Below, in pieces: positions 1-64,000 of a stretch of DNA of 64,000 nt. Position numbers and translations under genes: made by a program. The DNA comes from an uncultured delta proteobacterium. GTDB lineage: Bacteria; Desulfobacterota; Binatia; Binatales; Binataceae. The notes below the pieces were generated by a model. It made no database searches. It saw only the letters and a program-made list of their open reading frames with translations, and was not told the DNA's origin. Every line of letters begins with the position of its first letter. Within the stretch, counting starts at the first letter, position 1. The stretch is taken from positions 1,184,001 through 1,248,000 of the forward strand of contig CAWCDG010000004.1 in assembly GCA_963794325.1 (NCBI GenBank), given 5' to 3'.

Positions 1-1703
1 TCGGGCGCGAGCGTGAGCCGCACCTCGTTCCATACGAAGCTGGTGCCGGGCGCCTGCTTGAAGAAGTTGCCCGACGGCTGAAACACGATCGCGTTCGAGA
101 ACACCGCCACGCGCCCGGTGGGCTCGCGATGCGTCCCCGTCCCGCCCAATTCCATCAGCGAAAGTTTCACCAGCCCGATATCGATAACGTCTCCGGTCAC
201 GCCGCCGATTTGGACGCGATCGCCGGCTTTGATTCCGAATCGCCCGATTAGAAAGAAGTAGCCGGCGATCGACAGGATCACGTTCTGCAGCGCTACCGCG
301 ATACCCGCGGCGGCAAATCCCACCACGGTGGCGGCCGATCCGATCTCGTCGGAAAAGTTGACCATCAAGATGGTCACGATCAGCATGCCGAGCACGAAGC
401 GCCGCGCCGCCATCACCTGCCCGCGGCGCCGGATATCGCTGACGTAGCGATTGGTGATCCATTTCCACACCAGCGATCCGAGGAAAATCACCAGCAACGA
501 GGCGGCCAGCACGCTCAGGCGAATCAGCAGGCTGCGGAATTCCTTGTTCCAGCGCTGTTCGATCGCGCCGTGCCATCGGCCGACGTTGTTGGTGTAAATC
601 CCCAGCAGCACGATTTGCTTGCTGAGCGGCAGCGCGATTGCGCTCAGCATCTTGTGCTCGTCGAGCAGGCCCTCGAACGAAGTTTTCTGATTCTTGAGGG
701 TCGCGACGTCGAAGCCGCCGGCTCCATTCGCCAGCGCTTTGCCACGCGTGTCCAGGCCGCCGATCAAGCCGATGATAGATTTGCGGACATCCGCGGCGCG
801 CGCCGACAGCCCCTGCGCGAGCGCGATGTTCTGTTCCAGGGCGTCGAGCTTGTTGCTCAGCGCGAACAGGTCGGAGACGAGGCTCAGAATCCCGGTCGGC
901 TCAGCCCGCACCGGGAGACCAGTGTCGGCCGCCAAGGTAATCGGTTTCTTGTTGGCATCGGGAATCGAATGCTCGAGCTCGTCTATCTGGGCGGCGAGCG
1001 TGCTGGTCTGATCGGGCGACGCACTCCCGCTCTCGAACTGAGCGAGCGCGTTCAGCGCGTCGACGCGCGCCTGGGTGAGGTCGAGCTCGTTCTGCGCGCC
1101 CTGAATTTCGGAGGCGATCGCAGCGCGCTGTCGCGCCGGCGCTTTCGCCAGGCGAGCTTGTAAATCCTTGATACGCGCGCGGAGCGCGTTATCGGCGGCG
1201 TCGAGCGTCGCGGCGTTCTGCGCGATATTGCCCAGTGCCGCGGAGCCGGGCGAGTTGCCCGGCCCGGCGATCGCGCCGGCAGTCGGGTTGGTCTTGGCGA
1301 TAAACGCAGCCTGCGCGCGCGCAGTCTCGAAGGCCAGGCGCAGAACTTCGGCCGCCGTCTGGCGGTCGTTGGCGAAGAATAAAGTCTCGTCGGGATCGCG
1401 CACGAGTTGCGCTTCGCTGCCGAGATGCCCGTACCAGTTGATCACGTCGGTGAGGTACGCGATGACGCTGTGTGCGTCGAGCGGCAGCGCGCGCGATGCC
1501 GCCGCAGGACTTGCCGCAGCCTGCGGCTGCGGCGCGCCCGTCGCGACGACCGACGGCGCGGCCGACGCGCTCTGCGCGCCGGGCGTCGCCTTCGAACTCT
1601 GCGCAAACGCAGGCGCAATCGCGATTGCTGCGGCAATCGCAAACACGCCTGCCACCAGCAGGCGCAGGCTTATCGAGAGACTCGAAATCTTGAGAAATCG
1701 CAT
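1..1703 (-). CDS. Mechanosensitive ion channel (MscS family) with large N-terminal periplasmic coiled-coil region; runs off the window edge
   Basis: Absent from the ORF track; my minus-strand translation from ATG at 1703 gives a signal peptide, a helical region, TM helices and GFAAAGIAVALQNVILSIAGYFFLIGRFGIKAGDRVQIGGVTGDVIDIG, typical of MscS. Confidence 0.85.
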   Translation of the reverse strand, partial: MRFLKISSLSISLRLLVAGVFAIAAAIAIAPAFAQSSKATPGAQSASAAPSVVATGAPQPQAAASPAAASRALPLDAHSVIAYLTDVINWYGHLGSEAQLVRDPDETLFFANDRQTAAEVLRLAFETARAQAAFIAKTNPTAGAIAGPGNSPGSAALGNIAQNAATLDAADNALRARIKDLQARLAKAPARQRAAIASEIQGAQNELDLTQARVDALNALAQFESGSASPDQTSTLAAQIDELEHSIPDANKKPITLAADTGLPVRAEPTGILSLVSDLFALSNKLDALEQNIALAQGLSARAADVRKSIIGLIGGLDTRGKALANGAGGFDVATLKNQKTSFEGLLDEHKMLSAIALPLSKQIVLLGIYTNNVGRWHGAIEQRWNKEFRSLLIRLSVLAASLLVIFLGSLVWKWITNRYVSDIRRRGQVMAARRFVLGMLIVTILMVNFSDEIGSAATVVGFAAAGIAVALQNVILSIAGYFFLIGRFGIKAGDRVQIGGVTGDVIDIGLVKLSLMELGGTGTHREPTGRVAVFSNAIVFQPSGNFFKQAPGTSFVWNEVRLTLAP

Positions 1704-1836
1704 CGCGGCTTAGTCCGGATCTGGCGGGAAAGCCAAAGAAAAACCTTACCATCGCCGAACCGATAGTTCGATTCCCCTCTCCCCACGTGCGGAGGTGTCA
1801 CGGACACGCGGTCGCCGCGCGCTGCCCTCGAAAAAA

Positions 1837-1952
1837 CTTCTAACAGGGACCCTACGAGTACTCAGGGTAAACTCCGTCCCGCATCTTTCTTAATTCTAAG
1901 GTGCAGGGTTTAACCCTGCCCAAGGAAGTGTGAAACCCACGGCGGGTTTCAC
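1837..1952 (+). repeat. Repeat family A copy (three-hairpin REP/MITE-like element) with an extra segment in the first hairpin loop
   Basis: CTAACAGGGAC...GTCCCGCATCTTT, GCAGGG..CCCTGC, GTGAAACCC-N5-GGGTTTCAC; matches the copies at 4526 and 13719. Confidence 0.85.
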
Positions 1953-1973
1953 GTACGATTCTTCGTCCCGCGC

Positions 1974-3053
1974 TCAGTACCCGACAGGCACGGCGGCGCT
2001 CGCGTCAGGCGCCAAGTCCGCGTAGCGCGCGGGCGGTGTCCATGGCGTCCCGAGCGCGTCGAACTCGCGCATCAGCGCGTCGATATCCTTGACGTTGGCG
2101 GTCTTGCGAATCAAATCGCGGACCATCACCGGCCGCTCGTTGAGGCGCTGACGCACCATCGTGCGAATTCCGCGATTTGCCAGATCGTCCACAACCTTGC
2201 GCCCCGAGATTGGCTTGCCGTCGAGCGTGAGCAGCGTGCGCGCCTGGATTTCGGACAGCGCGGTGCGCAGATACTCGACATGCGGCGCCTCGTCGGAGCG
2301 GATGTAGCGCACCAGATTGGCGGCGTCGTCGGGCGCGTCGGAGACTTCGGGATCGGAGAGAATCTCCTCAGCCCAGGCGAACGTCGATGCGGCAAAGACC
2401 TCGATCGCGAGCACATTTGCCATGAAGCGAATCAGCCGCTCGACCGGCTCGCCAAGCTCCGGAAACATCGCGACCGGCTGCCCGCCGCGCCGCGCGATAA
2501 TCGCCGCGTAAATTTCGGGCGAGATAGCAGGATTGGACAGCGCCGCATCGCGCGCCGCGTCCCACATCTGGCGATGCCCGCCCTCTTCGCTCCATCCCGC
2601 TTCGTCGCGCGCATGCGCCTCGAACAGCCCGCTCGCAAGATGCGCCAGCGCAGTCCCCTCAGTATCCTCGCGGATAAAGGTCTTGAGCGGCGGCACCGGC
2701 AACTCACGAATCATCGCGCCAAACCCCTCGACGATCGCGATCTCCGACAGCCATCGCACCATCGGCTCGCGCACCCCCGACCGGAGCAAAAATTTCACCT
2801 GCGCAACGTTGGGTACCTGCGGCGAGACGGTATCAGCCGGAATCTCAAACAGCGCCGTGCCCGAAGTAGCAACATGCTGCTCCTGCCACGCACGGATAGC
2901 CGGCACGCGATGAGCGGTGCGCGGCGACCGATAATGCCCGTCCGCATCAAACCCGCCATGACACTTGACGCCCTTAACAATCAGAGGCTCGCGAGTATCA
3001 ACATTGGCAAGAATTTCGTCGGTGGAGAAGTTCAATCGAGATTCATGAGGCAT
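1974..3053 (-). CDS. Ferritin-like diiron-carboxylate protein, function unknown
   Basis: Motifs IVEGFG, RDEAG..GGH, AIEVFA, RSDEAPH; likely start is the ATG at 3053 (MPHESR). Confidence 0.65.
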   Translation of the reverse strand: MPHESRLNFSTDEILANVDTREPLIVKGVKCHGGFDADGHYRSPRTAHRVPAIRAWQEQHVATSGTALFEIPADTVSPQVPNVAQVKFLLRSGVREPMVRWLSEIAIVEGFGAMIRELPVPPLKTFIREDTEGTALAHLASGLFEAHARDEAGWSEEGGHRQMWDAARDAALSNPAISPEIYAAIIARRGGQPVAMFPELGEPVERLIRFMANVLAIEVFAASTFAWAEEILSDPEVSDAPDDAANLVRYIRSDEAPHVEYLRTALSEIQARTLLTLDGKPISGRKVVDDLANRGIRTMVRQRLNERPVMVRDLIRKTANVKDIDALMREFDALGTPWTPPARYADLAPDASAAVPVGY

Positions 3054-3119
3054 GGATAGGTCACCGGTTTCGTGTGTTAGATGGAATGCCGCGAGCATTC
3101 AGCGCCTCGCGACCACTCG

Positions 3120-3135
3120 CCTAACATACGTTAGG
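3120..3135. promoter_or_regulatory. Palindromic operator-like site upstream of the ferritin-like gene
   Basis: CCTAAC-ATAC-GTTAGG inverted repeat, with TTGACT on the minus strand at 3148-3153. Confidence 0.4.
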
Positions 3136-3167
3136 TTCCTGAAAATGAGTCAACGAGAGTCGACCAA

Positions 3168-4154
3168 TCATGATTTGATAGTGTAGTGCTGATCAAAAAT
3201 CTGCACGATATTCGGATTATAGAAGTTCTTTTTTGAACTCTTCGGATTTCCGGGATCCAATAGTCGCGTCTTTATGTAGCGCGGATCTGTAAGCAATGAC
3301 TTTCGAATCTCGTGATATTTCGAATCAGCCTTGAAATCTATGTATTTTCTCGAAAGCCTTTTGGTAAGCTCGTTGTAATCCCACGGGTAGGTCTTCCTGA
3401 TATCCTCTTCGCTTATATTCACATGCGGAGCTGATGGATCTGTAGTAATAAAAACCTCAGCGGTCGGATCAATCTTTGACCGTTGAAAAGAAAGGTTCAC
3501 CTTCAACGCCACATGGTAGTCCGGGTCGGCGGCGTCAATGTTCTCCTGAGTGAGTTTGGTTAGGAATGCGACTAATTTCCTTTCGTCGCTTGTCACAGAT
3601 ATGAGCGTTGCTGAGCTTTGACCGAGAAACCCGATTGGCATGAGGAACAGGTTGTATCTGGATAGATCTCGCTTGAACCAACTCTTTGCTAAGGTGATGT
3701 AGTTGCGGACAGCGGCTGTCCCAATTTCTAGCACCTGCTTGGCAAGTTGAGCTCCGGCGTTCATATAATGCGACGCATTGTCACGAATTTCGAGGAGCGC
3801 GCTGAGATTTGCTTTGAGGGCCGGATCTAATCGGGATGAAGCGTTCGAGTCCAATGCAACGATGGCCCGTCCCAGCGAGACCGTAGCGGCGGTTCCGGAT
3901 CGATTCATTTTAACGTATCGTTTTTTCGACGGAGATCCGTCCTTTTTCTGACGGGTTTCCGTCTCATAGATTGACCTAACGTCGTTCTTATTTTCTTCGA
4001 GAATCTTGGCCTTCAACAGAAGTTCCCAAGCGTTTAGTGCCAGCAGGGCGAAGGTTTCTTCGCGACATTTGAAGTCCGGCTTATTGTAGATCTCAATGGC
4101 AGCGATTATGGCTGCTTCAGATTTTTCTAATAATTGGATTGATCTTCTTCGCAT
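3168..4154 (-). CDS. DUF3644-like protein with HEPN-type RxxxxH motif; AT-richer, probably acquired horizontally
   Basis: N-terminus KSEAAIIAAIEIYNKPDF..REETF.LL..NAWELLLKA resembles DUF3644; motif RDNASH; composition visibly differs from the flanks. Confidence 0.7.
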   Translation of the reverse strand: MRRRSIQLLEKSEAAIIAAIEIYNKPDFKCREETFALLALNAWELLLKAKILEENKNDVRSIYETETRQKKDGSPSKKRYVKMNRSGTAATVSLGRAIVALDSNASSRLDPALKANLSALLEIRDNASHYMNAGAQLAKQVLEIGTAAVRNYITLAKSWFKRDLSRYNLFLMPIGFLGQSSATLISVTSDERKLVAFLTKLTQENIDAADPDYHVALKVNLSFQRSKIDPTAEVFITTDPSAPHVNISEEDIRKTYPWDYNELTKRLSRKYIDFKADSKYHEIRKSLLTDPRYIKTRLLDPGNPKSSKKNFYNPNIVQIFDQHYTIKS

Positions 4155-4427
4155 AGGTTCGTGTTCTCAATGAAGGAACTATGACGAACCGAGAGAGGGA
4201 CTACTAGATGGACGTGTGGACTGATTGTTAACGGTACTTGGAGGCCATTTGCCCCTTGGTCGAATTGGAGCTTCACGCTTCTTTCGGCAGGGTGTCTGAT
4301 TCCCTCCCACGTTCGTCGGGGAGGGTTAGGATGGGGAAAATTTGCGGCGCGATTGTCTGTTGCGCCGTACATTCTGAATCGGAAAATGTTGTCCCCCACC
4401 CGACGCTCGAGGACGAGCGTCGGCCTC

Positions 4428-4495
4428 CCCCCACGAACGTGGGAGGCAAGATCCGGGATTCTTCGCTACAGCAACTTTCGCTCTAGAATGACACA
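4428..4495 (+). repeat. Repeat family B copy (GATTCTTCGCT...GAATGACA type)
   Basis: Near-identical direct repeat of 6091-6158. Confidence 0.85.
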
Positions 4496-4525
4496 AAAAC
4501 CGAGTGACCATTTCCAATGACCCTG

Positions 4526-4616
4526 CTAACAGGGACGCCGTCCCGCATCTTTTTCTATCACTGGGTGCAGGGGTCACCCCTGCCCAAGGAAGCGTGAAAC
4601 CCACGGCGGGTTTCAC
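4526..4616 (+). repeat. Repeat family A copy
   Basis: Three hairpins as at 1837 and 13719. Confidence 0.85.
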
Positions 4617-4632
4617 TGTAATCGATTAGGGT

Positions 4633-5976
4633 TCAATGCGTGGCCGTGGTCGCGATAACTGGCAGGCCTTCGCTTGGCGCGAATGCTATGCCGCGGCGGG
4701 TGGCGCGCGCTTTGTAGCCATCCACCGGCTTCAATTCTACTCGCGATAGGATTTCTGCGATTACGATTTTCATTTGGTACGTCGCGAAGGATGCGCCCAG
4801 GCATCGGCGGGAGCCGCCGCCGAAGGGGAAGAAGGTGTATGGGCTTTGGCGGGATTCCAGGAATCGGTCGGGGTTGAATTGGTCGGGGTTCGGCCATAGC
4901 TCGGGGCGGCGATGCACCAGGTAGATGCATGGTGCGATCGTCACGCCGGCGGGTAGGTCGCGGCCTGCGATTTTCAGCGGCCTTGTCAGTGTGCGGCCGA
5001 AGTTTGGGATTACCGGGTCCAGGCGCATCGTCTCGTTGATCACCGCCTCGACATACTTCAATTTGCCGACGTGCGACGCGTCGAGCGGCGCGCCGTTCAT
5101 TACTGAAACGGTCTCTGCGCGCGCGCGTTCCATCACGTCGGGATGCGTGAGCAGCCGGTTGATTATCCACGCCATCGTGGCTGCGGTGGTTTCGTGGCCG
5201 GCGAGCATCAGCGTGTACATCTCGTCGCGGATGACGTTGTCTGGGAGCGGCTGTTCGTTTTCGTAGCGCGCAGATAGCAGCATCGAGAGGACGTCGGCGC
5301 GTCCCTCGACGCCCTCGCGTCTCCGCCGCGCGAATTCCGCATACAGGATCGAATCGATCTGGCGCGTCAGCCTGACCGCGCGGCCCCACGGACTCCACGC
5401 GCCGGCGTCGATGCGCATCGCGGGCAGCGACAGCAGCGTTCCGAGGCCGCTCGAATAGAGCGCGAACAGTTTTTTCAGTGACGCGCGCAGTTCGGTGCCC
5501 GTGCCGTCGTCCGCGAATCCGAAAACCGTCCGGATAATTGTTTCGAAAGTGATCGCGCGCATCTGCGGATGAATCGGGAACTGCTGCCCTCTCGGCCACG
5601 ACGCGATCACATTGTCCGCCGCGCTGCGCATCGTATCGGCGTGCGACGCTACCTGCTCGCCATGAAAGGCCGGTAGCAGCAGCCGGCGTTGACGCAGATG
5701 CTCGGGGGCGTCGAGGAACAGCGACGACCGCTCGCCCATGAACGCACCGAGCGGGCGGTTGGCCTGGCCGGCATGAAGCGCGTCGGCATCTCCGAGGAAA
5801 ACCTCGCGCACCGCAGCCGGATCGCTAGTAAATACGAACGGCGAGACTCCCGGCACGCGTACGGTGAACCAATCGCCGTAACGCCGCGAGCACGTATCAA
5901 GAAATCGAAACGGATTGCGCACAAAGTCGAAAGTCGCGATCAGCCCGGGGCCGGGAGGCAGAATCGATGCAGCCAT
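4633..5976 (-). CDS. Cytochrome P450
   Basis: I-helix AGHETT, ExxR (ETMR), heme motif FGGGSRRCLGA; start at 5976 because the upstream extension lies in a repeat. Confidence 0.95.
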   Translation of the reverse strand: MAASILPPGPGLIATFDFVRNPFRFLDTCSRRYGDWFTVRVPGVSPFVFTSDPAAVREVFLGDADALHAGQANRPLGAFMGERSSLFLDAPEHLRQRRLLLPAFHGEQVASHADTMRSAADNVIASWPRGQQFPIHPQMRAITFETIIRTVFGFADDGTGTELRASLKKLFALYSSGLGTLLSLPAMRIDAGAWSPWGRAVRLTRQIDSILYAEFARRRREGVEGRADVLSMLLSARYENEQPLPDNVIRDEMYTLMLAGHETTAATMAWIINRLLTHPDVMERARAETVSVMNGAPLDASHVGKLKYVEAVINETMRLDPVIPNFGRTLTRPLKIAGRDLPAGVTIAPCIYLVHRRPELWPNPDQFNPDRFLESRQSPYTFFPFGGGSRRCLGASFATYQMKIVIAEILSRVELKPVDGYKARATRRGIAFAPSEGLPVIATTATH

Positions 5977-5992
5977 GGGGAACTTGATTGTA

Positions 5993-6048
5993 GTGGAACC
6001 CGCCGTGGGTTCCACACCTCCCTGGGCAGGGCCGGCCCTGCACCCAGT
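5993..6048 (-). repeat. Repeat family A copy, inverted and partial
   Basis: GTGGAACCC-N5-GGGTTCCAC plus GCAGGG-CCGG-CCCTGCACCCAGT. Confidence 0.8.
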
Positions 6049-6090
6049 GAAAAGTGAGAATCGCGGAATGTTGAGGACAACCTTTCTGAT

Positions 6091-6158
6091 TCCCCCACGA
6101 ACATCGGAGGCAGGATCCGGGATTCTTCGCTACAGCAACTTTCGCTCTGAATGACACA
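6091..6158 (+). repeat. Repeat family B copy
   Basis: Direct repeat of 4428-4495. Confidence 0.85.
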
Positions 6159-6224
6159 GGGACGGAATGACACAGGAAAAAGAACCTCAGAGCAAAAGGG
6201 CGGCCTCGCCATTTTGCGATTAGT

Positions 6225-6281
6225 ACTGGGTGCAGGGGTCACCCCTGCCGAAGGAGGTGTGGAACCCATCGCGGGTTCCAC
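6225..6281 (+). repeat. Repeat family A copy, partial
   Basis: ACTGGGTGCAGGGGTCACCCCTGCCGAAGGAGGTGTGGAACCCATCGCGGGTTCCAC. Confidence 0.85.
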
Positions 6282-6356
6282 AGGATGACCGCATCGACGC
6301 TCTCAGTCTTTTGCATCCCCGCCCTCTGCTTTATACCGTAGGCGAGGATTTCCTCG

Positions 6357-7940
6357 ATGGCTGTTGCGCCTAAAACGATTCCCCCACCGACGCACGAGGT
6401 GCACGAGTTTTCCTCGACGCGCAAGTGGATCATCGCGTTCTCCGTGATGCTCGGCACGGTGCTCGAGGTCCTCGACTCCTCGATCGTCAACGTATCGTTG
6501 CCGCATATGCAGGGCAGTTTCTCCGCGAGCGTCGACGAGATCGCGTGGGTCGTCACGTCGTACCTGGTTGCTGCGGGAATCATGATCCCGATGACCGGCT
6601 GGATCGCCGAGCGCTTCGGGCGCAAGCGCTACTTCGTCGCGTCGATCGCGATGTTTATCTTGTCGTCGGCGCTGTGCGGGGTCGCGCAATCGCTCAACCA
6701 GATCGTGTTTTTCCGCCTGATGCAGGGTGCGGCCGGCGCCGCAATGATGCCGTTGTCGCAGGCGATCCTGATGGAGACCTTTCCGCCGCGCGAGCAGGCG
6801 ATGGCGATGGCGGTGTGGGGAATCGGGATGATGGTCGCGCCGATCATGGGCCCGACCATCGGCGGCTATATCACCGACGCGTGGACCTGGCGCTGGAATT
6901 TTTACATCAACGTGCCGATCGGGACGCTGGCGGCGTTCATGGTCTATCGCTTCGTCGATGACCCGTCTTACATGCGCAACTTGCGCCGCGGGCCCATCGA
7001 CCTGCTTGGTATCGCGTGCCTGTTCGTCTCGCTCGGGCTTGGCGAGATCGTGCTCGATCGCGGCGAGCGCGCCGACTGGTTCACCAGCCCGTGGGTGGTT
7101 TACTGCACGGCCGCCGCGCTGATCTCGCTCGCGATTCTCGTGTATCACGAGCTGCACACCGAAGACCCGGTCGTCGATCTCTCGATTCTCGAGAACATGA
7201 ACTTCACCCTGCCGGTCGTGCTGATAATTTTTCTGACCTTCACGCTGTACGGCACCGCAATTCTGAATCCCATTTTTCTGCAGGAGACTCTCGGCTACAC
7301 GGCGTCGAAGGCTGGACTCGTGATGGCGCCGCGCGGTTTCGGCACGATGTTCTCGATGATCATCCTCGGCACTTACGCGCGCCGCGGCGGCGACATCCGT
7401 CCGCTGGTTGGCATCGGCTTTATCTTCGTCGGAATCGCGATGTGGCGGATGTCGGGGCTGAATCTTGATTCCGATGTGCGGAGAATCGTGTGGCCGACGG
7501 TGATCCAGGGAATCGGAACCGGGTTGATATTCCCGGGCTTGTCGGCGGCCGCGCTCAGCTCGATGGAGAAATTCAAGATGGGCCGAGCGGCGAGTCTCTA
7601 TTCAGTCACGCGTAACCTCGGCGCCGCGATCGGCACGTCGTATCTGACGACGCTGCTCATCCACCGCCAGCAGGTCAATCAGAGCTACCTCGTCGAGCAC
7701 ATCACGGTCTTCACGCTGCCGCATATGCAGATGCCGGGCGGCCTCAACATGGGCAACGAATTCGCGATGGGCCATAAGCACGGCATGGCGATGCTCTACG
7801 GGATGGTGCAACGGCAGGCGGCGATGCTGTCGTTCAACGACATCTACCGCGACCTGACCGTGCTGATGCTCATCCTGGTGCCGACGTTCCTGTTCCTCAA
7901 GCGCGACACGCGCAACATGCCGGCTGAAGCTGCCCACTAA
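6357..7940 (+). CDS. DHA2-family (EmrB/QacA) MFS efflux transporter
   Basis: LDSSIVNVSLPHM, WVVTSYL, GWIAERFGRKR, WRWNFYINVPIG; many TM helices. Confidence 0.93.
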   Translation: MAVAPKTIPPPTHEVHEFSSTRKWIIAFSVMLGTVLEVLDSSIVNVSLPHMQGSFSASVDEIAWVVTSYLVAAGIMIPMTGWIAERFGRKRYFVASIAMFILSSALCGVAQSLNQIVFFRLMQGAAGAAMMPLSQAILMETFPPREQAMAMAVWGIGMMVAPIMGPTIGGYITDAWTWRWNFYINVPIGTLAAFMVYRFVDDPSYMRNLRRGPIDLLGIACLFVSLGLGEIVLDRGERADWFTSPWVVYCTAAALISLAILVYHELHTEDPVVDLSILENMNFTLPVVLIIFLTFTLYGTAILNPIFLQETLGYTASKAGLVMAPRGFGTMFSMIILGTYARRGGDIRPLVGIGFIFVGIAMWRMSGLNLDSDVRRIVWPTVIQGIGTGLIFPGLSAAALSSMEKFKMGRAASLYSVTRNLGAAIGTSYLTTLLIHRQQVNQSYLVEHITVFTLPHMQMPGGLNMGNEFAMGHKHGMAMLYGMVQRQAAMLSFNDIYRDLTVLMLILVPTFLFLKRDTRNMPAEAAH

Positions 7941-8711
7941 AAAAATCTTGTGAGAGCGAAAATTTTCTTGATGAACGACGAGCGGCGTCGGGGTCATCGC
8001 GCGTGGACGCGAGGATTTGTTCTCTTAATCCTCGCGCGCTCGTCGATCTCGCCGCGATTCATCCAGGCTCGTCGAGACGGGGGACTATCGATCAAACTGT
8101 CGCGGATTGCGACAAACCCCAGTCCGGCTTGGAGCATACTGGATCATTTATTCCGAGCTGCCTGCAGCTAGGCTCGTCGAACCGCTGATAGAGCTTCATT
8201 AGCGCATCTCATTTTGCACCGGTGGGCACGATCGAAGTGCACGCAAAAAGGGGCACTTGAGCCACCGGTTGTCAAGTTTGGAATCGGATCATTATCGCTC
8301 CGACGATATTGCCCGACCTCGGTACGCGCGCTAGTTAAGAAGCCGTCAGTGATCGTGATGGCCTGAAAACGTCGCGCGGAACGCAACGGCCACGTCGGGG
8401 GAATTTGACGACCGAGTCGACGCGCGCATTATCCATCGAGCCGCTGCTTGGGATTGAGGTGAGGACGCGGGCAGGCGGGCGGGCATCGCAAAGATGCCGA
8501 GCTGGGCTGATGGTCCGATGAAAAGAGCCGGTGCGCATGGCGCAGTTTTGTTTTGGCGCTTTTCGATCTTGCAGCCCTGAAATCGACGCCGCCGCGCGCC
8601 GTGGCTGGAATTATTGGCGCGGCGCGATGGCGATAAGAACCATTTCCCGCTCTCCCCGAATCGATTTCTCACCCATCACTCGCAGCTCCAATTCGAAATT
8701 TGAAATATCCA

Positions 8712-8869
8712 TCCGACGGCCCCTGACGGTGTCCGGCGGCAAGCCCGCGTGCGCGGCACGCCGACCGGAACTCGAAGCCCTGGGAGGTTGAGACTGTGCG
8801 AAACGGACCCCTGGTTCATCGACGCGCCCACGCATCGCGATTTGCCTACGGCGCGCCGTCGCCGTTGGA
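8712..8869 (+). ncRNA. Candidate 6S-like RNA (long closed hairpin)
   Basis: Ends pair (TCCGACGGC/GCCGTTGGA, GACGGTG/CGCCGTC, GGCAA/TTGCC); internal GGGAG (8782) and CGCCCA (8825) flank an apical stem GTTGA/TCGAC. Confidence 0.45.
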
Positions 8870-8930
8870 GCGTCTGCAATCGTTATCGGTATTCGGCAAC
8901 CCGCGGACGTTCTCGCGTTCGGGACGTAGC

Positions 8931-9494
8931 ATGCCAATCGAGCCGGCTCCGTTGGAGAATCAGCGTTTGCAACTCGGCAGCCGCCTCCCGATTAACCTGC
9001 GGCATTTCCTGGCCGAGCAACTGGGCGCCTCGATGCGAATCGAGGACGACTCGATCGTCGCGCTCGAGCCGCGCTCGAATGAAACCTTGATGCGCGAGCT
9101 GGCCCGCGCGATTCGACGCTTTTCCGCCGAGCGCGCGCGCGAAGCATGGTGCGAATGTGCGATGGGGCTCGATCGGCTCGAGCGCGAGTTCTTCGCCGCG
9201 CCCAGCGAAAATCGCGGACCGGTAGTATTGTGCCTGCGATGCTCCTGCGTGGGCGCCGGCCCCCTCGATCAGCATTGCGGCAGCCGATGTATCGCAGTCC
9301 ACCTGGGCGCCGAAGTGCGCGCGCAGCAACTCGAAGGCAAATGCGTCGATGGAACCCTTACGCCCGACGCGTTGCATCGCGCAGTCGAGAATTTCCGCCT
9401 CCACCGCACCCACGCCGGCCAGCCTCATTATGACCTGGACTGTTACGTAGCCGGCGGCCAGGTAATCTTCACCTGGCGCCCGCTGCCCGCTTAG
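8931..9494 (+). CDS. Hypothetical Cys/His-rich protein
   Basis: ORF with host-like codons; ATG at 8931 avoids overlap with the RNA candidate; WCEC, CLRCSC, HCGSRC. Confidence 0.5.
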   Translation: MPIEPAPLENQRLQLGSRLPINLRHFLAEQLGASMRIEDDSIVALEPRSNETLMRELARAIRRFSAERAREAWCECAMGLDRLEREFFAAPSENRGPVVLCLRCSCVGAGPLDQHCGSRCIAVHLGAEVRAQQLEGKCVDGTLTPDALHRAVENFRLHRTHAGQPHYDLDCYVAGGQVIFTWRPLPA

Positions 9495-9555
9495 AGTAAG
9501 CCGCGCGACAGAAAGGAAATTTTCAGCCAATCACCATCGCAATGTTGATTCACTG

Positions 9556-9590
9556 AAAAAAGAAAAAGGTGCTGGATTTCTCCAGCACCT
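9556..9590 (-). terminator. Intrinsic terminator of rpsU
   Basis: AGGTGCTGGA/TCCAGCACCT stem followed by a U-tract on the minus strand. Confidence 0.85.
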
Positions 9591-9615
9591 GATTGGCAAT
9601 CGAAATTTTATTCGG

Positions 9616-9813
9616 TTACATCGCGGAGGCGCGACGGCGGCGCTGTTCCTTACGGCGGCGGCGCTGGGCCTCGGAACGTTTGCGCTTACGACGGACGCTG
9701 GGCTTCTCGTAAAAAGCCCGCTTCTTCATCTCTTTGAAAACGCCCTCCTTGGCCAGCTTGCGTTTGAGCACTCGCATCGCTTGATCAAGAGAGCCTTCGA
9801 CCCGAATTTCCAT
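9616..9813 (-). CDS. rpsU: 30S ribosomal protein S21
   Basis: LDQAMRVLKRK...EMKKRAFYEKPSVRRKRK. Confidence 0.96.
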   Translation of the reverse strand: MEIRVEGSLDQAMRVLKRKLAKEGVFKEMKKRAFYEKPSVRRKRKRSEAQRRRRKEQRRRRASAM

Positions 9814-9964
9814 AGTCCTCCGTCCGTCCGGTGATTAGCCTGTCGAGTCTAAGTCCGCCTCTGGTCAGAGTCAACCTGCGACGACGCGTCGCAATTCCTC
9901 TTCATGCTCGCAATGCCGGTCTGGTACAACAAATCACCTGCGCGGTGGGCGGCATCGACACCGT

Positions 9965-9997
9965 CGCGGGGGTTGACCCCTGCACCCTGTATTAGGA
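9965..9997 (-). repeat. Repeat family A fragment
   Basis: Minus strand TCCTAATACAGGGTGCAGGGGTCAACCCCCGC. Confidence 0.6.
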
Positions 9998-10014
9998 AGT
10001 AGAGGAGCTTCGAG

Positions 10015-10794
10015 ATGGATTTGGGTCTCACCGGGAAAGTCGCGATGGTCACTGGCGCCAGCCGCGGGATCGGTCGCGCGATCGCTCATGCGCTCGCGGA
10101 CGAGGGCATGTACCTCAGCGTTTGTGCGCGCACGCAGGAGACCCTCACCGAAGCGGTCGCCGCGTTGACCTACACCGGGTCGGCGCCGCGGCCTGCGATG
10201 GGATTCGTCGGCGACATCACAAAGGCCGAAGACGCGCAGCGATGGGTCGATGAGACCGTTAAAAAATTCGGCGGTATCGACGTGCTCGTCAACAATGCCG
10301 GATCGGCGCGTCCGGGGACGCTCGCAGAGCTGCCCGAGTCAGCATGGCAGGAGCAGTTCGATCTGAACCTGTTCGCGCCGGTGCGGCTGGCCCGCCTGTG
10401 CGCCGCGCAAATGGAGAAGCGCCCTGGCGGCTCGATTATCAATATTGGATCGATCTACGGGCGTGAGTCGGGAGGGCCGCTGACCTACAACGCGTCGAAG
10501 GCCGCGCTGCATTCGTTCACCAAGATGCTCGCGCGCGAGTTCGCGCCGAAAAATATCCGCGTCAACACGATCGCTCCCGGCTCGATACTCACCGCCGGCG
10601 GAATCTGGGAGCAGCTCTTTCGCGAGAATCCAGCGTTCGAGAAGGATTTCATCAGCCACGAGATGCCGGCTGGGCGCCTCGGCCGTCCTGACGAAGTCGC
10701 GTACGCAGTCGTGATGCTCGCGTCGCCGCGCGCGAGCTGGATCACCGGCGCAAACATCCCGGTGGACGGCGCGCAGGGACGCTCGATCCTCTGA
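10015..10794 (+). CDS. Short-chain dehydrogenase/reductase
   Basis: TGASRGIG, NNAG, YNASK. Confidence 0.93.
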   Translation: MDLGLTGKVAMVTGASRGIGRAIAHALADEGMYLSVCARTQETLTEAVAALTYTGSAPRPAMGFVGDITKAEDAQRWVDETVKKFGGIDVLVNNAGSARPGTLAELPESAWQEQFDLNLFAPVRLARLCAAQMEKRPGGSIINIGSIYGRESGGPLTYNASKAALHSFTKMLAREFAPKNIRVNTIAPGSILTAGGIWEQLFRENPAFEKDFISHEMPAGRLGRPDEVAYAVVMLASPRASWITGANIPVDGAQGRSIL

Positions 10795-11888
10795 TGCGGT
10801 TTTTTCAGGATTCCCTCCTCACTGTTGCGGCCCTTACTTTCATCGGATGCAGCTCGCCGCTGCCGAGCACCGAACTCCCGCCCGCACGGTACATCCAATC
10901 TGCGCCGGAATTTCCCGGCTTTCACGACTACCGCGGAATCGTCGATCTTCCGATTAAACAATCGGGGATGGATCAATCCGGAATCGCGGACCTGGCCAAG
11001 GCGTCGCAAATCGATTTCGTGTTTCTTGCCGATCACGTCGAGCCGGGCGAGACCGACTTCGGCATCTCCGGATTCACCAACGACATTCTCTTCATCGCGG
11101 GCGGCGCATTCGATGTCGCCGGCAGCCAGATAATCGGCGTGAACCTCCACGAGCCGATCAAGCCCAACCTCACGCCCAACGATTTGATTTCGGCGATTCA
11201 CGACCAGGGCGGGCTCGCGATTGCGGTTGACCCCGCGAAGTTCGCGTCGTCCGAAGACTACGCGCTCGCCGACGCGATGGAAATTTACAGCCAGCGCTCG
11301 GCTTGGCTCGCGCAAAGTTCCACCACGCTCTACTTGCGCGCGATTTTTTTCGGCACCGACCATTTCCTCGCGGGCCTCGACCTTCGTCCAGACGCGAATC
11401 TCGCGCTTTATGATCGGATCAATTCCGGCGCGCGGGTCGCGATGCTCGCGGGGACGGGCGCGCCTGACAACCTGAACGTCATGGGCGCGAAGGTCGGGAC
11501 GCTGCCGCAACTTTTTCTCTTCTGCACGACGCATCTGCTGGCGCGCGAGCGTAATACCGATCCGATCCTCGAAGCGCTCCGCCTCGGGCATTCGTATGTC
11601 AGCTTCGACTATCTCGGCTACGTCGGCGCGTTCGCGTTTTTCGCGCGCGCCGGAGACACGATCGCGATGATGGGCGATGAAATTCACCTGGCACCCGGCC
11701 TGACCCTCAAGACCGAACTGCCCGCGCCGGCCGATCGAATCGCGATGTATCAAAACGGCGCCGAAGTAACCTCAGCCGACAACGCATCGACGCTGGAGTT
11801 CGCACCGAAGTCCCCGGGCAGTTACCGAATCGAAGCGTATCGCGCCGGCAAGATGTGGATCCTGTCGAACCCCGTGTACGTGCGCTGA
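10794..11888 (+). CDS. Putative lipoprotein with PHP-like fold and C-terminal beta domain
   Basis: Lipobox-like FIGC; DFVFLADH, IHDQGGLAI, ILEALRLGHSYVSF, WILSNPVYV. Confidence 0.6.
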   Translation: MRFFQDSLLTVAALTFIGCSSPLPSTELPPARYIQSAPEFPGFHDYRGIVDLPIKQSGMDQSGIADLAKASQIDFVFLADHVEPGETDFGISGFTNDILFIAGGAFDVAGSQIIGVNLHEPIKPNLTPNDLISAIHDQGGLAIAVDPAKFASSEDYALADAMEIYSQRSAWLAQSSTTLYLRAIFFGTDHFLAGLDLRPDANLALYDRINSGARVAMLAGTGAPDNLNVMGAKVGTLPQLFLFCTTHLLARERNTDPILEALRLGHSYVSFDYLGYVGAFAFFARAGDTIAMMGDEIHLAPGLTLKTELPAPADRIAMYQNGAEVTSADNASTLEFAPKSPGSYRIEAYRAGKMWILSNPVYVR

Positions 11889-11914
11889 GAGCGCGCGAGA
11901 CGCGAAGAACTAAA

Positions 11915-11955
11915 TTGAATGTGAAACCCGCGGTGGGTTTCACGCTTTCGGGTAG
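11915..11955 (-). repeat. Repeat family A fragment
   Basis: TTGAATGTGAAACCCGCGGTGGGTTTCAC, near reverse complement of the 3' end of the 13719 copy. Confidence 0.75.
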
Positions 11956-12061
11956 GAGGGTCCGGGAAATTACCTCGCCCGTTATGTTACGGGAGAGGAG
12001 GCCGGCCGCATCGCGGCCGGTAGGTGAGGGTTCTGCGGCTCAAGATGCAAGCGTTCGCCTA

Positions 12062-13387
12062 TTACGCGATCGAGCACATCAGCGAATGCCCGGTGGCGGA
12101 ATCGACGCGCACGTTGACGGTGTCGCCCGCGCAAATTCCTTCGACGCCCTTGAAGATCGCAGTTTTGAATTGCGGCGTCTTGCCCGAAATCATGCCGCCG
12201 CCGCGCCGCGCCGGTCCTTCGACCAGCACCGGGAACTCGCAGCCGACCATCGCGCGATTGCGCGCCAGCGACATCTCTTCCTGCAATGCGATCAGGGCCG
12301 TCAGCCGGCGGCCCTTCACGTCTTCGTCGACGGAATCGCCAAGGCGAAATGCGCGCGTGTGCTCGCGCACCGAATATTTGAACATGAACGCGGAGTCGTA
12401 GCCGACTTCGCGCATGATCGCGGTCGTCGCCTCGAAGTCTGATTCCTCTTCGCCATGAAATCCGACGATGATGTCGGTCGAGAGCGCGACTCCGGGAATC
12501 GCTGTGCGCACGCGCGCAACCAGGTCGAGATATTCGGCGACGGTGTAGCCGCGTTCCATCGCGGTCAGGATTCTGTCGGAGCCTGACTGAATCGGCAGGT
12601 GCAGTTGCGGCTGGACCTTCGGCTCGGTCGCCATCGCCTCGATAATCGACTCGCTCATGTCGCTCGGATGCGGCGACGTAAATCGAATCCGCTCAATTCC
12701 GTCGATCGACGCGATCATCCTGAGCAGCGCGCCGAAGCCGGTCTCGCCGAAGCGGTACGCGTTGACGGTTTGCCCGAGCAGGACGACCTCTTTGACGCCG
12801 CTCGCAGCAAGTTCGCCAATTTCGCGCATCAGGTCGGCGGGAGGAATCGAGCGCTCGCGGCCGCGCACGTACGGCACGACGCAGAACGCGCAGAATTTGT
12901 CGCATCCGCGCATCGCAGTCACGTAGGCGCGCACGCCGCCGCCGTAGTCGGGAGTGATATCGGCGTAAGTCTCAGCGCGATCGAGCCGGACGTCGATGGA
13001 CGCATCGAAGCCGGCGTTGCCGATCATTTCAGGCAGGCGGCGGTAACTGTCGGGTCCTGCGACCACGTCGAGGAACGGGGCCTTTTCCACGATCGCGACG
13101 CGATTATGCTGCGCCATGCATCCGAGCAGGCCGAGCTTCACCTCCGGCCGCGAATTCTTCAGCCGCGCCAGTTCCCGAAGCCGGTGCAGGACCTTCTCTT
13201 CGGCATGCTCGCGAATCGCGCAGGTGTTGAGCAGCACGACGTCCGCATCCTCGACACCGTCGGCAGTGACGTAACCCGCGCGGCGCAAAACGGCACTGAC
13301 CGTTTGCGAATCGGCAACATTCATCTGGCATCCGTAAGTCTCGAGATAGACCCGCGGATGAGTGGGATTTGCGGCGCGCTCGTTCAT
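12062..13387 (-). CDS. miaB: tRNA (N6-isopentenyl-A37) methylthiotransferase
   Basis: TYGCQMNVADS, LNTCAIRE, GCMAQ, radical-SAM CDKFCAFC, C-terminal TRAM domain. Confidence 0.95.
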   Translation of the reverse strand: MNERAANPTHPRVYLETYGCQMNVADSQTVSAVLRRAGYVTADGVEDADVVLLNTCAIREHAEEKVLHRLRELARLKNSRPEVKLGLLGCMAQHNRVAIVEKAPFLDVVAGPDSYRRLPEMIGNAGFDASIDVRLDRAETYADITPDYGGGVRAYVTAMRGCDKFCAFCVVPYVRGRERSIPPADLMREIGELAASGVKEVVLLGQTVNAYRFGETGFGALLRMIASIDGIERIRFTSPHPSDMSESIIEAMATEPKVQPQLHLPIQSGSDRILTAMERGYTVAEYLDLVARVRTAIPGVALSTDIIVGFHGEEESDFEATTAIMREVGYDSAFMFKYSVREHTRAFRLGDSVDEDVKGRRLTALIALQEEMSLARNRAMVGCEFPVLVEGPARRGGGMISGKTPQFKTAIFKGVEGICAGDTVNVRVDSATGHSLMCSIA

Positions 13388-13494
13388 AGGACGAAACGAA
13401 ATCTTAGGCCACCACGCCTCGTCGATACAACGCGGCGCCGCGCATAAGCCTTGCCGGGAATCGCCGCGATACTTAAATTTCTGCCACGACTTCT

Positions 13495-13692
13495 ATGCCA
13501 GAGAATCGCAGGCCATCATTCGAGCGGATGGAAGCCACTTTGCTGGCGTGTCCGCAATGCAAGCGCGCGGTGAAGGTGCGCAAGCGGCTCCTGCTGGTCC
13601 TGCCAAATGGCGACAAGTATCTGTACGTCTGCCCCGATTGCGGATCGACCTGCGGCGAGACAATCGAGACCCCGCCGCCGGGAATCCGCTGA
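13495..13692 (+). CDS. Small zinc-ribbon protein
   Basis: CPQC...CPDC. Confidence 0.7.
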   Translation: MPENRRPSFERMEATLLACPQCKRAVKVRKRLLLVLPNGDKYLYVCPDCGSTCGETIETPPPGIR

Positions 13693-13718
13693 TCATGCGA
13701 CAACCTCCCCGTTAAAGC

Positions 13719-13819
13719 TTTCTAACAGGGACGAAGTCCCGCATCTTTGTCCTGATACTGGGTGCAGGGGTCACCCCTGCCGAAGGAGGTGTGGAACCCA
13801 CCGCGGGTTCCACATTCAA
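13719..13819 (+). repeat. Repeat family A full copy
   Basis: GGGACGAAGTCCC, GCAGGGGTCACCCCTGC, GTGGAACCCACCGCGGGTTCCAC. Confidence 0.85.
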
Positions 13820-13828
13820 TAAAGTGAC

Positions 13829-14377
13829 TTACCCTTCCTTACCGCGCATGCCATCGAGATCGCGCATCGCGCGCTCGAGGATCTCCCGCACTTTGTCGAT
13901 TCGCTCCTGCGATGCGCTCTCGCCTGCTACTGCCCGAAATGCGGCCTTGACCAGGCGCTCGGCGGGGCCGCGGATTTCGGCGGCGTCCGGGTCGTTCGCA
14001 TGACGCCATCCGGCCCATCGACGTGCTCGCCACCAGATGCGTCGCACGGTCTCGTCCTCGCGCTTGAGTTCGGCGGCGCCGGCGTCGGTGATCGCGTAAA
14101 CGCGCTTGCCTTCCTTCGAGTCCGACGAAATCAGACCCTCATCTTCGAGTTGCTGTAGCGTCGGATAAACCGTCCCGGCGCTGGCGCTGTAGATTCCGCC
14201 TGATCGCTCTTCGAGCTGACGCATCAGCTCGTAGCCGTGTTTCGGGCCATCTGCGATCAACGACAGTAGCGCGAGCCGAACTTCGCCCGGGCCGAAGAAT
14301 CGCGCCCGCATGCCCATCATGCCGAATTCTGCCCAGTGGCCACGTCTTTGAAACCGTCGAGTTCCACAAACCATCAT
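13829..14377 (-). CDS. PadR-family transcriptional regulator
   Basis: PKHGYELM...SAGTVYPTLQQLEDEGLI...KRVYAITDAG. Confidence 0.93.
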   Translation of the reverse strand: MMVCGTRRFQRRGHWAEFGMMGMRARFFGPGEVRLALLSLIADGPKHGYELMRQLEERSGGIYSASAGTVYPTLQQLEDEGLISSDSKEGKRVYAITDAGAAELKREDETVRRIWWRARRWAGWRHANDPDAAEIRGPAERLVKAAFRAVAGESASQERIDKVREILERAMRDLDGMRGKEG

Positions 14378-14415
14378 GAGTGACCCTCCGTAACACCGTA
14401 ATACACGATGGAAGG

Positions 14416-14431
14416 TATATCGTACGATATA
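14416..14431. promoter_or_regulatory. Probable PadR autoregulatory operator
   Basis: Perfect 16-bp palindrome TATATCGTACGATATA just upstream of the PadR gene. Confidence 0.6.
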
Positions 14432-14507
14432 GCTGGAGTCAATGCGAAAACTACCGCTTCGTCTTACTTACTGGACTATTCCCGGTTTTTGCAGAACTAG
14501 CGACGCT

Positions 14508-14912
14508 TCAGCCCATGACGTGCACAGACGCCGGCTCGATCACGTACGTCACGCGCTTCTCGCCTGGCGTGCGGAAGGGATATTTGTCCTGATTCAGGTA
14601 CTTCTTGGCGAGGCTGTCGATGTGCGCGTCGGCGTCCTTCTCGTCTTCGGCGATCACCGGACCGCGGATCGTCAGGTGCCGGTAGGCATTGTCGGGATCG
14701 ACGATCGCGAGCGCGACCTTCGACCCGACCTTCATGTTCTTAGCCTTGACCCGTCCGCGCGCCGTGTTGATTCGGATTTTTCCGTTGGTGTAATCGAACC
14801 ACACCGGACTCACTTGCGGGGAGCCGTCGGGCATCACTGTCGCGATATTCGCCAGCGGTTTCTTTGTCGTGAGAAGGTCGAGAAATTTCTCGGGAATCTT
14901 GCTCGATGCCAT
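14508..14912 (-). CDS. PPOX-class probable F420-dependent oxidoreductase
   Basis: ATVMPDGSPQVSPVW, NTARGRVKAKN, HIDSLAKKY; start at MASSKIP. Confidence 0.88.
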   Translation of the reverse strand: MASSKIPEKFLDLLTTKKPLANIATVMPDGSPQVSPVWFDYTNGKIRINTARGRVKAKNMKVGSKVALAIVDPDNAYRHLTIRGPVIAEDEKDADAHIDSLAKKYLNQDKYPFRTPGEKRVTYVIEPASVHVMG

Positions 14913-15129
14913 CGGCGGTACTCCTTGGTTATGTCGGATATGAATCCAGACTAGACGATCGTTCGCGTGAGGCAACTGTTGCAATCGGGACAAATTCGGC
15001 GCCGGTTTGTGGGAGAATCTGCGGGATGAATTTGACACCTACATTTGCATGCGTTAATAGCCAAGCTTAAGCTCGAATCTGGAATGCGGCGCGGGAACGA
15101 TGCCCGTTTGCGCCGAGGAGTATTTTGCG

Positions 15130-15672
15130 ATGGCGCTGTTCAACAAAGAGCCCGAAAAGAATCCAAAAATTCAACCGACTATCGTGCCGCAAGCATCCAG
15201 CACGCCCACTCCTTCAACTTCGACCACCGCTGCGTCGCCGGCTCCCCGATCCAACGGACCAGCTCCGGCGGACGGCCGTGCGTATCTTGATCGCGGATCG
15301 AAAATTTCGGGCAAGATCTCGTTCGAGGGCCCGGCCCGAATCGACGGCGAGGTTGACGGCGAGATCAACGCCAAAGACGCTCTGACAATCGGTGAGTCTG
15401 CGGTGATCACCGCGCACATCCGCGCCGCCTCGGTGTCGGTCGCCGGCAAGGTCAGTGGCGATATCGTCGCGACTCAGCGAATCGAGATCCGCCCGTCGGC
15501 CAAGGTCAGCGGCAATATCACGGCGCCGGTGCTGTCGGTGCAGGAAGGCGCGCAGTTCGAGGGGCACTGCTCGATGCAGCCCGAGGGTATCCGCGAGGAC
15601 CGCAAAGTCACAGTATTCCCCAAGGAGGAGCGCGTGGCGCAAGCCGCCGTCGGAGGGCAGAAGCAGGCCTGA
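15130..15672 (+). CDS. Bactofilin (polymer-forming cytoskeletal protein)
   Basis: SKISGKISFEGPARIDGEVDGEI, V.GKV.GDI, EGAQFEGHCSM. Confidence 0.9.
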   Translation: MALFNKEPEKNPKIQPTIVPQASSTPTPSTSTTAASPAPRSNGPAPADGRAYLDRGSKISGKISFEGPARIDGEVDGEINAKDALTIGESAVITAHIRAASVSVAGKVSGDIVATQRIEIRPSAKVSGNITAPVLSVQEGAQFEGHCSMQPEGIREDRKVTVFPKEERVAQAAVGGQKQA

Positions 15673-15767
15673 AACTGCCCCGGCCGGTTGAGCTAGTAAT
15701 AGGTCCGCGTTCCCGATTCCGATGATGGAGAGAACTTCGATAGTCCCCCCAGGGGAGACGCCGTAAT

Positions 15768-16235
15768 ATGCATATCCCGCCGAATTGGGGGACGTTCTTT
15801 GCGCTGATTGTTTCGTTCCTGGTTTTCTGGTTTATATTCAGCCGATTATTTTTTCGCCCGTTCCTGAACCTGCTGTCCGAGCGCGAGCGCAGATTCAAGG
15901 ACTTGAACGATCGCACCGAGCTATTGATCAAGCAGGCGCGCGCCGCCGAAGAGGAACGTGAAGCGCGGCTCGCCGAGGTAAGGAAGGGCGCATTCGCGCG
16001 GCGCGAGAGCGAAAGGCGTGCGGCTGAAGCAGAAGCCGCGCAATTGATGGAAGCGGCGAAGGCCGAGGCGCGGGAGACGCTCGAGCAGGTTCGCGCGAAA
16101 ATTGAGACGGAGCTGAAGGCGGCAGAACACGAGCTCGAGCAGATGGGACACAGCCTGGCGAGCGAGCTCGCCGAGCGCGTGCTGGGCCGGCCCTTGAATG
16201 GCGGCGTAGCGACAACGACAGGCAAAAACAATTAG
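15768..16235 (+). CDS. atpF: ATP synthase F0 subunit b'
   Basis: N-terminal TM, FFRPFLNLLSERERR, charged coiled coil; operon position. Confidence 0.85.
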   Translation: MHIPPNWGTFFALIVSFLVFWFIFSRLFFRPFLNLLSERERRFKDLNDRTELLIKQARAAEEEREARLAEVRKGAFARRESERRAAEAEAAQLMEAAKAEARETLEQVRAKIETELKAAEHELEQMGHSLASELAERVLGRPLNGGVATTTGKNN

Positions 16236-16256
16236 GCGCGACTGATTCAACATCAA

Positions 16257-16841
16257 ATGAAGAAGTGGACCACATCGGCGGCGATTCTCGCTGCCGCTTT
16301 TTTTGTGTACGGCGTCCCTTATGCCCATGCGGCGGAAGGCGCGGGCGCAGAGCACGGCTCATGGCTGCTGCTGACCTTCTTCGTGATCAACTTTGCGCTG
16401 TTCGTTGGCGTGATCGCTTATTTCGCCGGTTCGCCAATACGGAAATTCTTCGCCGATCGCGCTGTCACCATTCGCACCTCCCTGTCGCGAGCGCAGAGTG
16501 CGCTGAACGAGGCCGAAGATCTGGCCAACAAGGCCGCCGCGCGGATGGCCGCGCTGTCGGCGGAGTTGAAGAAGCTGGCCGACGAGCTCGAGCAGGAAAC
16601 TGCTTTCCAGGTCGGCAAGGTCAAGGACCTCGCGAAGTCGGCCGCCGAAAGAATTCGTCGCGACACCGGGATGAGCAGTTCCGCGTTGTCGGAAGCCGCA
16701 AAGCGGCGCGTGCGCGCGCAGTTGGCCGAATCCGCCGCCACGCTCGCGAGCGATCTGATTGGCCGCAATTTTCAGCCTGCCGACCAGGGCCGGCTTATCG
16801 ACGGTTTCATGGACAAGCTCGGCAGCGGTGACCGCCGATGA
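16257..16841 (+). CDS. atpF: ATP synthase F0 subunit b
   Basis: INFALFVGVIAYF..PIRKFFADR, DQGRLIDGFM. Confidence 0.88.
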   Translation: MKKWTTSAAILAAAFFVYGVPYAHAAEGAGAEHGSWLLLTFFVINFALFVGVIAYFAGSPIRKFFADRAVTIRTSLSRAQSALNEAEDLANKAAARMAALSAELKKLADELEQETAFQVGKVKDLAKSAAERIRRDTGMSSSALSEAAKRRVRAQLAESAATLASDLIGRNFQPADQGRLIDGFMDKLGSGDRR

Positions 16842-17371
16842 AAGGTTCGCGAGTCGCCAAGCGCTACGCGCGCGCCCTGCTCGACCTGGCCGACCGGGGC
16901 AACGAAGAAAAGTGGGGCGCCGAGCTCGAACGGTTGGCCGCGATGGTCGAGTCGCCCGAGCTCATCGAGCGTCTCGCGTCGCCCGAGCTGCCCGAACAAT
17001 CGCGGCAGGAAGCGATGGCGAAGATTGCCGAGCGCCTGAATCTCAGCTTTCCGGTGCGCTCGTTCGCTGTTGTGATCGCTCGCCACGGACGGATTCGCGA
17101 AATCGGCGCGATCGCCGAGTCGTATCGCGACCTGCTCGATCAGAAGATGGGCCGTGAGCGCGCGACGCTCACCTTTGCGATCAAACCTTCGGACGCCGAA
17201 GTTGCGCGAGTAGTGAGCGGACTTGAGAATATCGCCAAACTGAAAATCATCCCGACCGTGAAAGTCGATGCCGCGCTGCTCGGCGGCGTCACCGCGGAAC
17301 TGGGCGGAAGAATTTACGACGGCAGCCTTGCAACTCGCCTCGCGGAGGCCAAGCGCCGGCTCGCGGGCTAG
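16838..17371 (+). CDS. atpH: ATP synthase F1 subunit delta
   Basis: [23 protein letters not shown]. Confidence 0.93.
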
Positions 17372-17390
17372 GCAGGAAAACTACATCTAT

Positions 17391-18935
<1,545 letters not shown>

Positions 18936-18953
18936 TCGCGATAGCGTTCCACG

Positions 18954-19856
18954 ATGGCATCACTCAAGGCAATCCGGCGCCGGATTTCGTCGGCCAAATC
19001 GACGCAGCAGATCACGCGCGCGTTGAAGCTGGTCTCGGCCGCGCGCTTGCGCCGCGCCCAGGAAGCATTGATCAACGCATTGCCCTACAGCGAAGCCCTC
19101 GCGCGCGTCGCCGACTCTCTGCTCACGTCGGAAGGAATCTCGGTCGGCCCCGTCGAAGGCGCGCAAAAGCGATCGCTGCTGGTGGTGGTCGCATCGGATC
19201 GCGGCCTGGCCGGCGGCTACAACGCGAACCTGTTCCGCGCGACCGAGGCGACGCAGCGCGAAATCCGCGGCACTGGCCTCGAGATCGAATTGTTTGCAGT
19301 CGGCAAAAAAGCCGTCGATTATTTCAGGCGCACTAATGTGCCGGTCGCACTCTCGCGAGTCGACAATCTCCCTCGCCTGGCAACCATCGCACTCGCACGC
19401 GACATCGCGGCCAAGATGCTCTCCGACTACTCCTCCGGCGCCATCGACGAAGCCGGCATCGTCTACACTCATTTCCAATCCGCCCTCGTGCAGAAGCCGG
19501 TGTACGAGCGCCTCCTTCCGATCAAGCCGCCGGGAGAGGCAGGCATCAAACCAGGCGCGGAAGTCGAGGCTGCGGTTTCAAAATCCGACGCGCCCAAAAT
19601 CGACTACCTCGTCGAGCCGTCGCGCGAGGAACTGGTGCCCGTCGTGCTGCGGGGATATCTCGAAGCGAGCGTCTATCACGCGCTGCTCGAATCCGAAGCC
19701 AGCGAGCAAGGCGCGCGCATGACCGCGATGGACGCGGCGACCAACAATGCCAACGACATGATCTCGTCGCTAACTCTCGAAATGAACCGCGCTCGCCAGG
19801 CCCAGATCACTCGCGAGCTGATGGACATAGTAGGCGGCGCCGAGGCGTTGCGCTGA
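18954..19856 (+). CDS. atpG: ATP synthase F1 subunit gamma
   Basis: SDRGLAG, ASEQGARMTAM, NRARQAQITREL. Confidence 0.97.
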   Translation: MASLKAIRRRISSAKSTQQITRALKLVSAARLRRAQEALINALPYSEALARVADSLLTSEGISVGPVEGAQKRSLLVVVASDRGLAGGYNANLFRATEATQREIRGTGLEIELFAVGKKAVDYFRRTNVPVALSRVDNLPRLATIALARDIAAKMLSDYSSGAIDEAGIVYTHFQSALVQKPVYERLLPIKPPGEAGIKPGAEVEAAVSKSDAPKIDYLVEPSREELVPVVLRGYLEASVYHALLESEASEQGARMTAMDAATNNANDMISSLTLEMNRARQAQITRELMDIVGGAEALR

Positions 19857-19872
19857 TGATCATTCTCTTAAA

Positions 19873-21387
<1,515 letters not shown>

Positions 21388-21409
21388 CTGGGACGATTAT
21401 CTGAAATAA

Positions 21410-21832
21410 ATGGCTTCGACGTTCAAATTCAGGCTGGTCACTCCGACCGGCATAGTCTTCGAAGGCGATGCCGCCGAAGTCTCCGCAGCAGGCCCGCTAG
21501 GCGAATTCGGCATCCTGCCCGAGCACATCAACTTCATAACGTCACTGGTCCCCGGCGTGCTCGAAGCGCAATTGCCCGACGGCACGAAGATGCACTGGGT
21601 AATCTCCGGCGGCTTGGCCGAAGTCAAAGACGGCGTGATGACAGTGTTAGCGAGCAGCGCCGAATCCCCGGAAACAGTGGACGCGTCGGAAGCCGCCGCG
21701 CAAGTAGAACTAGCCGACAAACAATTCTCAACTCTCAGCTACTACGACCCCACCTATCAAGCAGCCCAGGAAGCCCTACAACTAGCCCGCGCCAGAGTAG
21801 AAGCCGCCGCCCTGAAATCAAGCGCGCGCTAG
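21410..21832 (+). CDS. atpC: ATP synthase F1 subunit epsilon
   Basis: LVTPTG, GEFGILPEH, ISGGLAEV. Confidence 0.94.
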   Translation: MASTFKFRLVTPTGIVFEGDAAEVSAAGPLGEFGILPEHINFITSLVPGVLEAQLPDGTKMHWVISGGLAEVKDGVMTVLASSAESPETVDASEAAAQVELADKQFSTLSYYDPTYQAAQEALQLARARVEAAALKSSAR

Positions 21833-21837
21833 TTCTC

Positions 21838-23341
21838 CTATATCGGCAGCGTGAACGGCGTACCACAGACGTCGAACGTCACTGCTGGACGCGACGGCCA
21901 ACTTGGATCCTTCAGGTCCTTGGCCCACTGCTTGATGTCAGCCTCGAGCTCCTTGACCTTGTCGGGACACTTAGGCGCAACATTCGTGCTTTCGTTCAGA
22001 TCCGACTTCAGGTTGAATAGCATGGTATAGGTCCCATACTCAGTTCCGGTAGATTCCCACAGCTTCCAATCTCCTTTGCGAATCGAGACCAAAGGACTAC
22101 GTCGCCACATCAATTCATTGTGCGGCGTCCCGCTTTTATGGGCGGTCAGATAAGGAATGAGGTTAACCCCGTCATAGACCCGGTCCTTGGGCAGCGTTCC
22201 TCCCGCCGCGGCGACCGAAGTGGGGAACACGTCCAGCAGCGACACGACTCGATGGTCAACCTGACCCGGCTTGAACTTCGCCGGCCATCGAATCATGAAC
22301 GGCACGCGCATGCCGCCCTCGTAATGCGTCAGCTTTCCACCGCGCAACGGCTGACAACTGCAGATGCCGGGGATATAGCCCGCGCATCCATTGTCCGTCA
22401 GGAAAAAAATAAGTGTGTTGTTCGCCTGGCCGCTATCATCCACTGCCTTGAGCACTCGTCCGACCGCGTCATCCAGCGCCGATATCATGCCCGCGTAGGT
22501 CCTTAGTCCTTCATCCTTAATTTGTGGGAAGCGATTGTAGTACTTATCCGTCACCATGAACGGCGCGTGGGTCGCATTCGGTGCGAGATATAGGAAGTAC
22601 GGACGATGGTGTCCGCTATTACGATGTATATAATCGACAGCGCGATCTGCCCAGTACTCGGTAAGGTACTGCGACTCGTTATGCACTACCGTGCGATTCG
22701 GACCCTCGATAACCTGTGACAGCCGTCCTCGCGTATGTCGTAGGGGCCGCTCGCCGGTCGCGTCCGCATCAGCCGCGTGCCGCGGGTTCCAGAAGTGAAC
22801 GCCTGGCAGGCTGGGATCGATGTAAGCAGTCTCGCCGGGCAGGAATCCTACGAACTCGTCGTATCCGCGATTGGTCGGATAGAATTGATCCTGCGATCCT
22901 AGATGCCATTTGCCGATTGCTCCCGTGTGATAGCCATTCTTGCGCAGTTCGTCCGCAATCGTGATCTCGCCAACCGCCAGCCCCAATCCTTGCACCAGGT
23001 CGCGCAACGCCGGGCCATTGTTGAACTCGAACCCAAAGCGGTCCTGGTAACGGCCGGTCTGCAGTCCCGCCCGCGAAGGCGCGCATACGGGCGCGCTTGC
23101 GTATCCGTCGGTGAACTTGATTCCCTGGTCCCCGATTGAATCGATATTCGGGGTATCGATCCGATGAATCCCGTAGGCCGAGATATCCGCGTAGCCCAAA
23201 TCGTCGGCGAGTATCACGATGATGTTCGGCTTCTGACCTGGCGTCGCTTGAGCGGGCGCAGCCCACGCGCTCTTCAGTCTGGAAACGGCCCGCAACCGCG
23301 CAGCACAACACTAACGCCGCCGAGATCCATCGACGCTTCAT
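21838..23341 (-). pseudogene. Secreted arylsulfatase-family sulfatase with an apparent +1 frameshift in the signal peptide (pseudogene or sequence error)
   Basis: PNIIVILADDLG, CAPSRAG (CxPxR), GKWHLG; RBS-preceded MKRRWISAALVLCCAVA at 23341 joins the catalytic frame if one base near 23290 is removed. Confidence 0.8.
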
Positions 23342-23401
23342 CTTCTCTCCTATCATCCCACTCACTCAGGTTGGCAGTTCGTCAGCTTGCAGACGAAGCA
23401 C

Positions 23402-24445
23402 CTATACTCGTCCCGCCGCGCGCAACACATACAGCGCATCCGCCGTTACCCACTCGTTCATGCGGGCGCTTCCGGCTCCGCCCCAATCCACCTGGGAAAT
23501 CGATCCAAACCGCGTGCTCATATCCATGCTGGCCGACACCTTGTAGAACCGCCCGAGCGCGGCCCATCCACCTTTCGGCAGTTCCTTGCGCTCGAGTTGA
23601 TCGAGCGCGTCGGCGCAGCGCGGATCCTTGATAAGTCCTATCTCCGCCATCGCCACCAGTCCGCCAAGCATGTCGTAATGCCAATAGCGCGGATACTTCG
23701 GCCTCAACCAATGCGGCGAAATCACCTTCCCGTCGGTTTTACTCTTGAACAATCGCCGACTGAGAAAAATTTCCGACGCCTTCAACGCCGCCGCGCGCGC
23801 CGCGTCGTCTCCTGAGCGTTCCGCATGAGCCGCGAGTCCGAGCATCGGAAGCAGCGATTCGTTGAACGATGAAATATGCGCAGACGGCCTCCGATCGCAA
23901 TTCCATCCGCCGTCCGGCCATTGCCAATGAATCAATCTCTCCGCCAGTCTGTCGCTCCGTTTGTCCGCCAACCCCAGCCGCGTGATCGAGTAGAGCGCGT
24001 TGCCCTGCTGCGATCCGCATCGGCGATAGCGCCCCTGAATTATCGGAACGCCTTCCGCCTGCCTGATTTTCGGCACCGCGGTTTTCGACTCGAACTCCAT
24101 GTAAAAGGAGCCGTCCAGCCAACAATCGAGTACCTGCTCGCGCATCGGCAGCAGAGATTCGTCTCCCTCCGGATACCCAATCTCCGCCAGCATCGCGAGC
24201 GTCCAATGCGCCCCGCGCCACTTCGCGTACACATGCGCCTCGCGAACAAACTTCCGATCCCTTCCCGCGATTAACGCTCGCGCACGCGGCGACGTCCTGA
24301 TTTCTTCCCGCAGCTCCCGAACTTTCCGCGCCTCAGGATCTTCTCCCAAAACGCGAGTCATCACCTTCCACCGAACCGAAGGCTCTTCGCTCTTCAGCAG
24401 CGCCTCGATGACAGACTTCGATCGCGTTTCATAACGCAGCGCCAT
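23402..24445 (-). CDS. Prenyltransferase/squalene-cyclase-repeat-like hypothetical protein
   Basis: QWPDGGWNC, ELPKGGW, YPRYWHYD. Confidence 0.6.
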   Translation of the reverse strand: MALRYETRSKSVIEALLKSEEPSVRWKVMTRVLGEDPEARKVRELREEIRTSPRARALIAGRDRKFVREAHVYAKWRGAHWTLAMLAEIGYPEGDESLLPMREQVLDCWLDGSFYMEFESKTAVPKIRQAEGVPIIQGRYRRCGSQQGNALYSITRLGLADKRSDRLAERLIHWQWPDGGWNCDRRPSAHISSFNESLLPMLGLAAHAERSGDDAARAAALKASEIFLSRRLFKSKTDGKVISPHWLRPKYPRYWHYDMLGGLVAMAEIGLIKDPRCADALDQLERKELPKGGWAALGRFYKVSASMDMSTRFGSISQVDWGGAGSARMNEWVTADALYVLRAAGRV

Positions 24446-24494
24446 TCTGACAATTTCAAATCACCTCGATCAAACGGCCGCATCTTCCTCCGCA

Positions 24495-24543
24495 TTCCGG
24501 TTCCCTCTTCCCGCGAGGACCGAAGGGGTTAGGGGTTAGGTTC
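24495..24543 (+). repeat. Repeat family C copy
   Basis: TCCGGTTCCCTCTTCCCGCGAGGACCGAAGGGGTTAGGGGTTAGGTTC. Confidence 0.75.
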
Positions 24544-24601
24544 TTCGGACTTCGTCAGCAATGCAAGCGTTCCGAATTTTCTGTGGTATGAGTCACCAAC
24601 A

Positions 24602-25735
24602 ATGAAGCACGCGACCCAAATCAATCTCATCCACCAGATTTTCGATGCCATCGATCGCGGCACGCCGCCGATGGCTGAACGATTCACCCATAACGACCCG
24701 TTCGCGTACACCTCGCCGGAGCGTGCCGCCCGCGAGCGCGACGTGCTCTTCCGCCGTCATCCGATCGTCGCCGGCTTCAGCTCGCAGATTCCCAATCCCG
24801 GCGACTACCTCACCGAGGATCACGCGCCCGTGCCAATCATGGTCGTGCGAAACACCTCCGGCGACCTGCGCGCGTTCATCAACATCTGCCGCCATCGCGG
24901 CGCCAGGCTGGTCGACGGATGCGGCCACACCGCGAAGCTGTTTTCGTGCCCCTATCATGCTTGGAGCTATGACACCGACGGCCGCCTCGTCGCGATTCCC
25001 GACGACTACGGATTCGAAGGCCTCGATCGCGCCGCCAGCGGCCTCGTCGCGCTGCCAGTCGCCGAGAAGTACGGACTCATCTTCGTAACGCCAACGCCGA
25101 CAAGCAACGACACTATCGACATCGACGCGATGCTCGCCGGGCTCGGCGAAGACATCGAATCGTACGGCATCGGTGCGATGGCGCATCAGGAGACGCGCGT
25201 CGTCCGCCGCCGCATGAACTGGAAGCTGATGAGCGACACGTTCTGGGAGGCCTACCACATCAAGGTGCTGCACGCGCAGAACGTCGCCCCGCTGTTCGTC
25301 AAGAACCTCGCGATGTTCGACGCGTTCGGCCGCAACACCCGTTACATCGGCGTGCGCAAATCAATCGAGAAGCTGCGCGACCTGCCGCAAGAAAAGTGGG
25401 ACCTGATTCCGCACACGACCATCCTGATGAATCTCTTTCCCAACACGATCCTCGTGATGCAATCCGATCACGCCGAGGTTTACCGCATCTTTCCCGCCGG
25501 CGCGCACGCCGGCGAGAGCGTCGCGACCATCAGCATCCTCGCAGTCGAGCCGTCTCTGAAATGGTCGCGCACTATGGATCTCCTGCTCGGCGTGGTGGAC
25601 CAGGATTTCACGCTGGGCGAAGGAATCCAGCGCAACTTCGAATCCGGCGCGCTTAGGAGAGTGATGTACGGCCGCTACGAAAACGCCCTCGAACATTTCC
25701 ACCGCTCAATCCGCGAAGCTCTCGGCGAAGCGTGA
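24602..25735 (+). CDS. Rieske non-heme iron oxygenase alpha subunit
   Basis: CRHRG...CPYHAW; NWKL..DTFWEAYHIKVLH. Confidence 0.93.
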   Translation: MKHATQINLIHQIFDAIDRGTPPMAERFTHNDPFAYTSPERAARERDVLFRRHPIVAGFSSQIPNPGDYLTEDHAPVPIMVVRNTSGDLRAFINICRHRGARLVDGCGHTAKLFSCPYHAWSYDTDGRLVAIPDDYGFEGLDRAASGLVALPVAEKYGLIFVTPTPTSNDTIDIDAMLAGLGEDIESYGIGAMAHQETRVVRRRMNWKLMSDTFWEAYHIKVLHAQNVAPLFVKNLAMFDAFGRNTRYIGVRKSIEKLRDLPQEKWDLIPHTTILMNLFPNTILVMQSDHAEVYRIFPAGAHAGESVATISILAVEPSLKWSRTMDLLLGVVDQDFTLGEGIQRNFESGALRRVMYGRYENALEHFHRSIREALGEA

Positions 25736-25737
25736 GT

Positions 25738-26592
25738 TCAGATGACCCGGAATACCGGGACTTCGAATTCGGCGCGGTACTCACCTGCTCTCGCACTCAA
25801 TCGCCATACGATTCGGCTGGCTGGATTCGAATTGTCAGTCGGGCGGCGATCCGGTGCGATCATGAACGCGACTGGAATCGATCCGATCGAGTCGCTGATC
25901 GAAGTTTGATCGGCCTTCCACAAAATCCGATCCCAGGTCGTCAGACTATGCCAGTGGCCGCGCGTCGTGCGGTTGATGCATTCGAGCTCGAGCGCGACTT
26001 GCTCTCCCGCCGGCAGGGGCTTGTCGATATGAATCGAGCCGGTCAGCGCGCCGCCGATTTGTCCCGGCATCGACGCCATCATGAAGCGCGACTCGCCGTA
26101 TTCGCGGACTCGCCGCCGCATGCGCATCGCCCACATCAGCATCACGACGCCGATTGCCGGGAATATTAACGATGGCAGCGAGAAGTAGTCGGCGTTTCGG
26201 AGCGCGCGATGCGGCACGATGAACAAGATCGGAAACGTTGCGACGCACCATGCGATCGCGATGATCGTCAGCCGATTTGCGTCGCGCTTCGTGGAAGTGC
26301 GGACTTCGCCCGCCGCCCAGTCTTCGCGCCACATCCACGGCGCGTCGGGATTCGCCGCGCGCAGTCGCTCGGAAGGATCGACGCCGCGCGCGTGGAGGCG
26401 AACCCACCAGATCGCGCCGATGCCCGCGCCCGCGCATGCGATCGCGATCGACGCAGCGAGTGCCACCCGCTCCCAATTGCCTTCGCTCGCACGAGTCACC
26501 GCGACCATCGCGGCGAGAAGTGCCGCGATGGACAGCGGCGTGCCGAGAAACTTTATGAAGCCAGGGACGAACCGCTCGGGATATGTCTTCAA
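25738..26592 (-). CDS. Hypothetical membrane protein
   Basis: Four hydrophobic segments, PWMWREDW; TTG start overlaps the aroA stop. Confidence 0.65.
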   Translation of the reverse strand: MKTYPERFVPGFIKFLGTPLSIAALLAAMVAVTRASEGNWERVALAASIAIACAGAGIGAIWWVRLHARGVDPSERLRAANPDAPWMWREDWAAGEVRTSTKRDANRLTIIAIAWCVATFPILFIVPHRALRNADYFSLPSLIFPAIGVVMLMWAMRMRRRVREYGESRFMMASMPGQIGGALTGSIHIDKPLPAGEQVALELECINRTTRGHWHSLTTWDRILWKADQTSISDSIGSIPVAFMIAPDRRPTDNSNPASRIVWRLSARAGEYRAEFEVPVFRVI

Positions 26593-27869
26593 CGGAGCGC
26601 GGCGAGGCGATCGAAGAAATCCGGGAAGGTTTTCGCGACGCATCCGGGCTGCTTGATTTTCACGCCGCCGAGCTTCAGGCCCGTCACCGCGAAACTCATC
26701 GCGATACGATGATCGTCATAAGTCTCAACGACCGCCGGATGCATCGCCGACGGCGCAATCTCCAGTCCGTCTTCGTTCTCGACGACGGTCGCGCCCAGCC
26801 GCCGGAGTTCGGTCGCGAGCGCGCGGATGCGATCGCTTTCGTGATGCCGGATGAACGCGACGTTGCGGATTGTCGTCGGCGACGATGCGAACGGGGCAAT
26901 CGCCGCGAGCGTCGCGACCATGTCCGGCATCGAGTTCATCGCAACGTTGACGCCGGTGAGTTTTCCGGTTCCCACGACCTCGACGTGATCGCTATGCCAC
27001 ACGACGCGCGCGCCCATCTGCTGCAGCACGCCGAGAAAACCGACGTCACCCTGTACCGAGCTCGAGGTCAGGCCCTCGATTCGCACAGTTCCGCCGACCA
27101 GCGCTGCGGCCGCCGCGAAGTAACTCGCGCTCGACGCGTCCGGCTCGACGACGAAACGCTGCGCCCGATACCACTGCCCACCCGGCACCACGATCGTTTC
27201 GCCTTCGACCGAGTGATGCGCTCCCCACACTTCCATCAGCCGCAGCGTCATATCGATGAACGGCCGCGCCGCGTCGCCGATCACGCGCAGCTTGAGGCCC
27301 GACTTCCAAATCGGCGCCGGCATCAGCATCGCCGAAACGAACTGCGACGACACGCGCGCATCGATCGAGGTCTCGCCGCCCTCGAAGCGGGCCCGCGACG
27401 CATCGACGATCACCGGCGGACAGTTGTTATTGCGCTCGCTGTACACGCTCGCGCCGAGGCGTTGCATCGCGTCGAGCTGCGGCCCGATCGGACGCTGGCG
27501 CATCCGCTGATTCCCGTCGATTTGAAAACGCCCCTCGCCGAGCGTGACCATCGCGACGATGAAGCGCATCACGGTGCCGGCGCCGCCGACAAAAATCTCA
27601 CCGCCATGAGCCGGGATCGTGCCGCCACGCCCGCTGATCGTGATCCTGCGCGCGGGCTCGTCGATCTCGACGCCGAAGCCCATCACCCTGAGCGCGTCGC
27701 TCATGTAGCGCGTGTCGTCGCTCAGCAGGACCGAGTCGAGCACCGATCGCCCCTGCGCCAGCGCCGCCAGCACCATCGCGCGATTCGTGATGCTCTTGGA
27801 ACCGGGCAGCACCACGCGCGCGTCGAGCGGCCCGCTCACCGGAGTTATTTCGATCTCTTCAGTATCCAT
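26589..27869 (-). CDS. aroA: 3-phosphoshikimate 1-carboxyvinyltransferase
   Basis: PGSKSITNR, AGTVMRF, SSQFVSA, ESDRI, DDHRIAM, KTFPDF. Confidence 0.96.
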   Translation of the reverse strand: MDTEEIEITPVSGPLDARVVLPGSKSITNRAMVLAALAQGRSVLDSVLLSDDTRYMSDALRVMGFGVEIDEPARRITISGRGGTIPAHGGEIFVGGAGTVMRFIVAMVTLGEGRFQIDGNQRMRQRPIGPQLDAMQRLGASVYSERNNNCPPVIVDASRARFEGGETSIDARVSSQFVSAMLMPAPIWKSGLKLRVIGDAARPFIDMTLRLMEVWGAHHSVEGETIVVPGGQWYRAQRFVVEPDASSASYFAAAAALVGGTVRIEGLTSSSVQGDVGFLGVLQQMGARVVWHSDHVEVVGTGKLTGVNVAMNSMPDMVATLAAIAPFASSPTTIRNVAFIRHHESDRIRALATELRRLGATVVENEDGLEIAPSAMHPAVVETYDDHRIAMSFAVTGLKLGGVKIKQPGCVAKTFPDFFDRLAALR

Positions 27870-28032
27870 TCCAGTTTTTTCAGTGTCTATTCCAGATTAA
27901 CCGGGCCAATTGATGGGTAACAAGCGTGGGTTCCTAACCAGTAGCGCCTTCGGGGGTTATTGCCTCATCCTTGACGCTACGATTACAGTAGCCAAAGCTA
28001 CTGGCAGTAGGGCTCAGGGGAGGTTGAACGCC

Positions 28033-28581
28033 ATGAGACTGATCAATTTGATCGTACCGGCCGCGATGATTGCGGCGATCGCATTGTTCGCGCCGCACGC
28101 TGACGCGCAAACGATGGGCGAGTACGCGACAACAACGGCCGGGGTTGGGTCCGGTGCCTCCTCAATCGGTACCAGCATTTCGAACACAGTCGGCTCGGAC
28201 AATGTCGGCGGCGATTCGAGGACCTGGGGAGCGAGCTCACTAGGTGGCAGCTTTCAAGACCGGGCCGGAGCCATGTCGTCATCCGGAGCCGGAGCGGATT
28301 TCGATTCGCGCGCCGGATCGATGACGGGCGGGTCGACCTCCGCATCGCGCTGGCCCGCGGCGTCACAGTTTAGTAGCAGCGAATCGGCGAACCGATTCGG
28401 TGATTCCGGTGACGGCGCCTCCGGGAGATTTTCCACGACGGATCGATTCACCGAGCGCACCGACCTGTCCGCATCGTCGTCGGACCGCTTTCCACAGAGC
28501 CAGTTCAACGATAACCGGATGGGCCTGGACACCCACTTCAGCGCTTCCTCGGGGTTGGACAGCAGCCACAGTTCGAACTGA
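28033..28581 (+). CDS. Secreted Ser/Gly-rich low-complexity protein
   Basis: Signal peptide ending HADA; recurring xRF/xRW units. Confidence 0.7.
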   Translation: MRLINLIVPAAMIAAIALFAPHADAQTMGEYATTTAGVGSGASSIGTSISNTVGSDNVGGDSRTWGASSLGGSFQDRAGAMSSSGAGADFDSRAGSMTGGSTSASRWPAASQFSSSESANRFGDSGDGASGRFSTTDRFTERTDLSASSSDRFPQSQFNDNRMGLDTHFSASSGLDSSHSSN

Positions 28582-28596
28582 CGCCGCCGCGAATCG

Positions 28597-29073
28597 CTAG
28601 CTGTGCGCCTCGACATTGCGACGGATTCGCTCCTTGCTCGCGGCCGGCCACACGTCGTCAATCTTGTAGGCCGTTTCGAATGCGGTCGCACCTTCGGGAA
28701 GTCTCACCCACGGCAGCTTGCTTCTCGTGAAAATATGAACGTCGGGTGTGATGGCGTCGGGATTGTCCAGCGTCCCCGCGCGAACGAATAGGGCCTCGCC
28801 GCCGGGCGCGACCGCATAGCGGCTCCAGACGTAGGTCCCGCACTTGTCGCAGAAGAACGCCTCGTGATCCTTGCCGGTGCCTCCTTTGAGTAGGACTGCC
28901 TTAGGCGTCGCACCAGTTCTTTCAACGAACTTCTTCTCGATCCAGATGTTGATCACAAAGCCGCTGCCGGTGACGCGCTGGCAATCGCGGCAGTGACATG
29001 CGTGAACGATTAACGGACTATTAGTCAGCTTGTAGCGGATCGCACCGCATGAACATCCACCTTCGAGATTCAT
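28597..29073 (-). CDS. GFA-family zinc protein
   Basis: GGCSCGAIRY, CHCRDCQR, FCDKCGT. Confidence 0.92.
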   Translation of the reverse strand: MNLEGGCSCGAIRYKLTNSPLIVHACHCRDCQRVTGSGFVINIWIEKKFVERTGATPKAVLLKGGTGKDHEAFFCDKCGTYVWSRYAVAPGGEALFVRAGTLDNPDAITPDVHIFTRSKLPWVRLPEGATAFETAYKIDDVWPAASKERIRRNVEAHS

Positions 29074-29141
29074 AGAAGCCTCCTGAACGCATTTGGGACT
29101 GCCTTGACCTGGAGTCTTGTCAAGGCAGTCCCGCAGCTTGC

Positions 29142-29504
29142 TTACTCTTCCTGATGCGAGACGGCTTCGATGTTGTTGCCGTCGGGATCCTTTACGAACC
29201 CGCCGTAGTAGTTCGCATGATACTGGGGCCGGAGTCCCGGCTTACCGTTGTCCTTGCCGCCGGCCGGCAACGCGGCGTCATAGAACTTCTTCACGGCAGC
29301 GCGGTCCTTAGCCGCAAATGCGATATGCACGGGTCCGTTAGCCTCGCCCTGCGCTAACCACAAGGCCGGCGCGTCCTTGGGGCCGAAGCCCAACATTCCG
29401 TCGCCTTCGTACTGCACGCTGAAACCCAGCGGCGCCAGCGCGGCCGTGTAGAAGCGCTTGCTCGAGTTGAGGTCCTTCACCTTTAACATTACGTGATCAA
29501 ACAT
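29142..29504 (-). CDS. VOC/glyoxalase-family protein
   Basis: FDHV, HIAFAA, DNGKPGLRPQY, DPDGNNIEAV. Confidence 0.92.
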   Translation of the reverse strand: MFDHVMLKVKDLNSSKRFYTAALAPLGFSVQYEGDGMLGFGPKDAPALWLAQGEANGPVHIAFAAKDRAAVKKFYDAALPAGGKDNGKPGLRPQYHANYYGGFVKDPDGNNIEAVSHQEE

Positions 29505-29550
29505 GACTCTCTCCTTCTAAGTGAGTTTCGAACTTCTATCTGCCAGACTC

Positions 29551-29805
29551 TTATACGCGCCCGCGCCATGCGGGCATGTCCTTGAGCATTGCGCGCGCCA
29601 TCGCGTCGGCGGCCGCGGGTGTGACGCCCTGCGACTCGACGTAGAAGCGCACGTTGGTCTCGAGCACCTGGTCGAAAGGAAGCAATTCGCCTCGCGCGTC
29701 AGTGCAATGACGGCAGTAGGGACGCGTCACGTCGCCGAGCGCAAAGTCCTCGGGCCTCTCCATCGGCATTCCGCATGAACCACAAGCGGGACATTTTTCA
29801 GCCAT
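29551..29805 (-). CDS. Putative zinc-ribbon protein
   Basis: CGSCGMPM, YCRHC, MPAW. Confidence 0.8.
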   Translation of the reverse strand: MAEKCPACGSCGMPMERPEDFALGDVTRPYCRHCTDARGELLPFDQVLETNVRFYVESQGVTPAAADAMARAMLKDMPAWRGRV

Positions 29806-29819
29806 CGTCTTATCTCCTT

Positions 29820-30407
29820 CTAGGGTTTAACCAGCGACATAAAATGATTCACCAGGGCGTCTCCTTGCTCTGCGATCACGGAGTTCCCGGTGGCGAACAC
29901 GTCCCGATTGACTAGATAGTGATGGACCAGTCCTATCCAGGTATTGAACAGCAGCGGCCGATCGATTTTGCGCGCGCGGCCGGCTTTGCGCTCGCGTTCC
30001 AGTGCCTGGAACAGTTCATAGGACACGGCCGCGTGCAGCAGCATCAGGGTGCTGCGCACTTTCGGCGGCAGCATCGGAGCTTCGGTCACCAGCCGCGCGT
30101 AGAAGGGCTCGAGTTCAGCGAGGACTCGCAGATGGGCCTGCAAGACTGCGCGCAGGCCAAGGTCATGCTCGAAGGCCTGGCGGAATTCGGCAGAGAGGCG
30201 GCGCCCGAACTCGTCGATCACCGCGATCACGAGATCGTCGCGGGTCGGAAAATGCAGGAACACGACACCGTGCGACATCCGAACCGCCTTGGCGACGTCG
30301 GCGGTGGTGGTATTCAAGATCCCCTTGCGCGCGAACAGCGCCATGGCCGCATTGACCAACCGGTCCCGCGTCACCACTTTCTGCTCCTGTCGCGTCACTG
30401 CCTGCAT
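29820..30407 (-). CDS. TetR/AcrR-family regulator
   Basis: N-terminal HTH TTTADVAKAVRMSHGVVFLHFPTRDDL. Confidence 0.92.
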   Translation of the reverse strand: MQAVTRQEQKVVTRDRLVNAAMALFARKGILNTTTADVAKAVRMSHGVVFLHFPTRDDLVIAVIDEFGRRLSAEFRQAFEHDLGLRAVLQAHLRVLAELEPFYARLVTEAPMLPPKVRSTLMLLHAAVSYELFQALERERKAGRARKIDRPLLFNTWIGLVHHYLVNRDVFATGNSVIAEQGDALVNHFMSLVKP

Positions 30408-30430
30408 CGTTCGTCTCTCATGCTTCTAGA

Positions 30431-30488
30431 CTGAGTATCAACTCAGTGAGTGTGAGCTCACCATACGGCCAACGCATGAGTTTGTCAA
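30431..30488 (-). promoter_or_regulatory. Sigma70-type promoter with tandem TetR-like operators
   Basis: Minus strand TTGACA-17 nt-TATGGT, followed by palindromes GTGAG..CTCAC and CTGAGT-ATCA-ACTCAG. Confidence 0.65.
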
Positions 30489-30521
30489 GCGGGATTTATT
30501 CCTGAAAACTGAAGCCCTCAG

Positions 30522-31488
30522 ATGCTCGCAGCTATATCCAGCGATCGAACCTTACGCGCACGGGATGCTCGAGGTCGGTGAAGGCAACCTCGTGTATTGG
30601 GAGATCTGCGGAAATCCACGCGGCAAGGCGGCCGTCGTGCTGCATGGCGGTCCTGGATCGGGATGCATTCCGTGGCATCGAAGGCTGTTCGATCCGGGAG
30701 CGTATCGCATCGTGCTCTTCGATCAGCGCAACTGCGGACGAAGCACGCCGCACGCGAGCGCGCCCGACACAGACCTCGCGAGCAACAACACCGCGAACCT
30801 CATCGCGGACATTGAGCGATTGCGCGAGCATCTTGGCATCGAGCGATGGATGGTGCTCGGCGGATCGTGGGGCAGCACGCTCGCGCTCGCTTATGCCGAA
30901 CGTTATCCGAATCGCGTTTCTGAAATAATTTTGTTTGGCGTGACCACTGGACGCCGCAAAGAATTTGATTGGACGTTTCGCGGAGGATTAGCTGACCTGT
31001 TCCCCGAGCAATGGAATCGTCTGCGCGATGCGGTTCCTGTAGCGCTAAGAGACGACGATATCATCGACGCGTACTGCCGCCTGCTGAACGATCCCGACGC
31101 ATCTATTCGCGAACAAGCCGCGCTGGCGTGGTGCACGTGGGAGTCCGCGACGCCTGCATGGCCGCCTGTGCCGGAGCTGTCGCCGCGCTTCAGAGATCCC
31201 GCTTTCAGGATGGCGTTCGCGCGCATCGTGACGCACTACGTTCGGCACAATGCCTGGCTCGAGGACAACCGCCTGCTGCGCGACGCGCCGGCGATCGCCG
31301 ACATTCCCGGCATCATGGTAAAAGGACGCTTCGATCTGCAGGCGCCAATCGGTTGGGCCTATGACCTCAAGCGCGTCTGGCCGCGCGCTAAGCTGGTGAT
31401 CGTCGACAACGCCGGCCACGACGCCTCGAACGCGGGCATCACCGACGAGCTGATCCGCGCGACAGATCAATTCGCGCACAACGCTTAG
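30522..31488 (+). CDS. pip: Proline iminopeptidase, with a probable one-base frameshift just after the first ATG
   Basis: LHGGPG, DQRNCGRS, GGSWG, AGH; the family N-terminal LYPAIEPY lies upstream of the in-frame ATG at 30565. Confidence 0.85.
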
Positions 31489-32038
31489 AACAGCGAGCCG
31501 TGGCCGTCTCTGGACAATACTTAATCTCCGCGATTGCGATCGTCGCTCAGCCTTATGCGATGATCGCCTACGAAATTGCGCGCCGACGGCGCGGCTATTC
31601 TCAGTTCCAACGCTCCACTGCGGAGACGATCCTGGCTGGCACTGTGCTCGCGGGCATCGCCCCGTCATATACGCGGCTTTCCTAACCGCCTCTTTGGGCG
31701 AACCGTTGCTTCTAGCCGTTTGCATCGGTTTTGCCGTGTTCGATCTGTTGGCCGCCGTCTTCATACTCGGCCTGACGCCAGTCGCCTTCGTTGCCCCAAC
31801 TGTTCTCACTCTGTGAGCAGCAATCAATGTTCTTTTCGCTCTCCGTGTTGGTAATCCCCTTTTCATTTTGCCGTCCATTGCGTTTTCAGTTCTTGCTTTA
31901 AGATCGATCGTACGGACCTTAAGGCGTGGCGGAGAGACGAAAGCGACCTGAGCTGCATCGGACGCGGAGATCTTGCAGCAATTGGTCTGCGCAACCGACC
32001 GATTCGCTAAATCCTGAAAGAACTAGAACAGCGAGCCG
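31486..32038. mobile_element. Insertion remnant bounded by 15-bp direct repeats
   Basis: TAGAACAGCGAGCCG at 31486-31500 and at 32024-32038. Confidence 0.55.
31500..32010 (+). pseudogene. Decayed membrane-protein gene
   Basis: Hydrophobic reading broken by a frameshift near 31662 and a TGA at 31814. Confidence 0.4.
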
Positions 32039-32826
32039 ACGAAATGCTCCAGTTCCAGATTGAACTTCACGATGACGCGGTCTGACCCGCGCGTCAGGCC
32101 GATACCCGGGCCGAAGTTGTACTCGATTCCGTGCGGCAGCGCGCCCCTCACGACTGGGAAGATGTAGTGCTGCTGCGCGCGTAACGGATCGTTGTCGTCG
32201 ATCAGGCCAAGTGCGCCGTAAAACTCGAGGCCCGGTGAAATCTCGCGCAGGTAGTCGTAGTAGATCCCGGCCGCATACCCGAACTCGAATCCCTTGTTCT
32301 TGTTGGGCCCGACGAAAACGCTCTTTTCGAAAATCGGATTGAGTGAGATTTCGAATTTGCGGATGTCTTTCTCGATGATCGGCTTCAGCTCGAGTTCGAG
32401 CTGGTTGTCGTCGAATTGCGGCGTCCGATGCCATTCCAGCTCGGCGTACCAGCCCAAATCGACCGGCAACTCACCCTGCTCGAACAGGCTTCCCCGCACG
32501 CGAAACTTTGAGCCCGCATATTGAAACGACTCGGCATTGGGATGCGCGAGATTCAGGTAGGCGGCGCCCTCGACGCGGTCCGTGAAGCCGTAAGTGAGCT
32601 CGAACGCGGTGCGGTACATATCCTGGCTCGGAAAATCGCCGGCCGAAGTGCCGCCGCCATGGTTGTGACCGTTCGGCACGAAGCTGTTGAGCGATTCCAG
32701 CTCGACGACGCCCTTGCCCTCGGTCTGATACGGGTACACTTCGAACTCGAATGGATCGACTTGCGCGAGCGCACTAGAAGCGATCAGCGATAGCGCGGCA
32801 GCGAGAAAGATCGCGCGCGTTTTCAT
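32023..32826 (-). CDS. Probable outer-membrane beta-barrel protein
   Basis: Signal peptide, alternating amphipathic strands, terminal Phe. Confidence 0.7.
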   Translation of the reverse strand: MKTRAIFLAAALSLIASSALAQVDPFEFEVYPYQTEGKGVVELESLNSFVPNGHNHGGGTSAGDFPSQDMYRTAFELTYGFTDRVEGAAYLNLAHPNAESFQYAGSKFRVRGSLFEQGELPVDLGWYAELEWHRTPQFDDNQLELELKPIIEKDIRKFEISLNPIFEKSVFVGPNKNKGFEFGYAAGIYYDYLREISPGLEFYGALGLIDDNDPLRAQQHYIFPVVRGALPHGIEYNFGPGIGLTRGSDRVIVKFNLELEHFVGSLF

Positions 32827-33308
32827 CGCGATGACGACGGCGCGTGCGAAGATTTCTCATCGGCGATCCATCGCGTGATCGCGATGCGTTCATCGGATGT
32901 CAGATGCGCACGAGGATGCATCGCGAGGTAGTACCACGGCGGCATCGCGCGGTTCGCGATCAGACGCGCGATCTCATCGAGCTTTTGATCTTCGGTGCCG
33001 GGATCGGATGTGTAATCGGTCCACGACGAGAAGTTGAGCCGTCGACGTCCTTGGTCAACGTCGTGATGAATCCACCATGAGAACGGCGCCACCGCGCTGT
33101 ACCAGGGCCACCGCGTTTGGTTCGAATGACAGTCGTAGCAGGAGCGCTCGAGGGCATCCTTAACCGCAGGTGGAGCGGTCAGGTCACCTTGCACGGTCGG
33201 ATTGGAACGAACGGGACGCACCAGCTGCGCTATCAAGACCGCGATTGCTACGAACCACAGGATCGCCCGAAATGCGCGGCGATCCCCAGCTGCTTCAGCG
33301 CGAGACAA
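32823..33308 (-). CDS. Monoheme c-type cytochrome (Haem_bd-like)
   Basis: N-terminal TM, CYDCHS, WPWYS.VAP, LNFS.W, MPP. Confidence 0.88.
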   Translation of the reverse strand: MSRAEAAGDRRAFRAILWFVAIAVLIAQLVRPVRSNPTVQGDLTAPPAVKDALERSCYDCHSNQTRWPWYSAVAPFSWWIHHDVDQGRRRLNFSSWTDYTSDPGTEDQKLDEIARLIANRAMPPWYYLAMHPRAHLTSDERIAITRWIADEKSSHAPSSSR

Positions 33309-33630
33309 TCTCGCCTTTGACGGCGCCGTTGCTGAAATCGTCGATGAACGAATAGGTGCCGGGCGGGAGCGCCGGGATGTACACGGTGATCGTCTGTCCC
33401 GGTTGCACGACGCGCTCGCGATGCAACTCGAAGCTCTCGAACTCTACCGCCGCATCGCCGGCGTTGGTGACCTGCAATTTGATCGGAGTATTGGCGGGCA
33501 GGGTCAGGCTTGCGGGCTCGACTGCGCCGCCGTGAAAGCGCAGCGCGGAGTCATCTGCCGCGCGCGCCGACGGCGAGGGGGCAACGAATAGAGCTAGGAT
33601 TGCGAGTGCAGCGATCGTTTTGAGAGTCAT
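33295..33630 (-). CDS. Periplasmic cupredoxin-domain protein (FtrB/EfeO-N-like)
   Basis: Signal peptide, EFESFELHRERVV, PGTYSFIDDF. Confidence 0.85.
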   Translation of the reverse strand: MTLKTIAALAILALFVAPSPSARAADDSALRFHGGAVEPASLTLPANTPIKLQVTNAGDAAVEFESFELHRERVVQPGQTITVYIPALPPGTYSFIDDFSNGAVKGEIVSR

Positions 33631-33649
33631 TAAGCTGGCGGCTCCTGAG

Positions 33650-33668
33650 ATTGAGAATGATTCTCATT
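33650..33668. promoter_or_regulatory. Fur box
   Basis: ATTGAGAATGATTCTCATT with a perfect 7-1-7 core TGAGAAT-G-ATTCTCA, about 20 bp upstream of the cupredoxin start. Confidence 0.8.
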
Positions 33669-33894
33669 TACATCTCTGCGTGCTCCTTGTCAAGACGAAT
33701 TGTGGTTGGTCCTTCTCCATAGCGCGGAAAATGAGGGCCAAATGATGTGATTGGTCGACCTGTCATGTGCTTGGGCATCGAATTTGTTGACTACGGGAGC
33801 AATGGCGGCTAATCGTAGAGAGTGCTGTGTAAGTGGGCACCGGCCGTTTTGTAAGGTGCCGGGCGGGAATCGCGCCGACGGGGACTCGCGCGCG

Positions 33895-34980
33895 ATGGAG
33901 ACGTTGTTGTTTGTAGCGAAGGTCTCGGGAAACCGAATAGTCAGGGGAATCGCGCCGTTCGCGCTCGCGATCGCATTTGTGTTGGCGGTCGGCTCCAAGG
34001 CGTCCTCAGAAACCAAGCTCCCTTTCCCGCGTCCCCAAGTGATCCAGCCCAACGTTGATTTCTGGGTGAATGTTTTCACCAAGTACTCGGATCACGATTT
34101 CGTGGTCATGGATCGCGACAACGTCCAGCGCATCTACCACGTCTTTAATCTTCCCGGCGACGGCCGCCCGACCGCCACTGATATCGACTGGGCGAACTCC
34201 TATCTCAAAATCAAGTACGGCGACATTCTGAATCGCCTGGCGTCGGGACGAGAGCCCGCCAACGACGACGAACGCGAAGTCGCCGCTATGTTCAAGGGCG
34301 AGCCACCCAACGCTTACGCCGCCGCCGCGCAGAACCTGCGCGTGCAGGAAGGACTGCGGGAGGATTTCCACGACGGTCTCCTGCGCAGCAAGTACTACAA
34401 GCCGACGATGGAGCGGATATTCCGCACTGCGGGACTGCCGCCCGAGCTGGTAACCCTGGCGAGCGTCGAGTCGGGCTTCCACAGCGGGTCGCGCTCGAGC
34501 GCCGGAGCCGTCGGCATCTGGCAGTTCACGCGTGATACCGGCAAGCACTACATGAGAATCACGCGCTACCACGACGATCGCCTGAACCCCGACCGCGAGA
34601 CTCTCGCGGCCGCTAAGCTATTGCGCTCCAACTACGACACGCTGGGCGATTGGCCGCTGGCGATTACCGCGTACAACTACGGCACCGGCGGAGTGGCGCG
34701 CGCGGCAGGAATTTACGGTGGCGACTATTCCGAGATGGTCCAGCATTACCAAGGGCCGCACTTCGGCTTCGCCGTGAAGAACTACTACGCGGAATTCCTC
34801 GCCGCCTTGCAGGTGCATCGCGACGAAGACAAGTACTTCCCCGGCATCGAGGACGAACCCGCGATTCGCCCCGCGCCAATCAAGACCGACTTCGCGCCGA
34901 AGCACTCGAAGAAGTCGCACACCCATCACACTTCCGCGAAGACCCATCACTCGAAAAAGACCGTCGCGCAAAAGACCTGA
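33895..34980 (+). CDS. Lytic transglycosylase (SLT, MltD-like); start uncertain
   Basis: VESGF, SSAGAVGIWQF, WPLAITAYNYG. Confidence 0.9.
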   Translation: METLLFVAKVSGNRIVRGIAPFALAIAFVLAVGSKASSETKLPFPRPQVIQPNVDFWVNVFTKYSDHDFVVMDRDNVQRIYHVFNLPGDGRPTATDIDWANSYLKIKYGDILNRLASGREPANDDEREVAAMFKGEPPNAYAAAAQNLRVQEGLREDFHDGLLRSKYYKPTMERIFRTAGLPPELVTLASVESGFHSGSRSSAGAVGIWQFTRDTGKHYMRITRYHDDRLNPDRETLAAAKLLRSNYDTLGDWPLAITAYNYGTGGVARAAGIYGGDYSEMVQHYQGPHFGFAVKNYYAEFLAALQVHRDEDKYFPGIEDEPAIRPAPIKTDFAPKHSKKSHTHHTSAKTHHSKKTVAQKT

Positions 34981-35048
34981 ACCGCGCTCGTCGGCTGGCA
35001 CCGTAGGAGTCGCGGCGCGCGCCGCCTGCGTCTGTTATCGTTGATAGG

Positions 35049-38015
35049 ATGCAACGCGCGGCCACGCAATCCCCGCAACTCGCGGTCCTCGGCCAACGCC
35101 TCAAGGACCGGCTGGGCCACTCGCGCCTCGCGCAGAATGCGATTACGGCCGTCAAGGATCGCGCGCCTGACGATCAGTTGGCGCTCGCCTTCCTGACCAA
35201 GCTCGCCGAGAATTCCACCGATGCGCTGAAAGACCTGCTGAGCGATCGCCGTGCAGCCAGCGATCTGATCTTCTGCCTCGGCTCATCGGAACTGGTCGCG
35301 ACCGAGCTGTCCCTGGCCGGCCCGGAGTGGGCGGAAATCTTTCTCGATGCGCGCGCCCAGACTATCGATGGGCTGGTCGCCGCGATGCGCACCGAACGGG
35401 CCACGATCGACGCGCCTGACCGTCAGGCGGCCGCCGCGATGCTCGGGACTTTCATGCGCCGGATGATGGTGCGGGTTGCGATCGCCGATCTGCTCGACCG
35501 TCTCACCCCGGCCGAGACGGCGATGGCGATGTCGGAGCTGGCCGACGAATGCATTCGCACCGCGCTCGACCTGGCGACTCGATTTCTTGGCAAACGCGCG
35601 CGCGAGGTCGGCCGATTCTGCATCCTTGCGATGGGCAAGCTCGGCGCGCGCGAGCTCAACCTCAGCTCGGACGTCGATTTGATTTATCTTCATGAGTCCA
35701 CGGGTTCGTCGGACAGTTCAGAAGCGGCGGCGCGCCTCGGTGAATGGTTTACTGAAATTCTGTCCGCGCGATGCTTTCGAATCGATATGCGGCTTCGGCC
35801 CGGCGGGCGCTCCGCGCCGCTGGTGACCCCGATCGACGGCGCAATCAACTATTACGAGAACCTCGGCGCGCCCTGGGAGCGTGCGGCGCTGCTGCGTGCG
35901 CGGCCGGTCGCCGGCGACCTCGAAATCGGACTGCAATTGCGGACCGAGCTGAATCACTTCGTGTTTCGCAGCTACCTGGATTTCGACACGCTGCGCCAGT
36001 TGCGATCGATGAAGCATCAGATCGAGGCCGAGCTGAAAACGCCCGCGATGATCGAGCGCAACATCAAGCTCGGCCGCGGCGGAATCCGCGAGCTCGAATT
36101 TATCGTGCAGGCGCTGACGCTGATTTATGGGGGACGCGACCCGCGCCTTCGCATCGAGCAGACCGTCGCCGCGCTCGAGAAGCTCGACGCGCTCGGCTAC
36201 TTGCCGTCGAAGCGCGCGCGCGAACTCGGCGATGCGTACCTGTTCCTGCGCGACGTCGAGCACAAGCTGCAAGTTGTCGCTGGCCTGCAGACCCACGTCC
36301 TGCCCGCCACGGAAGACGGGATGCGCGCGCTGGCGGCGCGGATGGGTTTCGGCAAGGGACCGGCGGCGCTGAAGAAATTCAGCGAGCTGCTGAAATCTCA
36401 TCGCGCCCTGGTCGAGCTGCAATTTCGCGAGACCCTGGCCGGTGGCGACGAATTGTCGACGCGCTCGGTCTCTTCTTCCGCGGAACTGGCGTGGAACTCG
36501 GCGCTTAATCCCGATTCCGCAACCCGCTATCTGCGCGAGCTCGACTTCGCGCGCGCCGACGAAAGCGCGCGCCATCTCGAGCTGCTTGCGCGCGGGCCTT
36601 CGCATGCACCGACCAGCCCGCGCCGTCGCGAGCTGCTGGAGCGCCTCGGCCCGATGCTGATGGACGAGATCGGCCGCCTGCCCGATCCCGACTTGGCGCT
36701 GATGAACCTGGCCGAGTTTATCGCGGCGATCGGCGCCCGCACGTCGTTCCTGGCTCTGCTCGAGCAGCATCCGGCGACGCGGCGAGTTCTGCTGCGGCTG
36801 TTTGCCTCGAGCGCATACTTGTCGACTATCTTCATCCGCCATCCCGACATGCTCGACACGCTGGTGCGCTCCGACCTTGCCGCGACCCGGCGCAGTCCGG
36901 CCGAATTGCGCGACGAGCTGGCGGGACTTATCGCGGCGAGCCCCGACTTCGAGAGCAAGCTGGACGCGCTGCGCGCGTTTCGGCATCAGGAGTTTTTGCG
37001 CATCGCAATCGCGGACCTCGCCGGCGATCTTGAATTGTTCGACGTCGAGCGCGAGCTCACCACGCTCGCCGAAACGGTGCTGGACGAGGCGATGGCGCTG
37101 GCGCGAATTCAGACCGGGTCGCGCTTCGCGATTCCCGCCACGATGCGGCTGTGCGCGATTGCGATGGGCCGTCTCGGCGCCAGCGAAATGTCATACAACT
37201 CCGACCTCGATCTGATCTTTGTTTACGACGACCGCGCGGAAGTGGCTGGCGGCAGCCGCGAAATCGCGTCGCGAATCACGCAGAAGCTGATCGCGATCCT
37301 CGAATCGCGCACCCGCGAAGGATACGCGTACAAACTCGACTTGCGCCTGCGGCCATCGGGCAACGCGGGCCCGCTGGTCACGTCGCTGGCCGGGTTCCGC
37401 GAGTATCATCGGCAAAGTTCCGCGGTCTGGGAACGGCAAGCGCTGGTGCGCGCGCGCGTGATAACCGGCGACTCTGAACTGGGGCGCGAAGTCGAGGCGG
37501 CGCGCCAGGAATTCGTGTACGGCCGCGGACTGACCCCGCCTGAGGTAGGCGAAATAGCCGCCATGCGTCATCGGATGGAGATGGAGATAGGCGCCGAGGA
37601 CAAGACGCGGCTAAATATCAAGCAGGGCCACGGCGGCCTGGTGGATGTCGAGTTCCTGGTACAGATGATGGCGCTCAGCCATGGTCATCGGCATCCGGAA
37701 TTGCGGGTGCGCGATACGATGGGCCTGCTCGAAGCGCTCGACGGCCTCCATCTACTGACCGCCGCCGACGCGTCCATCCTCGAAGACGACTACCGCTTCC
37801 TGTCGCAGTTGGAGAATCGCCTGCGAATCGAGAGCGACCAGCCCTCGTGGGCGGTGCCAACATCCGTAATTGGCCTGCGCCCACTGGCGCGCCGGATGGG
37901 TTTCGAAGGCGCCGACGGCGCATCGCGACTGCTCGCCGAATTAGCACAACGCCGCAATCGCATCCGCGCAATCTTCGACCGCTACTTCGCGGCTACTCGG
38001 CCCTTGTCATCCTGA
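35049..38015 (+). CDS. glnE: Glutamine synthetase adenylyltransferase
   Basis: Two nucleotidyltransferase halves (MGKLGARELNLSSDVDL, MGRLGASEMSYNSDLDL), each with a D.RLRP motif. Confidence 0.95.
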   Translation: MQRAATQSPQLAVLGQRLKDRLGHSRLAQNAITAVKDRAPDDQLALAFLTKLAENSTDALKDLLSDRRAASDLIFCLGSSELVATELSLAGPEWAEIFLDARAQTIDGLVAAMRTERATIDAPDRQAAAAMLGTFMRRMMVRVAIADLLDRLTPAETAMAMSELADECIRTALDLATRFLGKRAREVGRFCILAMGKLGARELNLSSDVDLIYLHESTGSSDSSEAAARLGEWFTEILSARCFRIDMRLRPGGRSAPLVTPIDGAINYYENLGAPWERAALLRARPVAGDLEIGLQLRTELNHFVFRSYLDFDTLRQLRSMKHQIEAELKTPAMIERNIKLGRGGIRELEFIVQALTLIYGGRDPRLRIEQTVAALEKLDALGYLPSKRARELGDAYLFLRDVEHKLQVVAGLQTHVLPATEDGMRALAARMGFGKGPAALKKFSELLKSHRALVELQFRETLAGGDELSTRSVSSSAELAWNSALNPDSATRYLRELDFARADESARHLELLARGPSHAPTSPRRRELLERLGPMLMDEIGRLPDPDLALMNLAEFIAAIGARTSFLALLEQHPATRRVLLRLFASSAYLSTIFIRHPDMLDTLVRSDLAATRRSPAELRDELAGLIAASPDFESKLDALRAFRHQEFLRIAIADLAGDLELFDVERELTTLAETVLDEAMALARIQTGSRFAIPATMRLCAIAMGRLGASEMSYNSDLDLIFVYDDRAEVAGGSREIASRITQKLIAILESRTREGYAYKLDLRLRPSGNAGPLVTSLAGFREYHRQSSAVWERQALVRARVITGDSELGREVEAARQEFVYGRGLTPPEVGEIAAMRHRMEMEIGAEDKTRLNIKQGHGGLVDVEFLVQMMALSHGHRHPELRVRDTMGLLEALDGLHLLTAADASILEDDYRFLSQLENRLRIESDQPSWAVPTSVIGLRPLARRMGFEGADGASRLLAELAQRRNRIRAIFDRYFAATRPLSS

Positions 38016-38049
38016 CGGAGCGAGCAACGCGAGCGGCAGGAAGGATCTC
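38005..38049 (-). repeat. Family B-related REP-like element overlapping the glnE stop
   Basis: TGTCATCCTGA...GAAGGATCTC, related to GATTCTTC...GAATGACA. Confidence 0.55.
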
Positions 38050-38097
38050 GGACAGCGGGGCGCAAGCGCCGCCGGTTCCGGTTCTGCGTTGCTGCAA

Positions 38098-40197
38098 CTA
38101 CTCAAAATCCAGCTTCACCCCCGCCAGCACGTTGATTGTCGGCGCCTTGAATCCGAAGGCCTGCGAATAGTTACGGTCCATCAGGTTGTTCACTCGCGCG
38201 AACACCTCCTCATTGCTCACGTGGCTCAGCGGGACTCCCACCGTGTATGACACCACCGCGTTGACCAGGTTGTATGCGGAGTGATTCGCGACCGGCGGAA
38301 CTCCGCTCACCGTGAGGTCGTCGCGATCGCCGACGAAGATGTAGTTCACGTTGGCGGTGATTTTATCGTGAGGCAGAAAACTCCCGCTCCGCACGTATTC
38401 CAGCAGGGCTGACGCGGTGTGCTTCGCCACCCGCAGCGGACGGGGTGGGGTCAAAAACGCTTTTGTGAAGTTGAGCGGGGAATCGGCGTGCGTCTCGTCG
38501 AGCACGGTCACGTTGCCGCTGAGCGTCAGTCCCTTGAAGAGCGTGACGCTCGGCACGATCTCGACGCCTTGCGTGTCCACGCGCGAAGCATTGCCCGCTT
38601 CCGATCCAAATTCACAGGTCGGGCCAACCTTGCACGGCACCGTGACAATCAGGTTCTTCACGCGCCGCGAAAAAAAGGTCGCAGTTATCGAGGCTCGCTC
38701 GCCGAAGTTGGTGGTGAATCCGCCGTCCCACTCGCTCGAAATCTCCGGCTTCAAATCGGGATTGCCGAAACCCGGGAAGAATAGCTCGTTGAAGGCCGGC
38801 GCGCGAAAGCCTTCGGTATAGCTGCCGCGCAAGGTGGTAGAGATTTTTGTGATCGGAATCGCGACCGACCACGCGGGGCTGACCTCCTTGCCGAACTCGC
38901 TGTTGCCATCGACGCGAAATCCTCCCGTCACCAGAACGTGGCCCTGGAGAAAACTGCCCTCTTGCTCGAGGTAGCCCGCGTATTCCTGGCGGCGCGCGCT
39001 GAACAGGCTTATCGACGTTAACAGCGGCGGAGGCGGCGTGAAGTTCGCGAACGTGAAGATGCCATCCGAGCGGACCCATCGATCTTTGAAATCGAATCCG
39101 GCGAGCGTGCGAAAGCCCTCTAACCGGGGCCAGGTGAACACCGTCTCGATCAGCCCGCCGCGCGTCTCGTCGGGGATGCGATCTTCCTCGCTGCCCGCGA
39201 AGCCCAGATAAGGCGTCGAGGTCGCGCGTAAATCCTGCCGCACGAAATACGCGTTCGCGCGCACCAGTATGTTTTCGCCGAAGTGATGCTCGACTTCGCC
39301 CTTGAACAACATGAACTCGTTGCGTTGGTGCGCGGTCGGATCCAGCAGTGATCCGGAGAACTGGTTCAAATTCGGCAGGCTCACGTTCGATGCGATGTAG
39401 CGCGCGAAGCCGCGCAGGACAGTGTCGTCGCCAAGGTGATAGTCGAGCCGCCCGTTGAGCGCGAGATTGTCGGAGTTGTCGTTGACCGGACGAAACCCCT
39501 CAGTCGAAAAGTACGACACCGCGCCCGAGTAATGAAGATTTCCGTCGGCGCCGCTGACGGTTCCAACTTGATTGCTGGTCGCGCGATTGCCGCCCGCTGA
39601 CAGCAGGCTCGCCGTCGGCGGACCATCGCCCTCCTGGGACAGCACGTTGACGACGCCGCCGATCGCCTGCGAGCCGTACAGCGAGCCGCCCGCGCCGCGC
39701 AAAATCTCGACGCGATCGAGATTGTCTGTAGTCAGGTTCGCGAGGTCGAAGCTGCCGGTCGCGCCCGCGTTGACCTCGACCCCGTCGATCAGCACCAGCG
39801 TCTGCGACGGCGTAGCGCCGCGAATCGACACGTCGGTGACCGAGCCGGGCGAACCGCTCTGCGTGACCTGCACGCCGGGCACCTGGCGCAGCACGTCCGC
39901 GATGCGATCGATCTTCTGCTCCTGGATTTGCGGATCTTCGACGACCGTGATCGTCGTGCCGATCTCGCCGATCGGTTGCGGGATTCGCGTCGCGGTGACG
40001 ACCACCGGATTCAGCTTCTGCGCCTCTTCTTTTTTGGCGGGAGGCGACGTCTGAGTGGCCTTCTTCTTCTGTGGCGAAGCTTTCTGAGTTTGTGTTTGCG
40101 CTGGCGACGCGGCGGCGGCTGGCGTTTGAGCCAGTGCGATGGGCGCATAAGGCGCCAACGCAAAGACTGTCGACAGGATCAAAATAGGAAACCGCAT
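38098..40197 (-). CDS. btuB: TonB-dependent corrinoid receptor
   Basis: VVVTATR, LVLIDG, RVEILRG..GSLYGS.AIGGVVN, NPDLKPE; downstream of a cobalamin riboswitch. Confidence 0.85.
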   Translation of the reverse strand: MRFPILILSTVFALAPYAPIALAQTPAAAASPAQTQTQKASPQKKKATQTSPPAKKEEAQKLNPVVVTATRIPQPIGEIGTTITVVEDPQIQEQKIDRIADVLRQVPGVQVTQSGSPGSVTDVSIRGATPSQTLVLIDGVEVNAGATGSFDLANLTTDNLDRVEILRGAGGSLYGSQAIGGVVNVLSQEGDGPPTASLLSAGGNRATSNQVGTVSGADGNLHYSGAVSYFSTEGFRPVNDNSDNLALNGRLDYHLGDDTVLRGFARYIASNVSLPNLNQFSGSLLDPTAHQRNEFMLFKGEVEHHFGENILVRANAYFVRQDLRATSTPYLGFAGSEEDRIPDETRGGLIETVFTWPRLEGFRTLAGFDFKDRWVRSDGIFTFANFTPPPPLLTSISLFSARRQEYAGYLEQEGSFLQGHVLVTGGFRVDGNSEFGKEVSPAWSVAIPITKISTTLRGSYTEGFRAPAFNELFFPGFGNPDLKPEISSEWDGGFTTNFGERASITATFFSRRVKNLIVTVPCKVGPTCEFGSEAGNASRVDTQGVEIVPSVTLFKGLTLSGNVTVLDETHADSPLNFTKAFLTPPRPLRVAKHTASALLEYVRSGSFLPHDKITANVNYIFVGDRDDLTVSGVPPVANHSAYNLVNAVVSYTVGVPLSHVSNEEVFARVNNLMDRNYSQAFGFKAPTINVLAGVKLDFE

Positions 40198-40339
40198 GAA
40201 CTCCCTCCGAGTCCAAAAGCTGCCATCGCGATGGAAGGAGTCGGGTACTGAAAAAAGACCCGACCTCTCGCGTATCGAGGGATCGGGCATCAGGAATTCG
40301 TGTCTGACGCCACCCTCCCCGAGGAAGGCAGACAGTTAG

Positions 40340-40508
40340 TGACCCGGCCGGTCTCCTGGCTTGGGGTTCGTCCTTGGGCCCGCCTTCCCGCCGAAGCGGT
40401 GGCATGATGGGCCGTCGTCCCCCCACACAGTTGCGGGGCAGCGCCGGATTTAAACCGGCTTCCCGTGCACCGGGTGCGACGCCGAAGTTACGCGCGGCAC
40501 CTCGCGCA
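40340..40508 (-). ncRNA. Cobalamin riboswitch
   Basis: Minus strand AGGTGCC...GGGAAGCCGGTTTAAATCCGGCGCTGCCCCGCAACTGT...GCCAC...GGGAAGGC...AGCCAGGAGACCGGCC. Confidence 0.93.
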
Positions 40509-40549
40509 GTCAACACGCGCCGCGCGATCGTGTACGCTCGATGATTCAC

Positions 40550-41071
40550 ATGGGCACTATCACGCTAATCACGGGCGGCGCGCGGAGCGGCAAGAGCATG
40601 CAGGCGTTGAAACTGGCGCGCCCTTATCAGCGCAAGTTCTTTGTCGCGACGGGAGAGGCGCTCGACGACGAAATGACGGCGCGAATCGAATTTCACCGAA
40701 CGACGCGGCCGCCGGAATTTCAAACCGTCGAGGAGCCGCTGAACGTCGTAGCGGCGATTGAGAAGCTGGGCAAAACCGCAGACCTGGTTGTGATCGATTG
40801 CCTCACCCTGTGGATGTCCAACCTGATGCTACGGCCGGCGATGAGCGAAGGGCCGATTCTCGCGGAGGCGGACAAGCTCGCGGCGGCGCTGAAGGCGGCG
40901 GCGTTCGCCAGCATCGTCGTAACCGATGAAGTGGGATCGGGAATCGTGCCGACCGATCATGCCGAGTCGCGCCGCTTCCGCGACCTGCTCGGATGGACCA
41001 ATCAGAAAGTCGCGGCGGTCGCCGACGATGTAGTCCTGATGGTTGCGGGTTATTCGGTGAAGATAAAGTAG
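40550..41071 (+). CDS. cobU: Adenosylcobinamide kinase / cobinamide-phosphate guanylyltransferase
   Basis: GGARSGKS, DDEMTARI.FH, IDCLTLW, EVGSGIVP, FRDLLG. Confidence 0.94.
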   Translation: MGTITLITGGARSGKSMQALKLARPYQRKFFVATGEALDDEMTARIEFHRTTRPPEFQTVEEPLNVVAAIEKLGKTADLVVIDCLTLWMSNLMLRPAMSEGPILAEADKLAAALKAAAFASIVVTDEVGSGIVPTDHAESRRFRDLLGWTNQKVAAVADDVVLMVAGYSVKIK

Positions 41072-41073
41072 GA

Positions 41074-41848
41074 TCACAACTGCATCGCGAGCAGGACGGC
41101 GATTTCGACCAGCTCGCCGCACGCACCGATCAAATCGCCAGTCACTCCGCCCAGCCATCGCCGATAGAAGATTCGCATAGCGAACACGATTGCGACTGTG
41201 ACTGCGGTGGCGAGAGCGATCGGACGCATCGCAGTAAGCATCACCATCACCAGCAGCGTCAAGACGGCGACGAACGCAGTTCGTGCGACTGAGATTTTGC
41301 CGCCGAGCAGCGCCGACCCGGAGCCGGAGGCGCGTAGATACGCTAGGCCCGCGGCAACGATGAGCATCGCCCAACGCGCGAGCATCGGAGCGACGATCAG
41401 CGCAGCGTAACGGCGATGACCCGCCAGCGTGGACAGCGCGAGAATCTTGAGCGTCAGGTCGAAGAAGATTGCGCTGGCGCCGAAGGTGCCGACACGGCTG
41501 TCGCGGAGAATCTCGAGAGCGCGTCGCATCGCGTCCGGCGCCGAGGGCGTCGGCCATGTCGGCCAGTCCGTCGAGATGAACTGCGCCGGTGATCACGGTA
41601 AGCGAGATGACAATGAGCACCGAACGAATCACCTGCGCGAAGACGTGAGCGAGAATCCAATCCTCGCCGACGAGCGCCACGCCGAGAAGGAAACCGACGA
41701 TCGGGAACCATGCAAACGATGCGGCGATGGTATCTTCGGAAGCGGGTCGCTGATCGATTACCGGCAGGATCGTAAGGAAGCTGATTGCGAGTAGCAGCTC
41801 GCTGAAGAATCCGCTCTTCGTTGTCGGCGCGACGGCGTCGTCGCTCAT
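41074..41848 (-). pseudogene. cobS: Cobalamin synthase split by a frameshift near 41520 (pseudogene or sequence error)
   Basis: FLTILP...TGAVHLDGLADMAD in one frame; LEILRDSRVGTFG...GGVTGDLIGA in another. Confidence 0.88.
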
Positions 41849-42909
41849 CGGACTTTGCCGGAGACGTCTGCGCTCTCGAAGGTCGCCATGTGGTTGAGCA
41901 GGTCGAGCGCCGAATCGATCACGTTCATCGCGAGCGCGGCCCCGGTGCCTTCGCCGAGTCGGAGGTCGAGATCGAGAATCGGACGGAGCTTGAAATGTTC
42001 GAGCGCGAGCTTATGGCCGCCCTCGGCTGAGCGATGGCTGAAAAAGAGATGGTCGAACAATCCCGGACAAATCTTTTCGGCAACCGCAGCGGCAGCGGTT
42101 GCGATGAAGCCGTCAACCACGACCGGAACTTTGGACGCAGCGCCGCCCAGGCATACGCCGGCCATCGCAGCGATCTCGAAACCGCCGAGCGCTGCCAACA
42201 TCGACTCTCCCGACGCGAGCGCATCGCGATGAATCTCGAGCGCGCGGGCGACGACCTCGATTTTGCGGCGGACGCCGGCGTCGTCGAGGCCGGTGCCACG
42301 CCCGACTATCGACTCAGGTCGCAGCCCAGTTAGCGCACACAGGAGCGCGGCGGCGGGAGTGCTGTTCGCGATGCCCATCTCGCCGATGCCTATCAACGTC
42401 GCGCCGTTGGCGGCGAGCTCGCGCGCGATCTCGATTCCCACTTCGAGCGCGCGCGTCGTCTCCTCGGGCGTCATCGCAGGACCGTCGAGGAAGTTGCGGG
42501 TGCCACTGCCGATGCGCCGATAGGTCACTCCTGCGAGCGGCTTAGCGCTTGTATCGATTTTGACCCCGAGGTCAACGACTTTCAGTGAAAAATCGAAGCG
42601 GCGCGCGAGCACGCTGATCGCGGCGCCGCCACTGGCGATGTTGCGAAGCATTTCGGCCGTGACAGCCTGGGGAAATGCGCTGACGCCTTCCTCCGCGACG
42701 CCATGATCGGCGACGAAGACGGCAATCGCGCCGCGGCCGGATTTCACCGATTCGTCATGGCGGATTGCGGCATAGCGGCGCACGAGCTCCTCGAGATGTC
42801 CGAGGCTCCCGGGCGGCTTGGTTAGCGAATTTAGCCGCGCATCGGCCGCCCACGCCGCTTCATTGTCGGGCGGCATGATCGAGGCGATAGTTTGTTTCAG
42901 CAAAGACAT
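41845..42909 (-). CDS. cobT: Nicotinate-nucleotide--dimethylbenzimidazole phosphoribosyltransferase
   Basis: LTKPPGSLGHLE, ADHGV, GEMGIANST, LRLGEGTGA. Confidence 0.95.
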   Translation of the reverse strand: MSLLKQTIASIMPPDNEAAWAADARLNSLTKPPGSLGHLEELVRRYAAIRHDESVKSGRGAIAVFVADHGVAEEGVSAFPQAVTAEMLRNIASGGAAISVLARRFDFSLKVVDLGVKIDTSAKPLAGVTYRRIGSGTRNFLDGPAMTPEETTRALEVGIEIARELAANGATLIGIGEMGIANSTPAAALLCALTGLRPESIVGRGTGLDDAGVRRKIEVVARALEIHRDALASGESMLAALGGFEIAAMAGVCLGGAASKVPVVVDGFIATAAAAVAEKICPGLFDHLFFSHRSAEGGHKLALEHFKLRPILDLDLRLGEGTGAALAMNVIDSALDLLNHMATFESADVSGKVR

Positions 42910-43685
42910 TAGTCGCGCGAGGGTTTGTCGGCGGAATCTTCGGGGAAGATCGAGCGCCAGATCGAATGGTCGTCGATTTTTTTCAACAACGATTCGGCGG
43001 CGGGTGAGGTTCGATCGGTTGCGTCGTTCCACGAATCGAAATGGATCAACGATTTCGGCGGCAGGCGCTGCGCCCAGTCTGCGCTGGCGAGAATCGGGCG
43101 GTCGGGAAATTCGCGCACATAGCCGACGCATAGATAGGCGATGGGAATAACGTCGCCGGGGATGCCGAAAATTTCGGCGAGCACGTCGTTGCGCATGATG
43201 CTGACCCATCCGACGCCGAGGCCCTCGGCGCGCGCGGTCAGCCACAGGTTCTCGACTGCCAGGCACGCCGAGTAGATCTCGACGTCGCGAATGCTGGTCT
43301 TGCCGAGCACGGCCGGGCCGAAGCGATCGGGCTTGCAGGTGACGATCAGATTCATCGGCGCTTCGAGAATGCCTTCGAGCTTGAGCGAGAGATATTTTTC
43401 GCGGCGTTCGCCGCTGAACTGGGCCGCATTCTTCTGGCGCTCGATTTCGAAAACTTCCTTCACCCGGCGGCGTCGCTCGAGGTCGCGCACGACGATGAAG
43501 TCCCACGGCTGAGTGAAGCCGACGCTGGCCGCATGATGGGCCGCGATCAGCACGCGCGCGAGCACGTCGTCGGGAATCGGATCGGAGATGAACTCGCGGA
43601 TGTCGCGGCGGCGGAAGACCGCCTCGTAAAGGCCGCGCTTGAGCGCGTCGGTGAAGGCGTGGCGATTGGGTACGGCGGTCGGCAT
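42909..43685 (-). CDS. bluB: 5,6-dimethylbenzimidazole synthase
   Basis: RRDIREF, SVGFTQPWDF, YLSLKLEGILEAP, ARAEGLGVGWVSI. Confidence 0.93.
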   Translation of the reverse strand: MPTAVPNRHAFTDALKRGLYEAVFRRRDIREFISDPIPDDVLARVLIAAHHAASVGFTQPWDFIVVRDLERRRRVKEVFEIERQKNAAQFSGERREKYLSLKLEGILEAPMNLIVTCKPDRFGPAVLGKTSIRDVEIYSACLAVENLWLTARAEGLGVGWVSIMRNDVLAEIFGIPGDVIPIAYLCVGYVREFPDRPILASADWAQRLPPKSLIHFDSWNDATDRTSPAAESLLKKIDDHSIWRSIFPEDSADKPSRD

Positions 43686-43694
43686 ATCCTTCCT

Positions 43695-43816
43695 ACCTCT
43701 CCCCTCGGGAGAGGTCGACGTGAGTTTGCGAGCGTCGGGTGAGGGCGCGCGCATCGAGCTGAATTCATGCGCCCTCACCCGCGCCCGGAGGCACGTCCTC
43801 TCCCGAAGGGAGAGGT
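43695..43816. repeat. Inverted REP-like doublet (family D)
   Basis: CCTCTCCC..GGGAGAGG...GGGTGAGGG followed by its inverted partner CCCTCACCC...CCTCTCCC..GGGAGAGG. Confidence 0.75.
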
Positions 43817-43837
43817 AAGACTCGGACAAGGACGCCG

Positions 43838-44359
43838 TCAGGCTGCGGCTTTTTTTGCTGCTGCCAGCGCGGCTTCGTAGTTTGGCTGCTCGGCGACTTC
43901 CTTGACGTACTCGACGTAGGTCACGTTGTCGTTCTTGTCGACGACGAACACGGCTCGCGCCAGCAGATGCAATTCCTTGATCAACGCGCCGTAGCTGGTG
44001 CCGAAGCTCGCACTGCGCCAGTCGCTCAGCGTGGTGATCTTGTCGACGCCGGCCGCGCCGCACCATCGCGCCTGCGCGAACGGAAGATCCATCGAGACCG
44101 AGAGAATCTGCACGTCGCCCGGCAGGTTGCTCGCCTCGACGTTGAAACGGCGCGTTTCTGCATCGCATACCGGCGTGTCGAGCGAAGGTACGGTCGTGAT
44201 GATTTTGACTTTGCCCTTGAACTGATCGAGCGTCGCCGGCGCCATCCCCTTGCCGACCACGGTGAAGTTGGGTGCTTTTTGTCCGACCTTGATTTCGGGG
44301 CCGACCAGGGTCATCGGGTTTCCGCGCATCGTAACGGCGCCTTTGCGTTCTTCCGCCAT
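43838..44359 (-). CDS. tpx: Thiol peroxidase (atypical 2-Cys peroxiredoxin)
   Basis: VPSLDTPVC, SMDLPFAQARWC, LLARAVFV. Confidence 0.95.
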   Translation of the reverse strand: MAEERKGAVTMRGNPMTLVGPEIKVGQKAPNFTVVGKGMAPATLDQFKGKVKIITTVPSLDTPVCDAETRRFNVEASNLPGDVQILSVSMDLPFAQARWCGAAGVDKITTLSDWRSASFGTSYGALIKELHLLARAVFVVDKNDNVTYVEYVKEVAEQPNYEAALAAAKKAAA

Positions 44360-44446
44360 GAGTGAATTCTCCTTTGATGATGAATCGAAGATGGAATCGA
44401 GGACGAATCAGAGACTAGCGGCGTCGCTTGAAGAGGTAAAGGAGAA

Positions 44447-44484
44447 GAACCTAACCCCTTCCCGAGCGGGAAGGGGAACCGGGA
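44447..44484 (-). repeat. Repeat family C copy, inverted
   Basis: GAACCTAACCCCTTCCCGAGCGGGAAGGGGAACCGG. Confidence 0.7.
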
Positions 44485-44517
44485 AAAAGAGAGGCGGCGC
44501 GATCTCTGGATTTGAAG

Positions 44518-44910
44518 CTACAGCGCTTTAATTGTGAGCGCGATCAGGCTGACGACAACCAGGATCGCGTTGATGACTGCGGTCGTGATTGCACCGGTCG
44601 AGCGCTTCGATGCCGCGCTCAGGTAGCCGCGCGCATATTCGATTCGCGCGATCAGGAATAGCAATCCCAGCAGCACGCCGGTGCGATAATTCACCGACAG
44701 CGAGAATATCCATACTGCAGGAAGGAAAACGATCAAGGCCTCGAGGGTATTCGCATGCACGCGGAAGTAGCGCTCGAAGTCGGGATTGCCGGTGGTGGCG
44801 GGCGCCTCGACGCCGTAAGTCAGTCGCGCGCGTCCGACCATCACGCCGAGTATCGAGTATTCTAGCAACGCGAGCAGCGTCACTATTTCGAGTCCATGGC
44901 CTCCAAACAT
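44518..44910 (-). CDS. MAPEG-family membrane protein
   Basis: VGRAR..YGVEAPATTG.PDFERYFRVHANTLE. Confidence 0.9.
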   Translation of the reverse strand: MFGGHGLEIVTLLALLEYSILGVMVGRARLTYGVEAPATTGNPDFERYFRVHANTLEALIVFLPAVWIFSLSVNYRTGVLLGLLFLIARIEYARGYLSAASKRSTGAITTAVINAILVVVSLIALTIKAL

Positions 44911-45006
44911 TTGAATCGTACCTCCCCGTGAAGTTGTCGAGCGGCGCCGGCCGCTTGGGATGAAGGTACTCGCGCACGTTGAGAAGTGCGAGATGTGAAA
45001 GCGGGG

Positions 45007-45046
45007 GAACCTAACCCCTAACCACTTCCCTCGATGGAAGGGGAAC
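45007..45046 (-). repeat. Repeat family C copy, inverted
   Basis: GAACCTAACCCCTAACCACTTCCCTCGATGGAAGGGGAAC. Confidence 0.7.
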
Positions 45047-45063
45047 AATCGAGTCAGAAGAGA

Positions 45064-45912
45064 TCACGCGCGGCGGAATTTTGTTTGACGATCGGATTCC
45101 AGTTGGTCGGCGGCTTCGCGCGATGGGCGCGCGGGCATCCATCCTTTGGTGTAATCGATCTCTTCCCACGATCGATCGTTGGCGTCCCACACGTAAGGCA
45201 GCTCAACGATTGTCGCGGGAGCTGTGATCGTTTCGAACGCGCGCATCGCGTCCGTAACTATTCGGCGCTGTAGTTCAGGCTGATCGGGTGGTCCGGTCTG
45301 ATGGCCGAGCGGAAAATTTACGAACACGGCGCGCGGAGGTTTCACCGACTGCGTGATGTCGATAGCGGAAGTCATTGCGAGCGTGGGGATTCCCGCTTCT
45401 TCGACTGCGCGTGCGATCAGCCCAACGGACTGATGGCAAACGGGTCATGCAGGGACGAGGAAGAAAGCGTCGGCGTGCGCGCGCTTAAGTTCATCGACAA
45501 TCTGCGGCGCGAGCTCGTCGCGAACTTTGCGCGCCGAATAAATTCCGCCCATGAAACTGAACGCGGGATCGACGAGTTCACCGATGACGCCGGATGCGGC
45601 GAGCTCGCGCATCCGCTCCAGCGGGAAGACGCAGTTCACGTCACGCTCGGCGTCGCCAGTTGGATAGCCGAAGTGCCAAACGCTCAACTCGTCGCGGCGC
45701 GCATCGATCGGAATTCGGCGATACGACGCGTCCTCGCGGTGGAAGCGCGGCTGGTCGCGATACATTATTCCGCCCGAGCTCATCATGGCGATCCTGCACG
45801 CGGCGATGGGTTTGGAGAGCGGAGTGAATGGCGCGGAATCGTTCTCGACCCATCGGTAGGGAGTGAAATTGTTGTACAGATCGCGGGTGCGGGGAATGTA
45901 TGCGACTGGCAT
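45064..45912 (-). CDS. GrdB/PrdB-like selenoprotein with Sec at TGA 45445-45447 (UxxC motif)
   Basis: Two in-frame ORFs join as ...AFFLVPA-U-PVCHQSVGLIARAVEEAGIPT...; also DVNCVFPLERMREL and FPLGH. Confidence 0.85.
45412..45438 (-). promoter_or_regulatory. Candidate bacterial SECIS hairpin
   Basis: Just 3' of the UGA: UGCC-AUCAGUCC-GUU-GGGCUGAU-CGCA. Confidence 0.65.
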
Positions 45913-46313
45913 GCGACTCACTTTATGACGGCGCATAAGGATTCGGCAAATGGGAAATCCTCAGCGCAGCGCGAACGAGTTCTTGACACTAACCTGGCTT
46001 AGCGAGACGTTGTAGCCCTGAAAATATTCATTCTGGGGGAGCCGTTTGGAGAGTCCGTGTCTTTGACAACGATCAAGCATCAGGCACTCCCCCAATAGAT
46101 GTCTAAACAACAGGGAAGTGCAAGATGCGACGGGTATCGACGGCTAGAGCTAAATACGTTTATCAGGGTCATTGACTCTAGATATGGTTTTCTGCGATGA
46201 ATGGTCCGGCAAAGTGTCCCGGGGGGGACTGCGATTGTAATATTCGGGTTCCCGATTTGGGCGAGGCAGGCCAGAAGCCTTTTCTGGCGCGAGTTTCTAG
46301 GGAGGGACGGTAA

Positions 46314-47264
46314 ATGCACGTATCACTTAAGCATGCGCGGCGCGTATTGCTAAGCGTCGCGGCGGGGGCGCTGTTACTCGCCGCTGCGCCGGGATCCGGT
46401 CAAGCGGATATTCTCACGCTCTGCATCTCGCCGCAGCGTCAGCATGTAGTTTTACCGCTTGGCGGAAGCTGCAATAAGCCGAATCGACTAATCACCTGGG
46501 ATAGCGATGGCGTGGAAGGCCCGAGCGGACCGCAGGGTCCAAAGGGTATGCAAGGACCGCAGGGACCGACCGGCACTCCTGGCGAAATGGGAGCGCAGGG
46601 TCCCGCAGGACCGGCTGGCCCGATCGGGCCGGTTGGAAACGCCGGAGCCACGGGTCCGATGGGCAATGCAGGACCAATGGGTCAGCAAGGACCTGAAGGA
46701 GTGACAGGACCGACCGGAGCAACTGGCCCGATGGGACCGACTGGACTCATGGGAGTAAACGGGATCAACGGCACCCAGTTCTACACCCTCGGCGGTGGCA
46801 ACCTGGGGAGCAACGTCGAACTGCTGTTTGGCTACCAGAGCGTATTGGGCGGCCCGTACGGTCCAACCGGCTATAACCCCTACTGCACGACGGATACTTG
46901 CAGCAATAGCCCGATTTACTACGGTCCGGGGAACGGCGCCGACACGCAACTCGAAAGCGAAGCAGTGCCAATCGACGCTTCAACAGCAACTCAACTCTGG
47001 GTGCAGGTGAAGAACGTGCCGGGGCCGGGCGAGTACTATAAGTTCCACCTCTGTATCAACAAAAACTGCTACTCATCGCCGATCAGCTGCAAAATCGATA
47101 TCCCGAACCTGACTGAGTGCAACGATTTGGTCGACATGCAGAAGTTTAATGCTGGCGACACGATCGCGCTCAAGGGCGAGGCATCCGATGGTGCGGCGCC
47201 TACAGAAGTTTCGTGGATGGTGGTGATGCATCAGACTGGCGGGGACATCCCCGTCGGGCCGTGA
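46314..47264 (+). CDS. Secreted collagen-like protein 1 (30 Gly-X-Y triplets)
   Basis: Signal peptide, small 2-Cys N-domain, uninterrupted GXY, Cys-rich C-terminal beta domain ending IPVGP. Confidence 0.9.
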
Positions 47265-47329
47265 GCAGCCGGAACAGGGGAACGCGAATGTCGAGTACGC
47301 GAATGGTAACAGTCAGGGAGGGGACGAGA

Positions 47330-48343
47330 ATGCCTCAATCTTTTAGGAACGCGTGGCGCTGGCTCGTCGGAGTATCGGCGGCTGCGATGTTAATAGGAAT
47401 TGTGTCACCGGCGGCAAACGCCTGGGTTCCGGACACTGGCATCATCAGAATCTGTGTAGGCAACGGCGGCAGAATCGTTGGTGTCAATGTTCCTTGCAAA
47501 AACCACAATTTTGCATTGACCTGGAACATCCCGGGACCTACGGGTCCAGCAGGGGAGCAGGGCTATACCGGCCCGGCTGGCGCACCGGGTGCTGTAGGTG
47601 CGTCGGGTTCGCAAGGCCCGGTTGGGCCAATCGGTCCACAAGGCCCGATGGGCGCTCTGGGTCTTACCGGTCCTATGGGAGCGCAGGGAATGACAGGTCC
47701 GGCAGGGCCGACGGGTGACATGGGTAAACCCGGACCGACCGGACCTGCGGGTCCGATGGGAATGCAGGGACCAAACGCCACGCTTTCATTCGGTCCGGGC
47801 GACAACGTTGAGATCCTGAGCGGCGGAACGCTCGGCGCGACTATCGGCGCCGCTGCGTCGATTCAGCTGACCACGGAATCAGGTGATACGCCCGCCGGAG
47901 GGCCGACCTCCCCGATCTACATGGGACCGGGAAATGGTGCGGCCGCTGCGGGACTTACCTCGCTTCCTCCTGCTCCGACGGCTAATCCCCAGACCAGCGT
48001 CCAGGTGCCAACTCCGGGCGGCGTGGCGTTTAATATGACGGTTTCGATCACACCCCAGGACGCGGGTGCGTTGGGCTCGGATTACACCTTCATTCTGTGT
48101 AACGAAGGGGACTGCAACATACTGACCAATCCACATTGCAAAGTCGCTCATGATGCCCTTCCAGACCCGGATACGATGGTCTGCTCGACCAGCACCTTTA
48201 TTGGAAGCATCCCGACGCTGGCCTACCTGCCGGGCGACACTCTGTCGATACAGGCCTTCAAGTCTGAAGCTATGATACCGACCAACACCGTCGACGTAAG
48301 ATGGTCACTGGATTATGCAATCGACCCTGCGGATGCAATGTGA
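47330..48343 (+). CDS. Secreted collagen-like protein 2 (27 Gly-X-Y triplets)
   Basis: Same architecture; start [10 protein letters not shown] after a purine-rich RBS. Confidence 0.9.
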
Positions 48344-48430
48344 TTCCGGGACGCGAGGAGGAAAAGAGAGATGAAGTCGCGATCGGAATTCAGCAAGGGT
48401 GGAGGGCAACAGAAAATGGAGGGCGTCAAC

Positions 48431-49420
48431 ATGCCTGCTTCGTTTAAATCCGCGTGGCGTTTGCTGGTCGGTGTGACCGCCGCTACGATACTTTGTCTGG
48501 CAGCACTTCCAGGTGTCGGCCGGGCCGAGAATATCGAGATCTGTATCAACAACACCTCCGGTAGGATCAAGGGCATCAACCTTGGGGTTGGCAACTGCAC
48601 TGGAAATACCAGCGAGCTCGATTGGGTTTCGATCGGGCCTGAGGGACCTACCGGAATGCAGGGCGTAGTTGGTGATCCCGGACTTCAGGGCACGCAGGGG
48701 CCGCAGGGCGGCGTCGGCAACCAGGGGCCATCGGGAGCGATGGGAGCCGCAGGACCGCAGGGTCCGCAGGGCGATATCGGCCAGACCGGACCGACGGGCC
48801 CGGCAGGAATCATGGGTGAGGAAGGAATCCGCGGAGCCACGGGGCTGGCTGGACCTACCGGCATGACCGGACCGTCCGGCACAAATGGAATCCCCGAGCC
48901 GAATATCTCCGTCTTCGCTGGCGGTTCGCTGGGGACGCTGGGAGCGGAAAACGGCACTGATCTATCAGGGAATAACAGTGTCTACGCCAACATCCTGATA
49001 CTTGGACCGGGCAACGGTTCGGACACGGCACCGCCACCGACGACCGACGTACCGATGTCAGAGCCTGGAACCGCGAAACGCCTGTTCGTTAATGTGGACG
49101 CCGATCCCGGAACCGATATGAATATCGGCCTGCCGTCTAGCTTCTATTTCTTTCTGTGCAAGAACGACGACTATCCCGCAAGTTGCGGCCTTTCCTGCAT
49201 CATAACCGCACCCGACACGACGTGCAGCGACCTGATTGGTTCACAGGCATACACTGTGAGCGTCACTCCTCCAGCGCTGCCTGGCCTCCAGCCTGTGCCG
49301 AATCCTGACGAAATGAGTCTGTGGGCATACGCCGACTATCCGGGAGCGAATCACGCCAACGTGAAATGGTCAGTGACCTACGATCACGGCAATCCTATCC
49401 TTATCCCTGTCGGGCCGTAA
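48431..49420 (+). CDS. Secreted collagen-like protein 3 (29 Gly-X-Y triplets)
   Basis: Same architecture; start MPASFKSAWR after GGAGG; ends IPVGP. Confidence 0.9.
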   Translation: MPASFKSAWRLLVGVTAATILCLAALPGVGRAENIEICINNTSGRIKGINLGVGNCTGNTSELDWVSIGPEGPTGMQGVVGDPGLQGTQGPQGGVGNQGPSGAMGAAGPQGPQGDIGQTGPTGPAGIMGEEGIRGATGLAGPTGMTGPSGTNGIPEPNISVFAGGSLGTLGAENGTDLSGNNSVYANILILGPGNGSDTAPPPTTDVPMSEPGTAKRLFVNVDADPGTDMNIGLPSSFYFFLCKNDDYPASCGLSCIITAPDTTCSDLIGSQAYTVSVTPPALPGLQPVPNPDEMSLWAYADYPGANHANVKWSVTYDHGNPILIPVGP

Positions 49421-49448
49421 TTGTAGAATCCACCGTTGAATTGAGAGT

Positions 49449-49482
49449 GAAAGCCCTTGGGTAACTCCAGGGGCTTTCTTTT
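49449..49482 (+). terminator. Intrinsic terminator after the collagen genes
   Basis: GAAAGCCCTTGG/CCAGGGGCTTTC stem plus T-tract. Confidence 0.75.
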
Positions 49483-49574
49483 ATTGGACGAGGGGGATTG
49501 GACTGTTGGTCGGAAGAGGAGGACTTCCTTTGAAAGCACAGCCCAGATTGATTTCCAGCTACGAACGAGTCGCA

Positions 49575-51728
49575 ATGCAAAGCACCTGGTCCGCAACCTT
49601 CAGAATCTTCGCCGGCGTGCTATTGGCGGCGGGCATGATCAGCGCGCCGAGTGCGTGGGCGTTCGACGTAAAGAGCGCAAAGCTGATCGATAAAGGATTC
49701 AAGATTTTCACCAACGAGACCTTCAATGGCAACGGCCGTACCTGCTCAACCTGCCATATACCCAAGGACGACTATACGATCAGCCCGGCGGATCTCGCCA
49801 CGCTGAGTGCCCATGACAAAGACCTTGTGTTTGCGACGCACAATTCGCAGCTCGAAAACCGGATCCTGGTAAATAAATACGGTCTGTTCAACATCACTAA
49901 CGAGACGCCTGGCGCAAGCGGAAGGGGGACAACCCCGACCGGTCCGTTCCGCGCCTCGATGCAGCTAAGCGGATTGGCGCTCACCACGCTGAACGATTGC
50001 CCAAACGCGACCTTGATTGCCTCGGCCACCGATACCGGCGCCACCGCCGAGATTACAACCGCTACGCCTCCCACCTTTCCGTTTGCGTTAAACGAGCAGA
50101 TAAGAATCGAGGGAGTCAGCGTCGCCGGTTACAATGGCAGCACGTTTGAGATCTCGAGCGTAATCAGTCCCACGACATTCCAGTACACGACGTTGACTGG
50201 AGCCGCTATCACGGGACTCCCCTCGGTAGGGCCAGGCGGCGGTGTCAGCGGGCTGCCCACTCCACCCACTACTACAACGGGGTCGGGAGTGTGTTCGACT
50301 GCACCTAATTTCGCAACGACCCCGACCACCACAGGCACCCGGTTCATAGAGCTCGGCTGGGCTGGAGATGGCGCACCCCTTGACCCCACGCTTTTCGAAG
50401 TTGGCAAACCTCGCGATTACGCGGATTGCGTGGCCGCCGTCAATAACGCGGACGCCAACCAGAGCGTTCTCAGCCCGGTGCTGAATGCGTTTTCGACCGG
50501 CGCCGTCAGACACCATTTCGCGCGCACCAACGCCCGCGTGCCGGGAAAGGATTTCCGCTGCCCGACTGCCGCGGAGTTGAATGCGCTCACAGCCTTTCAA
50601 GAGTACCTCGGGCGCCAATTTCCATCTGGCACACCTCTCGAACTCGCCTTGGAAGCTGGAACAACGTTCCCGGGGACGCAGGTCAGCTCCCTGCAGCCTG
50701 TGATCACTTTCAATGACTCCACGGCGGAGACAGGCAAGGCGATATTCCTGAATCCGAGCGCAGCCTGCAATTTCTGCCACTTCAATGCCGGCGCGAGCAT
50801 GACCACAACCCAGGTAAAAACGGAGCCGTTGGGAGACCCACCGCTGCCGTTTCCGGGACGCAACGAAAATAACTCGCAACTGGTGGACGTCTTGACCGAC
50901 ACCTCCTTTCTTATTCCGTCAACCGGAGAGACGGTCACCGGCGGGCTCAACGCCTCGACGCTGGTCACCATAGGCAAGGATCCCGGAGACGGAAATCCTT
51001 TCAGCGACAAGCATGGCGGGTTCCTACCGGTGTTCAACGTCCAATCAATCATCGAGGCGCCGCGCAAAAAGAGCTTTTTCCACAATGGCGCTTTCAATAC
51101 CAGCGTAGAGGACGCGGCTTCCTTCTACTTTGGCAACCCCACGGTCCAAACTTCGGGTAGCACGCTCGTCACGCCCGGATTCGACCTTGCCAGCGGCAAC
51201 TTTGCGATTGGCACTAACCAGGATGGCTCAGCCGTGACCCTCGCCGCTGGCTTGCCAAGTCCCCTGCCAAGAGCGGCGGGACAAAAAACCGGCACTCAGG
51301 CCCTTGTGGCTCTTGCCGGCACTTACTTTCCCGCCGATTCGGTGTCCGGCAATGTGCTCACTTCGCCGGGCGGGCAGGATGTGCTCAATACCCTTGGCTT
51401 CTTCATGAGGGCGCTTAACGTGGTTTACAGCCTGGCCGACTGCGAGCGGCTGGTGGACGACACGGTCAGCCGTCACGATGCGGGTTTGTCCACGGAGGTG
51501 CCGGTCCTCAACTGCACCACCGACCTGGGAGATGTGTACCGCGTCATTGCGGGCGCGCGCGTGACCGTTCCGGACAACTACGTCACCGTCCAGATGCAGG
51601 CTCAGAGCCTCCAGGGCGAGTTGAAGAAGTACGCGAGGCAGGGCAATCGCGCGAAGCTCAAAGGAGTTATCAATCAGCTGCAGGCCATGAGAAACTCGAT
51701 CGCATCGATCTCGCCAGACCTGCCGTGA
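49575..51728 (+). CDS. Secreted di-heme c protein of the bCcP/MauG superfamily with an inserted Thr-rich beta domain
   Basis: Signal peptide ending AWA; GNGRTCSTCH and CNFCH; LGWAGDG; FFHNG...VEDAASFY. Confidence 0.8.
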   Translation: MQSTWSATFRIFAGVLLAAGMISAPSAWAFDVKSAKLIDKGFKIFTNETFNGNGRTCSTCHIPKDDYTISPADLATLSAHDKDLVFATHNSQLENRILVNKYGLFNITNETPGASGRGTTPTGPFRASMQLSGLALTTLNDCPNATLIASATDTGATAEITTATPPTFPFALNEQIRIEGVSVAGYNGSTFEISSVISPTTFQYTTLTGAAITGLPSVGPGGGVSGLPTPPTTTTGSGVCSTAPNFATTPTTTGTRFIELGWAGDGAPLDPTLFEVGKPRDYADCVAAVNNADANQSVLSPVLNAFSTGAVRHHFARTNARVPGKDFRCPTAAELNALTAFQEYLGRQFPSGTPLELALEAGTTFPGTQVSSLQPVITFNDSTAETGKAIFLNPSAACNFCHFNAGASMTTTQVKTEPLGDPPLPFPGRNENNSQLVDVLTDTSFLIPSTGETVTGGLNASTLVTIGKDPGDGNPFSDKHGGFLPVFNVQSIIEAPRKKSFFHNGAFNTSVEDAASFYFGNPTVQTSGSTLVTPGFDLASGNFAIGTNQDGSAVTLAAGLPSPLPRAAGQKTGTQALVALAGTYFPADSVSGNVLTSPGGQDVLNTLGFFMRALNVVYSLADCERLVDDTVSRHDAGLSTEVPVLNCTTDLGDVYRVIAGARVTVPDNYVTVQMQAQSLQGELKKYARQGNRAKLKGVINQLQAMRNSIASISPDLP

Positions 51729-51748
51729 CGCAGGATTGCGTGACGCTT

Positions 51749-51782
51749 GAAACCCCCGGGTAGAGCCGGGGGTTTTCTCTTT
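51749..51782 (+). terminator. Intrinsic terminator
   Basis: GAAACCCCCGG/CCGGGGGTTTT stem plus T-rich tail, between convergent genes. Confidence 0.8.
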
Positions 51783-51794
51783 GCGGGAGCGAAG

Positions 51795-52805
51795 TTACTT
51801 GAAGCGCGGCAGGACTTCAGTCCCGAATCGATCCAGCGACCGGCGCGCCTTGCCCGGATCGAGTCCCGGTAATTGCGTCACGACGATAAGCTCGGTCATC
51901 GGAGTTGATTCGAGTATTTCATCGAGCCGTGCGGCCACCTCCGACGCGGTTCCCAGCACGCTGGTGCGTCTTAGTCGCTCAGCGTCGGGACGAATCAGCA
52001 CCTTGCTCTGGTCGGTGGTGCCGGCCGCCGCGGAGAGCCATTTGCCGTAAAGCTCGGCTTGGTACATCAGCGCGTCGCGGGTATCGCGCCACGCCTGCTC
52101 CTCGCTGTCGGCGATGTAGACTACGCGGCTGTTGACGATACTGTAGCGCGCACAGTCCTTGCCGGCGGCCGCGAGCGCCTCGAGATAGATGCCGATTTCC
52201 CTGCGCCCGCCGACACATGCAAATCCGAGATCGAGCGCGGCTGCCCGCCGAATCGCCTTCGACGCACCTGCTCCCCACAGTAGTTCTGGATGCGGCTGAC
52301 TCGCCGGTCGTGGCAGCACGCGCACGTCTCGGAACTTAAAGTACTTGCCGTCAAAACTGAATCGCTCTCCAGTCCATGCGAGCTTCAGAATCTCGATAGT
52401 CTCGAGGGTGCGGCCAAGTCGCTGGGCGCGCGGCACGCCGAAACCCTCAAATTCCTCGGCACGATAGCCGAGACCAATTCCAAGACGCAAGCGGCCGCCC
52501 GAGAGTACATCGACGAACGCGGCGTCCTCGGCCAGCTTCAATGGATGAAAGAACGGCGCCAGCAGCACGTAGGTGCCGATGGTGACGCGGGTCGTGCGCG
52601 CCGCGATCGCCGCAGCCGCGGGCATCAGCGCGGGCAGGTAGCCGTCGTCGGTAAAGTGATGCTCGGTAAGCCAGATGGAATCGAAACCCAGTTGCTCGGC
52701 GGCCTCAACCTGCGCGAGCGACTCGCGGTAAAGGTCGCGAAACGAGATCGTCGAGCCGGGAGGATTTCGAAAATCGAGCTGGTAGCCAACTTTCACCTTG
52801 CGCAC
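51795..52805 (-). CDS. LLM-class flavin-dependent oxidoreductase
   Basis: GFDSIWLTEHHF, HPLKLAED, SGGRLRLGIGLGY. Confidence 0.92.
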   Translation of the reverse strand: MRKVKVGYQLDFRNPPGSTISFRDLYRESLAQVEAAEQLGFDSIWLTEHHFTDDGYLPALMPAAAAIAARTTRVTIGTYVLLAPFFHPLKLAEDAAFVDVLSGGRLRLGIGLGYRAEEFEGFGVPRAQRLGRTLETIEILKLAWTGERFSFDGKYFKFRDVRVLPRPASQPHPELLWGAGASKAIRRAAALDLGFACVGGRREIGIYLEALAAAGKDCARYSIVNSRVVYIADSEEQAWRDTRDALMYQAELYGKWLSAAAGTTDQSKVLIRPDAERLRRTSVLGTASEVAARLDEILESTPMTELIVVTQLPGLDPGKARRSLDRFGTEVLPRFK

Positions 52806-52824
52806 GACTCACCTCATGGCTGCT

Positions 52825-53604
52825 TCAGCGGGCGGCGAGGCCGCCGTCGACGATCAGTTCGGTGCCGGTGATGTAGGACGCGTCGCCGGACAGGAGAAAG
52901 ACGATCGCATTTGCGATTTCCCACGGCGTGCCCTGCCGGCGCATCGGGATTCGCGGGGCGACAGTGCTCTCGCGGTCGCCGACCAGCCGCCGCACCATCG
53001 AGGAGTCGACGAGCCCGGGCAGGATCGTGTTGACGCGGATATTGTCGCGCGCATGCGAGACCGCGGCCGATCGCGAGAGTCCGAGAAGCGCGGCCTTGGT
53101 CGCCTCGTAGGAAATCTGAGTGTTGCTGCGGAGCGCGGCTAGCGACGAAACGTTCACGATCGAGCCGCCGCCGGCTTTCGCGATCTCGGGCACCGCATAA
53201 CGCATCATCAGAAAATGGCTGCGGAGATTGACCGCGAACATCTTGTCGAAGTCCTCAGTCGAGGTCTTCAGCAGATTGCCGCCGATTGCGATGCCGACGT
53301 TGTTGACGAGCAGATGGAGCGCGGAGAATGCGCGCGTGGTGGCTTCGACGGCGCCGCGGCATTGATCCTCGATGCTAACGTCGGCGGCGACCGCCTCGGC
53401 ACGCCCGCCTTCGTCGCGAATCGCAGCGGCGGTCTGCTGAGCGAGCTCGAGCGAGCGATCGGCGACCATCACGGCCGCGCCTTCGCGTGCGCACATGATT
53501 GCGGTGGCGCGCCCATTGCCGATCGAGAGTTTGTCGCCGGCCTTCGCCGGTCCGTCCGCGCCGCCTCCGACGATCAATGCTACTTTCCCAGTCAGCCGAG
53601 CCAT
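52825..53604 (-). CDS. Short-chain dehydrogenase/reductase
   Basis: IGNGRA, NNVG, YEATK, IRVNTILPG. Confidence 0.92.
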   Translation of the reverse strand: MARLTGKVALIVGGGADGPAKAGDKLSIGNGRATAIMCAREGAAVMVADRSLELAQQTAAAIRDEGGRAEAVAADVSIEDQCRGAVEATTRAFSALHLLVNNVGIAIGGNLLKTSTEDFDKMFAVNLRSHFLMMRYAVPEIAKAGGGSIVNVSSLAALRSNTQISYEATKAALLGLSRSAAVSHARDNIRVNTILPGLVDSSMVRRLVGDRESTVAPRIPMRRQGTPWEIANAIVFLLSGDASYITGTELIVDGGLAAR

Positions 53605-53648
53605 GATTTGCCTCCTGAGGATCGAGTGTTCAACTGGCTACGCGCGCG

Positions 53649-54026
53649 CTATTTGATCTCTTCGTCCGGTTCCTGGCAGAAGCATCCAGGGCGCATCCAT
53701 CCCACACATTTGAAACCGGGCCCTTGCGGCGTGCACTTGGGCTTCTTGACCTGCGTGTGAAGGAAGGTACAAGTTTCGGATTCGCTTTCTTCGCAATCGA
53801 GTTTGTCACAATCCGGCTTCGCCGCCGCGATCTTCTTGGCAAGATCGTTATCGTATGCCGTCTCCGCGTTCGCCTGACTGTCGCCGATTCCCTTTACCTG
53901 CACCTTCTTGAAAAAGCGGTTCGGACATTTTGCGCCCGCATGCGCTACCGAGGCGCTCGTCGCGGTTATCAGGATCGCGAGTGCCAAGGCGGCAGTCCGA
54001 AATCTAAAACGAGTGGATGCTGTCAT
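53649..54026 (-). CDS. Small secreted 8-Cys protein
   Basis: Signal peptide ending AHA; eight Cys in the mature part. Confidence 0.7.
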   Translation of the reverse strand: MTASTRFRFRTAALALAILITATSASVAHAGAKCPNRFFKKVQVKGIGDSQANAETAYDNDLAKKIAAAKPDCDKLDCEESESETCTFLHTQVKKPKCTPQGPGFKCVGWMRPGCFCQEPDEEIK

Positions 54027-54047
54027 AGCCGAAGCACCTCGCTTTGC

Positions 54048-55034
54048 TTATTCCGCGGTGGGTCGCGCGGTTGGGAAGCGCCGTACGTATTGCAGGAAAC
54101 GCGCGAGCGCGCGGTCGGCGTCGATGAGCAGGCCGTCATGAAAGCGGATGGTCTTCATGATGGGCTCGTCTTCCTGGATCAGGCGGCGGAAGAACGCCTC
54201 GCCGATCTGAAGCCGTTGCTCGCGCTCAGCGTCATTGCCCTCGGAGCGCGGCGTCGCGGTGACCGACCATCCGTGGGTGCGGCCGTCGGGCGTCGGTGTT
54301 CCGGTCGCCATCGAGAGAATCGCCATGCCGTTGAGGCGTCCCGCCAGCGCGATCGTATTGGTGCCAGTCACGCGGATGCGCTGATCGAAAATGCCGAGGT
54401 TGGGATCTTCGAAGCGCACGTCGTATTGGATTCGGTAGTCGCCGACGTCGATCGCGTCAGGGTCGCATTCGATCTTTAGTCCGTGCAGCACGCGCAGATG
54501 CTGAAAGTCCATCGAGTTGGTGAACGGCACCCACGGCTCGACCGGCAGATCGAAGGCTTCGGCCGTGCGGATGTCGAGATCGGGCTCGGCGTAATCGACA
54601 AATTCGGGCACGTCGAAGAGCGGCTCGGCACCGTTGAATGCCCAGATCAATCCCCACTTTTCGGCGGTCGGGTATTTGAACATTCGAGCGGCCTTGGGAA
54701 TCTTCTCCGACGCGGGAATTTTTGTGCATCCGCCGTCGGGACCGTATTGCCAATGATGGAACGCGCATTGAATGTCGTTGCCGACGACTTTGCCCATGCT
54801 CAAGTCGGCGCCGAGATGACGGCAGTACGCGTTCATCACCACCGCCTCGCCGTTCTCGCCGCGATACGCGATTGCGCGGCCGTCGAGGAAGTCGCGGCCG
54901 ATCACTTCGCCGGCGCCGACTTCGTCGGAACGCGCGATCGCGTACCACGACTGATGGAATCCCGCCGGCTTCTTGTTACGGGTCCTGGAAGTGCGTGCGC
55001 TACGTGCGCGCGGTATTGCGGTGGTGGATGCCAT
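54048..55034 (-). CDS. Rieske monooxygenase (KshA/VanA-like)
   Basis: CRHLGADL...CAFHHW; NSMDFQHLRVLH. Confidence 0.9.
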   Translation of the reverse strand: MASTTAIPRARSARTSRTRNKKPAGFHQSWYAIARSDEVGAGEVIGRDFLDGRAIAYRGENGEAVVMNAYCRHLGADLSMGKVVGNDIQCAFHHWQYGPDGGCTKIPASEKIPKAARMFKYPTAEKWGLIWAFNGAEPLFDVPEFVDYAEPDLDIRTAEAFDLPVEPWVPFTNSMDFQHLRVLHGLKIECDPDAIDVGDYRIQYDVRFEDPNLGIFDQRIRVTGTNTIALAGRLNGMAILSMATGTPTPDGRTHGWSVTATPRSEGNDAEREQRLQIGEAFFRRLIQEDEPIMKTIRFHDGLLIDADRALARFLQYVRRFPTARPTAE

Positions 55035-55057
55035 CGTGAGTGCCTCGCAGTATTCGA

Positions 55058-55921
55058 TCAGGCGGCCGCGGATTTAGTATCGAACTTCGGAAGCTGGATG
55101 AAGAAGAGAACGCAGTCGTCCACGACTTCAAGCTCGCGCCCGGTGTCGGCGGGATCGACGCGGAACGCCGAGTGAGTATCGAGCACTTCGCCGGACGTGA
55201 CGTCGCGAATCGCGCCGCTCTCGACAAACAGCAGCTCGGGCGCGCGATGCCGGTCGACCTTGTGGCGTGAGCCGCGCGTCGCACGAATCTCGCCGATGTT
55301 CAAAGCGCGCTCGCCGAAGGTCGCCATGTGTTTCAACTCGAAGCCGGGATCGCGAGTCGCAAGCCATCCGAAGCCGTCCGGATACAGGATGATCGGATCT
55401 TCATAACGTGGCGGCGGATACTCAACGGCATGGCCGTTGACGAGTTCCCAAATCGCCTCGTAGCCGTCCTGGCGAATGAGGCGGCCGTCGGGAGTATGGC
55501 GCGTGAAGACCCCGCCGTCGAAGCGGCCGAGATCGGACAATTTCTGATAACCCGCGTTCAATTGCTGATAGCTCATGAAGCCGTAGCCGGCCGAGCCGCC
55601 CATCTGAAGCAGCAGCACGACCGACGTGCTGGTGTCGGACTGCGGGCCATAGAAGGTGCCTTCCGGAAAATAGCCGACGGTGCCGGCTCTCAGATCCTTG
55701 CCGGGCGCGTAGTTCATCGCGCCCTCGAGGCAGAAACGCACCTGGTCGAAATTGTGGCGATGGCGCGGCGTGAAATAGTCGCCGGCGGTTCGCACGATGC
55801 TCAGTTCAAAATTGTCGGGCGAGCCGGGCGTGCCCTGCAGCAGCCGCTTGAATTCGATGCGGCCCGAGCGATGCCCCGAGACCTCGCCCCATTCAACGTT
55901 TGCGCTGTGTACCGTATGCAT
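55058..55921 (-). CDS. Cupin-fold hypothetical protein
   Basis: TPRHRHNFDQVRF, YFPEGTFYGPQ. Confidence 0.65.
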   Translation of the reverse strand: MHTVHSANVEWGEVSGHRSGRIEFKRLLQGTPGSPDNFELSIVRTAGDYFTPRHRHNFDQVRFCLEGAMNYAPGKDLRAGTVGYFPEGTFYGPQSDTSTSVVLLLQMGGSAGYGFMSYQQLNAGYQKLSDLGRFDGGVFTRHTPDGRLIRQDGYEAIWELVNGHAVEYPPPRYEDPIILYPDGFGWLATRDPGFELKHMATFGERALNIGEIRATRGSRHKVDRHRAPELLFVESGAIRDVTSGEVLDTHSAFRVDPADTGRELEVVDDCVLFFIQLPKFDTKSAAA

Positions 55922-55959
55922 AGCTGTGGGTAGCGCGGGCGTATGCGCCGCGTCAAGGA

Positions 55960-56547
55960 TTACGACGCTTGGGCAGGATGGTGCGTTTTCAGGATAGCGC
56001 CACATGCTGCGATAGCGTCGAGGACGCCGTCTGCGATTCGTCCCTCTTTCACGGTTGCCAGGAATCTGTCGACGATTTTGTTCCAGGCACCGTCTGGCGC
56101 CAGCGCATGGGTATCGTGGTCGGCGACGATCTCCACATAACGCTCGCCAAGCGACACGAACAGCAGGATTCGATGCGGTTGATTAGGATTTGCAATCACA
56201 TGCGCGTTGAATTCGCGATGGGCCAGTTGTTGGGCGCGATCATGCTTGGCGTGCTCTGGCACCAGCCGGAGGCGGAGCGGAAGCCAGTCGAGTAGTAGCG
56301 TCATTGCAATCACGAACCACAGTTGGAGCTCGATCACGGAGCGGCTCGCGATATCGGGCCGGAGCAGACTTACCAGCGCGCCGATCAGAATCGCGCCGAC
56401 GGCGGCCCACGTGACAGGATAAAGGGAATAACGATCGCTGGCGCGAGTTACGATGATGCGCATGTCGGCGGTGGTGTCGCGCTCGATTGCGGCCAACGCA
56501 GCATCGATGCGCTCGTGCTCGGCAGGTGTGAATGGACTCTTCACCAT
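55960..56547 (-). CDS. TPM-domain membrane protein
   Basis: ILLFVSLGERYVEIVAD; two TM segments. Confidence 0.85.
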   Translation of the reverse strand: MVKSPFTPAEHERIDAALAAIERDTTADMRIIVTRASDRYSLYPVTWAAVGAILIGALVSLLRPDIASRSVIELQLWFVIAMTLLLDWLPLRLRLVPEHAKHDRAQQLAHREFNAHVIANPNQPHRILLFVSLGERYVEIVADHDTHALAPDGAWNKIVDRFLATVKEGRIADGVLDAIAACGAILKTHHPAQAS

Positions 56548-57338
56548 CACCAGCTTCCCGAAGCGCCTCCGCCACCGAACGATCCTCCGCCGCCGGAGAA
56601 ACCGCCCCCACCGCCGCCGCGACCGCCGCCGGAAGATCCTGCTCCCCATCCGCCGGACCATCCTCCGCCGCCATAGGTCATCCAGTTGTGCGGGTCATGG
56701 CGATGACGGAACCAGGAAACCAGGAAAAATCCCCAAACGCCAAAAAATAACAGGCACCAGATGACGACTATCTCCCACGGACCCTGCCAGAACGTAAGCG
56801 GTTGCGGAGATGGTGGCGGGCTGATCGAATTCCCGCCGAGTACTTGGAGAATCGAGTTGGTACCGGCGAGGACGCCAGCGTTGAAGTCGCCGCGTTTGAA
56901 GCTTGGCAGGATATAGTTCTGAATTATCGTCGCGCTGATCGCGTCGGTGAGCGTTCCTTCGAGGCCGTAGCCGACCTCGATGCGAACCTTGTGCTCCTTG
57001 GGCGCGACGATCAGCAGCGCGCCGTTGTTGGTGCCTTTTTGTCCGATGCCCCAATGGCGGCCAAGCTGATAGCCGTAATCCTCGATGGTGTAGCCCTGGA
57101 GCGAATGCAGCGTGACCACCACGACTTGCTCGCCGGTTGCGCGCTCGTGCGCGACGAGCATGTTAGTGAGCTGGGTCTGAGTTGATGCGCTCAGGACACC
57201 CGCATCATCGACGACGCGACCCGTAAGCGGTGGAAATTTCGGTTCGGAGGCGAGAGCAGGTGACGCCAGGATCAGCAGAAGAATGAGCAGCGCCCATCGT
57301 GCGCCAGCGACATCAGTCCTTGCGCAGCGAATGGGCAT
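56547..57338 (-). CDS. TPM-domain protein (YgcG-like) with Gly-rich tail
   Basis: LTGRVVDDAGVLS, RIEVGYGLEG, GGGGSFGGGGASGSW. Confidence 0.92.
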   Translation of the reverse strand: MPIRCARTDVAGARWALLILLLILASPALASEPKFPPLTGRVVDDAGVLSASTQTQLTNMLVAHERATGEQVVVVTLHSLQGYTIEDYGYQLGRHWGIGQKGTNNGALLIVAPKEHKVRIEVGYGLEGTLTDAISATIIQNYILPSFKRGDFNAGVLAGTNSILQVLGGNSISPPPSPQPLTFWQGPWEIVVIWCLLFFGVWGFFLVSWFRHRHDPHNWMTYGGGGWSGGWGAGSSGGGRGGGGGGFSGGGGSFGGGGASGSW

Positions 57339-57943
57339 TAGAATTTGACCTGGGGCACCTGTTGAGCTTGCTCGGTGATCGTGAAAGTCTCGCGGACTTT
57401 CATGTCAGGGTAGAGGATCGATGCTACCCATCGGCCGGGAATGGTCCTGAGTGTGGTGTTGTAATTCTGCACGGCGAGAATGTAGTCGCGCCGCGCGACG
57501 GCGATGCGATTCTCGGTGCCTTCGAGCTGCGATTGAAGCGCGAGGAAATTCTGATTCGACTTGAGGTCGGGGTAGGCCTCGGCTACCGCGAGGAGACGGC
57601 CCAGCGCGCCGCTGACCGCGGCCTGATTTTGTTCGAATTGGTGAAACGCCTGCGGGTTCGACAGGATGTCCGCCGGAAGCTGCATCTGCGTCGCATGCGC
57701 GCGCGCTTCGGTGACCTGGGTCAACACCTGCTGTTCCTGGTGCGCGTAGCCTTTGACAGTCTCAACCAGGTTCGGGATAAGGTCGACGCGCCGCTGATAT
57801 TGATTCAGCACCTCGCTCCAGGCGGCCTTAACCTGCTCGTCGAGAGTCGGGATCTTGTTGACGCCGCATCCTGACAGCCCGTCGAGCACCAGCCCGAGAG
57901 TCAGCACGATAGCTAGCGCGCGAAAGTGCTTCGAGAGCATCAA
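57338..57943 (-). CDS. lemA: LemA-family protein
   Basis: QYQRRVDLIPNLVETVKGY, YPDLKSNQNF, EGTENRIAVARRDY. Confidence 0.94.
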   Translation of the reverse strand: MMLSKHFRALAIVLTLGLVLDGLSGCGVNKIPTLDEQVKAAWSEVLNQYQRRVDLIPNLVETVKGYAHQEQQVLTQVTEARAHATQMQLPADILSNPQAFHQFEQNQAAVSGALGRLLAVAEAYPDLKSNQNFLALQSQLEGTENRIAVARRDYILAVQNYNTTLRTIPGRWVASILYPDMKVRETFTITEQAQQVPQVKF

Positions 57944-57959
57944 GTTGGACGACGACGGG

Positions 57960-58487
57960 TCAGGCGCCTTCGCGGCTCTTGAAGCGATGCTGATGCGGCT
58001 CGGGCGGCATCGTCAATAGCTCGCGCGAATAGATCTCACCGAGATATTCGATCAAGTTGCGCATCGAGACCACCGCGGTCGGACGGCCGTCGTCGTCAAC
58101 CAGCGGGATGTGACGGAAACCCTCGAGCACCATCTTGCTGAGCGCGAAAGCGACATTCGCATCGGCCGGCAGCGTGAACGGATCCTCAGTCATCGACGCC
58201 GTCACAGGAGTGTGGATGAGATCGAGCGGTTGGCCGGCGACCTTCATCAGGATGTCGCGCTCGGTGAAGATGCCGATGAGCTGGTCGTTTTCCATGACCA
58301 GCACGCAGGCGCGGCGCTCCTGTTGCATCAGGTGAATCGTGTCGGCGAGGGTGGCCGATGCCGAAACTATAAGCGGCGGCTGCGATACGACCTCGCTGAG
58401 CGCAGTGTTGGCCAGCGCAGATTCAAGAACTTGGGGGCCGGGATGTTCATCGTCGAACAAGTCGCGATCGTCGTCGTCGCCAGGCAT
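57960..58487 (-). CDS. CBS-domain protein
   Basis: LIGIFTERD, GFRHIPLVD. Confidence 0.9.
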   Translation of the reverse strand: MPGDDDDRDLFDDEHPGPQVLESALANTALSEVVSQPPLIVSASATLADTIHLMQQERRACVLVMENDQLIGIFTERDILMKVAGQPLDLIHTPVTASMTEDPFTLPADANVAFALSKMVLEGFRHIPLVDDDGRPTAVVSMRNLIEYLGEIYSRELLTMPPEPHQHRFKSREGA

Positions 58488-58593
58488 GTCTCAGCCCTCC
58501 TGTTCCTTGGTCTGGAATCAGACAGCCTAGGCCGTTGTCAGATTTAGATCAAAGGGAACCTACCAGGCGCCGTCGCGCTGATTTGGGAGCCGG

Positions 58594-59199
58594 CTAGCCG
58601 GATGCGACGATCATTTCCTCGACGTCGCGCAGGCGATCCTTGCCGAAGAAGATCTCATTGCCAACGTAAAAGGTCGGTGAGCCAAAGGTGCCGCGCTCGA
58701 CCGAGCGATTGGTGTTCTCGATCAGTTCGTCCTTTACCGGCCTGGTTTCGATGAGCTCGAGGATTTTCGCGGTCGGCAGCCGCGCGTCGTCCAACGCGGT
58801 GCGGTACAGGTTGGGGTCGTCCATCTTTTTGGGATCAGCCCACATGTTCCGGTACATCTCGTCCACGTAGCGCTCGAACACGGCGAGCGACCGCGCGGCG
58901 ATCGCTCCCCGCATCATCATCAGGGTATTCACGGGGAAGAAAGGATTGCTCTGAAAGCGGGTAATCCCGTGACGCTTGATGAAGCGCTGCATCTCGAGCC
59001 GCTCATACTCGGGCTTGTTCTTGATGCCTGCCAGACTTTGCGCGGGCGAGCGATTGTTGGTCATCTTGAAAACGCCGCCGAGCAGCACGGGTACGTATTC
59101 GAACTTCACGCCGGTGCGTTTTTCTATTTCAGGAATGACGAGATGACTAAGATAGGCGTTGGGGCTGCCGAAGTCGAAATGAAATTCTACCTTGACCAT
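58594..59199 (-). CDS. 2-hydroxychromene-2-carboxylate isomerase / kappa-class GST
   Basis: FDFGSPNAY, FPVNTL, FGSPTF, FFGKDRL. Confidence 0.9.
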   Translation of the reverse strand: MVKVEFHFDFGSPNAYLSHLVIPEIEKRTGVKFEYVPVLLGGVFKMTNNRSPAQSLAGIKNKPEYERLEMQRFIKRHGITRFQSNPFFPVNTLMMMRGAIAARSLAVFERYVDEMYRNMWADPKKMDDPNLYRTALDDARLPTAKILELIETRPVKDELIENTNRSVERGTFGSPTFYVGNEIFFGKDRLRDVEEMIVASG

Positions 59200-59203
59200 G
59201 GCG

Positions 59204-59947
59204 TCACCATTTTTCTCCGAACGGACGGATTTCCAGCTCGAAGGTCCACGCGTCGCGCGGCTGCTGATAGAGCTGCCAGTAAGTCTCGGCGACGGCGGCC
59301 GGCCTCATGAGGCGGGCTGGATCGAGGTTCTTCATCGCCTCGTCGCCTTCGCGTTCCCTGATTCGATCGCGCACCCATGCGGTATCGACGCCGGCGTCGA
59401 TTATGAGATGCGCGACGTGGATATTCTTCGGGCCGAGTTCGCGCGCTGCGCTTTGCGCAACCGCGCGCAAGCCGAATTTCGCAGCCGCGAAGGCGGCGTA
59501 TCCAACCCCGCCGCGCAAGCTAGCGGTCGCGCCCGTGAAGAAAATCGCGCCGCGACCGCGCGGCACCATCAGGCGCGCCGCCTCCCTGCCCGCGATGAAT
59601 CCCGAATAGCAGGCCATCTCCCACACCTTGCGGAAGACGCGGTCGGTAGTCTCGAGCAATGGAAAGTTGACGTTCGCGCCAATATTGAAGATGCACACTT
59701 CGAGCGGCGCGTGCTTGTCGGCGTCATTGAGAAAGGCGGTCAGATCATCTTCCTTGCGTGCGTCGAGCGAGCGCGCGGAGATTCTGCCGCCATTCGCTTC
59801 CACCTCGGCGACCAATGGAGCGAGCTTGTCGCCCTGGCGTCGTCCGGCGAAAACGGTGAAGCCTTCCGCCGCGAATTTCTTCGCGATTGAGCCGCCGATG
59901 TAGTCGCCAGCTCCGATCACTGCCGCAGTGGCATTTCTGCGTTCCAA
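59204..59947 (-). CDS. Atypical SDR (FxxxK)
   Basis: GAGDYIG, TGATASLRG, FAAAK, WTFELEIRPFGEKW. Confidence 0.88.
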   Translation of the reverse strand: MERRNATAAVIGAGDYIGGSIAKKFAAEGFTVFAGRRQGDKLAPLVAEVEANGGRISARSLDARKEDDLTAFLNDADKHAPLEVCIFNIGANVNFPLLETTDRVFRKVWEMACYSGFIAGREAARLMVPRGRGAIFFTGATASLRGGVGYAAFAAAKFGLRAVAQSAARELGPKNIHVAHLIIDAGVDTAWVRDRIREREGDEAMKNLDPARLMRPAAVAETYWQLYQQPRDAWTFELEIRPFGEKW

Positions 59948-59959
59948 GGGAATACCTCC

Positions 59960-60571
59960 TCACGTCGGGGAACGGCGAACGGCTCTGCGTGATGTGCTGC
60001 GCTTGATCACTCGCTTCGCCGTGCTCTTCAAGATCAAATCTGAAAGTTGCTCATCATTGACCGCACGCGCGAGAATCAGCGCACCGGCCATCGAAGCGAA
60101 GGTGGCGATCGCGTCTTCGTAGCGGCCATCCTTGCCGTCATCGGGCATCAGCCGCGACAGGAATTCGAGGTCGTCCTTTATCTCGGTCGTGAAAGCCTGG
60201 CGAACGCGACGCGGCTGCCGGGCGATGTCGGTACCAAGCGCGGCGAGCACGCACCCGGTGCCGGGCGCGTCGCGATGCGCGCGCGAGAGGTAACCGTCGA
60301 CGATCGCGGGGAGCGCCCGCATCCCGGGGTTGCGTTCCAACGCACGCTGCCAGACGCGCTTGCCGCGAGTCAGCGCGAAACGAATTGCCTCGGCCGCGAT
60401 AACTTCCTTGGAGCCGAACTGGCTGTAGAGCCCGCCGTGAGTGAGGCCGGCGTCTTTGGTGATCGCGTCAACGCCGGTCGCGGCGATGCCATGCTCGCGG
60501 AACAAACGCGCGGCCGAAGCCAGGATACGTTCGCGGTTCTGTGCGGCCTTCTGTTTAGAAACTCGCATCAA
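59960..60571 (-). CDS. TetR/AcrR-family regulator
   Basis: AGLTHGGLYSQFGSKE, YLSRAHRD, GCVLAAL. Confidence 0.92.
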   Translation of the reverse strand: MMRVSKQKAAQNRERILASAARLFREHGIAATGVDAITKDAGLTHGGLYSQFGSKEVIAAEAIRFALTRGKRVWQRALERNPGMRALPAIVDGYLSRAHRDAPGTGCVLAALGTDIARQPRRVRQAFTTEIKDDLEFLSRLMPDDGKDGRYEDAIATFASMAGALILARAVNDEQLSDLILKSTAKRVIKRSTSRRAVRRSPT

Positions 60572-60596
60572 TCTCTTCCAATTCGATTGTTGGTGC

Positions 60597-60629
60597 TTGA
60601 CTCATATGATTACGAGCGTCATTAATATG
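60597..60629. promoter_or_regulatory. Divergent promoter/operator region
   Basis: TTGACT followed by the imperfect palindrome ATATGATTACGAGCGTCATTAATAT. Confidence 0.4.
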
Positions 60630-60667
60630 CCAAACATGGCGGGCGTCATCAATAGGTGGTTTGAGCA

Positions 60668-61393
60668 ATGAGCGACTCGGTAAAATCGGACAAGGTGTGC
60701 GTCGTGGTCGGGGTCGGCGAAGGTCTTGGCGCTGCGCTGGCGGTGCGCTTCGCGGCGGGATACAAGGTTGCGCTGATCGCCAGGAGTCCCGAGGTTATCG
60801 AAAAAACCGCCGGCGAGATAAAGTCGGCTGGAGGTGTCGCGCTTCCAGTCCAGAGTGATGCAACAATCGAAGGGGAGATTGCGCAGGCTTACGATCGGAT
60901 CAAGCGCGAACTCGGGCCGGTCGAGATTCTAATATACAACGGCGGGCGGCGTCCGATGGGGCGGCTGATGGATACGACTCCCAAGGTATTCGAGGAGACG
61001 TGGAGACTGCATACCTTCGGCGCATTCCTGTGGGCGCGGCAGGTGGTGCCTGAGATGCTCTCGCGCGGCAGCGGCACGATTCTGATTACCGGCGCGACGG
61101 CGGGGGTCAGGCCGTGGCCGACCTCGGCGGGCTTTGCGCCGGCCAAGTTTGCGGTGCGAGGCCTGGCCGAAGTGATGTCGCGCGACCTGCATCCACAGGG
61201 AATCCACGTGGCATACGTGAACGTCGATGGCGGAATCGATATGCCGCTGCTCAGGAAGTTTCGGCCGGATTCGAAGGATGAAGACTTTCTCAAACCGCCG
61301 GCGATTGCCGACGCGTTCTGGTATTTGGCGCATCAGGATCGGAGTACGTGGAGTCACGAACTCGATATCAGGCCGTTCAAAGAAAAGTTCTAA
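60668..61393 (+). CDS. Atypical SDR (FxxxK)
   Basis: GVGEGLG, TGATAG, FAPAK, WSHELDIRPFKEKF. Confidence 0.88.
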   Translation: MSDSVKSDKVCVVVGVGEGLGAALAVRFAAGYKVALIARSPEVIEKTAGEIKSAGGVALPVQSDATIEGEIAQAYDRIKRELGPVEILIYNGGRRPMGRLMDTTPKVFEETWRLHTFGAFLWARQVVPEMLSRGSGTILITGATAGVRPWPTSAGFAPAKFAVRGLAEVMSRDLHPQGIHVAYVNVDGGIDMPLLRKFRPDSKDEDFLKPPAIADAFWYLAHQDRSTWSHELDIRPFKEKF

Positions 61394-61416
61394 GCAGAGG
61401 GCCGCGAACCAAGTCT

Positions 61417-62058
61417 ATGGCGAACGATCTAACTCTATGGGGAGTCGGGACCAGCCGCACGATGCGGCCTCATTGGATGCTGCTGGAATTAGGCCTGGAG
61501 TATGAGTTCCATGCGATAGGATCGCGGACCGGCGAGACGCGGACCGACGAGTTTATGCGCATCAATCCAAGGCATAAGATTCCAGTCCTTCGTCATGGGT
61601 CTTTTGTAGTGACCGAGAGCGCAGCGATTATCCAGTATCTTAGCGAAACCTTCACCGAGCCTGGATTGATAGCCGTACCGCGCGACGCTGAGACGCGGGC
61701 CGCGTTGAATGAGTGGTGCTATTTTATCGCGACGGAGCTGGATGCGGGCTCGCTCTATGTTATGCGACGCCATGTAGGTCTCGAGCACATCTATGGCGCG
61801 GCGCCGCAGGCGGTTGAAGCCGCCAGAAATTATTTCATGGAGAATGCGGAAGCGATGGCGCCGAGGATTGCGAAGTCGGGGCAATATCTTATGGGTGAGC
61901 AATTCAGTGTCGCCGATATCCTTTTGATGACATGCCTGGATTGGGCGGTTACGGACCGAATACCGTTGTCCGACACCTTGCATGCGTATCGCTCACGGGT
62001 AGCTAAACGGCCGGCCTATCATAAGGCGCTAGAGAGAAATTTTCCAGCAAGAGGTTAG
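61417..62058 (+). CDS. Glutathione S-transferase
   Basis: INPRHKIPVL, ESAAIIQYL, FSVADI. Confidence 0.9.
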   Translation: MANDLTLWGVGTSRTMRPHWMLLELGLEYEFHAIGSRTGETRTDEFMRINPRHKIPVLRHGSFVVTESAAIIQYLSETFTEPGLIAVPRDAETRAALNEWCYFIATELDAGSLYVMRRHVGLEHIYGAAPQAVEAARNYFMENAEAMAPRIAKSGQYLMGEQFSVADILLMTCLDWAVTDRIPLSDTLHAYRSRVAKRPAYHKALERNFPARG

Positions 62059-62080
62059 CCTCGGACTTAGGAGCGACGGT

Positions 62081-63292
62081 ATGCCGGGTGCAATGGAAGG
62101 AGTGAGAGTACTCGATCTGTCGACGATGGTCGCGGGGCCGGTCGCGGCGATGATGCTCGCCGATCAGGGCGCGGATGTTATCAAGGTCGAGTCACCGCGC
62201 GGCGATCTCATGCGTCACTTCAGCCGCGGGCGCAACGGGATGAACGCATCCTTTCTGTCCTGCAACCGCAACAAGCGTTCGGTAGCAGTCGATCTCAAGT
62301 CGGCGGATGGTCTCGAGATTCTGAAGAAACTGATTGCCACCGCACAAGTGTTAGTTCATAACTTTCGTCCCGGAATTGCCGAGCGCATGGGCCTTGGCGA
62401 AGAGGCGGTAAGAGCTATCCGTAGCGACATCGTATATGTGTCGATAACCGGATACGGAACCAAGGGCCCGTATGCCAAGCAGCGCGCCTATGATCCGGTG
62501 ATCCAGGCTATGTCGGGGTTGGCGGATGTTCAGCGCGACCGCGACACCGGGCGGCCCAGGATGGTAAGAACCATCATTGCCGACTACACGACCGCCTTGA
62601 CCGCAGCTCAAGCGATCACAGCCGCACTTTTCGCGCGCGAGCGGACGGGAGTCGGACAGCACGTGCAGCTATCGATGCTGGACTCGATGATTTCCTACAT
62701 GTGGCCTGAGGCGATGCCGAGTCTGACCTTTGTCGGCAATGAGACCGATCCCTCAGACGGAGAGTTAGGCCCCGATCTCGTATTCGCGACGCAGGACCGA
62801 TATATCACGGCGGCGGCGCTGTCCGACGACGAATGGGCCGGAATGTGCCGGGCGCTCAATCGGGAGGAGCTGATCGACGATCCGCGCTTCAAGACGGCGC
62901 GCGATCGATCGATCAACGCGGTTGAGCGGCGCACGATAACCTCGAGCGAGTTGGAGAAGTGGCGGGCCGACGAAATCCTGCCGCGGCTGCTGGCCAACGA
63001 TGTTCCGTGCGCGCCGGTCCGCAGCCGTTTTGAATTGCTGCAGGACGAGCAGGTGCGCGAGAACCACATCCTGGAAGAGTTTGAGACCAAGGAATTCGGG
63101 AAAGTGCGGATGCCGCGGGCGGCGGCCCGATTCGATCGCACGCCGGCGACGGTTCGCACGATGGCGCCCGTTCTAGGAGCCGACAATGCGAGCATCCTGG
63201 CGGAACTCGGCTACGGCGCAGACGACATCAAGGGGCTGGGAAACGCTGGTGTCCTAAACAACCAATCGAAGAAGGAATCCGCTGGTGGATAA
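62081..63292 (+). CDS. Class III CoA-transferase (CaiB/BaiF)
   Basis: VLDLS..VAGP, GADVIKVE, NRNKRS, NFRPG, AYDPVIQAMSG. Confidence 0.93.
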   Translation: MPGAMEGVRVLDLSTMVAGPVAAMMLADQGADVIKVESPRGDLMRHFSRGRNGMNASFLSCNRNKRSVAVDLKSADGLEILKKLIATAQVLVHNFRPGIAERMGLGEEAVRAIRSDIVYVSITGYGTKGPYAKQRAYDPVIQAMSGLADVQRDRDTGRPRMVRTIIADYTTALTAAQAITAALFARERTGVGQHVQLSMLDSMISYMWPEAMPSLTFVGNETDPSDGELGPDLVFATQDRYITAAALSDDEWAGMCRALNREELIDDPRFKTARDRSINAVERRTITSSELEKWRADEILPRLLANDVPCAPVRSRFELLQDEQVRENHILEEFETKEFGKVRMPRAAARFDRTPATVRTMAPVLGADNASILAELGYGADDIKGLGNAGVLNNQSKKESAGG

Positions 63293-63992
63293 GAAGAATC
63301 CAGTTGCAATCGTGACCGGGGTGGGTCCGGGGACAGGCGCGGCGATCGCGCGCCGCTTTGCGCAAGGCGGATACTCGGTTGCGATGCTCGCGCGCAACCG
63401 CGATCGTCTCGATTCGCTGCAGCGAGAGATTCCGAACTCGCACGCGTATCAATGCGATGTCACCGATGAAGCGCAGATCGACAAGACTCTTGATGCGATA
63501 CGCGCCAAACTCGGCGCGCCCAAGGTGTTGGTCCACAATGCGGTAGGCGGCGCCTTCGGGAATTTTTTGGAAATCGATCCCAAAGTCCTGAATCAGAACT
63601 TTCAGGTGAATACGATGGCGCTGCTGTATCTGGCGCGACGGCTCGCACCCGCAATGGTCGCCGCGGGAGAAGGCGCCATTATAGCCAGCGGGAATACCTC
63701 TGCGCTTCGCGGCAAGGCCAGCTTTGCCGGGTTCGCGCCGACCAAGGCCGCGCAGCGCATTCTTGCAGAGTCGATAGCTCGCGAGCTGGGACCTAAGGGT
63801 GTGCATGTCGCCTACGTCCTGATCGATGCGGTTATCGACCTTGAGTGGACGCGCAAGCGTTTTGCTGGCGCGCCCGACGATTTCTTTATCAAGCCGAGTG
63901 CTATAGCTGATGAAGTCTGGCATGTGGCGCATCAGGAGCGGTGCGCATGGTCGTTTAATGTAGAGATACGGCCGTTTCGGGAGACTTGGTGA
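63285..63992 (+). CDS. Atypical SDR (FxxxK)
   Basis: GVGPGTG, SGNTSALRG, FAPTK, WSFNVEIRPFRETW. Confidence 0.88.
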   Translation: MDKKNPVAIVTGVGPGTGAAIARRFAQGGYSVAMLARNRDRLDSLQREIPNSHAYQCDVTDEAQIDKTLDAIRAKLGAPKVLVHNAVGGAFGNFLEIDPKVLNQNFQVNTMALLYLARRLAPAMVAAGEGAIIASGNTSALRGKASFAGFAPTKAAQRILAESIARELGPKGVHVAYVLIDAVIDLEWTRKRFAGAPDDFFIKPSAIADEVWHVAHQERCAWSFNVEIRPFRETW

Positions 63993-64000
63993 GTGGTAGG

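Follow-up and report, generated by a model that had tools for sequence, protein, structure and literature searches.

Three tandem collagen-like genes with jointly varying stalk lengths in Candidatus Binatus: a putative heterotrimeric bacterial collagen

Three tandem genes on the same strand, here called A, B and C, were found in the ORF list at positions 46314-49420 of the window (the whole stretch of DNA analysed, 64,000 nucleotides), which comes from a metagenome-assembled genome (MAG) of the soil bacterium Candidatus Binatus. Each gene encodes a signal peptide, an N-terminal domain with two cysteines (2-Cys N-domain), a Gly-X-Y stalk and a head of about 160-190 aa. The gene ends given in the first-pass annotation of this DNA were exact, and the features are as follows.

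46314..47264, + strand: chain A gene, 316 aa (ORF, triplet run, ribosome-binding site, Pfam Collagen match at E 3e-14, orthologue clade A)
aa 1-31, + strand: chain A signal peptide, judged by eye
aa 32-65, nt 46407-46508, + strand: chain A 2-Cys N-domain
aa 66-155, nt 46509-46778, + strand: chain A stalk, 30 Gly-X-Y triplets
aa 156-316, nt 46779-47261, + strand: chain A head (head model pLDDT 86.1)
47330..48343, + strand: chain B gene, 337 aa from the ATG at 47330, in a frame open from 47213
nt 47423-47533, + strand: chain B N-domain
nt 47534-47776, + strand: chain B stalk, 27 triplets
nt 47777-48340, + strand: chain B head
48431..49420, + strand: chain C gene, 329 aa from the ATG at 48431 (other ATGs at 48371 and 48416), orthologue clade C
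nt 48527-48634, + strand: chain C N-domain
nt 48635-48895, + strand: chain C stalk, 29 triplets
nt 48896-49417, + strand: chain C head
49449..49478, + strand: hairpin resembling an intrinsic terminator (13-bp stem, then a run of T), 29 nt past the stop of C

Going by the sequence, the start codons are likely those at 46314, 47330 and 48431, and a GGGAGGG-like ribosome-binding site lies 6-8 nt 5′ of each. The start of chain B was placed at 47330 because of the ribosome-binding site GGGAGGGG and an orthologue-conserved N-terminus (MPQSF..); the N-terminus of chain C (MPASF..) is likewise conserved among orthologues. A pattern scan of 45900-49800 gave two terminator-like hairpins against 3.0 expected, and the only strong one sits after C, which suggests that A-B-C form a single transcription unit, a position that is suggestive and not proof. 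Contigs of one soil metatranscriptome library cover 22 of 30 bins of A, B and C at an identity of at least 88%, mostly from relatives; being contigs of an RNA library, they are not proof of transcription, and the uncovered parts were left uninterpreted. We weighed a downstream 740-aa CxxCH ORF as a possible partner but rejected it, as it lies beyond the terminator and was present in only 4 of the 20 relatives' loci searched.

The longest uninterrupted Gly-X-Y runs of A, B and C comprise 30, 27 and 29 triplets, as had been claimed. The common W-x3-G register and the shared 2-Cys N-domain were borne out as well: C-x8-W-x3-G is present in all three chains, W62 of A is invariant with the first Gly at W+4, and two cysteines (C37 and C53 of A) are invariant in the alignment. 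In the heads, the motifs GG-x-L-G, GPGNG, VP and F-x-L-C and later Cys, all listed in the first-pass annotation, showed little or no variation across the 3-way and 57-way alignments. The identity to A is 33% for B and 43% for C, in agreement with the strong divergence proposed, and marks the three chains as old paralogues. All three match Pfam Collagen (PF01391) at E 3e-14, 5.2e-14 and 1.9e-13, with 53, 52.2 and 50.4 bits against a gathering cut-off of 27.2, and belong to the collagen-repeat proteins. The NCBIfam Scl and Lcl models align to the stalk alone, and the chains are not members of the Scl2/SclB, Scl1/SclA or Lcl equivalogs (best scores 61.6 against a cut-off of 325, 49.9 against 400 and 51.2 against 500, respectively).

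The head is a jelly roll with a weak likeness to TNF, C1q and BclA. As for the C1q-like label of the first-pass annotation, homology with C1q is not supported: Pfam gave no C1q or TNF family for the three chains at E ≤ 1 and no family for the head. The Foldseek comparison proposed there did return C1QL3 at E 1.7e-4, a match that is weak (TM 0.37-0.43). The best fold matches include the C1q-family proteins C1QL3, C1QL1, Caprin-2, Cbln1 and C1q. VIA gave Z 6.3-7.4 for 4-1BBL, EDA, C1QL1 and C1q, with many other jelly rolls equal in Z; the values were 6.7 for ExsFA, 6.7 for the F-BclA C-terminal domain and 4.4 for BclA. As a family, the head is a domain of about 150 residues with GG-x-L-G, GPGNG, VP, F-x-L-C and a later C-x(n)-C. 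A head-profile search of the library matched 2648 representatives at E ≤ 1e-3, of which 773 reached E ≤ 1e-10; searches for a corresponding Pfam, NCBIfam or PHROG family gave none. Judged from these sequences, the head appears to represent a large unannotated family of a previously undescribed jelly roll.

Exactly three tandem heads in one chain occur in 82 of the top 150 relatives of the head in the library. One such fused three-head protein was predicted to fold as a compact unit (pLDDT 93.8, pTM 0.91). Against single-chain C1q, adiponectin and TNF trimers, Foldseek gave E 1e-9 to 4e-8 for this model with TM 0.22-0.26, and VIA on single-chain C1q/TNF trimers aligned one domain (Z ≤ 5.7). Since the whole-model superposition failed, we do not claim C1q/TNF trimer geometry for the fused protein. 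The nearest Atlas clusters of the fused three-head proteins are 86-100% viral; no matches to single fused three-head proteins were found in viral contigs or GenBank phages. With the three-head model as a query, BFVD gave collagen-repeat proteins of Klosneuvirus KNV1 (31-40% identity, rmsd 1.3-1.5 Å over 124-127 columns).

The triad occupies one syntenic site throughout the genus Candidatus Binatus, in the order A-B-C in all complete loci; all genomes compared are MAGs. A profile search of the genus gave matches in 35 of 47 genomes, with exactly three in 25, six (two triads) in one and four in three, two of which are explained by frame breaks; these counts include the unpublished G019, and without it are 34 of 46 genomes with matches and 24 with exactly three. 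The number of paralogues per locus, a check suggested at the outset, is three in every complete canonical-site locus, one genome having an additional C, and no canonical-site locus of the genus was found reduced to one or two intact chains. In a head tree of 57 rows, the chains form three old orthologous clades A, B and C, and long-stalk chains group within their own clade. In one lineage (G066/L061), the N-domain was lost jointly from all three chains. Solitary genes of the same architecture are also present in the genus (e.g., L156 and L158), so the head presumably can work as a homotrimer too. The between-species identity of the triad heads is 63-75%, against mostly 85-99% for neighbouring genes. 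The triad is flanked by conserved housekeeping genes, which led us to reject a prophage origin.

Stalk length was measured as the distance in residues between the first Gly of the stalk and GGxLG in the head. The spacing of A and C was identical in all 41 unique complete triads (classes 92, 95, 119, 167 and 263 residues), which, being loci related by descent, do not equal 41 independent events; the same equality was found in 53 of 53 loci. The spacing of B is that of A and C or 1-8 residues longer (B minus C: 0 in 15 loci, +1 in 26, +3 in 13, +6 in 1 and +8 in 1), and the additional residues fall in the non-collagen linker ahead of GGxLG. B shares its class changes with A and C (119/119/119, 167/167/167 and 263/263/263). 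Further matched cases are 143/143 in G036 and 239/239 for B and C in L140, both classes coming from partial loci, and 74/74 in G016b, while diverged triads show 116-117 residues in A-like and C-like chains. Among relatives, stalk length ranges from 74 to 263 residues and always changes jointly in the three orthologous chains. Free variation of paralogue number and stalk length had been named as evidence that would speak against a heterotrimer; the opposite was found, namely three genes whose lengths change together.

On the C-head tree, the length classes require at least 16 changes; for the distinction of 92 and 95 by itself, well-supported branches demand at least four. Gene conversion was considered as a source of the equal lengths and rejected. 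The X/Y identity of stalks is 0.24-0.39 within a locus versus 0.3-0.76 between orthologues (at offsets of 0, 16 or 24 triplets), and the long stalks are built of chain-specific 8-triplet units, as in L130, where stalks of 86/86/85 triplets consist of tandem 24-residue units that differ in each chain. Such chain-specific units mean that the length match is not explained by gene conversion.

The predicted complex of the A, B and C heads had an ipSAE of 0.88 (runs 0.88, 0.89 and 0.85) versus 0.25 for the best control. Among solved complexes, 58 of 80 came up to the ipSAE mark, and among mismatched pairs, 2 of 110 did. This prediction does not tell ABC from AAA, BBB or CCC, and near relatives of a genuine partner pass as well. 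Contacts agreed to at least 87%, partner pLDDT was at least 89, and the predicted ring uses A, B and C with high confidence at both C interfaces. The contact motifs (VP strand, W strand and GPGNG) are conserved in A, B and C, so homotrimers also look sterically possible. Stalk-register charge-pair scoring of 27 chain combinations in 11 loci did not single out ABC, the charges being too few; the net scores were 8 for ACC and CAC (best), 6 for ACB and 4 for CCC. A Lys of A (triplet 4, Y) and an Asp of C (triplet 5, X) are positioned as in an inter-chain axial salt bridge; across 14 loci, both are present in 7, neither in 5 and Asp alone in 2.

The joint lengths and the predicted A+B+C head trimer support the 1:1:1 heterotrimer put forward in the first-pass annotation, and from sequence and modelling together we infer that A, B and C probably form a single ABC heterotrimeric collagen of this stoichiometry. 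We suggest the following pathway for its assembly. The three chains would be exported by their Sec signal peptides and then assemble 1:1:1 into one triple helix. The three C-terminal jelly-roll heads may pack as a pseudo-threefold A-C-B ring, which would select the chains and nucleate the helix at its C-terminal end, after which the helix would zip towards the N-terminus. The N-terminal 2-Cys domains (C-x8-W-x3-G) would keep the far end in register, probably via disulfides. With both ends of the helix fixed, an equal number of residues from the N-anchor to the head would be needed in all three chains, and consequently a change of stalk length would survive only when all three genes change alike. 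At the 0.29 nm per residue established for collagen, the resulting rigid stalk would be about 26 nm long here and would reach about 75 nm in relatives. Its most likely role is that of a fibre, putatively extracellular or in the envelope, that would use its fast-evolving head to bind a ligand. On balance, we lean towards the fuller reading of an obligate ABC heterotrimer that arose independently of animal C1q and collagens, in which the new jelly-roll head selects chains and sets the register, an N-terminal Cys knot closes the other end, and length evolves by matched changes in three genes, mostly in eight-triplet quanta.

It seems unlikely that A, B and C instead form three separate homotrimers (A3, B3 and C3) standing side by side in one structure of fixed height, such as a surface layer or a bundle, with selection equalising their lengths. 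Such an arrangement would agree with the homotrimer state of characterised bacterial collagen-like proteins, as stated in the first-pass annotation and in the consulted text of a 2022 review (PMC8968730). The solitary relatives that share this N-domain and head, the contact motifs common to the three heads and the charge analysis, which did not pick out ABC, point the same way. However, the A = C equality to a single residue in 41 of 41 unique triads and at least five classes is tighter than a common height needs. The three distinct orthologous chains in fixed order, no locus retaining only one or two intact, the joint loss of the N-domain in one lineage and the predominance of three-head fusions in the wider family also argue against separate homotrimers.

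Mixed assemblies other than 1:1:1, such as A2C or AC2 with B apart, or promiscuous mixing, are rather improbable. The exact match of A and C next to a B often 1-8 residues longer would fit them, as would a simple axial charge score that is highest for ACC, CAC and AAC, but B is kept in every complete triad, changes length class with A and C, has its surplus residues in the non-collagen linker before GGxLG and takes part in the predicted head ring, which uses all three chains. Finally, it is scarcely credible that the three genes are just ordinary tandem paralogues that diverged to serve independent functions and whose matched lengths are inherited and unselected, because, although classes 92 and 95, which comprise most loci, could reflect common descent, this reading is already contradicted by the length matching and by the at least 16 class changes, in which the partner chains changed each time, the inserted repeat units being chain-specific.

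According to the consulted text of the same review, their homotrimer nature limits bacterial collagens as models of heterotrimeric animal collagens (PMC8968730). In the texts consulted, a literature search did not turn up any natural heterotrimeric collagen reported from bacteria; for collagen in Binatota, it found no paper and gave only sponge genome notes. If the heterotrimer is real, it would be the first such collagen from a prokaryote, and the C1q-like design would have arisen here independently in evolution. It would also offer ready-made domains for chain selection and register setting without hydroxylation or hydroxyproline, and a system for reading stalk length as a co-evolving trait. 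For Binatota, which are known from MAGs only, the triad points to a conspicuous, fast-evolving exported fibre, and its head family is common to giant-virus collagen proteins and phage-like three-head proteins.

Among known systems, the collagen-like gene triplets (PCL) of Pasteuria ramosa, reportedly first described by McElroy in 2011, resemble the Binatus triad in being a three-gene collagen-like set in a fixed linear order. As given in the consulted text of this published precedent, each triplet combines one gene from each of groups 1, 2 and 3, always arranged in the same order and direction (PMC13233619; bioRxiv 10.1101/2025.03.22.644704). Binatus shows the same type of triplet in its A-B-C order and three clades, a likeness of arrangement only. 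The PCL proteins are described in these texts as highly diverse and surface-related, as proposed for Binatus, but they come from another phylum, Bacillota, and from the endospore surface, and a genome contains many triplets. In the consulted part of PMC7743900, the model of Pcl7, built on BclA, is a homotrimer, and no demonstration of a PCL heterotrimer was found in the consulted parts of this paper, PMC13233619 or bioRxiv 10.1101/2025.03.22.644704.

BclA, ExsFA and BxpB of the Bacillus exosporium share with Binatus a collagen stalk of variable length and a C-terminal jelly-roll head, which in Binatus is weakly TNF/C1q-like and predicted to form a trimer; however, they are single-gene homotrimers without the 2-Cys N-domain and have no sequence family in common with Binatus. 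Scl1/Scl2 of Streptococcus and Lcl of Legionella likewise have a Gly-X-Y stalk, but they are homotrimers, the globular domain of Scl is N-terminal, and the LPXTG motif is absent from the Binatus chains. The collagen-repeat proteins of Klosneuvirus-like giant viruses and the phage-like three-head proteins have heads of the same family as the triad. Unlike Binatus, the former are without a known triad arrangement, and the fused three-head proteins are without a collagen stalk.

In vertebrate complement C1q, the A, B and C chains are encoded by three tandem genes. C1q and the Binatus triad are alike in having neighbouring paralogous genes, an N-terminal Cys segment, stalks of similar length and a C-terminal jelly-roll head, and we propose a heterotrimeric head acting as chain selector as a further likeness. 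The Binatus stalks are uninterrupted and the protein is bacterial and Sec-exported, unlike C1q, and the heads share no sequence-level membership (Foldseek E about 2e-4, TM 0.35-0.45; VIA Z 6.3-6.6). Homology is not supported, and the likeness to C1q is most simply read as analogous, a convergent architecture.

Three collagen-like genes, A, B and C, were found at 46314–49420, all on the plus strand. They represent a genuine three-gene collagen system that is conserved and whose heads belong to an undescribed family. The features are as follows, the start positions being those that the sequence makes likely:

Start 46314, plus strand: A, 316 aa, GGGAGGG-like site 6–8 nt before the start
Start 47330, plus strand: B, 337 aa, GGGAGGG-like site 6–8 nt before the start
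Start 48431, plus strand: C, 329 aa, GGGAGGG-like site 6–8 nt before the start
49449–49478: strong terminator-like hairpin, 29 nt 3′ of C

No hairpin of equal strength was found between the three genes. Each N-terminus contains a hydrophobic, signal-like segment, followed by an N-domain of ~35 residues with two invariant Cys (spacing C-x8-W-x3-G), a Gly-X-Y stalk whose longest unbroken run is 30 (A), 27 (B) or 29 (C) triplets, and a C-terminal head of 161–188 residues with the common motifs GG-x-L-G, GPGNG, VP and F-x-L-C and further Cys. The first-pass annotation had described three register-matched collagen chains here, and this was confirmed in every detail, from the ORFs and triplet counts to the N-domain and head motifs. 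B and C are 33% and 43% identical to A, respectively. Collagen was the sole Pfam family scoring in each chain (E 3e-14 for A, 5.2e-14 for B and 1.9e-13 for C), and matches to the NCBIfam Scl and Lcl models were confined to the stalk, far under their cut-offs.

The triad is flanked by ordinary genes (TonB-dependent receptor, CobS, CobT, nitroreductase, Tpx, MAPEG, a GRDB-like gene, a luciferase-like monooxygenase and SDR). In relatives, recorded as Candidatus Binatus, Binataceae or 'uncultured delta proteobacterium' MAGs from soil and peat, it is invariably found with the GRDB-like gene on one side and the monooxygenase on the other. A single in-frame TGA interrupts the GRDB-like gene (45064–45936, minus strand; Pfam PF07355, E 1.7e-10); with TGA read as selenocysteine, the gene encodes 290 aa, and residue 164 falls at the motif U-P-V-C. 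Identity of the two halves to their counterparts is 81–97% in nearly all relatives' loci searched, and a small selenoprotein B-like redox protein is the probable product. Beyond the triad terminator, a 740-aa ORF (49506–51728, plus strand) has a signal-like N-terminus and two CxxCH motifs; it matched no Pfam family and was present in 4 of the 20 relatives' loci searched. It may be regarded as a variable neighbour, possibly encoding a dihaem protein. Among triad-less genomes of the genus, the site is empty in G006 and holds the 740-aa gene alone in G018. In three genomes (G034, G009 and G070), this site is occupied by a triad of greater divergence. In G034 (locus L142, 1046–3016, minus strand), a 656-aa polytopic membrane ORF, absent from the window, is located between this triad and the monooxygenase gene and has a C-terminal TPR-like stretch with sub-threshold Pfam TPR matches.

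Within the source genome G000 (the window being C4:1184001–1248000), the head is confined to A, B and C. Other collagen-like frames lie at C4:1371890–1373566 and C9:126857–128143. A 276-aa ORF (L005, 1426–2256; G000:C5:340479–341309) combines a signal, a 2-Cys segment with weak similarity to the triad N-domain (E 0.02) and ~10–13 Gly-X-Y triplets with an unrelated C-part.

With a single head as query, the locus was recovered from 18 of 36 further genus genomes and from none of 24 genomes from other genera of the class. With A3, a profile built from 57 heads, matches were obtained in 35 of 47 genus genomes, 25 of them with exactly three (34 of 46 and 24 without the unpublished G019); in G010 the three are spread over two contigs. 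Six matches in G016 represent two triads. Four were found in G026 and G066, where a frame break divides one of the chains, and in G005, which has a second C copy across contig ends. Two were found in G030, cut by a contig end, and in G009 and G070, whose third chain was located in a further search. Single matches in G006, G015 and G025 come from solitary genes located elsewhere, with the same architecture. Two of these, away from the triad site, combine a triad-type N-domain and the same head family with a stalk of 65 triplets (L156, 1635–2903; G006:C4) or of 7+43+60 triplets with breaks (L158, 1252–3138; G025:C394); their products are presumably homotrimeric cousins. Six MAGs (loci L039, L042, L032, L043, L145 and L061) have a single frame break in one chain (B in G036, G002 and G026; A in G014 and G065; C in G066), after which the remainder of the gene is read in a different frame. 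Assembly error or recent pseudogene formation may account for these breaks.

The chains are distinguishable by their N-termini and always follow the order A-B-C. The maximum-likelihood tree of the 57 heads contains three clades (A, 18 rows, SH-aLRT 99; C, 20 rows, SH-aLRT 96; B, 16 rows, SH-aLRT 86), and each long-stalk chain falls within its own clade, so the triplication predates the diversification of the genus.

Length was counted, in residues, as the distance between the first stalk Gly, which is always W+4, and the head motif GG-x-L-G, using genomes of the genus and 73 metagenome loci. The window gives 95 for A, 96 for B and 95 for C. A equals C in all 53 loci with both readable, while B minus C is 0 in 15 loci, +1 in 26, +3 in 13 and +6 and +8 in one each. 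Removal of loci with identical heads left 41 unique complete triads, with A equal to C in 41 of 41; these are kin loci and non-independent, but the class changes are many all the same. The length label requires at least 16 changes on the tree of 74 unique C heads; with well-supported branches only, classes 92 and 95 still need no fewer than 4.

Table. Spacing from first stalk Gly to GG-x-L-G (residues, A/B/C unless stated)
92/92/92: 6 unique triads
92/93/92: 10 unique triads
95/95/95: 3 unique triads
95/96/95: 11 unique triads
95/98/95: 6 unique triads
95/101/95: 1 unique triad
95/103/95: 1 unique triad
119/119/119: 1 unique triad
167/167/167: 1 unique triad
263/263/263: 1 unique triad
Partial or frame-broken, G036: A and C 143/143
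Partial or frame-broken, L140: B and C 239/239
Partial or frame-broken, G065: B and C 263/263
Partial or frame-broken, G016 second locus: 74/74
Diverged triads: 116/127/117, 117/127/117, 116/131/117

The surplus 1–8 residues of B lie in the non-collagen linker before GGxLG and could loop out. Classes above 95 (119, 143, 167, 239, 263) equal 95 plus multiples of 24 residues. In locus L130, every stalk consists of tandem 24-residue (8-triplet) units of chain-specific sequence, which indicates that each gene expanded its own repeat; only matched sets were seen. Gene conversion as the source of equal lengths was ruled out by these chain-specific units and by the X/Y-position identities, which are 0.24–0.39 at arbitrary offsets between stalks of one locus and 0.3–0.76 at offsets of 0, 16 or 24 triplets between orthologous stalks. 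Another joint change is the loss of the 2-Cys N-domain from all three chains in G066 (L061). In the ORFs at ~3777–6520 of L061 (L061/L151, G066:C25), the signal peptide runs directly into Gly-X-Y, and the first few triplets, like the N-domain, are missing in A, B and C. In long-stalk triads (classes 143, 167, 263), C alone has a C-terminal tail of 110–130 residues after the head, made of Thr/Pro/Ala/Asp repeats (L130, 3906–5780; L039, 6908–8377; C chains of L043 and L044). A role as linker, glycosylation region or anchor is possible for this tail.

The AlphaFold2 model of the head (57-row alignment) is a beta-sandwich (pLDDT 86.1, pTM 0.83). Its top Foldseek matches were the gC1q domains of C1QL3 and C1QL1, 4-1BBL, ExsF, ExsFA and Caprin-2 C1q (E 1.7e-4 to 1e-3, TM 0.35–0.47). 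A VIA search gave Z ≤ 7.7, with a protease C-domain, 4-1BBL, phage cement proteins, plant virus capsids, EDA, ExsFA, the F-BclA C-terminal domain and C1q tied within ~1 Z. Such mixed matches of near-equal Z point to a jelly roll of the broad TNF/C1q/viral-capsid kind and do not demonstrate kinship to C1q.

No family was found for the head in Pfam, NCBIfam or PHROG. Against 1.84 billion proteins, the A3 profile matched 2648 representatives at E ≤ 1e-3, 773 at E ≤ 1e-10 and 29 at E ≤ 1e-30.

Table. Architectures among the best 150 of 2648 head relatives
Exactly three tandem heads, no collagen: 82
With collagen: 32 (31 with one head, 1 with two heads)
One head, without collagen, many fragments: 17
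Two heads: 11
Four heads: 2; five: 4; six: 1; seven: 1

The model of one three-head relative, P0041 (pLDDT 93.8, pTM 0.91), implies a fixed packing of its heads. Its best PDB matches by Foldseek were engineered single-chain trimers of the C1q/TNF class (Cbln1, C1q head, adiponectin, APRIL-BAFF-BAFF; E 1e-9 to 4e-8, TM only 0.22–0.26), of which VIA aligns single domains only. In several VIA rows, near-N-terminal residues are paired with the third domain (e.g., 14..406, ~120 aligned), which would fit a strand exchanged between neighbouring domains. A BFVD search with the same model returned Klosneuvirus KNV1 collagen-repeat proteins (31–40% identity, rmsd 1.3–1.5 Å over 124–127 columns). A head of this family forms the end of collagen-repeat proteins from Klosneuvirus KNV1, Solumvirus and Edafosvirus (25–40% identity, rmsd 1.3–1.5 Å), so the head is common to soil bacteria and giant viruses. 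The Atlas clusters nearest to the three-head form are 86–100% viral.

Modelled together, each with its orthologue alignment, the A, B and C heads gave an ipSAE of 0.88 (runs 0.88, 0.89 and 0.85; best control 0.25). Of 80 solved complexes, 58 attain this mark, as do 2 of 110 mismatched pairs. At least 87% of contacts are common to the runs, and partner pLDDT is at least 89. In the predicted contacts, the VP strand of A lies on the F-V-N and K-W-S strands of C, and that of C on the matching strands of B, giving a ring from A to C to B; the predicted interface takes in the GGxLG segment and GPGNG. The model thus supports trimerisation of the heads.

Based on the above results, a mixed ABC triple helix has unusually strong comparative support, and the heterotrimer, proposed in the first-pass annotation as a C1q-like 1:1:1 assembly, is probably the true state. 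Three old, distinct chains in fixed order are most simply explained by one common triple helix held at both ends. The same is suggested by an A/C anchor-to-head spacing identical to the residue through many length changes, by the joint N-domain loss in one lineage, and by a head predicted to trimerise in a family dominated by three-head fusions. Three co-functioning homotrimers are rather unlikely; the head prediction cannot tell them from ABC, because close cousins of a true partner also pass. Other stoichiometries appear quite improbable. Axial charge-pair counts over 11 loci, too sparse to discriminate between the assemblies, gave their highest nets to ACC and CAC (8), AAC (7), ACB (6) and BAC (5); the homotrimers had +4 for CCC, −3 for AAA and −4 for BBB. 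A suggestive pair is formed by a Lys of A (triplet 4, Y) and an Asp of C (triplet 5, X): among 14 loci, both occur in 7, neither in 5, Asp alone in 2 and Lys alone in 0.

We suggest the following assembly for the ABC heterotrimer. The three chains would share one triple helix, fixed at the N-anchor and the head. By analogy with animal collagens, folding would start from the C-terminal end, with chains selected by the non-collagenous domains; in animals, folding begins C-terminally and non-collagenous domains select the chains, as described in the cited portions of PMC11923368 and PMC8968730.

Collagen geometry corresponds to 0.29 nm per residue. The stalk is rigid and ~26 nm long (90 residues × 0.29 nm). 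Head identity among closer species is 63–75% versus mostly 85–99% for flanking proteins. We infer that the product may be an exported fibre with a binding head, which fits the Sec-type signals, the rigid stalk, a head evolving faster than its neighbours and the occurrence of head relatives on viral fibres or virions. In a soil metatranscriptome library, contigs fell on 22 of 30 locus bins at ≥88% identity, and 9 of 60 contigs were at least 99% alike to the locus; this is only a hint of triad expression.

A literature search, with most subscription journals outside its scope, returned neither a description of collagen from Binatota nor a demonstrated case of a heterotrimeric collagen occurring naturally in bacteria. 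The closest bacterial precedent is the PCL triplets of Pasteuria ramosa, with one gene each of groups 1–3 in fixed order and orientation and 13 triplets known, according to the cited portions of PMC13233619 and 10.1101/2025.03.22.644704; in the portion of PMC7743900 cited here, heterotrimers are raised only as a general possibility. By sequence, the triad head is not a member of the C1q family, and the fold match is weak. The triad resembles C1q in its three tandem genes, its matched stalks and its predicted heterotrimeric jelly-roll head.
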